Under the pieces are notes generated by a model. That model searched no databases, was not told the DNA's origin, and was given only the letters and a program-made list of their open reading frames with translations. DNA of 64,000 nucleotides. It comes from Spirochaetia bacterium (GTDB lineage: Bacteria > Spirochaetota > Spirochaetia > DSM-16054 > Sediminispirochaetaceae). The position numbers were made by a program, and so were the translations under genes. Of the stretch, positions 1 through 64,000 are shown in pieces (position 1 is the stretch's first letter; each line of letters opens with the position of its first letter). The stretch spans positions 512,001-576,000 of the forward strand of contig JAXHMY010000003.1 of NCBI GenBank assembly GCA_034520965.1, given 5' to 3'.

Positions 1-19
1 ATAATACTACCTATTCTAA

Positions 20-70
20 TAAAATACAGCGGGGTTTGACAGTAATATAGCTGCCAAGCCCCGCTCTTTT
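20..70. terminator. Intrinsic terminator-like hairpin downstream of the NhaC-family gene
   Basis: Stem agcggggtttgacag / ctgccaagccccgct with A/T runs on both sides, about 25 bp past the stop at 96. Confidence 0.6.
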
Positions 71-95
71 AGTCTAATCTGTATAAAAACCTACC

Positions 96-1664
96 CTAGG
101 CGGCAGCTTCAACCGAATCTTCTACTCGATGCCCGAAAAACTTTACAAAAAGTATAATCGCTGCAGTTCCCAACAATAAGAGCAGCCACACAGGCACTCC
201 AAAACCGGCTGGAATAAAACCAAAAACCGCTGCTATAACCGCTGCCGTTACAGCGTAGGGAATCTGGGTCCGCACATGCGAGATATGATCCGAGCCTGAA
301 GCCATAGAAGAGAGTATGGTAGTGTCCGATATTGGAGAACAGTGGTCACCAAACACTGCACCAGTCAAAACCGCACCAATTGAGGCGATAATAGTCGGTG
401 TCAGTACACCCTCTGCTCCCGACACACCTGCAGCTATCGGTATAACCAAGGGCATCAAAATCGAGTTTGTACCCCAGGAAGTTCCGGTAGAAAAGGCAAT
501 CAGCATCGCCACCACAAACACAATCAGCGGCAGGATCTTACCAGATAAGATACCCTCTGTAATTTCTACCAGCCATTCAGCCAGCTGCATATCGGAAATA
601 ACGCTCTTCAGTGCAAACGCAAGGGAGAGTATAATTACCGCAATCACCATCGATTTTATACCGCCGACCCATGCATCTATCGCAGTCTTCAGGGAGAATA
701 CACGTCGTAAGAGGCCCATTGCGATTGCAACAATCGAACCTATAAAGGCCGACCAGGTAAGCACCACCGAGGCATCGGCATCGCCAAAGACCTGAATTAC
801 CGTTTTACCCTCTTCATACCCGTTATAATAGAGCCCGAATACCGTTACTAAGATAAAAACCACTATCGGGACTACCGCATCCCACACAGAACCTTCTACC
901 CCTTCATCGGGAAGAATATCGGCATCTTCGGTGATCATCGGAAAGGTACCCGGTTCGACCACCTGGCCCGTAGTCCGTGCACGGTACTCAGCCTTATACA
1001 TCAAACTGTAGTCTTTCTTAGTAACGATTAGGGTAATGACCAAAACCAGGGCAAAAATTGAGTAAAATCGGAAGGGCACAGTCTGAAAAAAAACCAGCAG
1101 CGCATTCCCTTCGATATTAAGGCTCTGCAAACCGGCAGCTATCAAGCCCAGTTCCATGGCTATCCAGGTAGATACCGGTGCCATCGAGCTGACCGGTGCC
1201 GCAGTAGAGTCGACCACATACGCAAGTTTCTCTCGGGAGATGTTCTCCTCATCGGTAATCGGACGCATTGTGTTTCCTACGATCATAGTGTTTGCATAAT
1301 CATCGAAAAACATAATAATTCCCAATACCGCAGTCGAAAGCAAAGTAGTTCTTGAGGACTTTGCCCGCCGGACAACCGCTGTAGCAATTGCTTTGGTTCC
1401 GCCGAGTTTTCCAATAACTCCAACCATACCGCCGATCACCAAACAGAACACGATAATTCCGATGTTCCAGCTATCAGCCAGAGAGTTTGAGACCAGGTAG
1501 GTGGAAAATGAGTTGAGTAATCCCTCTAGAGGATTCCAGCCGGCAATAATAGTGGCACCGGCAAAGATGCCCAGAAACAGAGAAACAATTACCTGCCGTG
1601 TCCAGATTGCAAGAACTATTGCCAGAACAGGCGGTACAAGGGCTAACCATCCATACGCTTCCAT
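96..1664 (-). CDS. Na+/H+ antiporter NhaC family membrane transporter
   Basis: 522-aa polytopic protein with FFDDYAN, DSTAAP, FSTGTSWGT and GDHCSPISDTTILSS motifs. Confidence 0.9.
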   Translation of the reverse strand: MEAYGWLALVPPVLAIVLAIWTRQVIVSLFLGIFAGATIIAGWNPLEGLLNSFSTYLVSNSLADSWNIGIIVFCLVIGGMVGVIGKLGGTKAIATAVVRRAKSSRTTLLSTAVLGIIMFFDDYANTMIVGNTMRPITDEENISREKLAYVVDSTAAPVSSMAPVSTWIAMELGLIAAGLQSLNIEGNALLVFFQTVPFRFYSIFALVLVITLIVTKKDYSLMYKAEYRARTTGQVVEPGTFPMITEDADILPDEGVEGSVWDAVVPIVVFILVTVFGLYYNGYEEGKTVIQVFGDADASVVLTWSAFIGSIVAIAMGLLRRVFSLKTAIDAWVGGIKSMVIAVIILSLAFALKSVISDMQLAEWLVEITEGILSGKILPLIVFVVAMLIAFSTGTSWGTNSILMPLVIPIAAGVSGAEGVLTPTIIASIGAVLTGAVFGDHCSPISDTTILSSMASGSDHISHVRTQIPYAVTAAVIAAVFGFIPAGFGVPVWLLLLLGTAAIILFVKFFGHRVEDSVEAAA

Positions 1665-1812
1665 AACATATTCCTTTTATTATTTGATGATGTTGTTATT
1701 TATAACATAATGTTTCCATTTTGACAATATTTTTTCTTATAACGCTATAGCGTAAAACTTACGGCAAAATGGGCACATCCAAAAGTTATTGACTAAAAGC
1801 TGCTATGCCGGC

Positions 1813-3114
1813 TTACATCGCGCCTGGTGGGCTGTGAGTCATGGTACTCCGATGACAGTTTTTCAATTTCTTCCCGCTTCCACAGAAACAGGGATCTTCC
1901 AGCGAAAGCTTAAAAGGGGGCAAGCCTTCACCCGTGAAACCCGGCTGGTTGGTACGAAGATTGTGTTGTACACCTCGGGAAAGCTCGTTGAAGGTTGCAA
2001 TAGTCTGGTCAAAAAAATAACGGTGACCGCGGCACAAGTAGCTTACAGCAGCAGGGTCACGACCGCTTACATACCGCAGTTTCGGACAGTCCCCGGAACA
2101 GAGCTGTAGATGTGGACATTCCCCGCACGCATCGTTCCACTTGCTTTTGATAGCACCAAAGCGATGATACAGGGGAGAACCGCTAAAGTGTTCCCACCCC
2201 TCTTCCATGATATTTCCAAGCCGCCACTCCGGCTCTACAAAAAAATCACAAGGATATACGTTGCCGTTGTGTTCTAGCACAAAGTACTGGTCGCATTTTC
2301 CGCGCATGGTGCAGCTGGAGTACTCCCCTGCTGCAAGAAAATTAACAATGTTATCGAAGTTGCGAATACTTACTCTGCGTACCTTACGCGGATACCAGGC
2401 ATGAAACAGATCTACCAGAAACTTGCCCCATGCTTCGGGGCCGACGGTATACTCAAGAGGGGATCCATCCGCATCAAACTCGACGCAGGGAATATACTGC
2501 TGATGGTTAAACTTGTTGCGCATGAAGAAGTCGAACATCACTTGCGCCCGTTCGGCACCGGCGGCAGTCACCATGCTGAGAATATTGAATTCGGCCCCGC
2601 TGCTGCGCAGATGCTCGATTCCGGCCATCACTTTGTCAAATGAGCCGTGCCCGACTGCATCGAGCCGGTACTCGTTATGGATATCCTCCGGGCCATCCAG
2701 GCTGACTCCGACCAGTATACGGTTATGGGCAATGAACTCCGCCCACTCACGGTTAATAAGAGTTCCGTTAGTCTGAATTGTGTTGGTTACCCTGCTTCCT
2801 CGAGGAGCATAGCGGCGTTGAAGCTCAATAGCGCGCTTAAAAAATTCCAGCCCCATTAGAGTCGGTTCGCCCCCCTGCCAGTTGAACACATATGCAGGCT
2901 GTGCAGTGCTCATATACCCCCGTACCAGCTGCTCCAGCACCTCATCGCTCATGCGGTGGGCCGTCTCCGCTCCGAATAGTTGCAGCTTCGGCAGGTAAAA
3001 GCAGTACCGGCAGCGCAGGTTACAATCCGGCCCGGCAGGTTTGATCAGCAGTGAAAAGGGCTTGGCTGTCGGCATGCCGCCTCGGGCCGCAGCTTTTGAT
3101 TTGTTGCTCTTCAT
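1813..3114 (-). CDS. Anaerobic sulfatase maturase (radical SAM/SPASM) with C-terminal SEC-C motif
   Basis: CNLRCRYC radical SAM motif, WQGGEP, YPCDFF, SPASM cysteines, C-terminal CFCGSGKKLKNCH. Confidence 0.9.
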   Translation of the reverse strand: MKSNKSKAAARGGMPTAKPFSLLIKPAGPDCNLRCRYCFYLPKLQLFGAETAHRMSDEVLEQLVRGYMSTAQPAYVFNWQGGEPTLMGLEFFKRAIELQRRYAPRGSRVTNTIQTNGTLINREWAEFIAHNRILVGVSLDGPEDIHNEYRLDAVGHGSFDKVMAGIEHLRSSGAEFNILSMVTAAGAERAQVMFDFFMRNKFNHQQYIPCVEFDADGSPLEYTVGPEAWGKFLVDLFHAWYPRKVRRVSIRNFDNIVNFLAAGEYSSCTMRGKCDQYFVLEHNGNVYPCDFFVEPEWRLGNIMEEGWEHFSGSPLYHRFGAIKSKWNDACGECPHLQLCSGDCPKLRYVSGRDPAAVSYLCRGHRYFFDQTIATFNELSRGVQHNLRTNQPGFTGEGLPPFKLSLEDPCFCGSGKKLKNCHRSTMTHSPPGAM

Positions 3115-3205
3115 GTAGTAAACTTTATCACACCCTGCGACAGCGAGTCAGGCCGCCGGGGTAGTCCTGCCGGCGCAGCCGATCAACGCGCATCGCAAGG
3201 AGCCC

Positions 3206-4720
3206 TCACCTTCTGTCCGCCGATCGCCGGCCCTGCAGCTCGTACTTCCACTCGTAGCGCAGCGCCTTCAGCAGGCTGAAGACCATAAACACCATCACCA
3301 CAGTAAAGGGCAGAGCCGCCACAATCGCCATCCGCTGCAGCGCCTCCAGGCCTCCGGACATCAGCAGTATTACCGCTGCCATGGACTGGAGAATACCCCA
3401 GGTCAGCTTTTTCGACATAGGAGGGTTCAAGTCGCCGTTGCTGGTCATCATCCCCAGCACAAAAGTAGCCGAGTCGGCGGAGGTCACAAAAAACACGCTC
3501 AGCAACAGCACCGCAATCAGGCTCAACACACTTCCCAGGGGCAGATACGAGAACATCTCAAACAGCACCGTAGTCACATCCGATACCGCCGAGGCAGCCA
3601 AATCGACCCCCTGGTTCAGCTGCAGGTCCAGGCCGGTTGCCCCAAATACGGCAAACCACAGAAAAGTCAGCAGAGTCGGCACCAGCAGCGCCCCCGAAAT
3701 AAACTCGCGGATCGTCCGGCCCCGGGATATACTGGCCACAAACAGTCCCACAAAGGGTGACCAGGAGATCCACCAGGCCCAGTAAAACAGGGTCCAGTTT
3801 TTGGTCCACTCGTAACCTTCGAAGGGGTTGGTGGTCAAGCTTAAATTGACAAACTCCGATACATACTCGCCCACCGTAGCGGTGAACACATTTAGGATGT
3901 AAGAGGTAGGTCCCACTACAAACACAAAAGCCAGCAGCAGAATCGCTATCAGCACGTTGGTCTTACTTAAAATCTGTATTCCCGTATCCAAGCCGGTCAT
4001 GCTTGATATCATATACAACACCGTTACTACACCGATAATGATAAAAGTCATCGTATCGTTAGTCGGCAGCCCGAACACCGCGTTCAGCCCGCCATTGATC
4101 TGCAGAGCGCCCAGACCCAGGGAGGTCACAATACCAAAAACCGTGGCAAACACCGCCAGCACATCGATCAGCCGGCCGATACCGCCGAACACCCGGTCGC
4201 CCAGCAGGGGATAAAAGGTATTCGAAATCAGAGGAGCCATCCCCCGCCGAAAAGAAAAATAGGCAATCGACAAACTCATCACAATATAAATTGCCCAGGG
4301 CTGAATACCCCAATGAAAAAAGCTGCGCAGCATCGCAAAGCGGGCTGCCGTGCCGCTGCCCCCCTCAATATACGCCGGAGGGTTGGCAAAGTGGCTCAGA
4401 GGCTCGGACACCCCCCAGAAAATAAGCCCGATGCCCATTCCGGCGGCAAAGAGCATACTGAACCACGAGAAATAGCTGTACTGGGGCTTCTCATTGTCTC
4501 TGCCCAGCTTTATCCGCCCGTACTTGCTAAAGGCCAGATAAATACTAAACACCACAAAGCCAAAAGCCGCTAACAAATATGCCCAGCCAAAATGCTCAAT
4601 AATCGCCCCGTGCAGGGCGGCACTCACCTTGTCCAGCTGCTCAGGAACCACAATCCCGAGCCCCACAAAGGACAGCACCAGCACCAGGGAAGTCACAAAA
4701 ACCGTTGTACCCTTTCTCAT
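3206..4720 (-). CDS. BCCT family (betaine/carnitine/choline) transporter
   Basis: SWFSMLFAAGMGIGLIFWG, FFHWG and WTLFYWAWWISWSPFVG signatures. Confidence 0.95.
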   Translation of the reverse strand: MRKGTTVFVTSLVLVLSFVGLGIVVPEQLDKVSAALHGAIIEHFGWAYLLAAFGFVVFSIYLAFSKYGRIKLGRDNEKPQYSYFSWFSMLFAAGMGIGLIFWGVSEPLSHFANPPAYIEGGSGTAARFAMLRSFFHWGIQPWAIYIVMSLSIAYFSFRRGMAPLISNTFYPLLGDRVFGGIGRLIDVLAVFATVFGIVTSLGLGALQINGGLNAVFGLPTNDTMTFIIIGVVTVLYMISSMTGLDTGIQILSKTNVLIAILLLAFVFVVGPTSYILNVFTATVGEYVSEFVNLSLTTNPFEGYEWTKNWTLFYWAWWISWSPFVGLFVASISRGRTIREFISGALLVPTLLTFLWFAVFGATGLDLQLNQGVDLAASAVSDVTTVLFEMFSYLPLGSVLSLIAVLLLSVFFVTSADSATFVLGMMTSNGDLNPPMSKKLTWGILQSMAAVILLMSGGLEALQRMAIVAALPFTVVMVFMVFSLLKALRYEWKYELQGRRSADRR

Positions 4721-5580
4721 GCCTGCCCCCCTTGGTCGCCTAACCCGCGACCACTGCCACCCGGACTACCCGGTCCTAGGTCCCGCGGAATAATCAACAC
4801 CGAGCAGGGGGCGTTGTAGCTCACCTCTTCGGCGGTCGAGCCCAGCACCGGCCCCATCCCGCTGGTCGAATCCGCCTTACCCAGCAGCACCACGTCCGCC
4901 GGCAGCCGCCGGGCAATCCGCACAATCTGCCGCCGCGGCGATCCAAGCAGCGAAATTTGCCGGCTCTCCTGTTCCCCCAAACCGCACTGCCTGCGGGTTT
5001 CCTCCAGCTGCTCCTCCACCCGGTCACGGCGCTGCTGCTCCACTACCGGGTCGGGAGCCCGCTTACCCACATACAGAAACACCACCTCGTCCGGCTGAAA
5101 CTCTTTGCTGCGAATATACTCCACAATAATATCGTCTTTCCATTGCAGAGAAGTCGGATACAACACCCTGTACACCCTATCCGACTCGGCCCGCCGGCTC
5201 CCCTTATGGGCAAACACCGGCACATCGCTCTGCCGAATTACATCCTTCACCGTACTGCCCATAATCGCCCGCTTCAGCCAGTTTTTCCGCCGAAAGGCAA
5301 AGCTTATGTACTGCACCCCGAACTCCTCGGCCGCATGCACAATTTCCATCTGCACCGACCCCGGCCGCACCGCCGTCTCGGTCGCAAACCCCAGCCCCTG
5401 CAGCAGCTCCGCCGCCTCGCCCAGCCGCCTGCGATGATGCTCCCCCGCCGTCCGGGTAGCCGCCCCCACATGCAGCAGCACCGCCTGTTCCGTACCAAGG
5501 GTCTTCAAAAACTCGGCCATCTCGCTTAATCGCTCTTTTGACTCATGCAAATGCAGAGGAATCAGTACTTTCTTCAGCAT
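4717..5580 (-). CDS. Tandem universal stress protein (two USP domains)
   Basis: Two GS(T)(V/A)xxV..PV/CSVL USP motifs; ATG at 5580 after GGAGG; 4-bp overlap with BCCT gene. Confidence 0.85.
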   Translation of the reverse strand: MLKKVLIPLHLHESKERLSEMAEFLKTLGTEQAVLLHVGAATRTAGEHHRRRLGEAAELLQGLGFATETAVRPGSVQMEIVHAAEEFGVQYISFAFRRKNWLKRAIMGSTVKDVIRQSDVPVFAHKGSRRAESDRVYRVLYPTSLQWKDDIIVEYIRSKEFQPDEVVFLYVGKRAPDPVVEQQRRDRVEEQLEETRRQCGLGEQESRQISLLGSPRRQIVRIARRLPADVVLLGKADSTSGMGPVLGSTAEEVSYNAPCSVLIIPRDLGPGSPGGSGRGLGDQGGQA

Positions 5581-5699
5581 GGAGCCTCCCAAATTTATAA
5601 AAAAATGCTCGTCCCGTAGACGGCTCAAAAGCCGGGCAGCCCGACGCCTCCGCCGGTAGTCACTTGTCTACCCACGGGTCGGCGCGGAGAAACACTCTA

Positions 5700-6473
5700 T
5701 TACCGGTCGTCCTTTACATTCAGTACCACCGGACAGTGGTCTGAACCCATCACCTCCAAGCGAATCTCCGAGCTTACAATGCGGTTGGAAAAGCCCTGGT
5801 TCACGCAAAAGTAATCCAGCCTCCAGCCCACATTCCTCTCGCGCCCGCGGGTACGGTAGGACCACCAGGTGTAGTTACCCCCCTCCGAGTTAAACATGCG
5901 AAAGGTATCGGTGTAGCCCGCCTCCAAAAAGCTGCTCATCCAGGCCCGCTCCTCTGGCAGATAACCGGGATTCCCCTCGTTCTGCTTAGGCCGTGCCAGG
6001 TCAATCGGTTTGTGGGCAATGTTGTAGTCTCCGCACACCACCACGTTCTTTCCCTCCTGCACCAGGGAGTTACACAACTGCAGCACCGAATCGCAGTAGC
6101 CCAGTTTATACTCCAGTCGCTTCCCCTCACTCTGGCTGTTGGGAAAATAGCCGTTAATCAGCACAAACTCCGGATATTCCAGCACCAAGGCCCGACCCTC
6201 AGCGTCGTATTCCGCCACTCCAAGGGTATTTACCTCCAGGGGCTTGTGGCGTGTATATACCGCCACTCCCGAATATCCGCCCTTCTCCGCCGAGCTAAAA
6301 AAAGAAGTATATCCCCTAGGTGCGGTTAACTCCTCGGACAGCTGCTCGGGCTTGGCCTTGGTCTCCTGCAGACAGACAATATCCGCCCCTTCCTGCTCCA
6401 CATATTCAAGCAAACCCTTTTTCTCGGCCGCCCTAATTCCGTTCACGTTCCACGATACAATTGAAGTACTCAT
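5700..6473 (-). CDS. xth: Exodeoxyribonuclease III / AP endonuclease
   Basis: SWNVNGIRA, LQETK, GDYNIAH, YTWWSYR, GWRLDYF, GSDHCPV motifs. Confidence 0.95.
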   Translation of the reverse strand: MSTSIVSWNVNGIRAAEKKGLLEYVEQEGADIVCLQETKAKPEQLSEELTAPRGYTSFFSSAEKGGYSGVAVYTRHKPLEVNTLGVAEYDAEGRALVLEYPEFVLINGYFPNSQSEGKRLEYKLGYCDSVLQLCNSLVQEGKNVVVCGDYNIAHKPIDLARPKQNEGNPGYLPEERAWMSSFLEAGYTDTFRMFNSEGGNYTWWSYRTRGRERNVGWRLDYFCVNQGFSNRIVSSEIRLEVMGSDHCPVVLNVKDDR

Positions 6474-6604
6474 AGACCTAAGCGTAGCGAAAAGTTGCAC
6501 GTCGCACAAGACGAAATCCAATCAGAACCACCTCACCGGTGGTGCTTGCCGCCGCCATCCTCAAGCACTATATTAAAACTAACATTTGTGAAGGAGCAGA
6601 CAGC

Positions 6605-7548
6605 ATGCGCATAGCAATAGTCGGCCACGGCGCCCTCGGAACCCTGTACGGACACGCCTTCTCCCGGACAGCCGAACATCAGGTAATTTTCGTCACCAAC
6701 AAAACCAGGGCAGCCCGGTTACGCAGCACCCCTTAGGGCCAACAGAGCAAGTTTCAAGTACCGCATCGAAACGGCTGAGGATACCGCCGGGCCGGCGGAT
6801 ATAGTTATTTTTGCGGTTAAATACCACCACCTGGAGCAGGCGGCAGCCGATGTAAAAGGACATGCCGGCCCCGGGACCATCTTTGTCTCGGTCATGAACG
6901 GCATCGACTCTGAAGATTATATTGCCTCACACTATGGCCGTGACCATGTACTGTACACAGTCGCCCTTGGGATGGATGCCGTCCGCGAAGGCCACAACAC
7001 AAACTACAGCACCACGGGAAAACTGCTCCTGGGCCGAGCCGACACTCCCGCCGCGCACAGCCCCGAGCCCCGGTCTGTTGAGCAGGACCCGGACATCCGT
7101 ACATTCACCGGCCTTTGCGATGCCGCCGGCATCCAGTACGAAATCCAAGAAGACATCCTCCGCAGCCTGTGGTCCAAGTTTATGCTGAATATCGGAATCA
7201 ACCAGGTATCCGCAGTACTCCAAGCCCCCTACAGGCCCTTTCAGCAGCCCTCCCATGCCCAGGAATTAATGATATCAGCCATGCAGGAGGCCATCGAGGT
7301 AGCGCATACGCTCAACATACACCTGTATCCTGAAGATATCGATCAGCTCGATTGCCGTTTCGGCGGCAGACCCTTTCGCCGGAAGGCAAGACGCTGATGT
7401 GTCAGGATATCGAGGCCGGCCGCAAAACCGAAGTGGAGATGTTTGGGGGCAAGCCTGATCGAGCTCGCCGACCGGCTCGGAGTCGAAGTACCGCTAAACC
7501 GCACCCTCGCATCCGCTTATCCAGGCGAAGAGGAGGCGACCGGCATAA
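6605..7548 (+). pseudogene. panE: Ketopantoate reductase (2-dehydropantoate 2-reductase), frameshifted in this sequence
   Basis: MRIAIVGHGALG, FAVKY, MNGIDSE, WSKFMLNIGIN, MCQDIEAGRKTEVE spread over several frames; end approximate. Confidence 0.8.
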
Positions 7549-7579
7549 TCTGATTTCACTTAATGCTCCCGTTAAAGAA

Positions 7580-8718
7580 TGTTTATTTTTTTCACACGCG
7601 GCGGGCCTTGAGTCTATTTGTCGAATGATACAGAAGGACAATTACCTACTCGTCCAGCAGCTTTTTCCAGGAATTGGAGAATCGTTGCCGACCAGAGCGG
7701 CAAAGGCATTCTGCAGTTGGCGCACTTCAGCAGTCGATTTCTTCCAGTAGACAGACCTTCGACCGTTAAAAAGCCGCCGGCAGTTCGATCGCGGCCCCCC
7801 ACATGGTCCGGGTTCAAGGGCAGCTGCTCGATAAGCTCACCTGCATTTTTTCGATTGCCCCCGAGTACTTGAATCGAAAGAATGAGACTATGCTTATAGC
7901 AACCGGTGCACAAGACATCTGACCCTGATCCGGTCGTGCTTCAGAAAAAAGTCGGCCATCTCGGGCGACGATTTCCGGGCGCCAGATAGCAGTAAGATGG
8001 GCAACAATGATATTTCCAAAAACAAAGGCGTTATTCAGGGCATTACCCAGTTGCTGAAAGTAGTAATGCGGCAAATTAGCGTTAATTATTTCAGATAAAG
8101 TTCGAATGCTGGCCCGCACATAGACCGAGAGAATATAGGCCTTGATATCCTCCCGAGCAGCCTCACGGTAGATATCGAGCTTCCGAGGAAATTGCATACG
8201 CCAAAGCCGTAGCGATTTCTGCAGGTATCGTTATCTCGGCCGCTTCTAACCAGCGAATTAGAATCGTAGCAGTGGCACCAATCTCCGGATCAATCACCAC
8301 CAACTTACCCTTCGTGTCCTCTCGACGAGGATGATGATCGATGATTATATCACAGTCCGAATCGGCGGTTAGTACATTATTACCGGCTCCGGGCTGCGAA
8401 TCGACCAGGGCAATACAGTCGTAGCGCTGATAAACTTAATGCGGTTTGTACTCCTTAAAGAGTAATATTCAGTTTCTGTACCATCGCCCGGTTTTCCGCC
8501 CGGCAATAATCCCGCTTATAGGCAATACTGGAGTTTACCCCAAAACACTTCTTCACCAGTAATCTCAGTGCCGCCGCTGAGGCAATGGTATCCGGGTCGG
8601 GATGGGTATGGGTAATAATCAGCAGTTCCCGCCGCCCCTTCCACGACCCTCCTCGCAAACGCTCCAGCAGCTCAGATGCCTCGAGGTTTGTCGCCATCGT
8701 CTTTTTTTGTTCAGCCAT
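7580..8718 (-). pseudogene. DHH family phosphoesterase (NrnA-like), multiply frameshifted
   Basis: THTHPDPDTIAS N-terminal motif, IIDHHP near 8330-8350, GATATIL; end approximate. Confidence 0.75.
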
Positions 8719-8765
8719 TCTCCTCCTCCTACTGCCGACAGTGTTACAGATCACAGCCTAAAGAG

Positions 8766-9268
8766 TCAAAGCCCAAAACAGCCACACATACGGCAATTCA
8801 CTCCGGCAGCTGCAGCTGGCCTAACGTCCGGCACGTCGGCGAGTCCGATTGATGCCGCGTCGTCATATCCGAGAACTTCTAACCAGCCGCAGTTCCAACC
8901 GCCGTTCGCCCGGAAAGTTCTCATCAGCATTAAGCCGATAAACATTGTCAGCACACCCTGTCCGGGTATAAACAACATCACAAAACCAGCCACCAGCAGC
9001 ATTATTCCTGCTCCATTTTTTAAGACCAGCATCACCAGTCGAATTACAGGATGGCGCTTATAAAAACCGAAGGGCTCCTCGCCTTTTTATACAGAAAATC
9101 AGTCCCTGTGGGAATCGATACGATCAGCACAGGCATCGCCAGAATGGTCCCCACAAACAGCAGCAACGATCCGCCGGCAACGGATGCAAGCATCCCGGTA
9201 TGCTCACTGAAAAGTGCAATTATCCATTGGTAAGGCTGCTCTAACCGGTACATGCCATATTCTAACAT
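8766..9268 (-). pseudogene. Small membrane protein of PGPGW-like family, frameshifted
   Basis: Hydrophobic fragments, KNxxGxxLLxAGxVMLFIPGQGVLT motif. Confidence 0.6.
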
Positions 9269-9372
9269 ATTGCATAGACCAACGCATCAACCTGAAAGAA
9301 AAAACAACATGAAGCAATTTTGATTGAAAGTAATAGACTGATGACTGTTGATGCCGCAAACGTATGTACGAG

Positions 9373-9401
9373 TTGACAGATATAACCGGTGTTGCTATGC
9401 T
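9373..9401 (+). promoter_or_regulatory. Sigma70-type promoter for the chemoreceptor gene
   Basis: TTGACA-17 bp-TATGCT with extended TG. Confidence 0.6.
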
Positions 9402-9497
9402 TATGTTCCAATCTTTGCAGCAGCTCACAGAAAAAAATCTTAGGAAATGAGAGTGGCTCAATTACATAGATCGAACCGCTTCACGGGTAGCACCATC

Positions 9498-11353
9498 ATG
9501 AAAATCAGAACGAAAATTTTACTACTGGTTGTTCTCATTATTATTATCACTGTGATATCTTTGATGTTTTTATTTAGAACTGTCGAGGGCTTCCAAAACT
9601 CAATGGTAGAGATCAGCAAAACTCGCCTTATCCGTTCGGAAAAAGAGAAGCTCGAATACCTCACTCTGTCGATTAAATCAGTATCAGCTCAGAATTATTA
9701 AAAGCAACCGGCGACCGGGAAGCCGAAAAGACGGTCCTTGAAAACGTTGCTAAAATAACTGAGTGCGCTAATTACTCCCGTAGGGGCTTCTTTTTTATAT
9801 TAGATAATTCTGGAACCTTTCTTGCCCATGGACAAAATCCGGAATTGAAAGGGACTGATGCCTCAGACTGGGAAGACACCCACGGGACAAACTATATTGA
9901 AGAATTTCATCGCCCAGGGTCGCAAGGGAGGGGGATTGTTGAGTACTATCAGCCGCCCGCCAAAACCGATACTGAAACCGCTGGGTTGAACAAATAGTAA
10001 CCTTCATTGCCCCTCTATCGGATATCGGGGTCATTGGAACCAGTTTTCAAGTACTCAGAAATGCTCTCTGGCATGGAAGAACTGGAGAAAAAATTGAGCA
10101 AAACAGTGCCAGGATCAAACAATTCATTTACTTCTTAATACTTATCTTAAGCCTCTCATCAATAATAATCTCAACCCTGCTTGCCCATCGCATCACCAAA
10201 CCGATCAATCTTATTACTCGACGGCTGAAAGAAATTGCCGAGGAAGAGGCGGACCTTACTCAAAGTATACAAAGCAGCGCAAAAGATGAAACCCGCGCAA
10301 TGGTTACCTACTATAATCATTTCTTATCGGCCTTAAGAACTATTATTTCTCATATAAAATTAACAGTTGGTGAGTTCAGTGAGCTCACCAACAACATAGA
10401 AGCCACGGCCATGAAACCGCCGCCGCTACCCATCAGATTTACATTAACGTCACCCACCTTAACAAGCAAATCGACAATGCCCATAGCCGGGCGACGGAAG
10501 CAGTACAAGAGATTCACGGGGTAAATAAGGAGTATGCCGGCCTACAGGAAATAGTAGAGAACCTGATGAATTCCGCCTCGGAAGCCCGACAAATATCCGA
10601 CCGCACATCAAACCGAATGGCAAAACTCTCCCAGGACACCTTTAACCAACAGAACACGGTGTCTCAACTTCGTGAGGCTGCGTCTACCGGCGAGAACCTG
10701 GCCTTTCAGGTACAGGAACGGACCGACACAATCAACCAACGTGCTGGAACTATATTAGAAGTGGTAGAGATCATTAAAGATATCGCCCAACTAACCGACC
10801 GACTTTCGATGAACGCCTTGATACAGGCAGCTCATGCAGGAGAACAGGGTTGTGGCTTTTCAGTCGTGGCGGGGGAGATAAAGAAAACTCTCGGACATGC
10901 CGACGAAAAGTACGGGTCGAATCGAAAATGAAATCCTTGCAATAATCGAACACATCAAAGACACCGATACCGCCTCTAAAAGTAACTGGGAACACTTTAA
11001 GCAAATTGCCTCCACTATCAGCGAAGTCGAAGCGTTCCTTAGACAACTCCTGGATGCACTCCAACAGCTTGATTCGGAGAGTGATACTATTACTAATTTC
11101 GCTGCCACCATCGAAACTCAGTCTTCCGCTCTGAACGAGCTTGAGCGGGCACACCGCTGAGAGTATGCAGAAACTCATCAGCGGACACAAGCAACTGCGA
11201 GAAATGATAGAAACAATCCATTCAGGCACAGACGAAATTGAACGCGGAAATAAAGAGGTTTCAGACGGCAGCACGGATCTGTCCTACATGATCCAAAAAT
11301 CAGTAGAACAGCTTCACCGACTTTCCGAGGAAATAGAGCGGTTTAAAGTATAA
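9498..11353 (+). pseudogene. Methyl-accepting chemotaxis protein (TM-Cache-TM-HAMP-MA), multiply frameshifted
   Basis: MKIRTKILL TM start, Cache-like segment, HAMP, DIAQLTDRLSMNALIQAAHAGEQGCGFSVVAGEIKK hairpin-tip motif, ends IERFKV*. Confidence 0.8.
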
Positions 11354-12655
11354 AGACTGTCCCGAAGCTTATTGATTTTATCGGCGCTTATCATTGTAGA
11401 CATAATTAGCATAAAGGCTTCTTTCAACTATATGCATATTTTGGTAGATACTCCCTTCCCTTTTTGAGGGGAGTACGATACAGGCGAAACCATAAGCCCC
11501 TCTCCCCGGGAGTAAGGTCCAGAAATGTGACAAAGGGTCGCCACACAAAGCGGCTCTCAAGCATCGGGGCTACGAGATTACCGTTCACACCGGCCAGATT
11601 CCAGTGCCACTTCCCGTCTCGGGCGGTTCTCCCGGTAGGGCTTGATGCAATTATGGTGGAGCCGATACACACACAGCCGCTCCAGAAGGTTGCTTGCATT
11701 TCTGGCTCGTATTCACCGTGTAGCGCATAATTGACAGTATCCTTTCGAAATTGCCTATCCATATAGTTAACAGCAAACAATTTATTCACCCGCCCCGGCT
11801 GTTTAGTCCCCTTTGCCGCATCGTGGATGATACACCCCTGCCGTACAGCAGGCTGAGCAAAGGCCTTGTGCCGGCGAAAAGCCCGCGGGTAGGCCTGGTG
11901 ATCATCGGTATACACCTTGAGAACTGTTTTATGCCGTCCTGCAAACAGATGCAAAAATCTCCTCGGCGAGCGCTGGCCATCGACTTTTCGATCCCCTTCG
12001 GATCAGGGCGACACACACGGTCAAAAAACTGCCGAACCGCTTTGGGTGGGGCTCATACGCCCCTTTTGACGCAGGGTGGTAAAGTCCATTGCATAGAAGT
12101 ACTGGGTTTCCTTACCGATTAAGAATATTCAGGTGGTGGGGGAAAATACCGGCCGCTGCAGGTAGCCCTCAAAACCATCTGCCACCAGGTCCTCCTTAAG
12201 GTGCATATGCTGACGGCTTAGGGCATGAAAGCCAAGGGCCCAGTGGGCCATGCGGAAGAGCCCGGTTTTCGGCCGAGCCGCGGGAGATTTCCAGATTGCG
12301 GGATAAATCGCGAATCCCGGCGGTGGACCTGAGCTGTCGGAAGATCTGCTCGTAGGATATAACTCTCTTCGCGTAATAGTTTAAGCTGAAGGTCTGATCG
12401 CTGAAGGTACGCTTACAGGCCAAGCATTGGTAGCGTTGAACTTTCCCAAAAGCCTCTGTACAATGGTGTCCATAACACCTATACCAATGACGGTGCTTAC
12501 CTTCAAAATGCTGAGAGCACTCCTTATAAGGACAAAATGGCGGTGTGATCATTCGCTTTCCCCTCCTCTTTGGTGGTTCTACCTATATAGAGGGGAAAAA
12601 AAGAGGCTCTGCTTCAACTCTGGTGTAAAAAAATCAATAAGCTTCGGTACAGTCT
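11354..12655 (-). mobile_element. Insertion sequence (1302 bp) with 26-bp terminal inverted repeats and IS1-like transposase
   Basis: agactgtcccgaagcttattgatttt (11354-11379) matches the reverse complement of 12630-12655 at 25/26 positions; encloses a transposase ORF. Confidence 0.85.
11424..12552 (-). pseudogene. IS1-like DDE transposase (Zn finger-HTH-catalytic domain), frameshifted
   Basis: PPFCPYKEC...QRYQCLACKRTFS zinc finger, GIRDLSRNLEIS HTH, ADGFE and YTDDH acidic motifs, LFAVNYMDRQFRKD; 3' end approximate. Confidence 0.75.
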
Positions 12656-12657
12656 AA

Positions 12658-14514
12658 TCATCTCACAGTCACAAGCAGTCCCAAAGCAAGACCTATCAAA
12701 CTATAAGGGCCGATAGGAAGTATTATCAAAGCCCCTGCAACAAGTATGATAAGGCGCTGCCGCAAATTAAGCTCTCCCCTCCAATAGCGCATAAAACCGG
12801 CCGAAAGTAACACAATGCCGAGCATAGTCTTGCCCAGGCCCAATAATCCTGAAACTGTGCTGCCGAGCAGAATCAGCGAAGGGTCATAGATAAACAAAAA
12901 GGGCAGCAGGAAGGCGGCAAAACTCAGTTTTAGTGATATTTTGGCCGTAGTTACCCAGTTTGCATCCGCCATCCCGGAGGCAATGTACACCGCTCCGCAA
13001 ATGGGGGGAGTAATTGCCGAGAGAATTGCAAAATAGAACACAAACAGATGCACCGCTAAAACTGGCAGACCAAACTCCATCAGCACCGGTCCTCCAACTA
13101 CCACCGCCATAATGTAGGCCGCCGTGGTCGGAACCTCCATACCAAGGATGATGCTGGTAAGGGCTATCAATAGAAGCGTGAGCAGCAGATTTCCTTGACT
13201 GAAAGAGAGCACCGACGAGCTTATCTTCACTCCCAGTCCGGTCATGGCAATTACTGCTATGATAATTTGGGCACTGGCGGTAATTGCAGCTATCAAGGCT
13301 GCCTGCCGGGCGCCGTTACGTACTGCCCCACCGAGCCGCGGCCAGGCGGCGCGAATCTCAATACTCCAGTCTTCGGAGATAAAAGCCAGAATGAGAGTGG
13401 ACATGGTCGCCCAGAAGGCGGCATACTGCGGCGTGTATTGCATCATCAGCCAGATAATCAGTACGGTAAAGGGAATCAGAAAAAAGCCGCTGGCCTTGAG
13501 GGTATCCCGCCCCGAGGGAATCTCACTTGCCGGAAGGCCGACATAACCCTCTCGCCGGCTGTAAAAGTGAATTCCGATCCCTACTGCAAAAAAATAGAGA
13601 AATGCAGGAATCAAGGCGTGGTATGCTACCTGAAGATAGGGCGTCTCTGTCAGCTCGGCCATCACAAAGGCTCCCGCTCCCATAATCGGCGGCATAATTT
13701 GTCCTCCGGTGCTGGCCACCGCCTCAACCGCAGCAGCCATCTCCGGCTTGTACTTCAACCTCTTCATCATGGGGATAGAAAAAGAGCCGGTGGTAGCCAC
13801 ATTTGCGCTGGCACTACCCGATACCGAACCAAACAGAGCACTGGAGATAGTGGCCACTTTCGCGGGTCCACCGGAAAAACGGCCGGCCAGCTTTATTGCC
13901 AGGCGCATAAAACCGGTCCCTCCACCGGTAGCAAAGATAAAAGCCCCAAAAAACACAAAAATAGCTATTACATTGGTACTTACCCCCACCAGCAAGCCCC
14001 ATAGCCCGCCGGTTGTAAGGAAGAGCTGGCCCGAAAGTGTCATTAGGTCGTATTTTGGATGACCGAAGGTCCCTGGAATTAAGTGTCCAAACAATGCGTA
14101 CAGCAGAAAGATCAAAGCTATTATCGGCAGGGTTGGTTTGATCATTCTGCGGGCCGATTCCAAAATAAGGGCAATTAAAATAAATGTCGCCGCCACCTGC
14201 CAATTCCCGGTGGGAATTCCGTACTGATGCACTATCTGTGGATAATCAATAAACACATAGAGGGTAACCGTTAGCCCCAATAAAGCCAGAAGAACATCTA
14301 ACATTTCTCTCCATTTTGGAAGCCGGCCCTGTTTTTTCTCGGTAAAAGTCTCGCCGAGAAAAATCAGAATAAAAGCAAAGGCCAAATGCAGCGCCCTGGC
14401 ACGTAGTGCCGGGAGAAACGCATACACCGGTAGTACCAGTTGATACAGTGCAAAGAGGAGCGCGGCTCCGAAAACGAAGCCGCGCATACCTCGGTATACC
14501 GAGTCTACTCTCAT
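12658..14514 (-). CDS. TRAP transporter fused 4TM/12TM permease (TAXI type)
   Basis: GGPAKV, SGSASANVATTG, EAVASTGGQIMPPIMGAGAF, GMEVPTTAAY, ITPP motifs. Confidence 0.92.
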   Translation of the reverse strand: MRVDSVYRGMRGFVFGAALLFALYQLVLPVYAFLPALRARALHLAFAFILIFLGETFTEKKQGRLPKWREMLDVLLALLGLTVTLYVFIDYPQIVHQYGIPTGNWQVAATFILIALILESARRMIKPTLPIIALIFLLYALFGHLIPGTFGHPKYDLMTLSGQLFLTTGGLWGLLVGVSTNVIAIFVFFGAFIFATGGGTGFMRLAIKLAGRFSGGPAKVATISSALFGSVSGSASANVATTGSFSIPMMKRLKYKPEMAAAVEAVASTGGQIMPPIMGAGAFVMAELTETPYLQVAYHALIPAFLYFFAVGIGIHFYSRREGYVGLPASEIPSGRDTLKASGFFLIPFTVLIIWLMMQYTPQYAAFWATMSTLILAFISEDWSIEIRAAWPRLGGAVRNGARQAALIAAITASAQIIIAVIAMTGLGVKISSSVLSFSQGNLLLTLLLIALTSIILGMEVPTTAAYIMAVVVGGPVLMEFGLPVLAVHLFVFYFAILSAITPPICGAVYIASGMADANWVTTAKISLKLSFAAFLLPFLFIYDPSLILLGSTVSGLLGLGKTMLGIVLLSAGFMRYWRGELNLRQRLIILVAGALIILPIGPYSLIGLALGLLVTVR

Positions 14515-14526
14515 AATTTTAACTGT

Positions 14527-15465
14527 CTATCTCATACCGGGATTAACGTCAAAGCCAATCTCACGATAGTAACGCAGCGCACCGGGATGAAGGCGGGCTT
14601 TCATGGAGTTGACATCCTGCATATTGATAAGCTTCATCGCCGGATGAGTCCCTTCCCATTCTGAACGGTTTTCCCAAAACGCTTTAGTCAGCTTATACGC
14701 AGTATCCTCGGAGAGGTTTTTCGTGCTGTAAAGAGCCACCGGCAAACTAATAGTATCCACATCTTGATCCACACCCTTATATAGACCGGCAGGAATAACT
14801 GTGCGGGTGTACTGGTCACTCACCTTTGCGAAGTCGGCATCGGAAAGCTCGAGGATTCGTACATCTATGGTAGAAGCAATCTCTTGTACCATCGAAGCCG
14901 GAGGTGTGCTGGAAGTTCCAAATCCTACTGCTCGACGGTTACGCACGGCTCGTACTCCTTCACTCAAGTCCACGGTCAGCAGATTAATATCATCGTAAAT
15001 CCCTTTGGATTCCAACACCGCCCGAGTAATACGCTCACCAGCCGAGCCGGCGCCGCCGGGAATAAATCGCTTCCCCGCCAGATCCTCTAAGCTCTCTACC
15101 CCGCTGTCTTTGCGAACAACCCAGTGCATTACCAATCCTGGAATTGGCCATAGGGAGCGAATATTTTCGTAACCACCCTCACTGAACTGTCCTCCTGCGT
15201 TTATCGCTTCCTGCACCAAGGAAGGCGGCGAGGTAAACAGAAAATTCTGTCGTACCCGTGCCATCTTGACGTTTTCCACCGATCCGGCACTTGTTTCAAC
15301 TGTAACATTCGAGTCTGAAGCATGTTTGTTCAATGTTTCAGCTATACCCACCGCAAAGGCGTAGTAAGTTGAAGTCTGACGGGCACTCTTTAAGCTCAGA
15401 TTTTCGGCAAAAAGCGTACCTGTAGATAGAAACACGATAAGTAAAAAAATTGCTGCTCTTTTCAT
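14527..15465 (-). CDS. TAXI family TRAP transporter solute-binding subunit
   Basis: Signal peptide, TSAGSVEN, GGAGS, LHPGALRYYRE motifs; adjacent to the fused permease. Confidence 0.9.
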   Translation of the reverse strand: MKRAAIFLLIVFLSTGTLFAENLSLKSARQTSTYYAFAVGIAETLNKHASDSNVTVETSAGSVENVKMARVRQNFLFTSPPSLVQEAINAGGQFSEGGYENIRSLWPIPGLVMHWVVRKDSGVESLEDLAGKRFIPGGAGSAGERITRAVLESKGIYDDINLLTVDLSEGVRAVRNRRAVGFGTSSTPPASMVQEIASTIDVRILELSDADFAKVSDQYTRTVIPAGLYKGVDQDVDTISLPVALYSTKNLSEDTAYKLTKAFWENRSEWEGTHPAMKLINMQDVNSMKARLHPGALRYYREIGFDVNPGMR

Positions 15466-15567
15466 AACACGTCCTTTCTAAATTCTAAATTTGATTCTAA
15501 TTTACGGCAAAACTACTTACTTTTTGGTTAACAGCAGTAGCAGTAACAGATTAATATATCAGAAGCA

Positions 15568-15596
15568 AGAATAGAGTAAAAAAGAAATCGTGTCAA
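15568..15596 (-). promoter_or_regulatory. Sigma70-type promoter for the TAXI-TRAP operon
   Basis: Minus strand TTGACA-17 bp-TATTCT. Confidence 0.6.
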
Positions 15597-15684
15597 ATCA
15601 AACGGCTATATCGCAGCAGTACCGCGGCTTTTTGCCTTTGTTCAAGATACACAACTTAGCTGATGCTTTTTGAGGCGGTTTTAA

Positions 15685-16737
15685 TTATGCGATCGTAACA
15701 TCCTCGCTGAGAAACACATCCTGAATTGTCTGGAGCAGTTGGATGCCGTCATTCATAGGGCGCTGGAAGGCTTTGCGTCCGGAGATAAGGCCCATACCGC
15801 CGGCTCGCTTGTTAATTACTGCGGTGCGAACTACCGCTTCCAGGTCGCCCTTGCCTTTAGAGGCCCCGCCGGAATTAATCAGACCGGCACGGCCCGCAAA
15901 ACTGCTGATTACCTGGTAGCGGGTGCGGTCGATAGGGTGGTCCCCGGAGAGTTCGCTATAAACCCTGTCGTCGGTTTTCCCAAACGTAAGGGCTTTGAAG
16001 CCCCCGTCGGTGGTGGGCTGCTTCTGCTTGATGATATCCGCTTCAATTGTTACCCCCAAGTGGTTAGCCTGGCCGGTGAGATCGGCAGCGGTGTGGTAGT
16101 CGTCGTCTTTGGTCTTGAAATCCGGGTTGCGCAGATAACACCACAGAATGGTTACCAACCCGCGTTCATGGGCATACGAGAAGGCATCGGAGATTTCCTC
16201 TATTTGCCGTTGGCTCTCCTCGGAGCCAAAATAGATTGTCGCTCCTACTGCGACTGCGCCCATATCAAAGGCCTGGTCAACATTGGCAAACAGTATTTGA
16301 TCGTGGGTATTAGGATAGGAGAGAAGCTCGTTGTGGTTGATTTTCGCAATAAAGGGAATCTTGTGGGCATACTTGCGTGCAACAGACCCGAGCACTCCCA
16401 AAGAGGAAGCCACGGCATTACAGCCGGCTTCATGGGCAAGCTTCACTATGTTCTCGGGGTCGAAGTAGATGGGGTTGGGTGCAAAAGAGGCTCCCGCACT
16501 ATGCTCTATTCCCTGGTCGACCGGCAGCACCGATAAATATCCGCTGCCCCCCAGACGACCATGGTCAAATAGGCTTTGCATATTACGCAGCACCGCCGCG
16601 CTGCGGTCCGAATCCTTCCACACTCGGTCGATAAAATCAGGTCCCGGCAAATGCAGGTTATCCGCCGAGTATTTGGCCTTATAGCTAAGTAAATCCTGCG
16701 CTTCATTTCCTAAAAGGGACTGTATTGAATTATTCAT
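15685..16737 (-). CDS. fbaB: Class I fructose-bisphosphate aldolase (DhnA type)
   Basis: [44 protein letters not shown]. Confidence 0.95.
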
Positions 16738-16793
16738 AACATCCTCCTTCCTCTAGGATACAAAATTTTTTCTCTAATTTCAAAGTGCCACTG

Positions 16794-16935
16794 CGGCAAT
16801 TCGCAATTTGAAAATTTTTAAAAAATTTTCAAATTGCGAATGCTTACATTTTGTTTAAGATAAGTAGTTTATCTTAAAGATGTTGTGGGTATTCTCATTT
16901 TGGAAGTCTTATGACTTCCAAAATGAGAATTCCTG
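16794..16935. mobile_element. 142-bp MITE-like element made of three perfect palindromes, flanked by a 9-bp direct repeat
   Basis: gtgccactg at 16785-16793 and 16936-16944; imperfect terminal IRs (15/20); internal perfect IRs of 21, 10 and 18 bp. Confidence 0.75.
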
Positions 16936-16984
16936 GTGCCACTGAGAACATTTACTCGCGGTATATGCTATAGTCAACGATACT

Positions 16985-17530
16985 ATGATGGGTCTGTATG
17001 TGCTGTTAGTCATTAGTCTTCTTGTCGCAACATCCCTCGTTTACTCCGGCTGGCGAAATGGAATAACTCCCATGCCAAGCTCCCGCAAGGCTAAGGACGC
17101 ACTAGTCAAAACCACGGTCGAGGAGCTGCGTCAGGTCAAGACCAACTCTGCAGTGGTGATAGAAACTGGCTCAGGCTGGGGAGGTGTCGCCCTGTCTCTG
17201 GCCGCCCGTCTACCGCAGTCCAAAATTCAAGGGTATGAGAATTCCCCCTTTCCCTATCTGATCTCCCGACTGAGGGCTAAATTGGCGGGCTACGACAATC
17301 TAAATTTTCGCTTCGGTGATTACCGCCGCGCCCCACTCGCCTCATCCGACATCCTCGTGTGTTACCTCTTTCCCGGAGGTATGCAGGATATCGCCAAGCT
17401 TAAGCTAACCGGCCCGGTAATCATCAGCAACACCTTCGCCCTCCCTGACCATACCCCCGACCGCCGTATACAGTCGGGTGACACCGCCCTCTCTATTATC
17501 TATGTCTACCGACCGGAGCAGCTCCGATAG
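16985..17530 (+). CDS. Class I SAM-dependent methyltransferase with N-terminal membrane anchor
   Basis: TM helix, ITPMPS, ETGSGWG motif I, CYLFP, ISNTF. Confidence 0.8.
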   Translation: MMGLYVLLVISLLVATSLVYSGWRNGITPMPSSRKAKDALVKTTVEELRQVKTNSAVVIETGSGWGGVALSLAARLPQSKIQGYENSPFPYLISRLRAKLAGYDNLNFRFGDYRRAPLASSDILVCYLFPGGMQDIAKLKLTGPVIISNTFALPDHTPDRRIQSGDTALSIIYVYRPEQLR

Positions 17531-20500
17531 CCCTCTTCACGGCTGAAGAGGGATTGGATATCCTCCGCCGAAAGCTCGCGCAGCGCAGCTCCTTCATTTT
17601 GGATGAGCCGTTCGGACAGAGAACGCTTTCTTGCCTGCAGACGCATTATTTTCTCCTCGATGGTGCCCTTGGTTATCAGTCGGTAGGCCAGAACCCTGCC
17701 GACACGGCCAATTCTGTGGGCTCGATCAATGGCCTGGGACTCCACCGCAGGGTTCCACCACGGGTCGAGCAGAAAGACATAATCCGCCGCGGTAAGATTG
17801 ATGCCTACCCCGCCGGCCTTAAGACTAATTAGAAAACAAGCAGCCCCTTCCACACCCTGAAACTCATCAATTTGCCTATCCCGCTCGCTCTGGGGGGTAC
17901 TTCCATCCAACCGCATTAGCTGCAGCCCGCTTTCTGCCAAACGCAACTCCACCTCATCGAGAACGGAGGTAAACTGTGAAAATACCAAAGCCTTATTTCC
18001 TTCATCCCGCAATTCAACTATACGGTCGTACAGTAAATCCAGCTTGGCACTCGGGACCTTATTATATTCCGAATCAACCAGGGCCGGTAGAATTGCTGCT
18101 TGCCTCAGTCGCAGCATTGCCTCGAGTAATAACTTACCTCCATGCATAACCCCTTTTTTCTTCATGTTCTCCTTCACTTCTCGTTCGTACCACTGCCGCA
18201 GTGATTCATATACCCGGCTCTGCCTGCGGCCCGCTTCGGCATACAGCACAAGCTCCTCCCGCGGCGGCAGTTCTGGTGCTACAGCCGCCTTTGTTCGGCG
18301 CAATATAAGGGGGCGGATAATCCGCTGAAGACTCTCTAAAGCTGTTCCAGATTCCTGTTTTTCAATCTCTTCCCCATAGCGCCGGGTAAAATCTGTTCGT
18401 GTGCCAAGAATTCCAGGTATTAAGATATCGATAAGCGACCACAGTTCAAGGGTGTTGTTTTCCATCGGAGTTCCGGTCAAAGCCAACCGGTGCTGGGCCG
18501 GAATAGCAGCAACTGCTTTGCGGCGCTTCGCCCGGGGATTCTTTATCGCCTGAGCCTCATCCAGAATAAGGTAGTTAAAATCGGCATCCTTCATCAGCTG
18601 TGCATCCTGGTAAAGGGTAGCGTAACTTACCAGCACGATGTCGGCAGTGCACAGCTGTTGCGCAGTGCAGGCCCGCTGCGGCCCGGCATGAATAGCGATG
18701 CTGAACTGTGGGGTGAACCTCCGGCATTCACTCTGCCAGTTACCAAGGGTACATACCGGACACACCACCAGTACCCGGCACAGCTGCCCTTCCTCGTGGA
18801 CTTTTGCTAAAAGGGCTAGAGCCTGGATAGTCTTTCCCAATCCCATATCATCAGCTAAGCAGCCTCCAAGCTTATAACTGTGCAGGAACCAAAGCCACGA
18901 CAGCCCGCTGCGCTGGTACGGCCGCAGGATTCCCCTGAAAGAGGCGGGAACCGCCGTTTCCTGCAGCTGGGAAAAGGAGGCCAAGCGCTCTTTCAGAGAG
19001 AAAAAGTCCTCCAATCCCGGATGGTCGGAATTGAACACATGATCTACCAGAGCCTCCAAAGCTGCAAAGTCCCGCCGACCAACCCGTTTATTTGCCACCG
19101 CTTGGCACATCGCAGCCATGTCGGAGTCCGGCGGCAGTACGTACAGTTTACCCCCGGCACGAACAATTCCCCTGGCAGGGATATCCTCAAGGGGAATAAA
19201 ATCATCCTTTATTTGAAAACCGGCTTCTACCTTTAACCAAAACTCCCCACTACTGGTGATGTAGACCCCCGGAGTTCCCGGGGGACGATACAGCTTCTGC
19301 CGTTCCAGCTGCAATTCAAACCCACGGTCCTGCAAATCCTTTCCCAGGCCTGATAGAGCATCATAAAGTTCTTGGGAGCAACTGAAATTTTCGCTGTCTA
19401 ATGGAAGATCTGCCTCATCCGTACCGGTACCCTTATGGTTCCGGATTGTCGAACGCAGAATCCTTGCAAATTCGTCTTCCACCTGTGAATCAGTTGCAAT
19501 AAACCACTGAAGTTCCTTTTCACTTGTACCGGTATTCCCAGCTACACCAGCCTCCTCCGCCGCTGCTTTGGCCTTTCCATAGAGTTTCTGAGACCCATTT
19601 AATATCGTCCTTACTTCTTCAAGCGAAACAGAGATAAGCTCGTTTCTCCCGGGGTAACGTAATTCCTCACCTTTATAGCGAAAGAAAAGCTGTATTTCGA
19701 TGTAGGTGTCTTCTTCCATCCCCCCGCCCAGCATGTGAAAATTAGCTACCGGAGTGGGAACCAAGGTAATTATCCGCAGATTTACGGGCACCGGAGCAAC
19801 CTCGACCAAACCGGAAAATCGACTGCGGCAGAGGTCGGAGAAGGTGCGGGCCTCTGCCGCGGTAAAGCCGGTCAACATATACAGCATTGTGGCCACCGCC
19901 TGTATCTTACCGGGTTCAGCTTCCGGAATTTCCAGTTGAAACAGATGCCACAAGCTTCCGGTTGATGGGGTGACTACCAGTAGTGCATCGACATCGTGTT
20001 CATATGTAAGCTGCCCGGCATCAAATTTTTCACAGTAATCCGTCTTATCGTAGAGCTCCAGTATCGGCCAATAGTACAATTGCTGGTGGTACTGCCGCTC
20101 CAGGCGCCAGCTAATACCAATGCGAGCTATTCGCCGGGTCACCGCCGGCAGCTCACGATCTAAGCGGCTGGGCCGCTCCAGATACAACTCTACGGGAATT
20201 TCCATAGTAGGAGCCCCTCGACGGAAGGCCTCTGTACACCAGTGGCGGCACAAGCCCATCGCTCTGCTGCTGTAATCCGAATGGTCGCATTCGGACATGT
20301 GGAATTTGGCGGTGCCGGCAAGACGGCTCAGCAGTTTTTCAGAAGCATCATCACCCCGCCGTCGGAACATACCGGGCTTATACTGCACAATTCTTCCGTC
20401 AGCCCCGTTTTTACGCAGGTATACCAGTACGGGCTCAATCAAGAGTTGTATTTCCGTCGGCTGCTGGAAATTCTGCACACTGCTAAGTCTAAAGGCGAGG

Positions 20501-20964
20501 CGGAAACAGGCGGTTTCAGAACAATTACCGATCGACCGAGGTACCATAAGTTGGCTAAAAAAAGGGTCCTGCTCCAAGGAACCGGAATACTCCTGCAGGG
20601 GAACATCCACCGGGGTTACATCTAAAACCTCACCAGGTTTAAAGTCTTCCTCAGCTGAAGGCGATTGGATGGTATACAGAAGCGCCCCAATATGTTTACA
20701 GGGTTTATAATAGGAGGGGCAGCTGCACTCACCCCTCAGTTGAGTGCCCCTGCGATGCAGCTCTACCCAGTACACAGCGTGTCCCCCGACAACTTCCGCG
20801 CTGAACAACTCCGGCTCAATCGCATGAAATATACATGAATCTCGATAGTACAATCCAAGCGCTCTTTGCTTTAAGGCCGGGTTATCAAATAGCCGATCTA
20901 ATTCAATCCGTGAAAGATAGCTCCGCCATTGTTCAAACGCATCTTGAGTTTCACATAGCTCCAT
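17506..20964 (-). CDS. SWIM zinc finger-SNF2 family helicase
   Basis: CSCP..PCKH SWIM; LRPYQ, LADDMGLGKT, DEAQ, LTGTP, QAIDRAHRIG. Confidence 0.92.
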   Translation of the reverse strand: MELCETQDAFEQWRSYLSRIELDRLFDNPALKQRALGLYYRDSCIFHAIEPELFSAEVVGGHAVYWVELHRRGTQLRGECSCPSYYKPCKHIGALLYTIQSPSAEEDFKPGEVLDVTPVDVPLQEYSGSLEQDPFFSQLMVPRSIGNCSETACFRLAFRLSSVQNFQQPTEIQLLIEPVLVYLRKNGADGRIVQYKPGMFRRRGDDASEKLLSRLAGTAKFHMSECDHSDYSSRAMGLCRHWCTEAFRRGAPTMEIPVELYLERPSRLDRELPAVTRRIARIGISWRLERQYHQQLYYWPILELYDKTDYCEKFDAGQLTYEHDVDALLVVTPSTGSLWHLFQLEIPEAEPGKIQAVATMLYMLTGFTAAEARTFSDLCRSRFSGLVEVAPVPVNLRIITLVPTPVANFHMLGGGMEEDTYIEIQLFFRYKGEELRYPGRNELISVSLEEVRTILNGSQKLYGKAKAAAEEAGVAGNTGTSEKELQWFIATDSQVEDEFARILRSTIRNHKGTGTDEADLPLDSENFSCSQELYDALSGLGKDLQDRGFELQLERQKLYRPPGTPGVYITSSGEFWLKVEAGFQIKDDFIPLEDIPARGIVRAGGKLYVLPPDSDMAAMCQAVANKRVGRRDFAALEALVDHVFNSDHPGLEDFFSLKERLASFSQLQETAVPASFRGILRPYQRSGLSWLWFLHSYKLGGCLADDMGLGKTIQALALLAKVHEEGQLCRVLVVCPVCTLGNWQSECRRFTPQFSIAIHAGPQRACTAQQLCTADIVLVSYATLYQDAQLMKDADFNYLILDEAQAIKNPRAKRRKAVAAIPAQHRLALTGTPMENNTLELWSLIDILIPGILGTRTDFTRRYGEEIEKQESGTALESLQRIIRPLILRRTKAAVAPELPPREELVLYAEAGRRQSRVYESLRQWYEREVKENMKKKGVMHGGKLLLEAMLRLRQAAILPALVDSEYNKVPSAKLDLLYDRIVELRDEGNKALVFSQFTSVLDEVELRLAESGLQLMRLDGSTPQSERDRQIDEFQGVEGAACFLISLKAGGVGINLTAADYVFLLDPWWNPAVESQAIDRAHRIGRVGRVLAYRLITKGTIEEKIMRLQARKRSLSERLIQNEGAALRELSAEDIQSLFSREEGYRSCSGR

Positions 20965-21047
20965 GATTCCCCCTATTTATTAATAGAGGGGGTGAAATGG
21001 CCTGCTGCTTTTAAATCAGTCTAAAATAAAGTTGCAAAATTCTCATT

Positions 21048-22149
21048 TCATGGCTTTAGACGATAAAGGGAACCGTTTTTTTCATCTGTTAATAACCAGA
21101 GGTACCCTCCCGGGCCAGCCTTTACATCCCGAATTCGACCTATACGTCCCTGTAGCAGCTCCTCCTGGTTTACCACTCGAGTCCCTTCAAGTTCCACACG
21201 TCGTAAATGTTGTCCGGCCAAAGCACCGACAAACAGATCACCCCGCCATTCCGGAAATAAATCGCCGGTATAAAAACTCATCCCCGAAGGAGCTATAGAA
21301 GGGGTCCAGTGGAGAAGAGGAGCCGCGATGCCCGGAGCATCACTACCCGTCCCAATCGATCCTCCCCGATACTCTTCGCCGAAGCTTACCTTAGGCCAGC
21401 CGTAATTGGCACCTGCTTTAATTATATTCACTTCATCTCCGCCTCGTGGCCCGTGTTCGTGCTGCCAGATTCTGCCGGTATCCGGATGCACCGCCATACC
21501 CTGTGCGTTACGGTGTCCATACGAGAAAATCTCCGGTAGAGCTTCGTCTTGATTCACAAAGGGGTTATCCGCGGAATGCTCCCATCGGGGTTTAGCCTGA
21601 GAGTCGAACCGGCGGCATCGTTCAAATTTTGCGCCCTCTGCCGCTTACCACGCTCCCCGATACTCATATAAAGGCTGCCATCCGGGGCAAACACAATCCT
21701 CGAGCCGAAATGGACATTGCTTCGGGTAAAACGCGGCAGTCGGTACAGCTGTTCCCCCTCCTGCAGCTGGTTTCCCTCCAGGCGGGCGCGGTACAGAACC
21801 GTCCCGCTCCGCCTGCTCCGGAAGCGGAATAAGTAAAGTAGATAAATCTGTTGTTTTTAAAATCGGGGTGAACCGCAATATCCAACAGGCCTCCCTGTCC
21901 GATAGCGTATATATCCGGCAGCCCGTCCACCGACATCAGCTCACCGCCGCTCAGCCGCAGTATTCTGCCGGGCCTCTCACTTATCAAGATATCTCCGCTT
22001 GGTAGAAACGCCATTCCCCACGGGTGTTCAAGACCCTCCACTACCCTCTCAAGCTGGAACGATGTCTGCTGTGCGGTAGCGTACACCGGCAATAACACTG
22101 TTATCAACAAAATTAGAATAATGAAACCTGAGGATAATCGATATTTCAT
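21048..22149 (-). pseudogene. PQQ-dependent sugar dehydrogenase (YliI/GSDH family), frameshifted
   Basis: LEHPWGMAFLP, GQGGLLDI, YGHRNAQG, HEHGPRGGDE, SIAPSG split over frames. Confidence 0.85.
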
Positions 22150-22263
22150 TCTCTGCCTCCAAGAATTAATTTACTTATTTATTAGTAATTAAGTCAAATT
22201 TAGAATCGCTGAGTTTTGTAAATACCGCTTGTGAAGGAGCTGACGAGGCGCTATACTGTGTAC

Positions 22264-22602
22264 ATGACTAAAGAAGAACACGCTGAATTAAGAAATATTA
22301 TTGAAGCTAGAATTGAAGAGATCGAGGCAGCATTTCCCTACTTACAAGAAGAGACTCAAGCCATCGCACCGAGTGTAAGCCTTGGACGGCTCACCCGGAT
22401 GGATGCGTTGAGCGAAAAAGGCGTAAATGAATATGTGCTTTCACAGAATCGCAAGATTTTGGATAAGCTCCACAACGCCCTGGCACGTATGAACAAAGGT
22501 ACCTATGGAACCTGTCTTAAATGCGGGAGTGAAATTCCCTTTGGCCGGCTGCGCCTGGTACCTGAAGCCCTGGTCTGTGTCCCCTGCTCATCGAGAAAAT
22601 AA
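22264..22602 (+). CDS. TraR/DksA C4-type zinc finger protein
   Basis: GRLTRMDA coiled coil, YGTCLKCG...RL..VP..LVCVPC. Confidence 0.88.
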   Translation: MTKEEHAELRNIIEARIEEIEAAFPYLQEETQAIAPSVSLGRLTRMDALSEKGVNEYVLSQNRKILDKLHNALARMNKGTYGTCLKCGSEIPFGRLRLVPEALVCVPCSSRK

Positions 22603-22623
22603 AAAAACCTGCAATTGGGCTCT

Positions 22624-23187
22624 CTATTCTTCGAAATTCCACTCATCCTGTGCAATTACTTGTGTCTGCGGCACGCGGCTGCGGGCTGAATGCTCACTCT
22701 CTTTATGTTTATCGCTTAGTTTTTCATCGTCACCGGGATGGGCAATCGCAATAACCGTAATCACCACAAATTCATCGGGTATATTAAACTGCTCTTTTAA
22801 AACCGACGGTTTGAATCCCGCCATTGGATGGGCTATCAGCCCCTCATGCACCGCTTGATACTGAAGGCTCATAACCGCCTGCCCAAGATCAAATAAGGCA
22901 TATTCACGGCCTTCCTTCAGATTGCAATCCAGGTCCGCTTTTGTGACTGCTACTACAAACATAGGTGCATTTTTAGCCCAATAGTTACCGCCAAGCAAAC
23001 CTTCTTGCACCTTAGTCCGCGCTTCCTGGCTCGCTGCAACAATAAACCTCCAGGGCTGTTTGTTAGAACAGGAAGGGGCATAGATGGCCGCCGTCATTAT
23101 TCTATCCTGGACCTCTTGGACTACCGGCTTCTCGCTTATTCCTCGGTATGCTCTTCGCTGTTCAATTACCTCTAATAATCCTTGCAT
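22624..23187 (-). CDS. Nitroreductase family protein
   Basis: RRAYR, APSCSNKQPWRF, DLG, HPMAGF. Confidence 0.9.
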   Translation of the reverse strand: MQGLLEVIEQRRAYRGISEKPVVQEVQDRIMTAAIYAPSCSNKQPWRFIVAASQEARTKVQEGLLGGNYWAKNAPMFVVAVTKADLDCNLKEGREYALFDLGQAVMSLQYQAVHEGLIAHPMAGFKPSVLKEQFNIPDEFVVITVIAIAHPGDDEKLSDKHKESEHSARSRVPQTQVIAQDEWNFEE

Positions 23188-23196
23188 ATGATACTC

Positions 23197-24039
23197 CTAT
23201 AGTTCTTTAATTCTCTTTTCAACCTCATCAATAACCCAATCGGGAGTCGAAGCCCCGGCTGTAATTCCTATACTATCAAAGCCGGAAATCTCGTACGGTA
23301 CTTCTTCGCAACTTTCAATGTGCCAGGCAGGTCTGCCGGTTTCGACCGCAAGATCGTACAAACGCTTCGTATTTGAACTGTTTTTCCCACCGATCACCAA
23401 AATCGCTTCTACTTCGCGAGCCAAATTTTTAAGAGCAGCTTGCCGCTCCTGAGTAGCAGGGCAAATGCTCTGAACAATTGTGATGTTTTTATTTTTCTGT
23501 AGCAGTACCTCGCATACCGCATCGTATTCTCGCTGCGAAACGGTGGTCTGTGCAATAACCAAAGATTCATCCGGCACATCGATCTGTGCAGCCTGTTCTC
23601 TGTTTTCTACCACCGTAACTTCATCACTGTAACTTGCAACTGCCTGTACCTCGCCATGGTCGGCATCTCCCACCAAAATCACGTGACAGCCTGCTTGACA
23701 GTACTGTTCAACCAGCTTCATCGAGCGGAGTACCCTAGGACAGGTACCATCAACAATTGAAGCACCATGATCCTTTAACTTTCCATATATTTCCTGCGGC
23801 ACCCCATGTGCGCGAATCACTACTGTTCCCCCATCGACCTCATCGGGAGTATTGACCTGGCCAACCCCCCTTGCGGCCAATTTTTCAATAGCCTGCGCAT
23901 TATGAATCAATGGTCCGTAAGTAGTTACAGTATCATGTTCACCAGCGCGATCTGCCGCCAGTTCTACTTTATTCATTGCTGCTCGAACTCCCATACAGAA
24001 CCCAAGCACTTTGGCTCTTTTCACTCTCTTCGCTTTCAT
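23197..24039 (-). CDS. ispH: 4-hydroxy-3-methylbut-2-enyl diphosphate reductase
   Basis: GFCMGV, IHN, RAHG, DGTCP, HGEV, AQTT, ICPAT, SSNT, TAGASTP. Confidence 0.95.
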   Translation of the reverse strand: MKAKRVKRAKVLGFCMGVRAAMNKVELAADRAGEHDTVTTYGPLIHNAQAIEKLAARGVGQVNTPDEVDGGTVVIRAHGVPQEIYGKLKDHGASIVDGTCPRVLRSMKLVEQYCQAGCHVILVGDADHGEVQAVASYSDEVTVVENREQAAQIDVPDESLVIAQTTVSQREYDAVCEVLLQKNKNITIVQSICPATQERQAALKNLAREVEAILVIGGKNSSNTKRLYDLAVETGRPAWHIESCEEVPYEISGFDSIGITAGASTPDWVIDEVEKRIKEL

Positions 24040-24057
24040 TAGAATAAGTATACTAAT

Positions 24058-24098
24058 AAAAAAGCGACCTTTCCACCCAAAGGTGTAGGTCGCTTTTT
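24058..24098. terminator. Intrinsic terminator downstream of secF
   Basis: aaaaagcgacct...aggtcgcttttt stem with A/T tails. Confidence 0.7.
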
Positions 24099-24171
24099 AT
24101 TTGAAACTTCGCCGCGGGATATAATTGTTGAATAACCCGGGTTGTACTTTATGTACTTAGCTACTTACTAT

Positions 24172-25530
24172 TTATTTCTTCTTTCGTTTTTTACGCTTGC
24201 CCTTCTGCTTGCGCTCTGCTGAAGGTATTTCGATATCCTCGCTCTTTACAGCTTTTTCAACTGGCGCAGACTCTCCCTTAGCGGGAACAGCCTTCTCTTC
24301 GATCTCGGCTTTAGTTGCTTTAGGAGCCAGGCCGCGTTTTAGACGCTGCCTTTTTTCACGGCTGCGGCGCCATCCTAACAGCATTGGAGATGCCACGAAT
24401 ACAGATGAGTAGGTACCGACAATAATACCAACAATCAGGTTGAGGGCAAAATCTTTAATAGCACCGGTACCGAAGGTGTAGAGCGCTGTAACTGCCAACA
24501 AAGTAGTCAATGAGGTGATCAAAGTTCGACTCAAAGACTGGGTGATACTGGTATTGATAATATCTTCTATATCGCGCCCCTGCAGCAGTCCTTCATTCTC
24601 ACGTATTCGGTCAAAGATTACGATCGTATCGTTCAAAGAGTAACCTATAATAGTCAGAACTGCAGCAATCGTAGTAGTTGAAACCTCCAGCTGCGTCGCA
24701 CCAATAAACCCTAGCATAACCACCACATCGTGGGTCAGGGCAACAATAGCAGAGATTGCATAGCCGAACTGAAAGCGAAACCAAATATAAATAAGAATCA
24801 GCACCAGAGCCATAAGTGTTAAGCTGAATGACTGTTGGGCCAGGGTTTGCGAGAAACGTGGACCCACGTATTCCGAACTCTTAATCACCACTGAACCATC
24901 ACCAAAGGACTCTTCGAGCAGCCTACGAATATCAGTTTCCAACTGGTCTTTTTTATCTCCGGTTGGATCCTCGACCCGCACCAGATATTCCTGATGGAAG
25001 GCTGTACCTACCACCTGTACCTGCGGGTTATCAAGACTACCCAGCGCATTTCTTATTTGTTCAATTTGCAAATAATTATCAGGATCATCATTACGCAGGT
25101 TCACCTTAACCGGAGACTCGCCTAGCTCCTGAGGGTATCTGAGTCCAGTTACAATCAGAGAACTATCAAGAGTTTGATCTGCGGTCAGGTCAGTGCTTAT
25201 GTTCTCAAGCCCATCCAGTGCTCCGGTTAAGTTTCGCAAGGTTTCGTGTTGACTAAAAGGGAGCTCGTAGGTATCTACCCCCTCTTCGCCGCGAACCTCA
25301 ACCACCATCGTTTCACCCTGGACGTTCAGAGTAGCATCGTCCTCGCCCGTATAACTAACGGTAAATCCGACTGGAGCAACCTGTACTCGCTGATTCAGTC
25401 CGGCCTGAAAATCAATTCCCAGGTTAAATCCGCCCTGGCCGGCGGTAGCGGCAATTCCTGCTATGATTACCACAACAGAAACAGCTATCATATAATACCG
25501 AAGTTTAGTAAATCTTATCATCTTGGTCAT
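24172..25530 (-). CDS. secF: Protein translocase subunit SecF
   Basis: GIDFQAG, YIWFRF, HDV, IIGYSLNDTIVIFDRIRE, RTLITS. Confidence 0.95.
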   Translation of the reverse strand: MTKMIRFTKLRYYMIAVSVVVIIAGIAATAGQGGFNLGIDFQAGLNQRVQVAPVGFTVSYTGEDDATLNVQGETMVVEVRGEEGVDTYELPFSQHETLRNLTGALDGLENISTDLTADQTLDSSLIVTGLRYPQELGESPVKVNLRNDDPDNYLQIEQIRNALGSLDNPQVQVVGTAFHQEYLVRVEDPTGDKKDQLETDIRRLLEESFGDGSVVIKSSEYVGPRFSQTLAQQSFSLTLMALVLILIYIWFRFQFGYAISAIVALTHDVVVMLGFIGATQLEVSTTTIAAVLTIIGYSLNDTIVIFDRIRENEGLLQGRDIEDIINTSITQSLSRTLITSLTTLLAVTALYTFGTGAIKDFALNLIVGIIVGTYSSVFVASPMLLGWRRSREKRQRLKRGLAPKATKAEIEEKAVPAKGESAPVEKAVKSEDIEIPSAERKQKGKRKKRKKK

Positions 25531-27254
25531 CGAACCCTCCAGCCTATACTCAGTTTCTTCGCATTTAACTGCTCGACACCAAAATCAAACACCAGCCGCG
25601 ATACAAACAGGGCGGTAAACATCGAACTTACGATACCTACAGCAAGGGTATTGGCAAATCCCTGCACCGGACCTGAACCCAACTGGGAAAGTACCAGAGC
25701 TGCAATAAAGGTAGTAATGTTGGCATCCATGATGGTCCAGAAGGCCTTCCGGAAACCTGCTTTTACCGAAGCATCAGGAGTTTTTCCTAAGCGATACTCC
25801 TCTTTGATGCGTTCAAATATAATAACGTTTGCATCCACCGCCATACCAACCGTTAAAATAATACCGGCAATACTGGTGAGAGTCAGCGTCAAATTAAACG
25901 CCGATAGAATAGCAACAATAAAAACAAGGTTTAGAATCAATGCAAGGTCGGCAATCACACCTGCGAGCTTATAATAGATAACCATGAAAATAATTACCAA
26001 GATAAACCCAAGGCTTATCGCCTGCAGTCCCTGACGTACCGAATCTTCACCCAGAGATGCACCAACTGCCTGTTGATTGTTCACCTTTAAGTCAACCGGT
26101 AATGCGGCGGTCCGCAGAACCAGTGCAAGGTCATTTGCCTCGTCTCGGTCAAAACCGGTCATCTGAACACGATCACGAATAGGCTCAGAAATTCGTGCCA
26201 TGGATTTTACTTTATCATCCAGCAGAATCGCCATAGTTTCGCCCTGGTTAGCTGAGGTGAGCTTATAGAAAATCTCGCCTCCCTCACGATCCATAGAAAA
26301 GTTAATCACCGGCTTGCTGGTAATTGGGTGTTGCCCAACAGTAGCGTTCTGAATGTGCGATCCATCAAGTCCAACTTCTTCGCGAACTACCACATAACGC
26401 TGTAGTTTATCGATTCCGTATTGGTCTTTGGTATAATAACCGCGGATCACCAAACCTGCCGGCACAAAATCCGGCCTTCGTATTTGGCCTCTCTCCGTAT
26501 AGACCTTAGTTGGATTTTCGACAAAGTAACTTGATACTTGCTCGCTCATCTCCTGATCTACAATGTGAAAGTTAAGAGAACCTTTGCCCATTAGAAATGA
26601 GTTTACCCGTTCAGGGTCGGCAGCACCGGGTATATTTACCGCAATCTGATTCTGCCCCTGACGGCGGATCTCAGGCTCGGTCACACCGAACTTATCAATT
26701 CGGTTATTGAGGATTTCCATCGCCCGGTTGACGGCTTGTTCCTGGTCCTGGCTTGTTGGTTCACGATCCAGCCGTTCTTCCAAACTGTCAAGGTCAGCTT
26801 CGAGTAAAATGCGCATACCCCCGGAAAGATCCAGACCGAGCTGCATTACGCTGTTGCTCTGTTCCTTTAATTCTATCAAAGTTTTACGATGATAGGCTTC
26901 CAATGCGTCAAAAGCTTCCGACTCGCTGTCGAAAGCAGCTAAGATAGTCTGCACCGTCCAATTATCGGGCAGGTCTCGACCGTCCATTTTGTACCGCTCT
27001 TCTGCGGTCTCGATTAAGTGTTGATTGTCTGTAGGAATAGTCTGGTTAGGATCTTCTTCTACCAGTTCTTTTAACTGCTCAAGTTCTTTGGCAGCCTGCC
27101 CGCGGGCATACTCCCGTATCTGGATTTTTGATCCGGCGGCAAGTTCCTTTTTCTCTTCCGGTACCATAAAGTACCACTCAAAAGTGGGATAGAGAAAAAT
27201 TCCGCTTACAACAAGCACCAGAATAATAACCAGTAACCGTCCACGTTTGCTCAT
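25527..27254 (-). CDS. secD: Protein translocase subunit SecD
   Basis: LGLDLSGG, RIDKFGVTEP, GMAVDANVIIFERIKEE. Confidence 0.96.
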   Translation of the reverse strand: MSKRGRLLVIILVLVVSGIFLYPTFEWYFMVPEEKKELAAGSKIQIREYARGQAAKELEQLKELVEEDPNQTIPTDNQHLIETAEERYKMDGRDLPDNWTVQTILAAFDSESEAFDALEAYHRKTLIELKEQSNSVMQLGLDLSGGMRILLEADLDSLEERLDREPTSQDQEQAVNRAMEILNNRIDKFGVTEPEIRRQGQNQIAVNIPGAADPERVNSFLMGKGSLNFHIVDQEMSEQVSSYFVENPTKVYTERGQIRRPDFVPAGLVIRGYYTKDQYGIDKLQRYVVVREEVGLDGSHIQNATVGQHPITSKPVINFSMDREGGEIFYKLTSANQGETMAILLDDKVKSMARISEPIRDRVQMTGFDRDEANDLALVLRTAALPVDLKVNNQQAVGASLGEDSVRQGLQAISLGFILVIIFMVIYYKLAGVIADLALILNLVFIVAILSAFNLTLTLTSIAGIILTVGMAVDANVIIFERIKEEYRLGKTPDASVKAGFRKAFWTIMDANITTFIAALVLSQLGSGPVQGFANTLAVGIVSSMFTALFVSRLVFDFGVEQLNAKKLSIGWRVR

Positions 27255-27305
27255 AGGTTAACTCCGACTGTGGGTTTGTTCAGTAATTGTACTTGTAATT
27301 GTTAG

Positions 27306-27713
27306 TTACTCTTTTTCATCAATGGCTTCAGTTTCTTCTGAATCCTCAATTTCTTCTTCTTTTGCCTGTTTCTTGTCCAACACGGAAGCAACTGCGTTCT
27401 TTGAAAACTCAATCTTGGAGTTTTCATCGACTTTCACAACCACAGTCTGTTCTTTCACGGACGTAACTGTTCCGCGAATCCCGCCGATGGTAGCAACCTT
27501 ATCGCCCTTTTTGAGCGCGGCTATCATCTTCTGTGTCTGTTTTTGCTTCTTGTTCTGAGGACGAATAATCAGAAAATAGAAGATAAGAATTACCAGTCCA
27601 AATGTAACAAATGTCGTCATCATTTGTCCGGATGCACTACCACCAGCTGCACCGCCCTGCGGTGCACCCATCAATATAGGTACATGTGCTAATAGGTTTA
27701 TCATTTTTAACAA
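27306..27713 (-). CDS. yajC: Preprotein translocase subunit YajC
   Basis: FYFLIIRPQNKKQK, LKKGDKVATIGGIRG; directly upstream of secD. Confidence 0.93.
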   Translation of the reverse strand: MLKMINLLAHVPILMGAPQGGAAGGSASGQMMTTFVTFGLVILIFYFLIIRPQNKKQKQTQKMIAALKKGDKVATIGGIRGTVTSVKEQTVVVKVDENSKIEFSKNAVASVLDKKQAKEEEIEDSEETEAIDEKE

Positions 27714-27797
27714 TCCTCTCCATAATAGTTTTTGGGAAGTTGGAAAAACGTACCACGGATACTAGGCATAGTCAAGGAGTCCGTGTACGTACTTAAA

Positions 27798-28094
27798 TTA
27801 CAAGACTTTAATCTTTTCTATTTCTTCAGGTACTTCAAATACACCCAGCATTCGCTTCATATCATTTACAGATTCCAGCTTGGCTCCACTCTTCTGGTTA
27901 TATTTTTCGACTACCTGCTGCATCTGCTCTTCACTCTGTGCATACAACGCAGAGCAAAATGCTGCCCGCCAGAGACCCCTTTCAGCCAACTCTTCTGTTG
28001 AAAGCTTACTAAAATCCTTCCGCGCGCGACTGTCTATCAAAGCAGTATCGCCCTGATACCCGATTGTAAAAACAAAATCATCTCGCTTCATCAT
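27798..28094 (-). CDS. Hypothetical protein (98 aa)
   Basis: GGAGG RBS before MMKRDDFVFTIGY; fills the gap between groEL and yajC. Confidence 0.7.
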   Translation of the reverse strand: MMKRDDFVFTIGYQGDTALIDSRARKDFSKLSTEELAERGLWRAAFCSALYAQSEEQMQQVVEKYNQKSGAKLESVNDMKRMLGVFEVPEEIEKIKVL

Positions 28095-28139
28095 TCCTCC
28101 TTTCTGCCCAGAATAGTAGCACCATAATAATAGTAACAC

Positions 28140-28179
28140 AAAAAAAGGGCTTGGTGCAGTACTGCTGCACGCAAGCCCC
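28140..28179 (-). terminator. Intrinsic terminator of groEL
   Basis: gggcttg...caagccc stem followed by a T-run on the minus strand. Confidence 0.65.
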
Positions 28180-28233
28180 ACTTATTTACTACACGCTAAA
28201 TATATTATATATGCTGCGTGGGAGAAATGCGGC

Positions 28234-29916
<1,683 letters not shown>

Positions 29917-30041
29917 TTAATTTGTGTTTTAACTTTCTTTTGAGTGGATTACACTATAAATCTAAAGACAAAATACTAATCTTTTAGCCAATCATCAACT
30001 GTTAAATTAATTTTTTTTATTGTCATGCTTCCTCACCCCTT

Positions 30042-30623
30042 CTATTCGGTCTGGGGCTCACCCTTCAATCCAATCTCATCAGCCACATCTCGCATTCCCA
30101 TAATGGTATCGGAAATTAACTCCGTCAGCTCGACCCCTAGGTAATCCACACCGCTTTGTATCAAATCGCGGTCGACCGCTGCAGAAAAGCCTTTATCTTT
30201 CCATTTCTTTTTTACAGATTTTGCCTTGGTATCCAGAACACTCTTCGAAGGACGCACAAGGGCAGTAGCGGTTACCAATCCGGTCAGTTCATCAATAGCA
30301 AAGAGGGACTTTTCCATAAGTGATTGAGGTTCAATATCGTTTACCCGGCTGTAGCCGTGGCTCTGAACCGCTCGGATATACTCTTCCGGCCATCCTCGCT
30401 CTTCGAGAATATCCCTGACCTTCGTACAATGCTGATCTGGGTACTGCTGGTAATCGACATCGTGGATCAGTCCGACCACCCCCCATTTCTCCTCATCTTC
30501 TCCGTGCTTACGGGCTAAGTATCGCATCACTCCTTCGACTGCCAGACAGTGTTTGATTAAATTATCCGATTGAATATACTCATTTAACAAATTCCATGCG
30601 TCATCTCGGGTTGGTTTATCCAT
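30042..30623 (-). CDS. HD-domain (HDIG) phosphohydrolase
   Basis: KHCLAVE, GLIHDVDY, SHG, DELTGL. Confidence 0.85.
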   Translation of the reverse strand: MDKPTRDDAWNLLNEYIQSDNLIKHCLAVEGVMRYLARKHGEDEEKWGVVGLIHDVDYQQYPDQHCTKVRDILEERGWPEEYIRAVQSHGYSRVNDIEPQSLMEKSLFAIDELTGLVTATALVRPSKSVLDTKAKSVKKKWKDKGFSAAVDRDLIQSGVDYLGVELTELISDTIMGMRDVADEIGLKGEPQTE

Positions 30624-30634
30624 GTAGCTACTCC

Positions 30635-31363
30635 TTATTCTCCGCTATATAGTGAATGTATTTTCCCACTTTTTTGCAACAACCGCAACTCCCCCGACTC
30701 CCCAATGCCGGTTATAATACCGCTCACTTGGCGGCCGGAGTGGGGATCGCCCTCTACTAGAGATACTTCTTCATCCAGCTGGTAAAGCCACGGCCGAACC
30801 AGTATGGGCAGCTGCACCACCATAAGAAGCTTATCCAATTCCAACAGCAATCCCGGCAGCAGTTCCACCGGCTCCGGGCGTACTCCACCCTCTAAAAAAA
30901 TGGAAGTGGCCGGTTTACGCAGTTCGGAGGAAAACCAATCCTGCAGCACATTCAAACCAATTCCCACGTATACATACTCGGAAGTGCTTTCGCAGAGGAT
31001 ACCGCATATCTTCTTCCCCTCTACCAGCACATCGTTCGGCCACTTTATCAGAGATCTGAACTGAAACTCCTGTTTGAGGAGTCTACTTACCGCCAGGGCT
31101 GTCCGAATCGGTAGTGAGGAGACGGGGGCTTTCATATTCTCCCTCTTAAAAACTATGGTGCATAACAGCCCTTCATTCTGCCCTGCCTGCCACTCACGTC
31201 CACTGCCGCGCCCTCGCCCGGCACTTTGTCGTCCTGCAGTTATCACCAGCCCATGTTCCGGAGAATCTTCAAACTCACTGCGGGCCACCTGCATTGTTGA
31301 ATCTACCTCTGAAAGATAAAAAATGGATGCTCCGAAAGGATTGGGCAGGTGAAGTTGTTTCAT
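30635..31363 (-). CDS. birA: Biotin--[acetyl-CoA carboxylase] ligase (no HTH domain)
   Basis: VDST, QSAGRGR, IKWPND, KKICGIL. Confidence 0.92.
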   Translation of the reverse strand: MKQLHLPNPFGASIFYLSEVDSTMQVARSEFEDSPEHGLVITAGRQSAGRGRGSGREWQAGQNEGLLCTIVFKRENMKAPVSSLPIRTALAVSRLLKQEFQFRSLIKWPNDVLVEGKKICGILCESTSEYVYVGIGLNVLQDWFSSELRKPATSIFLEGGVRPEPVELLPGLLLELDKLLMVVQLPILVRPWLYQLDEEVSLVEGDPHSGRQVSGIITGIGESGELRLLQKSGKIHSLYSGE

Positions 31364-31439
31364 AAGAAAATATTAAAACAGTTTTACGATGAAAACGCAA
31401 CTTTACATAGGTATTAATTAAAAAAAGAGTGTTCACATC

Positions 31440-31497
31440 TTGAAATTATCACCTCATAAGTGTAAATTTATTCAAAATATGAGTATAAATATACAAA
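31440..31497 (+). promoter_or_regulatory. argR-argG promoter with tandem ARG boxes
   Basis: TTGAAA-17 bp-TAAATT; 18-bp boxes agTGTAAATTTATTCAaa (31459-31476) and tgAGTATAAATATACAaa (31480-31497) spaced by 3 bp, the classic ArgR operator layout. Confidence 0.8.
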
Positions 31498-31522
31498 TTG
31501 AAATTTTTACAGGATACCTATA

Positions 31523-31993
31523 ATGAAAGATAGATCCGAACGTCTAAAGAAGATCAAAGAACTCATTCGTAATCACCGTATTGAAAGCCAGGAATCCTTG
31601 CTTTCACTTTTGGAGAAGGAACATTTCAATGTGACTCAGGCTACTCTCTCCAGAGACCTTAAGTACCTGCGGGTGAGTAAAATTTCCGACGGCTGGTCGG
31701 GCTATTACTACTCCCTGCCAACCGATGAAAGCCCCCCGAAGGCTGAACAGGGCTACATCCAGGATGCCCGCCGAGGAATCGTTGCACTGGAGTTTTCCTA
31801 TAACTTTGGAGTCATAAAAACATTGCCTGGGCATGCCGACAGCGTGGCCCTGGCACTCGATAAGCTGAACCTGCCGGAAATATTGGGCACAGTTGCCGGG
31901 GACGACACCATTTTCGTAATTCTGCGGGAAGGGATGACTAAAGAGGATTTAACAACCTCTTTTCAGTCAAAAATTCCTGAAGTAGATACATAA
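31523..31993 (+). CDS. argR: Arginine repressor
   Basis: SQE, TQATLSRDL, GTVAGDDTI. Confidence 0.95.
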   Translation: MKDRSERLKKIKELIRNHRIESQESLLSLLEKEHFNVTQATLSRDLKYLRVSKISDGWSGYYYSLPTDESPPKAEQGYIQDARRGIVALEFSYNFGVIKTLPGHADSVALALDKLNLPEILGTVAGDDTIFVILREGMTKEDLTTSFQSKIPEVDT

Positions 31994-32021
31994 TTATTCT
32001 TAACAGCATAAGGAGATAAAT

Positions 32022-33296
32022 ATGAAAGCTACAGAAATAGACAAGATTGTACTCGCCTATTCCGGCGGGCTGGACACCTCGATTATCATCCCATGGTTAA
32101 AAGAGAACTACAGTAACGCCGAAATTGTCGGGGTATGCGTCAATGTAGGCCAGGATGAGGACTGGGACAATATGGAGGACAAGGCAAAAGCCTCAGGCGC
32201 CTCTAAGCTCTACATTATCGATGCACGAGAGGAGTTCTGTGATGACTATCTGTATCCGATGCTGCGAGCCGGAGCGGTGTATGAGGGTAAGTACCTGCTG
32301 GGAACCTCGATTGCTCGGCCCCTTCAGGCAAAGCACATTGCAGAAATTGCTCTAAAAGAGGATGCACAGGCGGTTGCCCACGGCTGCACAGGCAAGGGGA
32401 ACGACCAAGTTCGTTTCGAGCTCTCTTTTAAGGCCTTGGCGCCGCATCTGAAAGTAATCGCGCCTTGGCGTATGTGGGATATCCACAGCCGTGAAGAGGC
32501 TATCGACTATGCGAAGGCACATAACATCCCCCTTGGCAACATTTCTAAAAAGAATATCTATTCCCGTGACTGGAACAGCTGGCACATGAGCCATGAAGGG
32601 GGCGACCTGGAAGATCCATGGAACCGGCCTCAGGAGCACATGTATCAGCTAAGTAAATCGCCGGCGGATGCTCCTGATCGTGAGACTGCCGTCACCCTGG
32701 AATTTGAGCACTCCTTTCCCGTAGCGTTGAACGGTAAGAAAATGAGTTTTCAGGAAATTTTGGACGAGCTTAACACATTAGGTGCGGAAAACGGCATCGG
32801 CCGTTCGGATATGGTAGAAACCCGTACCGTAGGTATGAAAAGCCGAGGTGTGTATGAGACTCCCGGTGGCACGATTCTCTACGCTGCAGTCAAAGAGCTG
32901 GAAACTATTACCCTCGATGGGGACACTATGAGTATGAAAAATACTTTGGCCCTCAAATACTCTGAATTGGTGTATGTAGGCAAGTGGTTTACCACTGTAA
33001 AAGATTCTATTGACGAGTTTATGGCCAAGGCAACCGAATTTGTCTCCGGTACGGTAAAAATGGCTCTTTACAAAGGCAACGTAATTGTGGCCGGTCGAAC
33101 ATCCCCTTACAGTCTGTACCTGGAAGACCTTGCATCCTTCGGCGCAACCTCTTACAATCATAAGGACGCCACAGGGTTTATTAACCTGTACGGCCTGTCT
33201 ACCGGCGTGTCGGCGATGGCACATAGGAAACTGGAAGAGTCAACCGGACAGGTTAACGAAATGAAAAAGACGGCCGCCACCTACCACGATAAATAG
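32022..33296 (+). CDS. argG: Argininosuccinate synthase
   Basis: AYSGGLDTS, HGCTGKGNDQVRFE, KSRGVYETPG. Confidence 0.97.
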   Translation: MKATEIDKIVLAYSGGLDTSIIIPWLKENYSNAEIVGVCVNVGQDEDWDNMEDKAKASGASKLYIIDAREEFCDDYLYPMLRAGAVYEGKYLLGTSIARPLQAKHIAEIALKEDAQAVAHGCTGKGNDQVRFELSFKALAPHLKVIAPWRMWDIHSREEAIDYAKAHNIPLGNISKKNIYSRDWNSWHMSHEGGDLEDPWNRPQEHMYQLSKSPADAPDRETAVTLEFEHSFPVALNGKKMSFQEILDELNTLGAENGIGRSDMVETRTVGMKSRGVYETPGGTILYAAVKELETITLDGDTMSMKNTLALKYSELVYVGKWFTTVKDSIDEFMAKATEFVSGTVKMALYKGNVIVAGRTSPYSLYLEDLASFGATSYNHKDATGFINLYGLSTGVSAMAHRKLEESTGQVNEMKKTAATYHDK

Positions 33297-33327
33297 TGCC
33301 GGGGCAGCGTCGTCGAGGAGCGGAAAC

Positions 33328-34902
33328 ATGGGTCTTAAGTATGAAAATTTGGATGCAACCGAGAGTTTTTCAGTATTAAATAAACTCCCGGTGCCTTCGC
33401 TGCGCGAGGTTCTTACCACTGAGCGTGTTTCCGCGTGTACCATACCGGTCGGCGGTGGACTGTCTTTCAACTATGCCGCACTTCCGGTGGATAAAAAGAT
33501 ATCCGCCGCCCTGGCCGAACTTGCCGATGAGCAGCAGCTTATCGACAAATACCGAGCCCTGCTTGATGGTGAACGCATGAACACCGGTGAAAACCGGATG
33601 GTACTCCATCACCTGACGCGGGGTCAGCTTGGAAATGCCGTTGAAGAAAATGGTCATAACTTTAGAGCTTTTTATGAAACCCAACTGGAGCGTATATCGG
33701 CCTTCAGCAACAAGGTTCATGAAGGGACCATTAAAGGCTCAACGGGAAAGAACTTTACCACCGTTGTGCAAATCGGCATCGGCGGTTCTGATTTGGGGCC
33801 AAGGGCTCTCTACCTGGCCTTAAAGGGGTACTACTCTCAAGCCAAATTAGAGGCCCGCTTTATCTCTAATGTCGACCCCGATGATGCCGCAGCCGTACTC
33901 GATGGGCTTGACCTGGAAAGCACGCTTTTCATCCTGGTGTCCAAAAGCGGTACCACCCAAGAAACCCTGACAAACCAAAAGCTGGTACATAACTATATTT
34001 CTTCGCACGCCCCTAAAATTGATACACGTAGACATATGCTGGCGGTCACCAGTGCTGCCAGCCCATTGGCCGATTCCGAGGACTTTCTTGATAGCTTTTA
34101 CATCGATGATTACATTGGCGGTCGCTATAGCTCCACCAGTGCAGTCGGGGCGACAGTCCTTTCCCTGGCCTTTGGAGGGGATGAGTTTGCACGTGTACTC
34201 AGAGGAGCCCACGATGCCGACCGCCATGCCCTGGAACCATCCTTCTACGACAATGCTGCCTTAGCCGATGCACTCATGGGAGTATACATGGGCAATATCT
34301 TGAAATATCGGGTCAGTGCGGTGTTGCCCTACTCCCAGGCTCTGGGACGCTTCCCGGCTCATCTGCAGCAGCTGGATATGGAAAGTAATGGGAAACAAGT
34401 AAGCCGCAGTGAAGTGCCTTTAGCTTATCACACCGGCCCGGTTATTTTTGGGGAGCCGGGAACCAATGGTCAGCACTCTTTCTATCAACTACTGCATCAG
34501 GGAACCGAACAGATTAATTTACAGTTCATTGGCTTCCTGAAAAACCAGCGCGACCTGGATTCAGTACAAGACGGTTTCAGCAGCCGCCAAAAGCTTAATG
34601 CAAATTTAGCGGCTCAAATTGTTGCCTTTGCAAAGGGCAAGCAAGATGAAAAGCCTAACAAATCCTTTCCCGGCAACCGCCCCTCCAGCCTGCTGTATGG
34701 GAACGAACTTACGCCCGAATCCCTTGGAGCTTTACTGGCCCATTTTGAGAACAAAGTAATGTTTCAGGGTTTCACCTGGAATATAAACTCTTTTGATCAG
34801 GAAGGAGTTCAGCTGGGAAAACTGCTTACCAAGGAAGTTCTTGGCGGCGAACCGCAGGATGCCGGTTTGAGCGCATACGCCCGTTTGCTGGGAGTTCTCT
34901 GA
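33328..34902 (+). CDS. pgi: Glucose-6-phosphate isomerase
   Basis: IGIGGSDLGP, SKSGTTQET, GGRYS, QQLDMESNGK, GTNGQHSFYQ, FDQEGVQLGK. Confidence 0.96.
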   Translation: MGLKYENLDATESFSVLNKLPVPSLREVLTTERVSACTIPVGGGLSFNYAALPVDKKISAALAELADEQQLIDKYRALLDGERMNTGENRMVLHHLTRGQLGNAVEENGHNFRAFYETQLERISAFSNKVHEGTIKGSTGKNFTTVVQIGIGGSDLGPRALYLALKGYYSQAKLEARFISNVDPDDAAAVLDGLDLESTLFILVSKSGTTQETLTNQKLVHNYISSHAPKIDTRRHMLAVTSAASPLADSEDFLDSFYIDDYIGGRYSSTSAVGATVLSLAFGGDEFARVLRGAHDADRHALEPSFYDNAALADALMGVYMGNILKYRVSAVLPYSQALGRFPAHLQQLDMESNGKQVSRSEVPLAYHTGPVIFGEPGTNGQHSFYQLLHQGTEQINLQFIGFLKNQRDLDSVQDGFSSRQKLNANLAAQIVAFAKGKQDEKPNKSFPGNRPSSLLYGNELTPESLGALLAHFENKVMFQGFTWNINSFDQEGVQLGKLLTKEVLGGEPQDAGLSAYARLLGVL

Positions 34903-34943
34903 AAAGCTCCACTGTAATCCTCATTTCGCACTTATATCAAATC

Positions 34944-35011
34944 AGTTTCGCATACCGCTTCGCGGCAACCGAAACGACGAAAATAGCTGGATACGGCTAT
35001 TTTCTAAATAG
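34944..35011 (+). repeat. 68-bp two-hairpin REP-like repeat, copy A
   Basis: 60/68 identical to the reverse complement of 36802-36869. Confidence 0.8.
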
Positions 35012-35016
35012 AATAC

Positions 35017-35232
35017 ACAAAAAAGGGCTGCCGAAAAACTTCCGGCAGCCCTTAAAAATGAAAAGCACTTAAAAAGAACCCTCAGGGAAAAGGAGGTACA
35101 AAACCCTGAGGGATAACAAAAAAAGGAGGTCGATGAAAAAGTTTCCATGCTCTTCAATGAAAAAACCATTCTGGCTGGATATGGTTACATAGAAACAAAT
35201 AATTTATGGAAAAAACCATAAATTAATTATCT
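35017..35232 (-). ncRNA. Candidate small regulatory RNA (~215 nt) with anti-SD motifs
   Basis: Own promoter and U6 terminator, two further hairpins, ACCUCCUUUU twice, UUUUCAU three times; no convincing ORF on this strand. Confidence 0.65.
35019..35053 (-). terminator. Rho-independent terminator of the candidate sRNA
   Basis: AAGGGCUGCCG/CGGCAGCCCUU 11-bp stem running into U6. Confidence 0.8.
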
Positions 35233-35237
35233 CCAGT

Positions 35238-35266
35238 AACTTAATAAAAACGAAAAAAAATGTCAA
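35238..35266 (-). promoter_or_regulatory. Sigma70-type promoter of the candidate sRNA
   Basis: Minus strand TTGACA (35266-35261)-17 bp-TAAGTT (35243-35238), with an AT-rich upstream region. Confidence 0.65.
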
Positions 35267-35379
35267 TACTCAAATGTAATAATTTTCACATAAATATTAT
35301 ACACCCTAGAAATGAGACCAAATTTTTTAAATTTATTAATCTATTATAGCTTTTATTGCTATATTATTCACAAAAAATA

Positions 35380-36732
35380 TTATTTATCTTTAATGTACAC
35401 CTGGTTTTTCATACTCATCGGCTGGCGAGTATTTTCCAGCACGTCACGCCATAAACTGCCCTCAATATCGACATGCCGACGCTTAGAAACCGCAACCCGC
35501 ATTGGCACATGCACAAAATTGTCGTGGACCATACTAATAAGAGTTTTTGTTTTTCCCGCTACCGCCGCATGCACAGCATTTGCACCCAGTCGTGAACAGT
35601 AGATTGAATCGTTTGGATTTGCTGCAGCACTGCGAATCATATAGCTGGGATCAATATACTTGATATTTACTTCCATGCCGTCTTTTTCAAAAAACTCCTT
35701 GATTCTTCTTTTTAGTACTGAGCCAATGTCCTCTAGACTCTTATTTCCGGACAAATCGGTTTTGCCGGTTTCGCTGGTGAGTTTTTCCCCGGCCCCTTCG
35801 GCTACCAAAATAACCGCATGATTCCGGTCTGCAAGGCGACGTTTCAGGTGAACGAACAAACCATTCTCTCCATCTAAGTCAAAGGGACTCTCCGGGATGA
35901 GGCAAAAGTTTACATCGCTCATTGCCAAAGCCGTATGGGCTGCAATGAAACCGGACTCACGCCCCATCACTTTTACCAAACCAATGCCGTTTATGGTATC
36001 GTGAGCCTCGGTATGAGCTGCAGAAACAGCTTTTACAGCCTCAGTAACCGCCGTGTCAAATCCAAATGACCGCTGAATAAAACTGAGGTCATTATCAATA
36101 GTTTTGGGTATACCGATAATGGAAATCTTAAGGTTGCGCCGTTCAAGCTCTTCCGCTACCTCTAAAGCTCCGCGCTGAGTGCCGTCACCACCAACGGTAA
36201 ACAGCATACTAATATTCATACGCTCGATTGCATCTGCAATCTCTTCAACTCGATTTCCGCCGCCCCGTGCCGACTTTAAAATCGTTCCCCCCTTGGTTTG
36301 AATATCATCAACAATCTCCGGGTCCAATTCCAAGGGCGCAAAACCGGTTTCCGGGAGAAAACCCCGATACCCATTCTGAATGCCGGTGATTCTTGTAATA
36401 TTATATCGATACCACAAACAGCGTACTACTGCTCTAATAACATTGTTTAGGCCGGGGCAGAGCCCCCCGCAGGTGACAATCGCTGCATGTACATGCTTTG
36501 GGTTGAAGTAAATCTTCTCGCGGGGACCGGCCTTTTCCAGCAGCTCATGTGGGTCAAAACATACCTGCTGATGATCCTCCACGACCCCTTCGATATGATA
36601 AAGGATCTTTTCCTCATCATTTACGTAATTGGCAACCATATCTCCATCTTCGGTCGACATAATTATTGGTGATGTAATTTTTCGTTTGCCTAAGGCTGGA
36701 ACGCTATAATCTTTTGCTTTAGTATCCGACAT
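35380..36732 (-). CDS. pfkA: 6-phosphofructokinase (ATP-dependent, plant/spirochaete type)
   Basis: VTCGGLCPG, GGDGT, PKTIDND, MGRESG, VAEG, IDPSY. Confidence 0.9.
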   Translation of the reverse strand: MSDTKAKDYSVPALGKRKITSPIIMSTEDGDMVANYVNDEEKILYHIEGVVEDHQQVCFDPHELLEKAGPREKIYFNPKHVHAAIVTCGGLCPGLNNVIRAVVRCLWYRYNITRITGIQNGYRGFLPETGFAPLELDPEIVDDIQTKGGTILKSARGGGNRVEEIADAIERMNISMLFTVGGDGTQRGALEVAEELERRNLKISIIGIPKTIDNDLSFIQRSFGFDTAVTEAVKAVSAAHTEAHDTINGIGLVKVMGRESGFIAAHTALAMSDVNFCLIPESPFDLDGENGLFVHLKRRLADRNHAVILVAEGAGEKLTSETGKTDLSGNKSLEDIGSVLKRRIKEFFEKDGMEVNIKYIDPSYMIRSAAANPNDSIYCSRLGANAVHAAVAGKTKTLISMVHDNFVHVPMRVAVSKRRHVDIEGSLWRDVLENTRQPMSMKNQVYIKDK

Positions 36733-36801
36733 ACTCTCCCCTTCTACTCTCTATGCAATTGCTTGAGGAGTAGTGTAGTAAGCTGTTTCAATTTATGCAA
36801 G

Positions 36802-36869
36802 CTATTAAAAAAATAGCCGTATCCGGCTATTTTCGTCGTTTCGCTTGCCCCACAGCGGCATGCGAAACT
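36802..36869 (-). repeat. 68-bp two-hairpin REP-like repeat, copy B
   Basis: Inverted copy of 34944-35011; starts at the cyclase stop codon. Confidence 0.8.
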
Positions 36870-38526
36870 ATTTAGAAGTAAGCACTTCAACCCCGCTCCA
36901 GCCGGCGGGAGGGGGAGATTTAATATAGGCACGGCAGCGTTCAATATACAGATCGGCCAAATAATCATCGGGCAAAAACTTCTTAACTCCCGCAAAATAC
37001 TTTAAAGCCTGGTTGAAATGTCTCTGATAATAGTACTTTAAGCCGGTATGGTGATATTGCCAGGCCTTTTTCTGCCGCGCCGTGATCGTCCGTTCGGCAG
37101 TATAAATATTTTCTCCTGTGGTTTTGCCCTTCACTACCACCTTATCTACTAAGCGACAGGGAATTTTTCCCTTCGCTTTCCGATAGACACTTTCAGAAAA
37201 AATGATGCTTTGCTGATAGGGCTTCGTCAATCCCTCAAGCCGGGAGCCTAGATTTACCATATCCCCAATGATGGTGTAATCCATTTTTTTCTCCGAACCG
37301 ATATTGCCAACCGTTACCACCCCATAATTTATTCCAATACCGGTTTTGAACTCCGGCTTGCCGTTCCTGCTCTGTTCTTCATTAAAAGACCTCAGAGCTT
37401 CCTGCATCTCAACCGCAGCCAACACAGCTTGAACGGCATCATCCTCATGCTTTACCGGTGCACCAAAAAATGCCATGATCGCGTCGCCGATATATTTATC
37501 AATTACCCCTCCGTGGCTGATGATAATATCCACCATCATTTCAAAATAGCGGTTTAGGGCACTCACCAGTTCATCAGGCATAAAGCCTTCTGAAATAGTG
37601 GTAAAACTGCGAATATCTGAAAAAAGAATTGCTACAACTCGATTATCACCAACCAGCATCCGCTCAGGATTCATAAAGATAGTATCGATCACATCTTTGG
37701 GAACATATTTTTGAAATATACTGCGCACCTTGTGTTCATTTTTCTGGGCTAGTACCGCCTTAAAGGCAAACTCTTTTATCTGGTTGTACGCACGTTCCAG
37801 TTCGGTAGACATCATGTTAAAAGTGTGGGCCAACCGACCTATCTCATCGTCATATTCAACCGGTACTCGATGAGAAAGATCATTAGTTTCGATAATGTGG
37901 TGCATTCCCTTCACCACCAGGCGAATAGGGCGGGTCAGATAACCGGAAAAGAAAAACAACATTATCAGTGAAAGAACTATTGAGCCGCCCAGCACGTACC
38001 CGGTATTCACAATTATCTGGTCTGCTTCCCGATAAAAAGCCTGAGAGCTTTCGGTAACTAAAATGTACCAATCGAAGGGGGGGAATGAAAAAGACTGCCC
38101 TACACGTTCCACATTTCCAAGAGTGAAATTTACCCAGCCCTCCTCCTCTTGATGAATTTTCCTGTACAGTCTGGCTTTCTCAACAACCGTAAGCTCTATA
38201 TCATCGCTGGCCATAGCCACTCTGGCGTCAGCATCAAGGGCTATAATCAACTCGGTATCACTGCGTATAATAGATTCAGCGTATGAAGCAACGGCATTCT
38301 TTGCAACACTGAGGTAGCGCTCATCCTCGTGCAAGCGATTCTGTTCCAGTAGATTCCACTGACTATACGCGTAGTTCTCCAGCTCTTCGGCCTTGAACCC
38401 TAGGAATTCAATCGCAACTCGTGTCATTCCGCTGCGCGCAGAGAAAGAAGACACTACTCCGGTTATGATAAGAGAACTCATGAGGATAGGTATTACGACA
38501 AAAATAATCTTTGCTCGGATTCTCAC
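36868..38526 (-). CDS. Membrane class III adenylate/guanylate cyclase with HAMP domain
   Basis: Two TMs, HAMP (DEIGRLA), FSDIRSFT, DKYIGDAIMA, GDMVNLGSRLE. Confidence 0.92.
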   Translation of the reverse strand: MRIRAKIIFVVIPILMSSLIITGVVSSFSARSGMTRVAIEFLGFKAEELENYAYSQWNLLEQNRLHEDERYLSVAKNAVASYAESIIRSDTELIIALDADARVAMASDDIELTVVEKARLYRKIHQEEEGWVNFTLGNVERVGQSFSFPPFDWYILVTESSQAFYREADQIIVNTGYVLGGSIVLSLIMLFFFSGYLTRPIRLVVKGMHHIIETNDLSHRVPVEYDDEIGRLAHTFNMMSTELERAYNQIKEFAFKAVLAQKNEHKVRSIFQKYVPKDVIDTIFMNPERMLVGDNRVVAILFSDIRSFTTISEGFMPDELVSALNRYFEMMVDIIISHGGVIDKYIGDAIMAFFGAPVKHEDDAVQAVLAAVEMQEALRSFNEEQSRNGKPEFKTGIGINYGVVTVGNIGSEKKMDYTIIGDMVNLGSRLEGLTKPYQQSIIFSESVYRKAKGKIPCRLVDKVVVKGKTTGENIYTAERTITARQKKAWQYHHTGLKYYYQRHFNQALKYFAGVKKFLPDDYLADLYIERCRAYIKSPPPAGWSGVEVLTSK

Positions 38527-38680
38527 TCTGCTGCTACGCTCCTAATTAAAGCCCTATTCCTGCACAATTTTTGCACACGGGCTTTATCACAATAATCGGT
38601 TACTACAGCCAAGCGCTTAAACTTTTACCGTTAATGTGTCGACAACTTATAGTGATTAAGCTCAAGGAGACTGATGAAAA

Positions 38681-40483
38681 GTGGCCACAACTTCTCCCTC
38701 ACAGCACACTGCACAGGGTACACCTCGAAATGAAATTCCGGTTGAGGTTGAAGGCTTTTCAGAGGAAGAACGCCGGGATATTGTCGATCAAATTGATCAG
38801 GTAGCCCGAAGTAATCGTTTGGGTGCATCCGAGGCTTTCTCGAATATACAACCTCAGAAAAAGGGTTCACTTTTTCCAATAGTAGTAAACGTGCTGGCCC
38901 TCATTCTAATTGGAGCAGGTGTTTTCGGGGCCAACTACTACTTCAATCGGCAGATTGAGGCCTTGAGTATTGAATCCGGCCAGCTTGAATCGGCTGAAGG
39001 AAAGATTCTGGAAGCGGTAAAAAAAGAGTCTGAAGAACAGTTAAACGCCAAAGAGGCTGAAATATCACAGATACGTGAAGACCTCCAGGAAATTGCACGA
39101 GAACGACAGTCGCTGCAGGAAAATATGCAAGCTCAAATTGATGCAAAAGAGCAACAGCTCCGAAGCGACCTTGAAGCAACACTTAGGCAGGAGCGGGAAC
39201 GACTCGAATCGCAAGGAGTAAGCAGCCAGGAGCTGCAGGAACGCCTACAGGAGTTTCGACAGCAGCAGGAACAGGAATATCAAGCCGCTCTGCAGGAATA
39301 CCGAAGCGAAACTAGTCAGCAGTTAGCTGAAAAGGAACAGGAGCTGCAAGAAGCTCAGGCTACTGCAGAGCAGATTCTCGCTGAGGCAAACCGGGAAAAG
39401 GCTGAAATTTTAGAGGATACCCAGCAAAGAGAAGCTGAATTGCGCCGGCAATTCGAAACAGAACGTGAGCGCCTTACCGCAGAAACTTCAGAGGTCCAGC
39501 AGGAACTCGAACGTCTATCGAAAATACGATCAAATGAACAGCTGTACAGGGATCAGATAAATGGGATGTACCGAAATATTCAGCAAGCCCTTGAACAGGG
39601 CAATCGTCAAACCGCCCAGGCAAGAATCACAGATATGCGTGAGTTTCTGCAAAACATTTCATTTCAGGATGCCCCTTCACTTGCGAGACGAATGGACATC
39701 GATCAGTTTATGATAGACCTGCTGGAAGAACAAAGCCTTAGTACCGCCGCCGCTAAACCTGATGAATCCCTGTTGGAATCAGCCAAAACTATCTCCACTC
39801 TGCGAACTACCGTCGCTGAAGCACGAAAACTGCAGCAAGAGGGCAAGTTGTACGAGGCAAAACGATACTTTAACCGTGCTACCGAACTCATCCCGGCTGT
39901 TTCTACAGCCGTAAACCAACTTGAAAACATCAACCGGCAAGAACAAGCTGATAGAATTCGTCAATTACTCTCAGCCGGAGAGACTGCAGTAGAAAACGAA
40001 CAGTACGATCAGGCAATCGAACATTTCACCGCAGCGGTAACAGAGGCAGCCGATGTCCATTCAGCCGCGGCCGGAAGCGCATTAAAAGGGTTAGTTGAGA
40101 TTTTTAACAATCGGTTGCAATCAGAGGCTGCTGATTATGAACAGCGTATTAACTCTCTAGAAAGACAGATCGCACAGCTTATAGAGGAGAAGCAAGCTCT
40201 AAGTGAGGCATTGCAACAACGTTCTACCTCAGCCACTCAGCTCAGCAGAGAAATCGAGCAAAAAAATGCGCAGATTTCCCGATTAGAAAACACGTTGTCC
40301 ACACAGGAACAGCGCATCAATTCACTTTCAAATCAAATCGACCAGCTGGAAACTGAAAAGCAGCAGCTTGAACAGAGATATCAGAAGGTTCGCGGGCAGG
40401 TGGATACACTGAATAAAGAGCTCAATGATGCGGTAGATGAAATGGCAGACTTAATAAGCCGCGATGAATCGAGTCGCCCCTGA
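38681..40483 (+). CDS. Membrane-anchored long coiled-coil protein of unknown function
   Basis: 600 aa, single TM near the N-terminus, Q/E/R-rich heptads, TPR-like helical segment. Confidence 0.75.
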   Translation: MATTSPSQHTAQGTPRNEIPVEVEGFSEEERRDIVDQIDQVARSNRLGASEAFSNIQPQKKGSLFPIVVNVLALILIGAGVFGANYYFNRQIEALSIESGQLESAEGKILEAVKKESEEQLNAKEAEISQIREDLQEIARERQSLQENMQAQIDAKEQQLRSDLEATLRQERERLESQGVSSQELQERLQEFRQQQEQEYQAALQEYRSETSQQLAEKEQELQEAQATAEQILAEANREKAEILEDTQQREAELRRQFETERERLTAETSEVQQELERLSKIRSNEQLYRDQINGMYRNIQQALEQGNRQTAQARITDMREFLQNISFQDAPSLARRMDIDQFMIDLLEEQSLSTAAAKPDESLLESAKTISTLRTTVAEARKLQQEGKLYEAKRYFNRATELIPAVSTAVNQLENINRQEQADRIRQLLSAGETAVENEQYDQAIEHFTAAVTEAADVHSAAAGSALKGLVEIFNNRLQSEAADYEQRINSLERQIAQLIEEKQALSEALQQRSTSATQLSREIEQKNAQISRLENTLSTQEQRINSLSNQIDQLETEKQQLEQRYQKVRGQVDTLNKELNDAVDEMADLISRDESSRP

Positions 40484-40558
40484 TATGGGAAGAGTAACAG
40501 CTCCTAGAGCTTGACTATTAAACTAATTATATTTATTATAGTTTTTGGATAAAAAATA

Positions 40559-42502
40559 ATGCTTACAGAGTCAGTACAACTTTTCAATACAATCTATATG
40601 TTCACGCCGGCAGCCATTGGCCCGTTTCTTTCCCTTCTAGGGGTAATTATTATTGCCGCGGCAATCTACAACTCCCTTTTGCTGTTCTGGGAGTTCTCAA
40701 CTTTCTTTTTAGAAATGAACGCTTCTCCGGCTGCCGAACGCATCATCCATGCTATGCCGGATCCCCTGCTGGTATGTGACCGCAACAGCACCATCAAAGT
40801 CATCAATAACGCCTTTACTGAAGTGTTCGGCTATGAACACAGCGAGCTGATCAACAAAAACTTACAAGACTGCTCCAACTACACACGTTTGCTCTCACTT
40901 ATCGAATTGCTGGGCACAGAGAACAGCGCTTCAATCGAAACGAGTTTATACGACCGCGAGAACTATCTGTTTCCTGCTCAGGTTTCAGCCTCTCACCTTT
41001 TTAACAGGGATAACACTGTTTCCGGCACTATCTTTGTTATACAAGATGTACGGGAATACCGAAAGGTTATGAATGAAATCGAGGATCTATTTCATAAAAC
41101 TGAGGAGCAGGTGGAACAGCGTACTCAAGAACTCCAGCAGGCCAACTACGCTCTTAAAGATGAGATTCAGCGGCGCAAAGAAATTGAAGGACAACTGCGG
41201 CACACCGCTTTTCACGATTCTTTAACCGGCTTGCCCAATCGTGAACTCTTTTCCGAGTATCTTCAGCACTCGTTTAACAAATATAAACATCGCGGTGGTA
41301 TGACCTTCGCAATACTCTTTATTGACCTCGACCACTTTAAGTTTGTGAATGATACGTACGGTCATACCTGCTGGCGATTTTGTTCTAAAGCAAAGCGCCT
41401 TCCGTTTACATGAATGTTTACGCGATGTAGATACGGTAGGCCGTATAGGCGGGGATGAATTTGTGGTACTGATGGATGAAATCAGCGAGCCCTCCCAGAC
41501 AATTAAGGTGGCCGAACGGATATTAGATGCTATGCAGGAGGAAATTAACTTCAACGGCACTAAGATACGGATAGGAAGCAGTATCGGAATTTGTTTTGCC
41601 GAACAGAGACATGAGGCCCCGAAAGAGATAATTCGTGATGCAGATATTGCCCTATATCACGCGAAACAGCAGGGGCGACACCGGCACTCGCATCTTTCAG
41701 GGAGAACTGCAGGAGAAGGCTATTCGTCATATGAAAATCGAGCAGGAACTACGCGAGACGGGTTCATCAGAGCGGCTTTGATATACAGTATCAGCCAATA
41801 GTAGAACTCTCGGAGGGTACGCTTAAGGGATTCGAAGCCCTCATACGCTGGAACTCTGCAGAACTGGGTCAAATAAGCCCGGAAACATTTATACCGATTG
41901 CAGAAGAGAGCGAACTAATATATGAAATCGGACGATGGGTACTCTTCCGAGCCTGCAACGATATGAGTAATTGGCTTCAGCATATTCCGTCACACCTCAA
42001 GCACATTACCATAAGCGTAAATGTATCTCCACGCCAGCTTCAATCCTCCGTACTGCTGCAGGATATCGAGAATGCTCTTGCAGAGAGCATGCTGCCTCCG
42101 GAGAACTTGGTAGTCGAAGTTACCGAAAGTGCAATTATTACAGACAGCAAAGGCGCGCTGGCAACCCTCAATCAGTTGAAAGAAATGGGTGTAAAGCTCC
42201 ATTTGGATGATTTCGGTGAAGGCTATTCTTCACTTAACCTTCTGTACCGTTTTCCCTTCGATACCATGAAAATCGATCGTTCCTACGTGAGCGGGCTTCA
42301 AAATAACCATGACAACAGCGAAGTTGTTCGAACCATCATCAACCTTGGTCACTCAATGAAAAAAGAAGTCATCGCCGAAGGCATAGAAACCTCGAATGAG
42401 GCAACTGCTCTGCGAAATTTCAAATGTGAACTGGGGCAGGGTTTTTTCTTCTCCAGACCTCTTGACGAGGATATGGCACGCTTGTTTATAGATTCGACAT
42501 GA
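40559..42502 (+). pseudogene. PAS-GGDEF-EAL c-di-GMP signalling protein, frameshifted
   Basis: PAS, HDSLTGLPNR, GGDEF, GFEALIRW, DDFGEGYSSL, KIDRS, IAEGIE across frames. Confidence 0.85.
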
Positions 42503-42504
42503 TA

Positions 42505-42538
42505 AAGAAAGCGGCACCCCCGCAGAGCTGCCGCTTTT
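42505..42538. terminator. Bidirectional terminator between convergent genes
   Basis: aaagcggca...tgccgcttt stem. Confidence 0.65.
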
Positions 42539-42560
42539 ATGATAGTAGCAAGCGTAAATG

Positions 42561-43567
42561 CTACTCGCCGGTTAAGATATATTTTTCAGGATGCAGCAGT
42601 GCCCGTGCGTATTGGGCTCGAGTGTAAATCTCGGGTTTCGGATTATTCGCATAGCTTAACTTACCCTGAAAATCTTTTAAGGATTTGTAATTTTTATCAT
42701 CCATCCACTCTTTCAGTTCTCCAAGCATCTTCGGTACAATCACAATTGAATGACTGTACATGGCGCTCACCATCTGCGCCACATCTGCCCCGGCTAATAA
42801 GACTTTAATTAAGCTTTCGGTTGAGTTCACACCATTACTGGCACACACGCTTGCATTGATTTGACCATGCAGCAAGCCGGCAAAACGCAGTGCAAGGCGA
42901 TAGTCATTGCTGTTGCTCAAATTCAGCGAATAGTCGTTCTCTTCCCGATCGATATTAATGCTGGGCTGAAAAAGCCGGTTAAACAGCACAAAACCCTTGA
43001 CCCCCGAAGTATCCAGCTGCTTAATAAAATACAGCGGGCTGCTATAGTAGGGGCTCAGTTTTACCGAGACCGGTATATTTACATTCTGAACCACCTCGGT
43101 CACTGCCTCAAGCTGCTCTTTCTCTACAGTGCGCGCGTCTACATCAAACTCTACCGGCAGACGATAAAAATTAAGTTCTAATCCATCCACTCCCGTTTCT
43201 TCCATTTTTTTGCATAATCAATCCAGGTCTGTCGATTAATAGCATTCAAACTTGCAATAATCGGAATGGAAGTTTCCTCCTTGGCCTTACGCAGCCAATG
43301 CAGGTGGTCATCGGGACCGGAGTGCTCTAACTCGGGAAAAATGGTCAGCATCTCTCCATACAGATCATCATCTTTATGTAAATCCTCTTTCATTTTGTAG
43401 CTTTCAAGCTGAATCTGCTCTTCAAAAAGCGACTTGATAACTGGTGCTCCGACTCCGGCATCCTCCAGCTTATGAATACTGCTCATGTGAGAAGTGAGAC
43501 TTGAAGCCCCTGCGATAATTGGATTCTTTACATCAATTCCCATGTACTTTGTCTTAAGATCGACCAT
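42561..43567 (-). pseudogene. Dihydroorotate dehydrogenase-like protein, one frameshift near 43200
   Basis: KNPII, KSLFEEQI, ASLN, LELN, VKLSP, LFNR. Confidence 0.85.
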
Positions 43568-43793
43568 ATACTCTCCTCTCTTCCCTTATAGGGATAAAAA
43601 TTCGTCTTTCTCCTAGTATAAGAAAAAAAAGGGGCAAATATCCAACCCTATAAAATATTTTGTCCATTTTTCCTTCGATATCGCTTAAAACTGCATGTAT
43701 TCCGCCAGTATAAAGACAAACACTGCGAGCATAGAAAAGATAAGTAATTGCATCTTTGGGGCTCCTACATTACAATTACAGCATCAAAGGAGT

Positions 43794-44969
43794 ATGTTGA
43801 TGGACCAGAGGATTACCGAGCTGATAGAAACCCTTCCCCAGATGTACAGTAAAGTAAAGGGTATGCGCGATACTCTGCTTACCAATTTGGTAATGCTGGG
43901 TGAAATTCCGGCCCCAACTTTCCGCGAACACAATCGTATGAGCTTTCTGGTAAACAGGTTTACCCAGTATCATATGCTGAACTGCTCAACCGACGAGGTT
44001 GGCAACGGATTGGGAATTATTCCGGGAAAGAACGGAGAACGTAATATTTTAATAGTAGCCCATTTAGACACCGTCTTTGACGAAACGGTGGACCACACCA
44101 TTTCGATTGAGCCAAACCGCGTACAAGGCCCCGCAGTAGGAGATAATGCTTTAGGGGTGGCGACCTTGGCGACAATCCCCGCATTGCTGGAGGAACTTGA
44201 TATACAATTAAACTCCAACCTGATACTAATGGGCTCGTCACGCAGCCTTGGCCATGGCAACATTGAAGGATTGCGCTTTTTTCTTGATAACACGGACATG
44301 CCCATTCACGACGGGGTCTGTATAGAAGGAGTTAAGCTTGGCCGACTCAGCCACACTTCTATCGGAATGGCCCGCTGTGAAATAAGCTATCGCCTGCCGG
44401 AAGAGTACGACTGGACGCGCTTTGGGGCTGTGGGTTCAATTGTTACAATCAACGAACTTATTAACCGTATTCTTGAAATCCCCGTCCCTCGCCGGCCAAA
44501 AACCAGTATTGTCCTTGGTTCTATCTCCGGAGGCCGCAGTTTCAACACAATTGCCAGTGATGCAGTCTTGAGGTTTGAAATTCGGAGTGAATCTAATCAG
44601 ATGGTTCACACCCTGCGTCAGCAAATAGAGGATATCGCGGCCGAAGTGTCATCACACAACGGCTCAGAAGTCGAAATTCAAATCCTTGCCCAAAGGAACC
44701 CGGGGGGAATCTCATTTTCACATCCACTTGCTTCTAACGCACGAGCGATTATGAAATCCCTCGACATCAACCCGCGAATATCTCCAAGCACATCAGAGCT
44801 TTCTGCCTTTATCAACCACAAGATCCCCGCACTCACCCTGGGGCTCACGGATGGTGAGAGCATCAATAAGCCTGAGGAGAGTATTGAAATTGAACCCATT
44901 TATAACGGACTCACACAGCTGCTGGCGATGCTGGTAGCTATCGACAAGGGGTATTGCGATGAAGCTTAG
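43794..44969 (+). CDS. M20/M25/M40 metallopeptidase-fold protein with a degenerate active site
   Basis: EIPAPTF, AHLDTVF, GPAVGDN, SFNTI, FEIRS; lacks the EE motif and the C-terminal His. Confidence 0.8.
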   Translation: MLMDQRITELIETLPQMYSKVKGMRDTLLTNLVMLGEIPAPTFREHNRMSFLVNRFTQYHMLNCSTDEVGNGLGIIPGKNGERNILIVAHLDTVFDETVDHTISIEPNRVQGPAVGDNALGVATLATIPALLEELDIQLNSNLILMGSSRSLGHGNIEGLRFFLDNTDMPIHDGVCIEGVKLGRLSHTSIGMARCEISYRLPEEYDWTRFGAVGSIVTINELINRILEIPVPRRPKTSIVLGSISGGRSFNTIASDAVLRFEIRSESNQMVHTLRQQIEDIAAEVSSHNGSEVEIQILAQRNPGGISFSHPLASNARAIMKSLDINPRISPSTSELSAFINHKIPALTLGLTDGESINKPEESIEIEPIYNGLTQLLAMLVAIDKGYCDEA

Positions 44970-45972
44970 CACCTGGCTTAAAAGAAACACCTATCACCAT
45001 TCAGCGTTTGCAGAGCTGGAAGATTTAGTCGCTCAGAAACAGAAGCAGGGCCTCAGCATCTCGCTCTGTATTCCCACGCTCAACGAAGAGGCAACTATCG
45101 GCAAGGAGATTATACTCTTTAGGTCTGAGCTAATGAGCCGATATCCTCTGCTAGATGAGATTGCAGTTATAGACTCCGGTTCTACAGACGACACTGTGGA
45201 AGTTGCCCGCTCCTTTGGCGCAGATGTATACTTGGCAGATGATATACTGCCCGACCTCGACAGCAAAAAAGGAAAAGGCGAGAATCTGTGGAAGGCAATT
45301 TATCAACTCAAAGGCGATATAATAGTCTATATTGATGCGGATATAAAAAATATCCATCCCCGGTTTGCGTACGGATTAATTGCACCGCTGATATACCGTA
45401 AAGAGATACAATATGTAAAAGCATTTTATGATCGCCCCCTGGCTTTTTCGCAAGGAATTCGTCCCTCCGGTGGTGGGAGAGTAACGGAAATTCTTATACG
45501 TCCGCTATTCAGCCTCTTTTTTCCGGACCTCACCGGCTTGATTCAGCCCCTTTCCGGGGAATATGCTGTCCGCCGTGAGGTACTGGAGCAAATTCCCTTT
45601 CCTATTGGCTACGGAGTAGAGACATCTCACATTATCGATGTGTATCAGAAATGGGGGCTTACAGCATTTGCCCAAACTGATCTGGACCAGCGGGTCCACC
45701 GCAATCAAGACACCCGCAGCCTAGGAAAGATGGCCTTTGGTATTTTACAGACTTTCTTTTCGCGGCTGCAAGCCTTGGATATCATTCATGACAAGCTTGA
45801 ACTGAGCCATATTCTGCGGCAGTTTCAAGCCCATGATGAAGAATTTGAAGCTCTTGAGCTAGAGATTCTTGAAGAAGAACGTCCGCCCATGATTACCGTT
45901 GATGAATATCGCGCGAAAAGAGGTATTCCACCGAATTCGGAAAAAACTAATAAGGAGACAAAGAAAAAATGA
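44959..45972 (+). CDS. gpgS: Glucosyl-3-phosphoglycerate synthase
   Basis: PTLNEE, DSGSTD, GKGENLW, DAD, VKAFYDRP, GGGRVTE, QPLSGEYA, GYGVE, HRNQ. Confidence 0.9.
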   Translation: MKLSTWLKRNTYHHSAFAELEDLVAQKQKQGLSISLCIPTLNEEATIGKEIILFRSELMSRYPLLDEIAVIDSGSTDDTVEVARSFGADVYLADDILPDLDSKKGKGENLWKAIYQLKGDIIVYIDADIKNIHPRFAYGLIAPLIYRKEIQYVKAFYDRPLAFSQGIRPSGGGRVTEILIRPLFSLFFPDLTGLIQPLSGEYAVRREVLEQIPFPIGYGVETSHIIDVYQKWGLTAFAQTDLDQRVHRNQDTRSLGKMAFGILQTFFSRLQALDIIHDKLELSHILRQFQAHDEEFEALELEILEEERPPMITVDEYRAKRGIPPNSEKTNKETKKK

Positions 45973-46367
45973 TACGTTTGGTCATTCACATCATCCTTCT
46001 GGCCATTGTTGTTGCATTTGTTGCCCTGAATGTAGGGTATACTACCAGTATAAACTTGTTTGGATATATGTTCTCAAACATTTCTACGGTAGCAGTAACA
46101 CTGGTTGCGTTTATTGTTGGGATCATCTACTCGTTCTTCTACTACGTGCTTAGTTATTTTAATAAATCCGGCAAGCAGAGGGTCCGAGAACGCTCGAAGA
46201 AAGCCAAAGATAAAGAGAAAGCCCTGAAGGAAAAGGAAGAGGAGCTAAAGGACAGCGCCTCCTCTAAAAAAGAGATCGCCTCTCCTGCAGCTGAATCTGC
46301 ATCGCAGGAGACCGTAGTTTCTGCAGAAAAGCCAAAGAAAAAGTCTCGCCGCTTCGGAAAAAAATAG
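45969..46367 (+). CDS. Small two-TM membrane protein (LapA/DUF1049-like) with a basic tail
   Basis: FVALN...INLFG topology, two TMs, K/E-rich C-terminus; 4-bp overlap with gpgS. Confidence 0.65.
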   Translation: MIRLVIHIILLAIVVAFVALNVGYTTSINLFGYMFSNISTVAVTLVAFIVGIIYSFFYYVLSYFNKSGKQRVRERSKKAKDKEKALKEKEEELKDSASSKKEIASPAAESASQETVVSAEKPKKKSRRFGKK

Positions 46368-46372
46368 ATAGT

Positions 46373-46819
46373 ATGGCTGAACTTCTACAGAACAGTATAC
46401 TCTGGACAACCTTTCTGGCAGCTTTTATCGCTCAGGCGCTGAAAACCACCCAGGAAATAATTTTTCAACGTAAATTGAACCTCCACCGGGTATTTGAAAC
46501 CGGTGGAATGCCCTCGAGCCACTCGGCGGCGGTGGCATCTCTGGCTACCAGTATGGGATTGGTGCATGGCTGGAACAGCTCCGAGTTTACCATTTCCATC
46601 GTACTGGCTGTGGTAGTTATTTACGATGCCACCGGCATCCGCCGTGCAGCAGGCAAGCATGCGGAGATACTGAACGACCTATTGGAGGAGTTCAATTATC
46701 TCCTGCACGAGGGATTCGAACGTCAGCACCTGAAAACACTGCTTGGACATACCTATCCCCAAGCAGTAGCTGGTATTTTAATTGGTATAATTATCTCTTT
46801 AGTTTTTTATTACAACTAA
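46373..46819 (+). CDS. Divergent PAP2 family protein (DUF212)
   Basis: AQALK, GGMPSSHSA, YDATGIRRAAG, LGHT. Confidence 0.9.
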   Translation: MAELLQNSILWTTFLAAFIAQALKTTQEIIFQRKLNLHRVFETGGMPSSHSAAVASLATSMGLVHGWNSSEFTISIVLAVVVIYDATGIRRAAGKHAEILNDLLEEFNYLLHEGFERQHLKTLLGHTYPQAVAGILIGIIISLVFYYN

Positions 46820-46881
46820 AAATATGAGGGCCGCACGTACTGCACTACCTGAGGTTTACTCAGCAGTGCAGTTTCTAGGGC

Positions 46882-47709
46882 CTACTCTTTTACCGAACCG
46901 GCCAGCAGCCCGCGGATAAAGTACCTTCCAAAGAAAATGTAAATCAGCAGCACCGGAAAGCCCGCTAAAAAGGATCCGGCCATCGGCAGGTTCCAGTTGA
47001 CCGCCTGCCCTCCGGCCAGCTGGGCAAGGCCAACCGTAACCGGCTGGGAAGACTGTTTCGTTAAGGTTACACCCCACAAAAACTCGTTCCATATTTGGGT
47101 AAACTGCCATATTCCAACCACCACAAAGCCCGGCACCGACAGAGGCAGAAACAGGCGACCGTACAGGCCGAAAAAGCCTGCCCCATCCAGCCGAGCAGAT
47201 TCAACTAAAGAATCGGGAATTTGATCGTAAAAGTTGCGAAAAATAAGGGTGGTAATCGGTATCCCGTAGACGACATGCGCCAGGATTAATCCGTATAAAC
47301 TGCCGTATATACCGATAGCCCGCAGCAACTGAAACAGGGGAATGAGAATTATCTGGTACGGTATAAACATACCAAAGAGAAACAGAGTAAAAACTATTTC
47401 ACTCCCCCGAAAACGGTTTTTAGAAAACACAAAGCCGTTGATAGATCCCACTAGAGCAGAGAGTACAGTGCCGCTAATAGTCAGGACAAGACTGTTCCGA
47501 AGACTCGGCAGCAGCATATTATAGGCTTCTACAAAACTTTGCCAATACGGGTAGGAGGGCAGATGCCACGCAGTGGCCAGTTTAATTTCCGCCGGATTCT
47601 TCAGGGCGGTAATAAGAGCCATATAGATAGGCACCAGGAATATAACCATCATCACAAGCACCATAATATACACTATCGGACTTACACGTCGTAAAGTATT
47701 TTGTGACAT
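46882..47709 (-). CDS. Carbohydrate ABC transporter permease
   Basis: [11 protein letters not shown] loop, WNEF, ends GSVKE. Confidence 0.92.
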
Positions 47710-47715
47710 AATCGG

Positions 47716-48828
47716 TTACCTCCGCGCCCGGTATGATTGAATCAAATAAGGGATAATAAACAGGGCGGCCATCAGGAACAGAATTACTGATATTGCGGCA
47801 CCGACTGCAAAGTTGTTGGCACGAAAGGTAATCAGATACATCAGCACCGAGGGGTGCCCGGTGCCGGCATTATCGGCTCCGGCCATTGAGAAAATGAGGG
47901 CGAACAACTTCAATGAAATGTGAGAGATAATAACGATGGCACTTAGGGTAATCGGCCACATATTCGGTATTGCAATCTTTAAATAATAAGTAATATCACC
48001 GGCCCCATCCATCTTTGCCGATTCGTACATAGCCACCGGCAGTCCACGGAGACCTGCCAGGTAGAGGGCCATAGTGTATCCGGAGTACTGCCATACTGCG
48101 GCAATTATAATGCCCACAGTCGCCAAGCTAAAGCCATGAAACTCGGCATGCGGCAGTATCGGCGGCAACAAATAGTGCAATACTGCTGCGTAAAACAGCA
48201 TGAGTCCCGAAAGCACGGCCCCCCAGATAGTCTGAGTTCTCCTGCCGTTCTTCCAACCCCCGTACAGCATAAAGGCAAAAATCACGAACAAAATTAACGC
48301 AATAATTTGAGGAACACTCTGCCAGTTAAAAAGGGCCACTTTCTCGCGGCTCGATAACCAGAGGAAGTCTCCGCGTTCCATCCCAAACCAGGTGGGGATT
48401 AGATTAACCCCCCCCTTCGGTGAAAAAATCCACCTCCAGATAGTACCCGTTACGACAAACGACAGAGCCATAGGAAAGAGGAATACCGTACGGAGGATAT
48501 TCTCGCCCTTCGGTCCCTTATCCAGCATTATTGCCAAAAACAGTCCCAAACCCAGGGTACCCGTAACTAGAAAGAGGGAATAGAATATTGCATTGATCAG
48601 ATCTTGGCGAAAACGCTCATGGATGGCTCCAGTGAAAAGCCGGCGGTAATTTTCAAAACCTATCAAGTTTTTCACCGGATTCTCCCGTAAGGCAGCCCCG
48701 GTTCCCCAGTCTGTGAGGGAGACGTAAAATGAGTTGCCAATAAAGCCGTACACAAAAATCAATAATAGAATTAGTGAAGGCAGCAATACTAGCATTGAAT
48801 ACACCGAATTTCTCTTTGAACCTACCAT
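47716..48828 (-). CDS. Carbohydrate ABC transporter permease
   Basis: SLTDW, PMALSFVVTG, WQYSG, ESAKMDGA. Confidence 0.92.
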   Translation of the reverse strand: MVGSKRNSVYSMLVLLPSLILLLIFVYGFIGNSFYVSLTDWGTGAALRENPVKNLIGFENYRRLFTGAIHERFRQDLINAIFYSLFLVTGTLGLGLFLAIMLDKGPKGENILRTVFLFPMALSFVVTGTIWRWIFSPKGGVNLIPTWFGMERGDFLWLSSREKVALFNWQSVPQIIALILFVIFAFMLYGGWKNGRRTQTIWGAVLSGLMLFYAAVLHYLLPPILPHAEFHGFSLATVGIIIAAVWQYSGYTMALYLAGLRGLPVAMYESAKMDGAGDITYYLKIAIPNMWPITLSAIVIISHISLKLFALIFSMAGADNAGTGHPSVLMYLITFRANNFAVGAAISVILFLMAALFIIPYLIQSYRARR

Positions 48829-48852
48829 ATTGTTCCCTTTATAACTTTAATA

Positions 48853-48888
48853 GGGAGCAGGTATTCCTTAACAGAACCCCTGCTCCCC
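48853..48888. terminator. Intercistronic stem-loop after the SBP gene
   Basis: gggagcagg...cctgctccc. Confidence 0.55.
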
Positions 48889-48909
48889 GAATTCAACTTT
48901 TGTAGATTC

Positions 48910-50238
48910 TTATCTACTTACAATTCCATTCTGTATCGCAATTGCCTGGGCTGCGTTGGCAGCTTGCTCAGGATTGCGGTTATTCAGGAACATTTCCATA
49001 ACAGTAGCAAAGTCATTCATAAAACCTTCATTTGCGGTTACCCCGTGAGCGAGGCTACCTACAATTCGGTTATCAGCAAAGTCTTTTGCTGCAGATTGTG
49101 AATAGTCGTTGTATTTGCTCAGGTCAGAGTCTGTACGGGAAGAAATAGAGCCCTTCAGAGGATTGAAAGTGTCCTGGCCTTCCAAGGAACCACAGGTTTT
49201 GAGCCATGCCAAGGCAGCGGCAGGGTTCTTGACACCCTTCGGAAAACCAAAGCTGTCGGCCAAGAACATAAAAGCCCCTTCGGTTCCCGGTGAAGCTGCC
49301 CAACTATAGTCGCTTCCAGGTTCAAGATTAAGGGTGGTGCTCATGTATCCTGCAGCCCAGTCGCCCATAATGTTAAACGCGGCATCGCCGCCAACGACCA
49401 GGTCGGTAGCCTGCTGCCAGCTTAAGGAAGAGAAATCGTCGTTGGTGTACTCTAGAACTTCATCCAGAGTCGCCCACACTTCAACTGCTTCTTCGCTGGT
49501 CCAGCTCAGTTCACCGTTCCACAGTCCATCGTATTTATCCGCACCAAGCACACCCAGGGCAACCGATTCCCACAGGTGGTTTACAGTCCAGTTAGTAGCC
49601 AACGAAAGAGGCACAACCCCTTCTGCTTCCAGGTCGTCTGCAATTTCCAGGAACTCATCCCAAGACTGCGGAACTTCTACTCCCCATTTGTCTAGGTTCT
49701 CCGGAATATACCACATGACGTTGGAACGGTGTATATTTACCGGCACCGACCAAATACCGTTTTCGGTACCGATCAGATTGATCAGGTCTTCAGGAATAAC
49801 ATCCATCCAGCCTTCGGATTCGAAGAGGGGAGTAAGATCCAGCATTCTCTCGGCTGCCACCCAAGTACCGATTAGCTCTTGTCCGGCATGAACCTGAAAA
49901 GAGTCGGGCGGGTCGCCACCAAGCATTCTGGTTTTCAGAACTGCCTTTGCATTTACACCGGAACCGCCGGTTACAGTAGCGTTGATTACTTCAACCTGGG
50001 GATAATTATCATTATACAGGTCGATCAGTGCATTAAGCGCGGGGGCTTCATCGCCTGCCCACCAGGAAAAAAGTTCCAAATCGCCGCTCGGTTTTCCGTA
50101 ATCCAATTTAACTTCCGGAACCTCTGCAGTCTCGGTTTCTTCCGCAGCAGCGGCGCCTTCCTGCTGTCCACCGGCCCATACGGACACCATCGGCAGTAAC
50201 AGCAGTAGTGTGATCATCAGGGTTAGTCCCTTTTTCAT
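48910..50238 (-). CDS. Carbohydrate ABC solute-binding protein (glucose/mannose GtsA-like)
   Basis: [38 protein letters not shown]; strong AAGGAGG RBS. Confidence 0.9.
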
Positions 50239-50394
50239 TGTTCAACCTCCTTAATAGGTTTTAAATTCTAATGAATTTTACCATTGCGGAGTATAGCCGT
50301 CTGCAGGATTGTTTTTCACATTTCTTACTTATTTACACAACACGACTCAATCTGCAGTTTAGTCTGGACATATTTTATATGAGAATAATCCAGA

Positions 50395-51921
50395 TCAATC
50401 AAACTCGGTTGGAGAACAGCCCACTAGCCTCTTGAACAGCCGCGAAAAGTAATTTGGATCCTGGTACCCGACCATTGAGCTAATCTCTTTGATCGAATGG
50501 CTATGCTCCTTCAGCAGTCTTTTCGCCCTTTCCATTCTCATTTGAGTAAGCTGATCGACAAAGCTTTTTCGCAGGTAACGGGAGAAGAGATTACTCAGGT
50601 AAGCAGAACTCACTTCCACCTCATCAGCCACATCCGACAGTTGAAGCGAGTGGGCGTAGTTCAACTTGATATAGTCGAGGGCTCTTGACAGCACTTTGGG
50701 GAGATTTTCAGCCTGAACAGTTTTGATTTTATCAGCCAGTGCTTTAGCCCATCCGGAATAAAAGGCTAACAGATTCTCAGCCGAATCTTCTTCTTCCCAC
50801 TTATGCCCTGTGCGCATAAGATGAAATCCGGTGACCACAGAATTGGCATGCTCAACATACAGCAATAGATCACACAGCACGGCCTCTGCCCTGTCGATAG
50901 TGTCAGTAGAAGCAAGTACTGTTGCAAATATCCGTTTTTGCAGCCCCTCATCCAGATTCTGCAGCGCAACCTCAAGTTCCCGCCGCCACTGCTCCGAGTA
51001 GGATATCAACTGCTCAGAATCGAAAGGCTCCATGTGGTGCCTCATTTTTTGATGCGCATCTAAATAGGAGACATTAATATTCTCAAACTCCACCGACTTT
51101 CCAGTCACAAAATGCCACTGGGTGCTGCTGTTTTTTTCCGGATCGACAACGGCGGCGAGGTTCTCCACACCGGGAACCGAGTTCACCTCAGATATGTCCG
51201 GAAAAAAGAACAGTACTTCCTGCTCAAACGGTGCGGCTAGGCATGGAAATTTGAACTTTAATCTACTTATCACCTCACGGCCGAGGCTGATAAGATCCCT
51301 CGATAGACTCTCAGACGCCGCCGCCGGTAGCGCCCCTTTCGAGGCCTTCGATCTTTGCCCTTGCCACTCCAGAATTCCCACGCAGCCCCTGGATGTATTG
51401 AACGCAAGCGAAGATTTGAGATAGGGGATAAAGGCGTTTACTTCGCTATTCAGTTTTACCGCAACAAACAGCAGGGTTTCGATGGAACTGCTGAGGGTGT
51501 GGTACAGTTCTATATGCTTTAGACTCTCTCCGCGACCATCCAAACGCTGGCCCAGCGACTCAACCGCCGCATCCACCGCATCAATCAGCTTTTCTCTTGA
51601 AAAGGGTTTTAGAATATAGTCCTGTACTCCCAGCTCAAAGGCTGTCTGTGCAATATCAAACCGTTCGTAGGCGGTAATGAGAATCGGCAGTACATTCGGA
51701 CTTCTTCGCTTTATCTCACGCAAGGCATCAAGCCCATCAATACCCGGCATTTTCACATCAATCAGGATAATATCCGGTTTTGTTGCTTCGGCTATTTCGA
51801 TAGCCTCGCGGCCCGACATTCCGGTACCGGCTATTTCAAGTTCGGGTCGATACTTTTGCAGCATAAAGCTGATGCTCTCGATTACCGGCTGCTCATCGTC
51901 GACTATCAGTACACTATACAT
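50395..51921 (-). CDS. YesN-type response regulator (REC + AraC HTH)
   Basis: VDDE, DVKMPG, YILKP, C-terminal VGYQDPNYFSRLFK. Confidence 0.92.
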   Translation of the reverse strand: MYSVLIVDDEQPVIESISFMLQKYRPELEIAGTGMSGREAIEIAEATKPDIILIDVKMPGIDGLDALREIKRRSPNVLPILITAYERFDIAQTAFELGVQDYILKPFSREKLIDAVDAAVESLGQRLDGRGESLKHIELYHTLSSSIETLLFVAVKLNSEVNAFIPYLKSSLAFNTSRGCVGILEWQGQRSKASKGALPAAASESLSRDLISLGREVISRLKFKFPCLAAPFEQEVLFFFPDISEVNSVPGVENLAAVVDPEKNSSTQWHFVTGKSVEFENINVSYLDAHQKMRHHMEPFDSEQLISYSEQWRRELEVALQNLDEGLQKRIFATVLASTDTIDRAEAVLCDLLLYVEHANSVVTGFHLMRTGHKWEEEDSAENLLAFYSGWAKALADKIKTVQAENLPKVLSRALDYIKLNYAHSLQLSDVADEVEVSSAYLSNLFSRYLRKSFVDQLTQMRMERAKRLLKEHSHSIKEISSMVGYQDPNYFSRLFKRLVGCSPTEFD

Positions 51922-53395
51922 ACTCCGCCTCTTCTTCCGGCAGCTCTATCCGAATTTCCGAGCCCCCTCCGGGGCTGCTCTCAATTGTGACTATGTCTTC
52001 CCGGTTAAAGAAAAGACGAAGTCTTAACACTACATTTCGCATTCCTAAACCGCTACGGGAGGAGAAATCCTCGTCGGAGAAGGAAATCGGCTTTAAGGCC
52101 GGTGCAATTTCGTCCTGGGACATACCGCTTCCATTATCCTTCACACTAAACACAATTTTACCGTTTTCCTTACCACCGGTCACACTTACCTGCCCTCCCC
52201 CCTCTTTATGTTCAAAGCCGTGGATAATTGAGTTTTCTACCAGGGGCTGAAAAATGAGGGGCGGGAACCGAATCTGCCGGAGCTCCTCGGGAATGCTAAT
52301 TTCAATCCGATAGGTAGCTGCAAATCGAACCTTCAGCAAATCTGCATAATAGTGCAAACCCTTTAGTTCATCATCAATGGTGTTACTGCGCCAGAGACGG
52401 CGGACATTGTGGCGGAACAGGGACGCCAGATTCCCCATAAACTCGGCAGTCCGATCGGCCTCTTCCAGAATCGCCAACTGCACACCGGTATTCAGTGAGT
52501 TAAAGAGAAAATGAGGATTCATTTGTGAGCGGAGCGAAGCCATCTCTGCATTTTTTAACAGATGCTGCATTTCTAAATTCTTTACCTTTTGGGCAGCCAG
52601 GTTTTTCTCTATCTGCGCCTTCTCCTGCATCTGTGCCACATAACGGCGAATGCTGTTTTTCATCTCGTTAAACGCACGGGCAGTTATCCCTATCTCATCA
52701 TTTGTATTCACCTGCACATCTTCAACCTCAAAATTGCCGCGGCTGATCTCCTCGGCAAGATGGGCCAAACGCACCACCGGTCGAGTAAGGCTGTCGGTGA
52801 ACAGCATAATCAGCAGCACTGTGAGCAGAACGGCAGTTACTACCAGATAAAAGTTAAACAACTGCACCTGTTTATAACTTTCCGACAAAAAACGGTACGC
52901 ATCTGTACGGCGGTTCAGATTCTCAATCAAAACCTTATCAATGTATGAATTGATATAAGATGCGGTTAGTTCAGCCGACTTATAGGCCTCTGTATATCCC
53001 ATGATGTCCCGAACTGTTTTAGCTTCGATAACCCCGTTCAACTGAATGGTATATTTATCAATTAGAGAACCAATGTTCTTTACCATCAACTGTTCCTGAC
53101 TCTGGTAAGGTGTATTTCGACCGACAACTAAAGCTTGCAGGTTCTCAGTAGTGCGCTGCACCTGTTTCCGATTTTCTTCGTGTTGTAGGAGCAGGTAATT
53201 ATCTAGGGCTTGCTTGGTTTCGCTTAGCTGTCCCCTGATATTGCGCATGAGCACCTCTGTCCGGGTAAGTTGATCTACCCGCCCTCCTAAACGGAGCGAG
53301 GCAAACAGGCTGTACACACTGGTAAGGGCGGTAATGAGCATTATCAAAATAAAAAAAAGCAGCAGGCGATTTCTTATAGTACGTTTCGGTCTCAC
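51914..53395 (-). CDS. YesM/LytS-type sensor histidine kinase
   Basis: Two TMs, HAMP, SQMNPHFLFN, QPLVENSIIHG, DNGSG, GLGMRNV. Confidence 0.92.
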   Translation of the reverse strand: MRPKRTIRNRLLLFFILIMLITALTSVYSLFASLRLGGRVDQLTRTEVLMRNIRGQLSETKQALDNYLLLQHEENRKQVQRTTENLQALVVGRNTPYQSQEQLMVKNIGSLIDKYTIQLNGVIEAKTVRDIMGYTEAYKSAELTASYINSYIDKVLIENLNRRTDAYRFLSESYKQVQLFNFYLVVTAVLLTVLLIMLFTDSLTRPVVRLAHLAEEISRGNFEVEDVQVNTNDEIGITARAFNEMKNSIRRYVAQMQEKAQIEKNLAAQKVKNLEMQHLLKNAEMASLRSQMNPHFLFNSLNTGVQLAILEEADRTAEFMGNLASLFRHNVRRLWRSNTIDDELKGLHYYADLLKVRFAATYRIEISIPEELRQIRFPPLIFQPLVENSIIHGFEHKEGGGQVSVTGGKENGKIVFSVKDNGSGMSQDEIAPALKPISFSDEDFSSRSGLGMRNVVLRLRLFFNREDIVTIESSPGGGSEIRIELPEEEAEYV

Positions 53396-54377
53396 TGAGT
53401 ATCCCCCGTGAGCACCCGGCTGGGAATATATATAAACGAGGGCACGTATTGGTTACTGTTAAGCCCAAGCAGGGCCTGCAAGCCCCGTTCTCCAATCGCT
53501 TTTGGATCCCGCACCAAGGTTCCATAAATATAGCCGGCCTCTAAACCGCGGGCTATCTCCTGATTATACCCGTAGCCGATAAGTTTAATTTCATCCTCTT
53601 TCCCAAACTCCGCAACTACATTGGCAGCTGAAATGGTATCGACCAAACTGGTACAAAAAATTACGTTTACCTCAGGGTTTAGATAGAGTATTTGACGGCT
53701 CTTTTCTTCTGAACTGAGTACTCCTATTTTGCGTTTTTCGCTCGGTAACTATCTCGTGGGAGTTTCCGCTGGACAGGCTCGTAAGAATTTCCGTATTGGA
53801 TGATACTCCACTGGGAGGCACGCTCGGAAAAGTATTCGTTTTTTAACAATGCCGCTTTTGCTCCCTCCGGCTGGGCAGCCTGCATCAGACGTCCGATTTC
53901 CTGACCCAGCTTAAAACTATTTGACCCCACAAAGCCCGATCGCCGGCTCATTGGAGCATCCGACTCAAGCGTAACCACCGGTATACCGGAGACTACTGTG
54001 CGGTTAATTGCGGGCTTTAACTCCTGTTCATTGGTTACATACAGGGCTACCCCGTCAACCTGGGACAATCGGGCTATCTCCATCAGCTCCAGGGTGCCGC
54101 TGCGCAGCTCCAGGATATTACGGGGCACCTGCAGCTCGACACCAACGTTCATCTCCGCCGCCGCCTCCTGAATCCCTTCCCACATTTTCTGAAAAAACTC
54201 GTCCTCGATTGTAGGAAGGATCACCATAAAGTGGTACCGCGCCGGTTCCGACTGAGAAAGATACGATCTGCCTCGTCGGGCATCCTGGAGAATAAGCCGC
54301 ACCGACTGAAAGGCGCTGAATAGAAATACAATAGCAAGCAGTACGATTACGCTTTTCACAAATATTTTACGAATCAC
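53392..54377 (-). pseudogene. Membrane-anchored periplasmic sugar-binding sensor protein (XylFII-like), frameshifted
   Basis: N-terminal TM, FFQKMWEG, VDGV, GIPVVTLESD, FVGSNSF, RDPKAIG; start approximate. Confidence 0.75.
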
Positions 54378-54442
54378 GGGTATATTATACACACAAGAAC
54401 CACCCACTTGAAAGGAGTACTGCAGTGAATTATGCTAAATGA

Positions 54443-55053
54443 ATGGCTGAATATTCAATCGCACCGGTGTACGACATACTGCTGTATCCTTTTGTTCACT
54501 CTCTGCGTCTGAAGCTGCTGCAGCTGTGCATAGAGCAGAACTACTCGTCGATACTGGACGTATGCTGCGGAACCGGCAGTCAACTCAAAATGCTGCGGAA
54601 ACACGGTTTTGAGGCCTACGGTGTAGACCTCTCCGAGGAGATGCTGCGTGTATCGCAGAAGGGCCCCTATGCCCGGAATGCCTGCTCCAGGACGCTTCCG
54701 CCATGAGCTTCAGTTCCGAGAGCTTTGCAGCCTCAATGATTACCTTTGCACTCCATGAAAAACCGAAGGAAATTGCCCAGGCGATCATTTCGGAGATGAT
54801 TCGTGTAGTTCAGCCGGGGGGACACATTATTTTAACGGACTTTCACTTTACCACTGCAAGCAGCAGGTATTCAAAATCGGTTATTCGCGCCATTGAATGG
54901 ACCGCCGGTGGTGAGCACTACCGGAATTTTAAGGACTACATGAGCCTAGGAGGGGTTCCCCAGCTCATTGAAGGCTTTCCACTAGTTCAGGTCAAAACCA
55001 TTGCCGCCGGACTTAATAGTATAGGTATATTTGTATACAAAGTACGTATTTGA
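54443..55053 (+). pseudogene. Class I SAM-dependent methyltransferase (UbiE-like), one frameshift
   Basis: LDVCCGTG, GVDLSEEML, FALHE, RVVQPGG. Confidence 0.8.
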
Positions 55054-55139
55054 CCAATATATAACCTTTATTCACTCAATACTTGACGGCAAAAAGACGA
55101 TCATGGTATTATAACCGCGCCTTTGAAAAGGGGGACTTC

Positions 55140-55460
55140 ATGTCCAACTCAACATCGAGTGAGACAGAGAGCAACAAACAGAGAACAAAAAAAATCTACT
55201 GCGCTAATTGCAGTCATTGCAAATTGGTCCGATCACCGCAGGGTGACGGAAATCACTACACGCTAAGGGTTCGGTGCGATGCCGGGAAATGGATCAAAAA
55301 ACTTGGCGGAGAAAAGTATTATAAATACTTCACCGTGGCCCGTCGGAGTATAGACGAGTGCGACACATACGAACCGATGGGAGATGAAAAGGAATTCATC
55401 CGGGAGCTTAAAAAGACCTTGCCCATCAAAGACGAGCTCTACTCTGAAAACGAATCTTAA
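55140..55460 (+). CDS. Small Cys-rich hypothetical protein
   Basis: GGGGG RBS; YCANCSHC...RC...C; upstream TTGACG-18 bp-TATTAT. Confidence 0.75.
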   Translation: MSNSTSSETESNKQRTKKIYCANCSHCKLVRSPQGDGNHYTLRVRCDAGKWIKKLGGEKYYKYFTVARRSIDECDTYEPMGDEKEFIRELKKTLPIKDELYSENES

Positions 55461-55484
55461 TAAAAACACTGTGAGCTAATTAAC

Positions 55485-55937
55485 ATGAGAACAAGCACTT
55501 CTACCCGTATTCTCCCACTTTTGATTGTTATAGCGGCACTGCTCGGCGCATGTGCCTCTCAGCCTCAAGAAATACCTGAAGACCTTGAACCTATTGAGTA
55601 CTTTCAACGGGGTCAAAAAATCGCCAGCGAAGACGAAAATTACGCACTTGCTAAACGTTATTACAAGACATTTATTGAGCGCTACCCCGAGGATATACAG
55701 CGAATAGTTGAGGCCAAGTACGAAATCGCCTATCTCTCGTATAAACAGGGAGACTACGACCTGTCCCGTCAGCAATTTGAAGAAATGCTTTCATATTATG
55801 ATGACGAAGGCTCAAACGTGCTCCCCCGCTGGCCGCAAGTTTTGGCCGAAAAAGTACTTGATAAAATGAGCTCTGATCCAGAGCACACACAAGCAGCACC
55901 AACCGGAACCATGCCGGCTCAACCTCAGCCGGAATAG
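55485..55937 (+). CDS. TPR lipoprotein, BamD-like
   Basis: Lipobox LLGAC, TPR helices (FIERYP, AKYEIAYL). Confidence 0.7.
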   Translation: MRTSTSTRILPLLIVIAALLGACASQPQEIPEDLEPIEYFQRGQKIASEDENYALAKRYYKTFIERYPEDIQRIVEAKYEIAYLSYKQGDYDLSRQQFEEMLSYYDDEGSNVLPRWPQVLAEKVLDKMSSDPEHTQAAPTGTMPAQPQPE

Positions 55938-55940
55938 TTA

Positions 55941-57098
55941 CTAATGCGGTAGAATAATTGTGTGAATTTCGATGCCCCGTTCCCGAGCATCATCATAGAC
56001 TATTTGCTTGGTAATTTTTCCGCGGGGCCGTGGATGGGGAGGGGCATCTCCTACCAATACAATCAGCTTTTTATCTGCCCTCCATTCGTATGAGTGAATT
56101 CCGGTATGTAGGGCCTCATACACAGCCTCCGGAATGTCACGTCCGCCGTACACCCGTATCCGGTTCAACACAGCTTGTATTTTACTGAAATCACGCTCAA
56201 AGGGATACGGTTTGGCCAGGTAAAGCTCGAAGTAATCCCGGTAAAGCACAATTCCAAGACGAAAACTGTCGAAACCTTTAATCTCTTCTTCCAGCATTGG
56301 TATAAGAGAATTACGGAGATGGGGAATATCATCCTGCATGCTTTTGGTGGTATCTAAGCAAAGCACTATATCAATAGATTTCGCTTTTACTCCGCGCAGC
56401 ACATCCCGCAGGTTATTGATGATATCCTCCTGTCCTTTTCCGAAGGTAACTCCCCCGTTGGATTCACGTGAAATCTCTTCATACGACTCAACCGTGTCCG
56501 GCATGTAGTCGCCCTCCGCCGGCTTCGGTTCCATGGGGCGCTGGACAACCTCAATTACAAAGGGATTATCTACAAAGGGCCCCTCGTAACTGGCGTAGGG
56601 TTTGGAGAAACTGCGGATATTGAGCCAGGTGCCGTTGAGTATCTGCAGCTCTCCCTCACGAGTCCAGGGATAACCGTATTCAACAACATAGGGGATAAAA
56701 ATATGAAAGGCCTCGCCAAGGGAAGGATGCTCTTCCGGAGTCGAATCGATCAGAGAAAACAGCCCCCGTTCTTTAGAAGGCAAAAACTCTCCGTCGAGCA
56801 TTCTCTTTTCATCGCCATTGACCGGATGGTATTCCGGGTTACGGAGTGCGTAAGTACTGACCCGCTTTTCCGGGTCGGCGGTTGAGTCGGTCAGCAGTAC
56901 CGACCCGATTCCCGGTTTTGCTTTGATCCATAAATTATACCCCCCCTCCAGACTCTGTTCGAGGATAAGGTCTTCGGCACCGAGCTGCAGCTGTGTCGGG
57001 TTCTGCGCCGTTGCCTGCTGTGCCGACACCGGCACCAGCAAAGCGAGAAACCAGAGGATAAGCAGGCAACTCCATAAAAAAAAGTGGCGGGCTCTCAT
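55941..57098 (-). CDS. Secreted VWA-domain protein
   Basis: Signal peptide; DTTKSM MIDAS-like motif, YRD, GGRDIPE, GDAPPH. Confidence 0.85.
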   Translation of the reverse strand: MRARHFFLWSCLLILWFLALLVPVSAQQATAQNPTQLQLGAEDLILEQSLEGGYNLWIKAKPGIGSVLLTDSTADPEKRVSTYALRNPEYHPVNGDEKRMLDGEFLPSKERGLFSLIDSTPEEHPSLGEAFHIFIPYVVEYGYPWTREGELQILNGTWLNIRSFSKPYASYEGPFVDNPFVIEVVQRPMEPKPAEGDYMPDTVESYEEISRESNGGVTFGKGQEDIINNLRDVLRGVKAKSIDIVLCLDTTKSMQDDIPHLRNSLIPMLEEEIKGFDSFRLGIVLYRDYFELYLAKPYPFERDFSKIQAVLNRIRVYGGRDIPEAVYEALHTGIHSYEWRADKKLIVLVGDAPPHPRPRGKITKQIVYDDARERGIEIHTIILPH

Positions 57099-57168
57099 GT
57101 CTCTATAATCGGCATAAACCAATATAGTTTAACAAGAAACCCGCCCTACCCGGCTTTCCCGCCTTAAT

Positions 57169-59208
57169 CTAGGCCAGCTCGCTGGAGATGTGTGTAAACA
57201 ACTCGGTAAACTCAGAACCCTTCCGATAAAACACAGGAGGCCGGCCAAGGGGTGCATCCACCGTTACATAGCCTCCGCTGTACTCCAGGCCGCTCCACAG
57301 ATGGATCCACACGTCGTCGGGAAGATACGCGGTATGCCGCCGCTTGCCCTTTTTATAGACCGGTGCCACCAACAGGTCGGGCCCGTAAAGGTACTCATAT
57401 TTTAGCTCATGCAGGGTCTCATCCCCGGCATACATGAGTGCCGGATGGCGGTTCGGAGGCAGGGCTGTTTCGGCATACTCCCGGGCAATCTGCTGGTGGT
57501 AGGGTTTAAGCATGGAATACAGCTTGGTCATCCTGGCCAAATGGGTAAGGGTCTCACGGTCCGAATTAAACTGCCAGCAGTCATCCGGACGGTTGCTTTC
57601 GTGGGAGCGCATTATCTGATTAAAGGGGGCAAACTCGGCCCAGCGCATAAAGACCTCTTTGCTGCGCTTTATCCAGCCCAGGGAGGTAAACCCGCCCAAA
57701 TCGCTATGATAAAACCCAACCCCGCTAAAGCCGGCCGACACCCCTGCTGTAATTGCAGTGGCCAAACCGTCTCCCAGGGACCAGTTAACCAACTGATCAC
57801 CACCCCAGTAGGAAAGGGCGTAACGAGAGGCACCGTTGTAGCCGGAGCGGTTGAAAAAGACCACATTCCCGAGTGCTCCAGCCTCTTCTACCGCCTCGCG
57901 ATTTGCCCGGGCCCACTCAACAGGATACCGGTTGTGATACCTTTCGGCGCTTTCCCCGGAATGCAGCACCGCATCGGCCGGAAGGTACTCACCGTAGTCG
58001 CACATCCAGCCGTCCATGCCGATTCCCAGCATATGCTCTTTTATAATGCCCTTAATCCACTCAAAGGCCTCGGGATTCGTCAAATCCAGCAGGGCAGCCG
58101 GAAACGTCGTAACTTCAATCAGATAATCCTTGCCCTCGCTGTTTTTTATCAGGTACCCCTTTTCACTGGCCTCCCGGTAGAGGTCCTCTTCTATTGCTAA
58201 AAACGGATTGATATAGCCGAGAAAATGAACACCCCTGGTATTGAGGCTCTTAATCTGTTCGGGCAGTTCCGGGTACTGGTCTTGGGCATACTTCCAGTTC
58301 CACATCAGCTGCTTACCAAAGGCGGTCACCCGCTTGCCCTCCCAATCCTGAGCCCACAGACCGCCGACCTGCACACCGGCACTACGTGCATGCTCCAGTT
58401 TCTGCTCGATCTCATCGCGGCCGCCCTGAACCCCCAGCCACATACCGTCGTAGGTCCACTCCGGCAGGGGGGGCTGAATACCGTGTATGCGGTTCAGTGC
58501 AGCTGCGGCGGCCGGAAAACCGTCTTCAACACCAATTCGGAGTACCGGCATCTCCCAAAAATGGAGGCTATACTGCTGCCGCCCGGTAAAATCAAACTCG
58601 GCATAGGCAGACGTATCGGCATAACAGTACCACCCCTTCGAGCTTACAAAACTGGTGGCCGGGAAATAGGTAGAGTACCAGTGCCCGCCGGCATGGGAGT
58701 GGACATTTGCAAACTGCGTAATGAGCCCCTTCCCGCGGCCGACCCCCTGCTCTTCAACCCATAGGGGAACCTCGCTGCCCCTAAGGTCAAGCCGGGAGTA
58801 CTGCTCTCCGCAGCCGTAGAGATGCTCCCGCTCTTCCGCGGCTCAGTGAAGCCACAGACGATTGAAATCCGGAACATTTCCCTTGCTGTCCTGCAGCCTG
58901 ATAAATAGTTCTCCGGCATCAACGGTAAACTGTACCACAATTCCATTTTCAGCTTTCAGAACAACTTGACGCTCATCTGCCTCAGTTACCTTCAGCTGCC
59001 GCAGTACATGCTTTTGCTGCACTTGATCCTTGATCTTAAAATTGGCGTGCCAGTCTTGGAAGGATCCCTGCCCCTTGCCAACGGTCACACAAGGCTGGGT
59101 CTCACTGTGATCGATAAGCCGCTTGCCCTTAAAATAGACACGAATATTACCGGCAGACTGCTGCACCTGCAGAAGTCTGCCGGAGCTGTAAGGAACTCTT
59201 GTATACAT
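57169..59208 (-). pseudogene. GH31 alpha-glucosidase, YihQ (sulfoquinovosidase)-like, frameshifted
   Basis: VQGG, WAQDW, YINPF, WMCDYGE nucleophile, WGGDQ acid/base, MRSHE. Confidence 0.85.
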
Positions 59209-59212
59209 ACTA

Positions 59213-60046
59213 TTAACCCTTTACCGCTCCTGCAGTTAAACCGCTGATAATTTTGTCGTGAAAAAATACATAAACGATAATACTTGGAATCATCGCCAAT
59301 ACAACGGCAGCATACATAGAGGGGTAGTCGCTGCGGAATTGGGTGGTAAAAAAGCTTATCCCCAGCTGTATGGTACGCACACTACTGGAGGAGGTCAGCA
59401 AGAGAGCATAGATAAATTCGTTCCACGACCATATAAAGGTAAGCGTACCGGCAGTTACCAGACCCGACCTGGAAAGCGGCAGGACCACCTTGCTGTAGCG
59501 CTGAACAAAGGAACAGCCGTCTATAATAGCCGCGTCTTCAAGGTCTTTTGGAATATTTACCATAAACGATTTAATCAGAAAAAACGAAATTGGTATATTG
59601 ATAGCGGCATATGTGAGAATAAGCGCTGCCCGGGTATCGTATAAACCCAGATTTCGAATAATTGCCAGATACGGAACCATGAAGGCAACTATCGGCATAA
59701 GTACTCCGGCCACAATCACATTTGAAACGCTCTGTCGAAAGGGAAAAACTTCCCGGGAAACTACGAATGAGGCCAATGAGGTTACCATGATATTAAGCAG
59801 GGTTGCTGTAGTGGCAATGATAATCGAATTCATAAACAGCACATGCATTTTAGCAACGCTGACCGCATTTATGTAGTTTTGTAGTTGCCATACCGCAGGT
59901 AAGGCCAGAGGGTAGGCATTAAACTCAGCTTCGGTCTTAAAAGAGGTGAGAATAAGCCACACGAGAGGCAGTACCGCAATTGCAAAAAAGAACAAAAGGT
60001 ACGCCCACTTCAATAAATTAGTTATAACAGCTTTTAGTGTTTTCAT
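59213..60046 (-). CDS. Carbohydrate ABC transporter permease
   Basis: EDAAIIDG, WNEF, GLTAGAVKG. Confidence 0.92.
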   Translation of the reverse strand: MKTLKAVITNLLKWAYLLFFFAIAVLPLVWLILTSFKTEAEFNAYPLALPAVWQLQNYINAVSVAKMHVLFMNSIIIATTATLLNIMVTSLASFVVSREVFPFRQSVSNVIVAGVLMPIVAFMVPYLAIIRNLGLYDTRAALILTYAAINIPISFFLIKSFMVNIPKDLEDAAIIDGCSFVQRYSKVVLPLSRSGLVTAGTLTFIWSWNEFIYALLLTSSSSVRTIQLGISFFTTQFRSDYPSMYAAVVLAMIPSIIVYVFFHDKIISGLTAGAVKG

Positions 60047-60067
60047 TTTATTCTCCAGTTGTACGCC

Positions 60068-60956
60068 CTATTGATCTTCACCGGTAAGGCTTTTACTGCC
60101 TAGGGTCCTATTTAGAGTGACAATCACAAAGAAACCGACCACTACCAGTATTGTTCCAATTGTACTTGCCTCCCCCAACTTACGCGCCCCGATCTTATCG
60201 TACATCATTAAGGCTAAGGTGGAGGTACTGTGCCCCGGACCGCCGCCGGTCATCAGGAAGGTCGCTTCAAAGTGGCGTAAACCGTAGGCCATTGCTAAGG
60301 TCATAGCCGTGACAATAATACCCCACACTACCGGAAAGCGTAATCAGGGTCTCCTGCTGCCATACAGAGGCGCCATCGATCTCTGCCGCCTCATAATAGG
60401 AGGTAGGAATCGACATAACCCCGGCTGAGAATAAATGATCATAAAATAGCCAATGTACATCACCTCTTGGGCAATAATCGCCGGAAGAGCAGTGTTAAAC
60501 GCACCCAGCCAGTTGTGTGACCACTCTTGTCCAGTAATCAGGCTCAAGACCGCATTCAAAGCACCGTATTCGGCGTTGTAGACTGCCTTCCAGAGCATCG
60601 CAATCGCAACTCCCGAAATAACCTTCGGTACAAAATACACAGTACGTAGAGTCTTCCAGAACCTCGGCCTTCGCGCCAGAATAAAGGCGATAATTGTGGC
60701 TAATCCTATCTGCAGGAAGCCGAGAGAGAGGGACCATATGATATTATTGCGTACTGAAATTTGCAGACGTCGTGGCTTGTAAAAGCTTCGAATAGTTATC
60801 AAACCCTATAAACTCCATTGGGCTGATACCGTTCCATGCGGTAAGACTTGAAAAAAAGACAAACCCAAAGGGATAGATAAAAAAGGTGGTATACATTGCG
60901 GTAATTGGAATCATGAAAATAAGAATCCACTTCCAATTTTTGTTCTTCACCAACAT
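60068..60956 (-). pseudogene. Carbohydrate ABC transporter permease, frameshifted
   Basis: [30 protein letters not shown] across frames. Confidence 0.85.
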
Positions 60957-61048
60957 AAGAGGGGCTCCTTAAAAAGTGGACGAGAACCGAATGGCCCTCG
61001 TCCGTAAATTTGCCTCGCTTACATCAATCATTATATAAGAGAAGCTTC

Positions 61049-62326
61049 TTAGTCGTTGGCCTCTTCCAGCATTTCTACAAACTCTTCTGGAGTGGCTCGT
61101 CCGAGAGCCAGCTGGTCCAATGCAGCTCCAAACTCCTGGACTACAGAAGCAGAGAACTTACCGGAGAGGTGGCTGACTACAAATGACGCATTTTCCTGTG
61201 CTTCTACAAATTTCTTCTGAAGCGGATCAACATCGTCGCTTGCGTCAAAGGTAAATTTCGGTACCATTAAAGCACCGGAGTCCATCGAAATGCGCTTTAC
61301 GTTTTCTGGCTCACTCATGTACTGCAGGAAGGTTAAAGCAGCTTCACGTTTGGCAGGATCGTCGGTTGCGCCGGACGCCAACACCGTCTGGATAAACCCT
61401 ACCTGCGCACCCTGTTCGCCGCCGGCGGCTGCCGGAGCTGAAGCTTAGTTCTGTAGCTTCATAAACCTCAGGGGCATTCTCACGGATATTACCGATAAAC
61501 CATGGACCATTAACGAACACTGCGGTTCTCTCAGCCAGAAAGTGGCCGGAAGGAACTGAAGGACCGCCGCCGATGGCGTCTTTAGTGGTATTTCCATCTG
61601 AATACAGCTGTTTCAGGATCTCGGCACCCTTTACATACGCAGGATCCGAGAGAGGCTTGTCCCATACGTCCGCGGGCCGCCGACACTGGCCATGATGTGG
61701 GAGTACCACAGCATACTTGTCCATGCATTGGCTCCGCCGGTCATTTGAGAGGTCGGGGTCACATCGATAGCTTTTAACTTCTCGGCTGCCTCCCAAAACT
61801 CATCGTAGGTCTTTGGAAAACCGTCAATACCGGCTTCTGCAAACAGGTCGGCATTGTACCAGATGGGGGTAATTGCCATTTCGTAAGGAATTACCTTGGT
61901 CTGACCGTCGAGGGTGACTTCATTTACGATACTGGAGTCAAACCGGTTGCCCCAGCCGCCTGCCAGATCTTCGGAAAAATCTACCAGAATATCTCCGGAA
62001 TAGAAATCCTTCGTATCGGGGTTCCACTTCAGAGTAAAAATGTCGGGCACCTGACCACCGGAAATCTGGGCAAGAATTTTCTTGTCGTAGATATCGTAGT
62101 CAGGCATCTCTTCGATTTGAACCTTAATCTGTCCGGCATGCTTCTCATTGAACTCGGCAACAATGTCGGCTACCGCGTCCGCTTTTGCATCTTCACCTAC
62201 CCAAATACAGGGCCAGTTCAGAACTACCTCTTTTTGTGCTTCCTGTTGTCCACCTGCAAGCACCGGCATAGCCAGTACGGTAAATAGAGCAATCAGCATA
62301 ATTGAAAAAACAGTAATTTTTTTCAT
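61049..62326 (-). pseudogene. Carbohydrate ABC solute-binding protein, frameshifted
   Basis: MKK...LAGGQQE leader, VPDIF, IWYNADLF, NGPWF. Confidence 0.85.
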
Positions 62327-62432
62327 ATTCCCCTTTTTCCTCCTTTGAAATGTTTATTTTCTTTCCATAAGTAAGTAGACCATAGAAATATGCAGTTGTC
62401 AACGAAAAATTGCAGCTAATGCCGGTGTTAGC

Positions 62433-63541
62433 TTACTTAATAGTCCGCAGCGAATACTGCAGCGACACATCAAACTGGTGAATCGCATACTCAAAGGTGC
62501 TGTCGCTGTGGATGTCTGTGTACACCTCCTGAAACAGGTTATGCCCTCCGTGTATTTTTTCAAAGTGACGGCTGCTCGCGTGAGCCTTAGATGCACTTAC
62601 CGCATCGAGACTCGCTTTATCCAGGGCAAATGGGTTAGTGCCGGCAAAAACACCTACATCCTCAACCAGCGGAACATCATTCGCCGGCCAGCGAATCGCA
62701 GTCGGGGGTGATATTTATAGCGAAATTGATGTAAAAAGCCTTTTCTTTGAAGTACTGCTGAACCGCATAGGCGTACTCGGTTACCTTTTCAATAAAAATT
62801 TTATTATCCTCGCTTGAGCCCGCCTCCATAGCCTGATAGTTACACGCGGCCACACACTGCCCACACCCGATGCACAGGGCATAATCGATTACCGCCTTAT
62901 GCTCTTCCATAGTAATTGCCCCGACCGGACAGACATTATAACACTGCCGACAGCCCACACAATTCTCGCGGTTCACCACCGGTTTCGAAGATGAGTGCTG
63001 TTCACGTTTCCCGGCAATCGAGGCACAGCCCATGGACATATTTTTGATGGCGCCGCCGAAACCGGCTTCCATATGACCTTTGAAGTGGTTTAGAAAAATT
63101 ATTCTATCCGCCTGGAGAATTCCTCCGGCCAGTTTGGCCTTTTTAATATGCCGGCCGGGAATTGACACTTCACGATAATCCAGCCCGCGAACTCCATCGG
63201 CCGGAATAAAGGGAGCCCCAACAGTTGCATAGTTAAAACCGTGCTGCACCGCGGTCAAGGAGATGGTCCACCCCATTATGGCGCCCACCGGAGTACAGCG
63301 TATTGGTATCGGTTAAAAAAGGCTTTGCCCCGCGGTTTTTTATCTCTTCAGCCACAATTCGGGCATAGTTCGGGTTTAGGTAGCCGAGGTTCTCGCGTTC
63401 ACCTACATGCAGCTTAATGGCAACTAACTCATTTTCTTTGATCGTTTCTAAAAAACCGGATTTTTTAATTAGTTTACGGAACTTTTTCTCCAGCGAATTC
63501 CCAAAGTCGGCTTGCATATCCGTAAAGAGTATCTCATTCAT
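62433..63541 (-). pseudogene. DUF362-domain 4Fe-4S protein, frameshifted
   Basis: AIKLHVGE, PFLTDTNTLY, HFKGH, GGAIKN, two CxxCxxCxxxC motifs, PDCD. Confidence 0.85.
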
Positions 63542-63629
63542 TGTTCACTTCTCCTTGTATAAGTACATTTGCTTTTACTGATATTTTAGGAGCTTTATCG
63601 GTTAAATGCAATGTGTTAAGCACTTTGAA

Positions 63630-64000
63630 GTGCTGCTATGAGTTGGATTTGCGAGTAAGCATATGAGTGAACAAATAGAAATGGCCTTAAGATATGTTTC
63701 CCGGAGTAAAAGGATTAATAAAAAAAATGGTCCAACACAAGGTCGGATGCCCCTACTCCGGCCAGAATGGGATCGTACTTACAAGGCAGCACCACACATT
63801 TTTCATCAGTCTGGGCGAATTCAGTCCACTTGAGCTGCAGCTGAATTTGTTCAGCCAGGTAATTGGAAAGCGCCTCCGAGCGGGTTACCAGCAAAAATGA
63901 GTCGGGACCAAACAGCTGAAACAGGCTGTATACCCCTTCGGAAAGAATCCGTGCTTTTTCATTGAGCACTCTTAACACGGTTGAGTTTTGGGAGCTAATT
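63630..64000 (-). CDS. C-terminal fragment of a protein running off the window, possibly a ROK-family regulator
   Basis: ORF open towards the window end, ending ...AGVGASDLVLDHFF, similar to ROK C-termini; upstream of a sugar locus. Confidence 0.35.

Follow-up and report, generated by a model that had tools for sequence, protein, structure and literature searches.

Position and anatomy of the unit

The question raised by this locus is whether the interval between pfkA (35380..36732, minus strand) and pgi (33328..34902, plus strand) contains an independent RNA gene and, if so, what would transcribe it and upon what it would act. All coordinates without a contig refer to the window, that is, the whole stretch of 64,000 nt that was analysed. 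An earlier note on this DNA had proposed an independently promoted, minus-strand non-coding RNA of ~215 nt, driven by a sigma70-type promoter and carrying exposed anti-Shine-Dalgarno (anti-SD) motifs, which would repress mRNAs of solute-binding proteins (SBPs). The unit has pfkA upstream on the same strand and pgi as its convergent neighbour.

Direct reading of the window recovered every motif, hairpin, promoter box and terminator on which that proposal was built. On the minus strand, a sigma70-type promoter (35238..35266; TTGACA at 35266-35261, N17, TAAGTT at 35243-35238) precedes a 10-bp 5′ hairpin (35200..35225), a first seed UUUUUCAU-CG-ACCUCCUUUUUUU (35118..35140, with ACCUCCUUUUUUU at 35130-35118) that joins an anti-start-codon to an anti-SD sequence, and a terminator, T1 (35071..35112). 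The 9-bp covarying stem of T1 (35112-35104/35087-35079) closes a 16-nt loop, UUUUGUACCUCCUUUU, which contains ACCUCCUUUU and constitutes the second seed, and is followed by the U-tract UUCUUUUU. A second terminator, T2 (35017..35053; stem 35053-35023 plus U6), comes next and is missing from some family members, and upstream of the sigma70 promoter lies a palindrome-like TGTGA-N6-TTACA (35274..35289), a putative CRP/FNR-like site by its resemblance. Two features had gone unlisted in the earlier note, namely the U-tract of the 9-bp hairpin and an ECF-type promoter, TGTAACC-N14-TGGTTT (35163..35189), which precedes the first CCUCC by ~60 nt.

The unit is real, but its conserved part is a shorter RNA of ~87-88 nt (35071..35158, minus strand), a predicted ECF transcript whose 5′ end would fall at 35158-35155. 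For 63 loci with the ECF-type promoter, predicted RNA lengths are 77-115 nt, with a median of 91. The three UUUUCAU motifs described previously are likewise all present (35157, 35133 and 35058), but only that at 35133 is conserved; the 35157 copy shares bases with the ECF −10/start site, and that at 35058 lies past the first terminator. The window has a single tandem ACCTCCTTTT pair, an arrangement seen in 0/100 shuffles, and the fold z-scores are −6.84 for the 216-nt unit and −2.28 for the 88-nt core.

Distribution of the RNA and covariation of its terminator

BLASTN recovered the core from 16/16 family genomes, and many further families of the class have it too; of the spirochaete families covered by the searches, most carry the RNA. 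A covariance model built from 38 rows, the promoter not being included, matches 100 of 151 Spirochaetia genomes at E≤0.01, the genome of origin among them. A sample of the phylum gave matches in 18 of 151 genomes, those outside the class occurring only in families f54 (9/14) and f64 (1/3). Searched against 185,579 species genomes, an exact IUPAC pattern of the core gave 93 matches, of which 80 were listed; the titles of these 80 are all spirochaetal, including Sediminispirochaeta, Sphaerochaeta, Pleomorphochaeta and Thalassospirochaeta, and viral contigs have 0 matches to the pattern. One genome of 1.1 Mb and 99% completeness (G254) has no match at E≤5. Weak matches in G100, G141 and G269, which lack the promoter, were excluded from the counts, and the weak match in G032 (E=0.024) has it. 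Where enough flank was available, pfkA lies upstream in 63/87 homologous loci and pgi downstream in 43/79. To our knowledge, conservation throughout a bacterial class is rare among sRNA families.

Conservation extends from ~35158 through the 9-bp hairpin. In a 15-row family alignment, the 10-bp 5′ hairpin (alignable in 7/15 rows, closest relatives only) and T2 proved to be local features. No element varies less than the loop of the terminator, UUU(N)CCUCCUUU, which is retained when the 5′ part changes. When 110 loci were reduced to 88 by removing identical copies and loci failing the core expression, a U-run followed the stem in 87/88 and an A-run preceded it in 0/88, so the 9-bp hairpin is to be read as a terminator on the minus strand. 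Two-sided changes affect 7/10 stem pairs, more than in any of 500 shuffles or of the slid controls, a figure that is overstated because the pattern search preselected paired-looking stems and the kin are related rather than independent.

Variants of the arrangement were also observed. Two CCUCC-loop hairpins stand in tandem in the relatives L269, L277, L288 and L309, and two or three separate copies per genome are represented by L259, L294 and L301-L303. The loci L319-L331, mostly of family f54 outside the class, are short, share the terminator loop UUUUCCUCCUUU and for the most part lack the ECF motif. The CCUCC terminator-loop module may be older, judging by its occurrence, than the link to the ECF promoter.

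A comparison with Rfam 15, as had been suggested, returned no family at its gathering threshold across 34500-35800, the best sub-threshold scores being 23.3 of 97 (AaHKsRNA41), 22.4 of 40 (ar15) and 20.9 of 110 (LhrC). TD-1/TD-2 motifs have been described from Treponema denticola. In a scan of 8 homologous loci they were the only Rfam matches, away from the RNA, at L253:1624-1788 (genus g37), ~550 nt from the sRNA homologue. No description of this RNA was found in the open-access PMC and bioRxiv literature.

With regard to coding potential, the plus-strand ORFs of the relatives measure 3-55 codons and share no frame, the ATG itself being absent from many loci. Amongst specific candidates, the 19-codon plus-strand ORF keeps neither frame nor length, and a 75-codon minus-strand ORF across the unit was rejected as U-run lengths differ among relatives. 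In relatives the core is covered by RNA-library contigs, from which neither strand nor ends nor level can be read; 8 of 9 metatranscriptome runs were examined, the runs having been found with this stretch and each with a small share. Taken together, conservation, promoter and structure support the minus-strand, independently promoted RNA with exposed anti-SD motifs that had been proposed, and the unit is almost certainly a genuine, conserved non-coding RNA gene.

Promoters of the RNA and the sigma factor gene

A weight matrix of the ECF-type promoter (43 sites), applied genome-wide, ranked this unit first, the start of an ECF sigma gene second and a sibling RNA third. The sigma gene (G000:C8:262130-262657, G000 being the genome of the window) is followed by a zf-HC2 anti-sigma gene whose product has a hydrophobic segment, and has orthologues in 53/60 relatives. 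Of these, 50 loci were retrieved and, with one at a contig edge, 49 scored. GTAAC precedes 49/49, the strict motif occurs before 46/49 compared with 16/2949 genes of the home genome, and at least 10 bits are reached by 41/49 against 0/49 reverse-strand controls. An in-frame start lies within ~9 nt of the −10 in 45/49, these mRNAs being apparently leaderless.

On the RNA side, the motif is present in 46/80 listed pattern loci, and it lies ≤150 nt upstream in 38/62 weaker or second model matches versus 9/1285 control windows. The remaining 34 of the 80 loci, mostly titled Sphaerochaeta/Sphaerochaetaceae, have TTGAT/TTGAC instead; the motif is also missing from most of 13 sampled matches (12 outside the class), and from the RNA locus of G027 (L044, L168), though the ECF gene there keeps its own. 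Across G017-G060, RNA matches occur in 32/39 genomes with the ECF gene and 0/5 without it, with the caveat that small genomes may lose both independently. As the GTAAC motif is common to the RNA and the ECF sigma gene, and the promoter of the RNA matches that of a sigma gene of autoregulated type, transcription of the RNA by the ECF sigma factor in this lineage appears likely, and we infer that this factor reads the shared TGTAACC-N14-TGGTTT motif.

By its position in the murB-cysS-sigma order, which resembles that of T. pallidum TP0090-TP0092, the sigma factor may be orthologous to TP0092. In an excerpt of PMC7309211, TP0092 is called the sole ECF sigma factor of T. pallidum. Excerpts of PMC7826278 state that ECFs usually autoregulate and give TGTAACCTT/GTTT as a predicted ECF promoter type. 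This is the predicted −35 and −10 of ECF231, which resembles the present case further in its zinc-finger, single-helix anti-sigma at +1; ECF231 is described, however, from Bacteroidetes and Acidobacteria, with a periplasmic HEAT repeat. The descriptions of ECF208, ECF229 and ECF252 do not give this motif.

The cluster at L150:1438-3051 (+), equivalent to G000:C8:262130-263743, comprises the ECF sigma, the zf-HC2 anti-sigma and a 165-aa exported protein, situated after cysS, and is followed by a TIG/transglutaminase-like protein. Elsewhere, at L183:232-999 (+) (G000:C3:130831-131598), the ECF motif stands 81 nt before the gene of a 228-aa secreted protein that matches no Pfam family and is a candidate member of the regulon.

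The sigma70 promoter went unflagged in a consensus promoter scan, its −10 matching 3 of 6 positions. In 15 loci of the family, conservation of TTGAC is 90% or higher, the −10 never varies in its TA and final T, and the promoter is kept across the family at variable distance. It is best read as a second input, and would give a 5′-extended form from ~35231.

The sibling RNA, at L182:465-570 (+) (G000:C1:476364-476471), has the same ECF promoter, an A-rich 5′ part and a CCUCC terminator loop, UUUCUCCUCCUUUU, and is kept, with changing stems, in 5/9 genus relatives. BLASTN found no second full copy and no cis-antisense elsewhere in the genome. The possibility that the unit belongs to a general terminator type or repeat was discarded, as the covariance model finds in this genome at E≤0.01, besides the unit, only the sibling.

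Exposure of the seeds and predicted pairing

The sequence ACCUCCUUU is identical to the 16S tail of this genome. Folding of the 63 ECF-type loci gives predicted unpaired values of 0.94 for the loop CCUCC, 0.66 for the first CCUCC and 0.38 for the UUUUCAU arm, which for the most part is predicted to pair with the purine-rich 5′ end. Single folds favour a weak 5′ hairpin (z<0 in 51/63, z<−1 in 19). A consensus form of this hairpin was dropped when RNAalifold gave 0 pairs over 32 rows, and it is regarded as weak and variable. CAU is kept in 47/66 ECF-type loci, of which only 16 have the perfect internal partner AUGAA; retention of CAU whilst its internal partner varies favours pairing with AUG. 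The UUUUCAU arm is missing from many distant homologues.

Duplex scans were run over 2949 genes from a home-made caller that scores SDs. The SBP set held 34 Pfam-located genes, of which the 28 with a recognisable N-terminus were retained; their mean of −16.0 kcal/mol compares with −11.8 for other genes (SD-matched p=0.002). The start regions quoted in the earlier note for its three named targets agree with the sequence, and their fates differ: the SBP gene at 50238 ranks 10/2949, but the SBP gene at 62326 and the TAXI receptor at 15465 rank only 380 and 608. Six close orthologues retain the 50238 site, which weakens in those more distant. Further candidates are FlaA (rank 103) and, at rank 24, what may be an outer-membrane protein, to judge by a weak OmpA-membrane match, and the start region of the sigma gene ranks 2681 of 2949. 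Several SBP genes of G000, including those at 61049-62326 and 40559-42502 of the window, are split by apparent frameshifts, which blurs gene-level counts and probably reflects assembly errors.

The top 200 duplex partners include 33 predicted secreted proteins, against 30 for a plain anti-SD control and a background of 9.5%; enrichment is not significant for the top 30, 60 or 100. Secreted products are predicted for 33/86 genes matching SD plus AUGAAA versus 125/718 matching the SD alone. Since signal peptides start with MK, a bias towards SBP and secreted proteins would arise for any anti-AUGAAA sequence, and thus the bias towards SBP starts does not identify true targets. The seed is generic. 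As for protein partners, Hfq and ProQ were each found in 0/17 family genomes, and a KhpA/B domain in 17/17.

Relationship to described sRNAs

AbcR, GcvB and cuckoo-type sRNAs, put forward previously as analogues, are not the best ones; Hfq was not found in the family genomes. AbcR sRNAs of Alphaproteobacteria display their anti-SD in a hairpin loop. The present RNA differs from AbcR/ar15 (RF02345) in its score, 22.4 bits against a gathering threshold of 40. It shares with Cuckoo/CcsR of Alphaproteobacteria, as excerpted from PMC4615179, the showing of an anti-SD in a hairpin loop; it has, however, one such loop, ACCUCCUUUU, in place of 2-4 adjacent hairpins with a loop CCUCCUCCC each. From both it is further set apart by the Hfq result for the 17 family genomes.

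Closer parallels come from Gram-positive bacteria and fusobacteria. LhrC1-5 of Listeria monocytogenes (RF00616) carry, according to the part of PMC4132741 drawn upon, a CU-rich motif both in a single strand and in the terminator loop, as does the RNA described here. They have three CUCCC...UUUU sites (loop A, single strand and terminator loop), whereas the spirochaete RNA has two CCUCC-UUUU sites, and they are LisRK-dependent, whereas it has an ECF-type promoter; its score for RF00616 is 20.9 bits against 110. Streptococcal csRNAs, in the excerpts drawn upon from PMC4507080 and PMC3091779, are 87-151 nt long, carry an anti-SD and an anti-AUG and have transporters among their targets. The spirochaete RNA similarly combines an anti-SD with an anti-start-codon in one stretch, mostly as CAU and also as anti-UUG variants; both parts of such a stretch are present, with CCUCC predicted to be mostly unpaired and UUUUCAU mostly within the weak hairpin. 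It differs from the csRNAs as excerpted in lacking the CiaR repeat TTTAAG-N5-TTTAAG (35400-35160, minus strand), in its extra anti-SD in the terminator loop and in matching no Rfam family. Features diagnostic of LhrC, csRNAs (the CiaR repeat), Cuckoo/CcsR and AbcR/ar15 were each sought in the spirochaete RNA, and none was found.

In Proteobacteria, sigmaE has a 'non-coding arm' of sRNAs of the MicA/RybB kind. FoxI of the Hfq-less Fusobacterium nucleatum is, as excerpted from PMC9546586, an 87-nt sigmaE-dependent sRNA; on mglB it pairs across the SD, and fomA is repressed by it. So far as these excerpts describe it, FoxI resembles the spirochaete RNA in size, in a promoter common with an autoregulated ECF, in the context of no Hfq being found and, by the predictions made here, in a pairing that spans the SD on mRNAs for envelope and binding proteins. 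FoxI, which was compared by its description, belongs to another phylum with no Rfam link to the present RNA, and the latter differs in having two anti-SD sites, of which one sits in the terminator loop, in a further promoter of sigma70 type and in a sigma mRNA that is apparently leaderless. By analogy, the spirochaete RNA likely works as FoxI does.

Proposed role and competing explanations

On balance, it is rather likely that the RNA is a repressor pairing with SD/AUG regions, with targets biased towards the envelope. An autoregulated ECF sigma factor would transcribe the ~87-nt RNA, presumably under envelope stress; the RNA would accumulate and then pair with mRNAs, its CCUCC seeds binding Shine-Dalgarno and start regions such that translation is repressed. 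One of the two seeds would act as a single strand flanked by an anti-AUG and the other from the terminator loop, and mRNAs of exported proteins are the predicted favoured targets. The sigma mRNA, appearing leaderless, would escape the anti-SD seed. The upstream sigma70 promoter and read-through from pfkA may supply basal, longer forms, and KhpA/B are candidate partners, no Hfq or ProQ having been found. The sigmaE-plus-sRNA architecture of Proteobacteria and Fusobacterium would thereby extend to Spirochaetia, and, with a promoter motif, RNA ends, a seed and a sibling all defined, the proposal can be tested at once in cultivated members. A bolder version, offered tentatively and rated as possible though somewhat doubtful, is that these RNAs are class-wide, Hfq-independent, ECF-driven mimics of the 16S tail that serve as a broad brake on SD-led translation, with a bias to MK-starting exported proteins and with the leaderless sigma mRNA escaping. 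If true, the sigmaE response of spirochaetes would gain its long-missing repressor arm, one wired by mode of translation initiation rather than by single targets.

The same invariance of the terminator loop, occasionally doubled as tandem hairpins, would also suit an ECF-driven RNA that acts on protein, its pyrimidine-rich loops resembling the 16S tail and titrating KhpA/B, a ribosomal protein or a nuclease of the 16S 3′ end. The identity of ACCUCCUUU with that tail, the KhpA/B domain throughout the family genomes and the lack of a sharp mRNA target in the duplex scan agree with such a role, which is nevertheless unlikely: a CAU 2-3 nt from CCUCC is conserved beyond the need of the internal hairpin, and RNAs of like anatomy described in the excerpted PMC4132741 and PMC4507080 pair with mRNAs. 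A base-pairing sRNA devoted mainly to carbon and transport control, through sigma70, the palindromic site and co-transcription with pfkA, and with the ECF promoter secondary, is similarly improbable. It would account for the frequent synteny with pfkA and pgi, for the SBP enrichment among pairing start regions and for a sigma70 promoter that is family-conserved and, in the listed pattern loci, apparently the sole one in Sphaerochaetaceae. The ECF motif is, however, retained when the neighbours change, the sibling RNA has it away from glycolytic genes, and the start regions of pgi and pfkA rank only 1100 and 579 of 2949, so that the link to glycolysis suggested in the earlier note comes down to synteny.

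Far less credible is the notion that there is no independent RNA here, only a conserved 3′ UTR or terminator of pfkA or the start of a small plus-strand ORF. A terminator scan flagged nothing between the pfkA stop and the sRNA, which implies that the pfkA transcript likely stops at T1 and T2 as well, and one RNA-library contig spans the unit into pfkA; the plus strand, for its part, reads as an SD plus ATG AAA. Yet where pfkA is absent the unit still has its own promoter, and termination needs no invariant loop letters, whilst just 2 nt separate AAGGAGGU from the ATG, and the plus-strand frames are, as noted above, unconserved and often without an ATG. For the preferred SD/AUG-pairing repressor, as for the pfkA mRNA, T2 likely backs up T1.

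Between pgi and T2 lies a ~70-bp, two-hairpin REP/MITE-like repeat (34944-35012, plus strand); a BLAST of the genome gives 47 rows for it, including several palindromic duplicates. Look-alikes with many different flanks have a high summed depth in RNA-library contigs, and at the place of the repeat the contig of a close relative carries 71 other letters.
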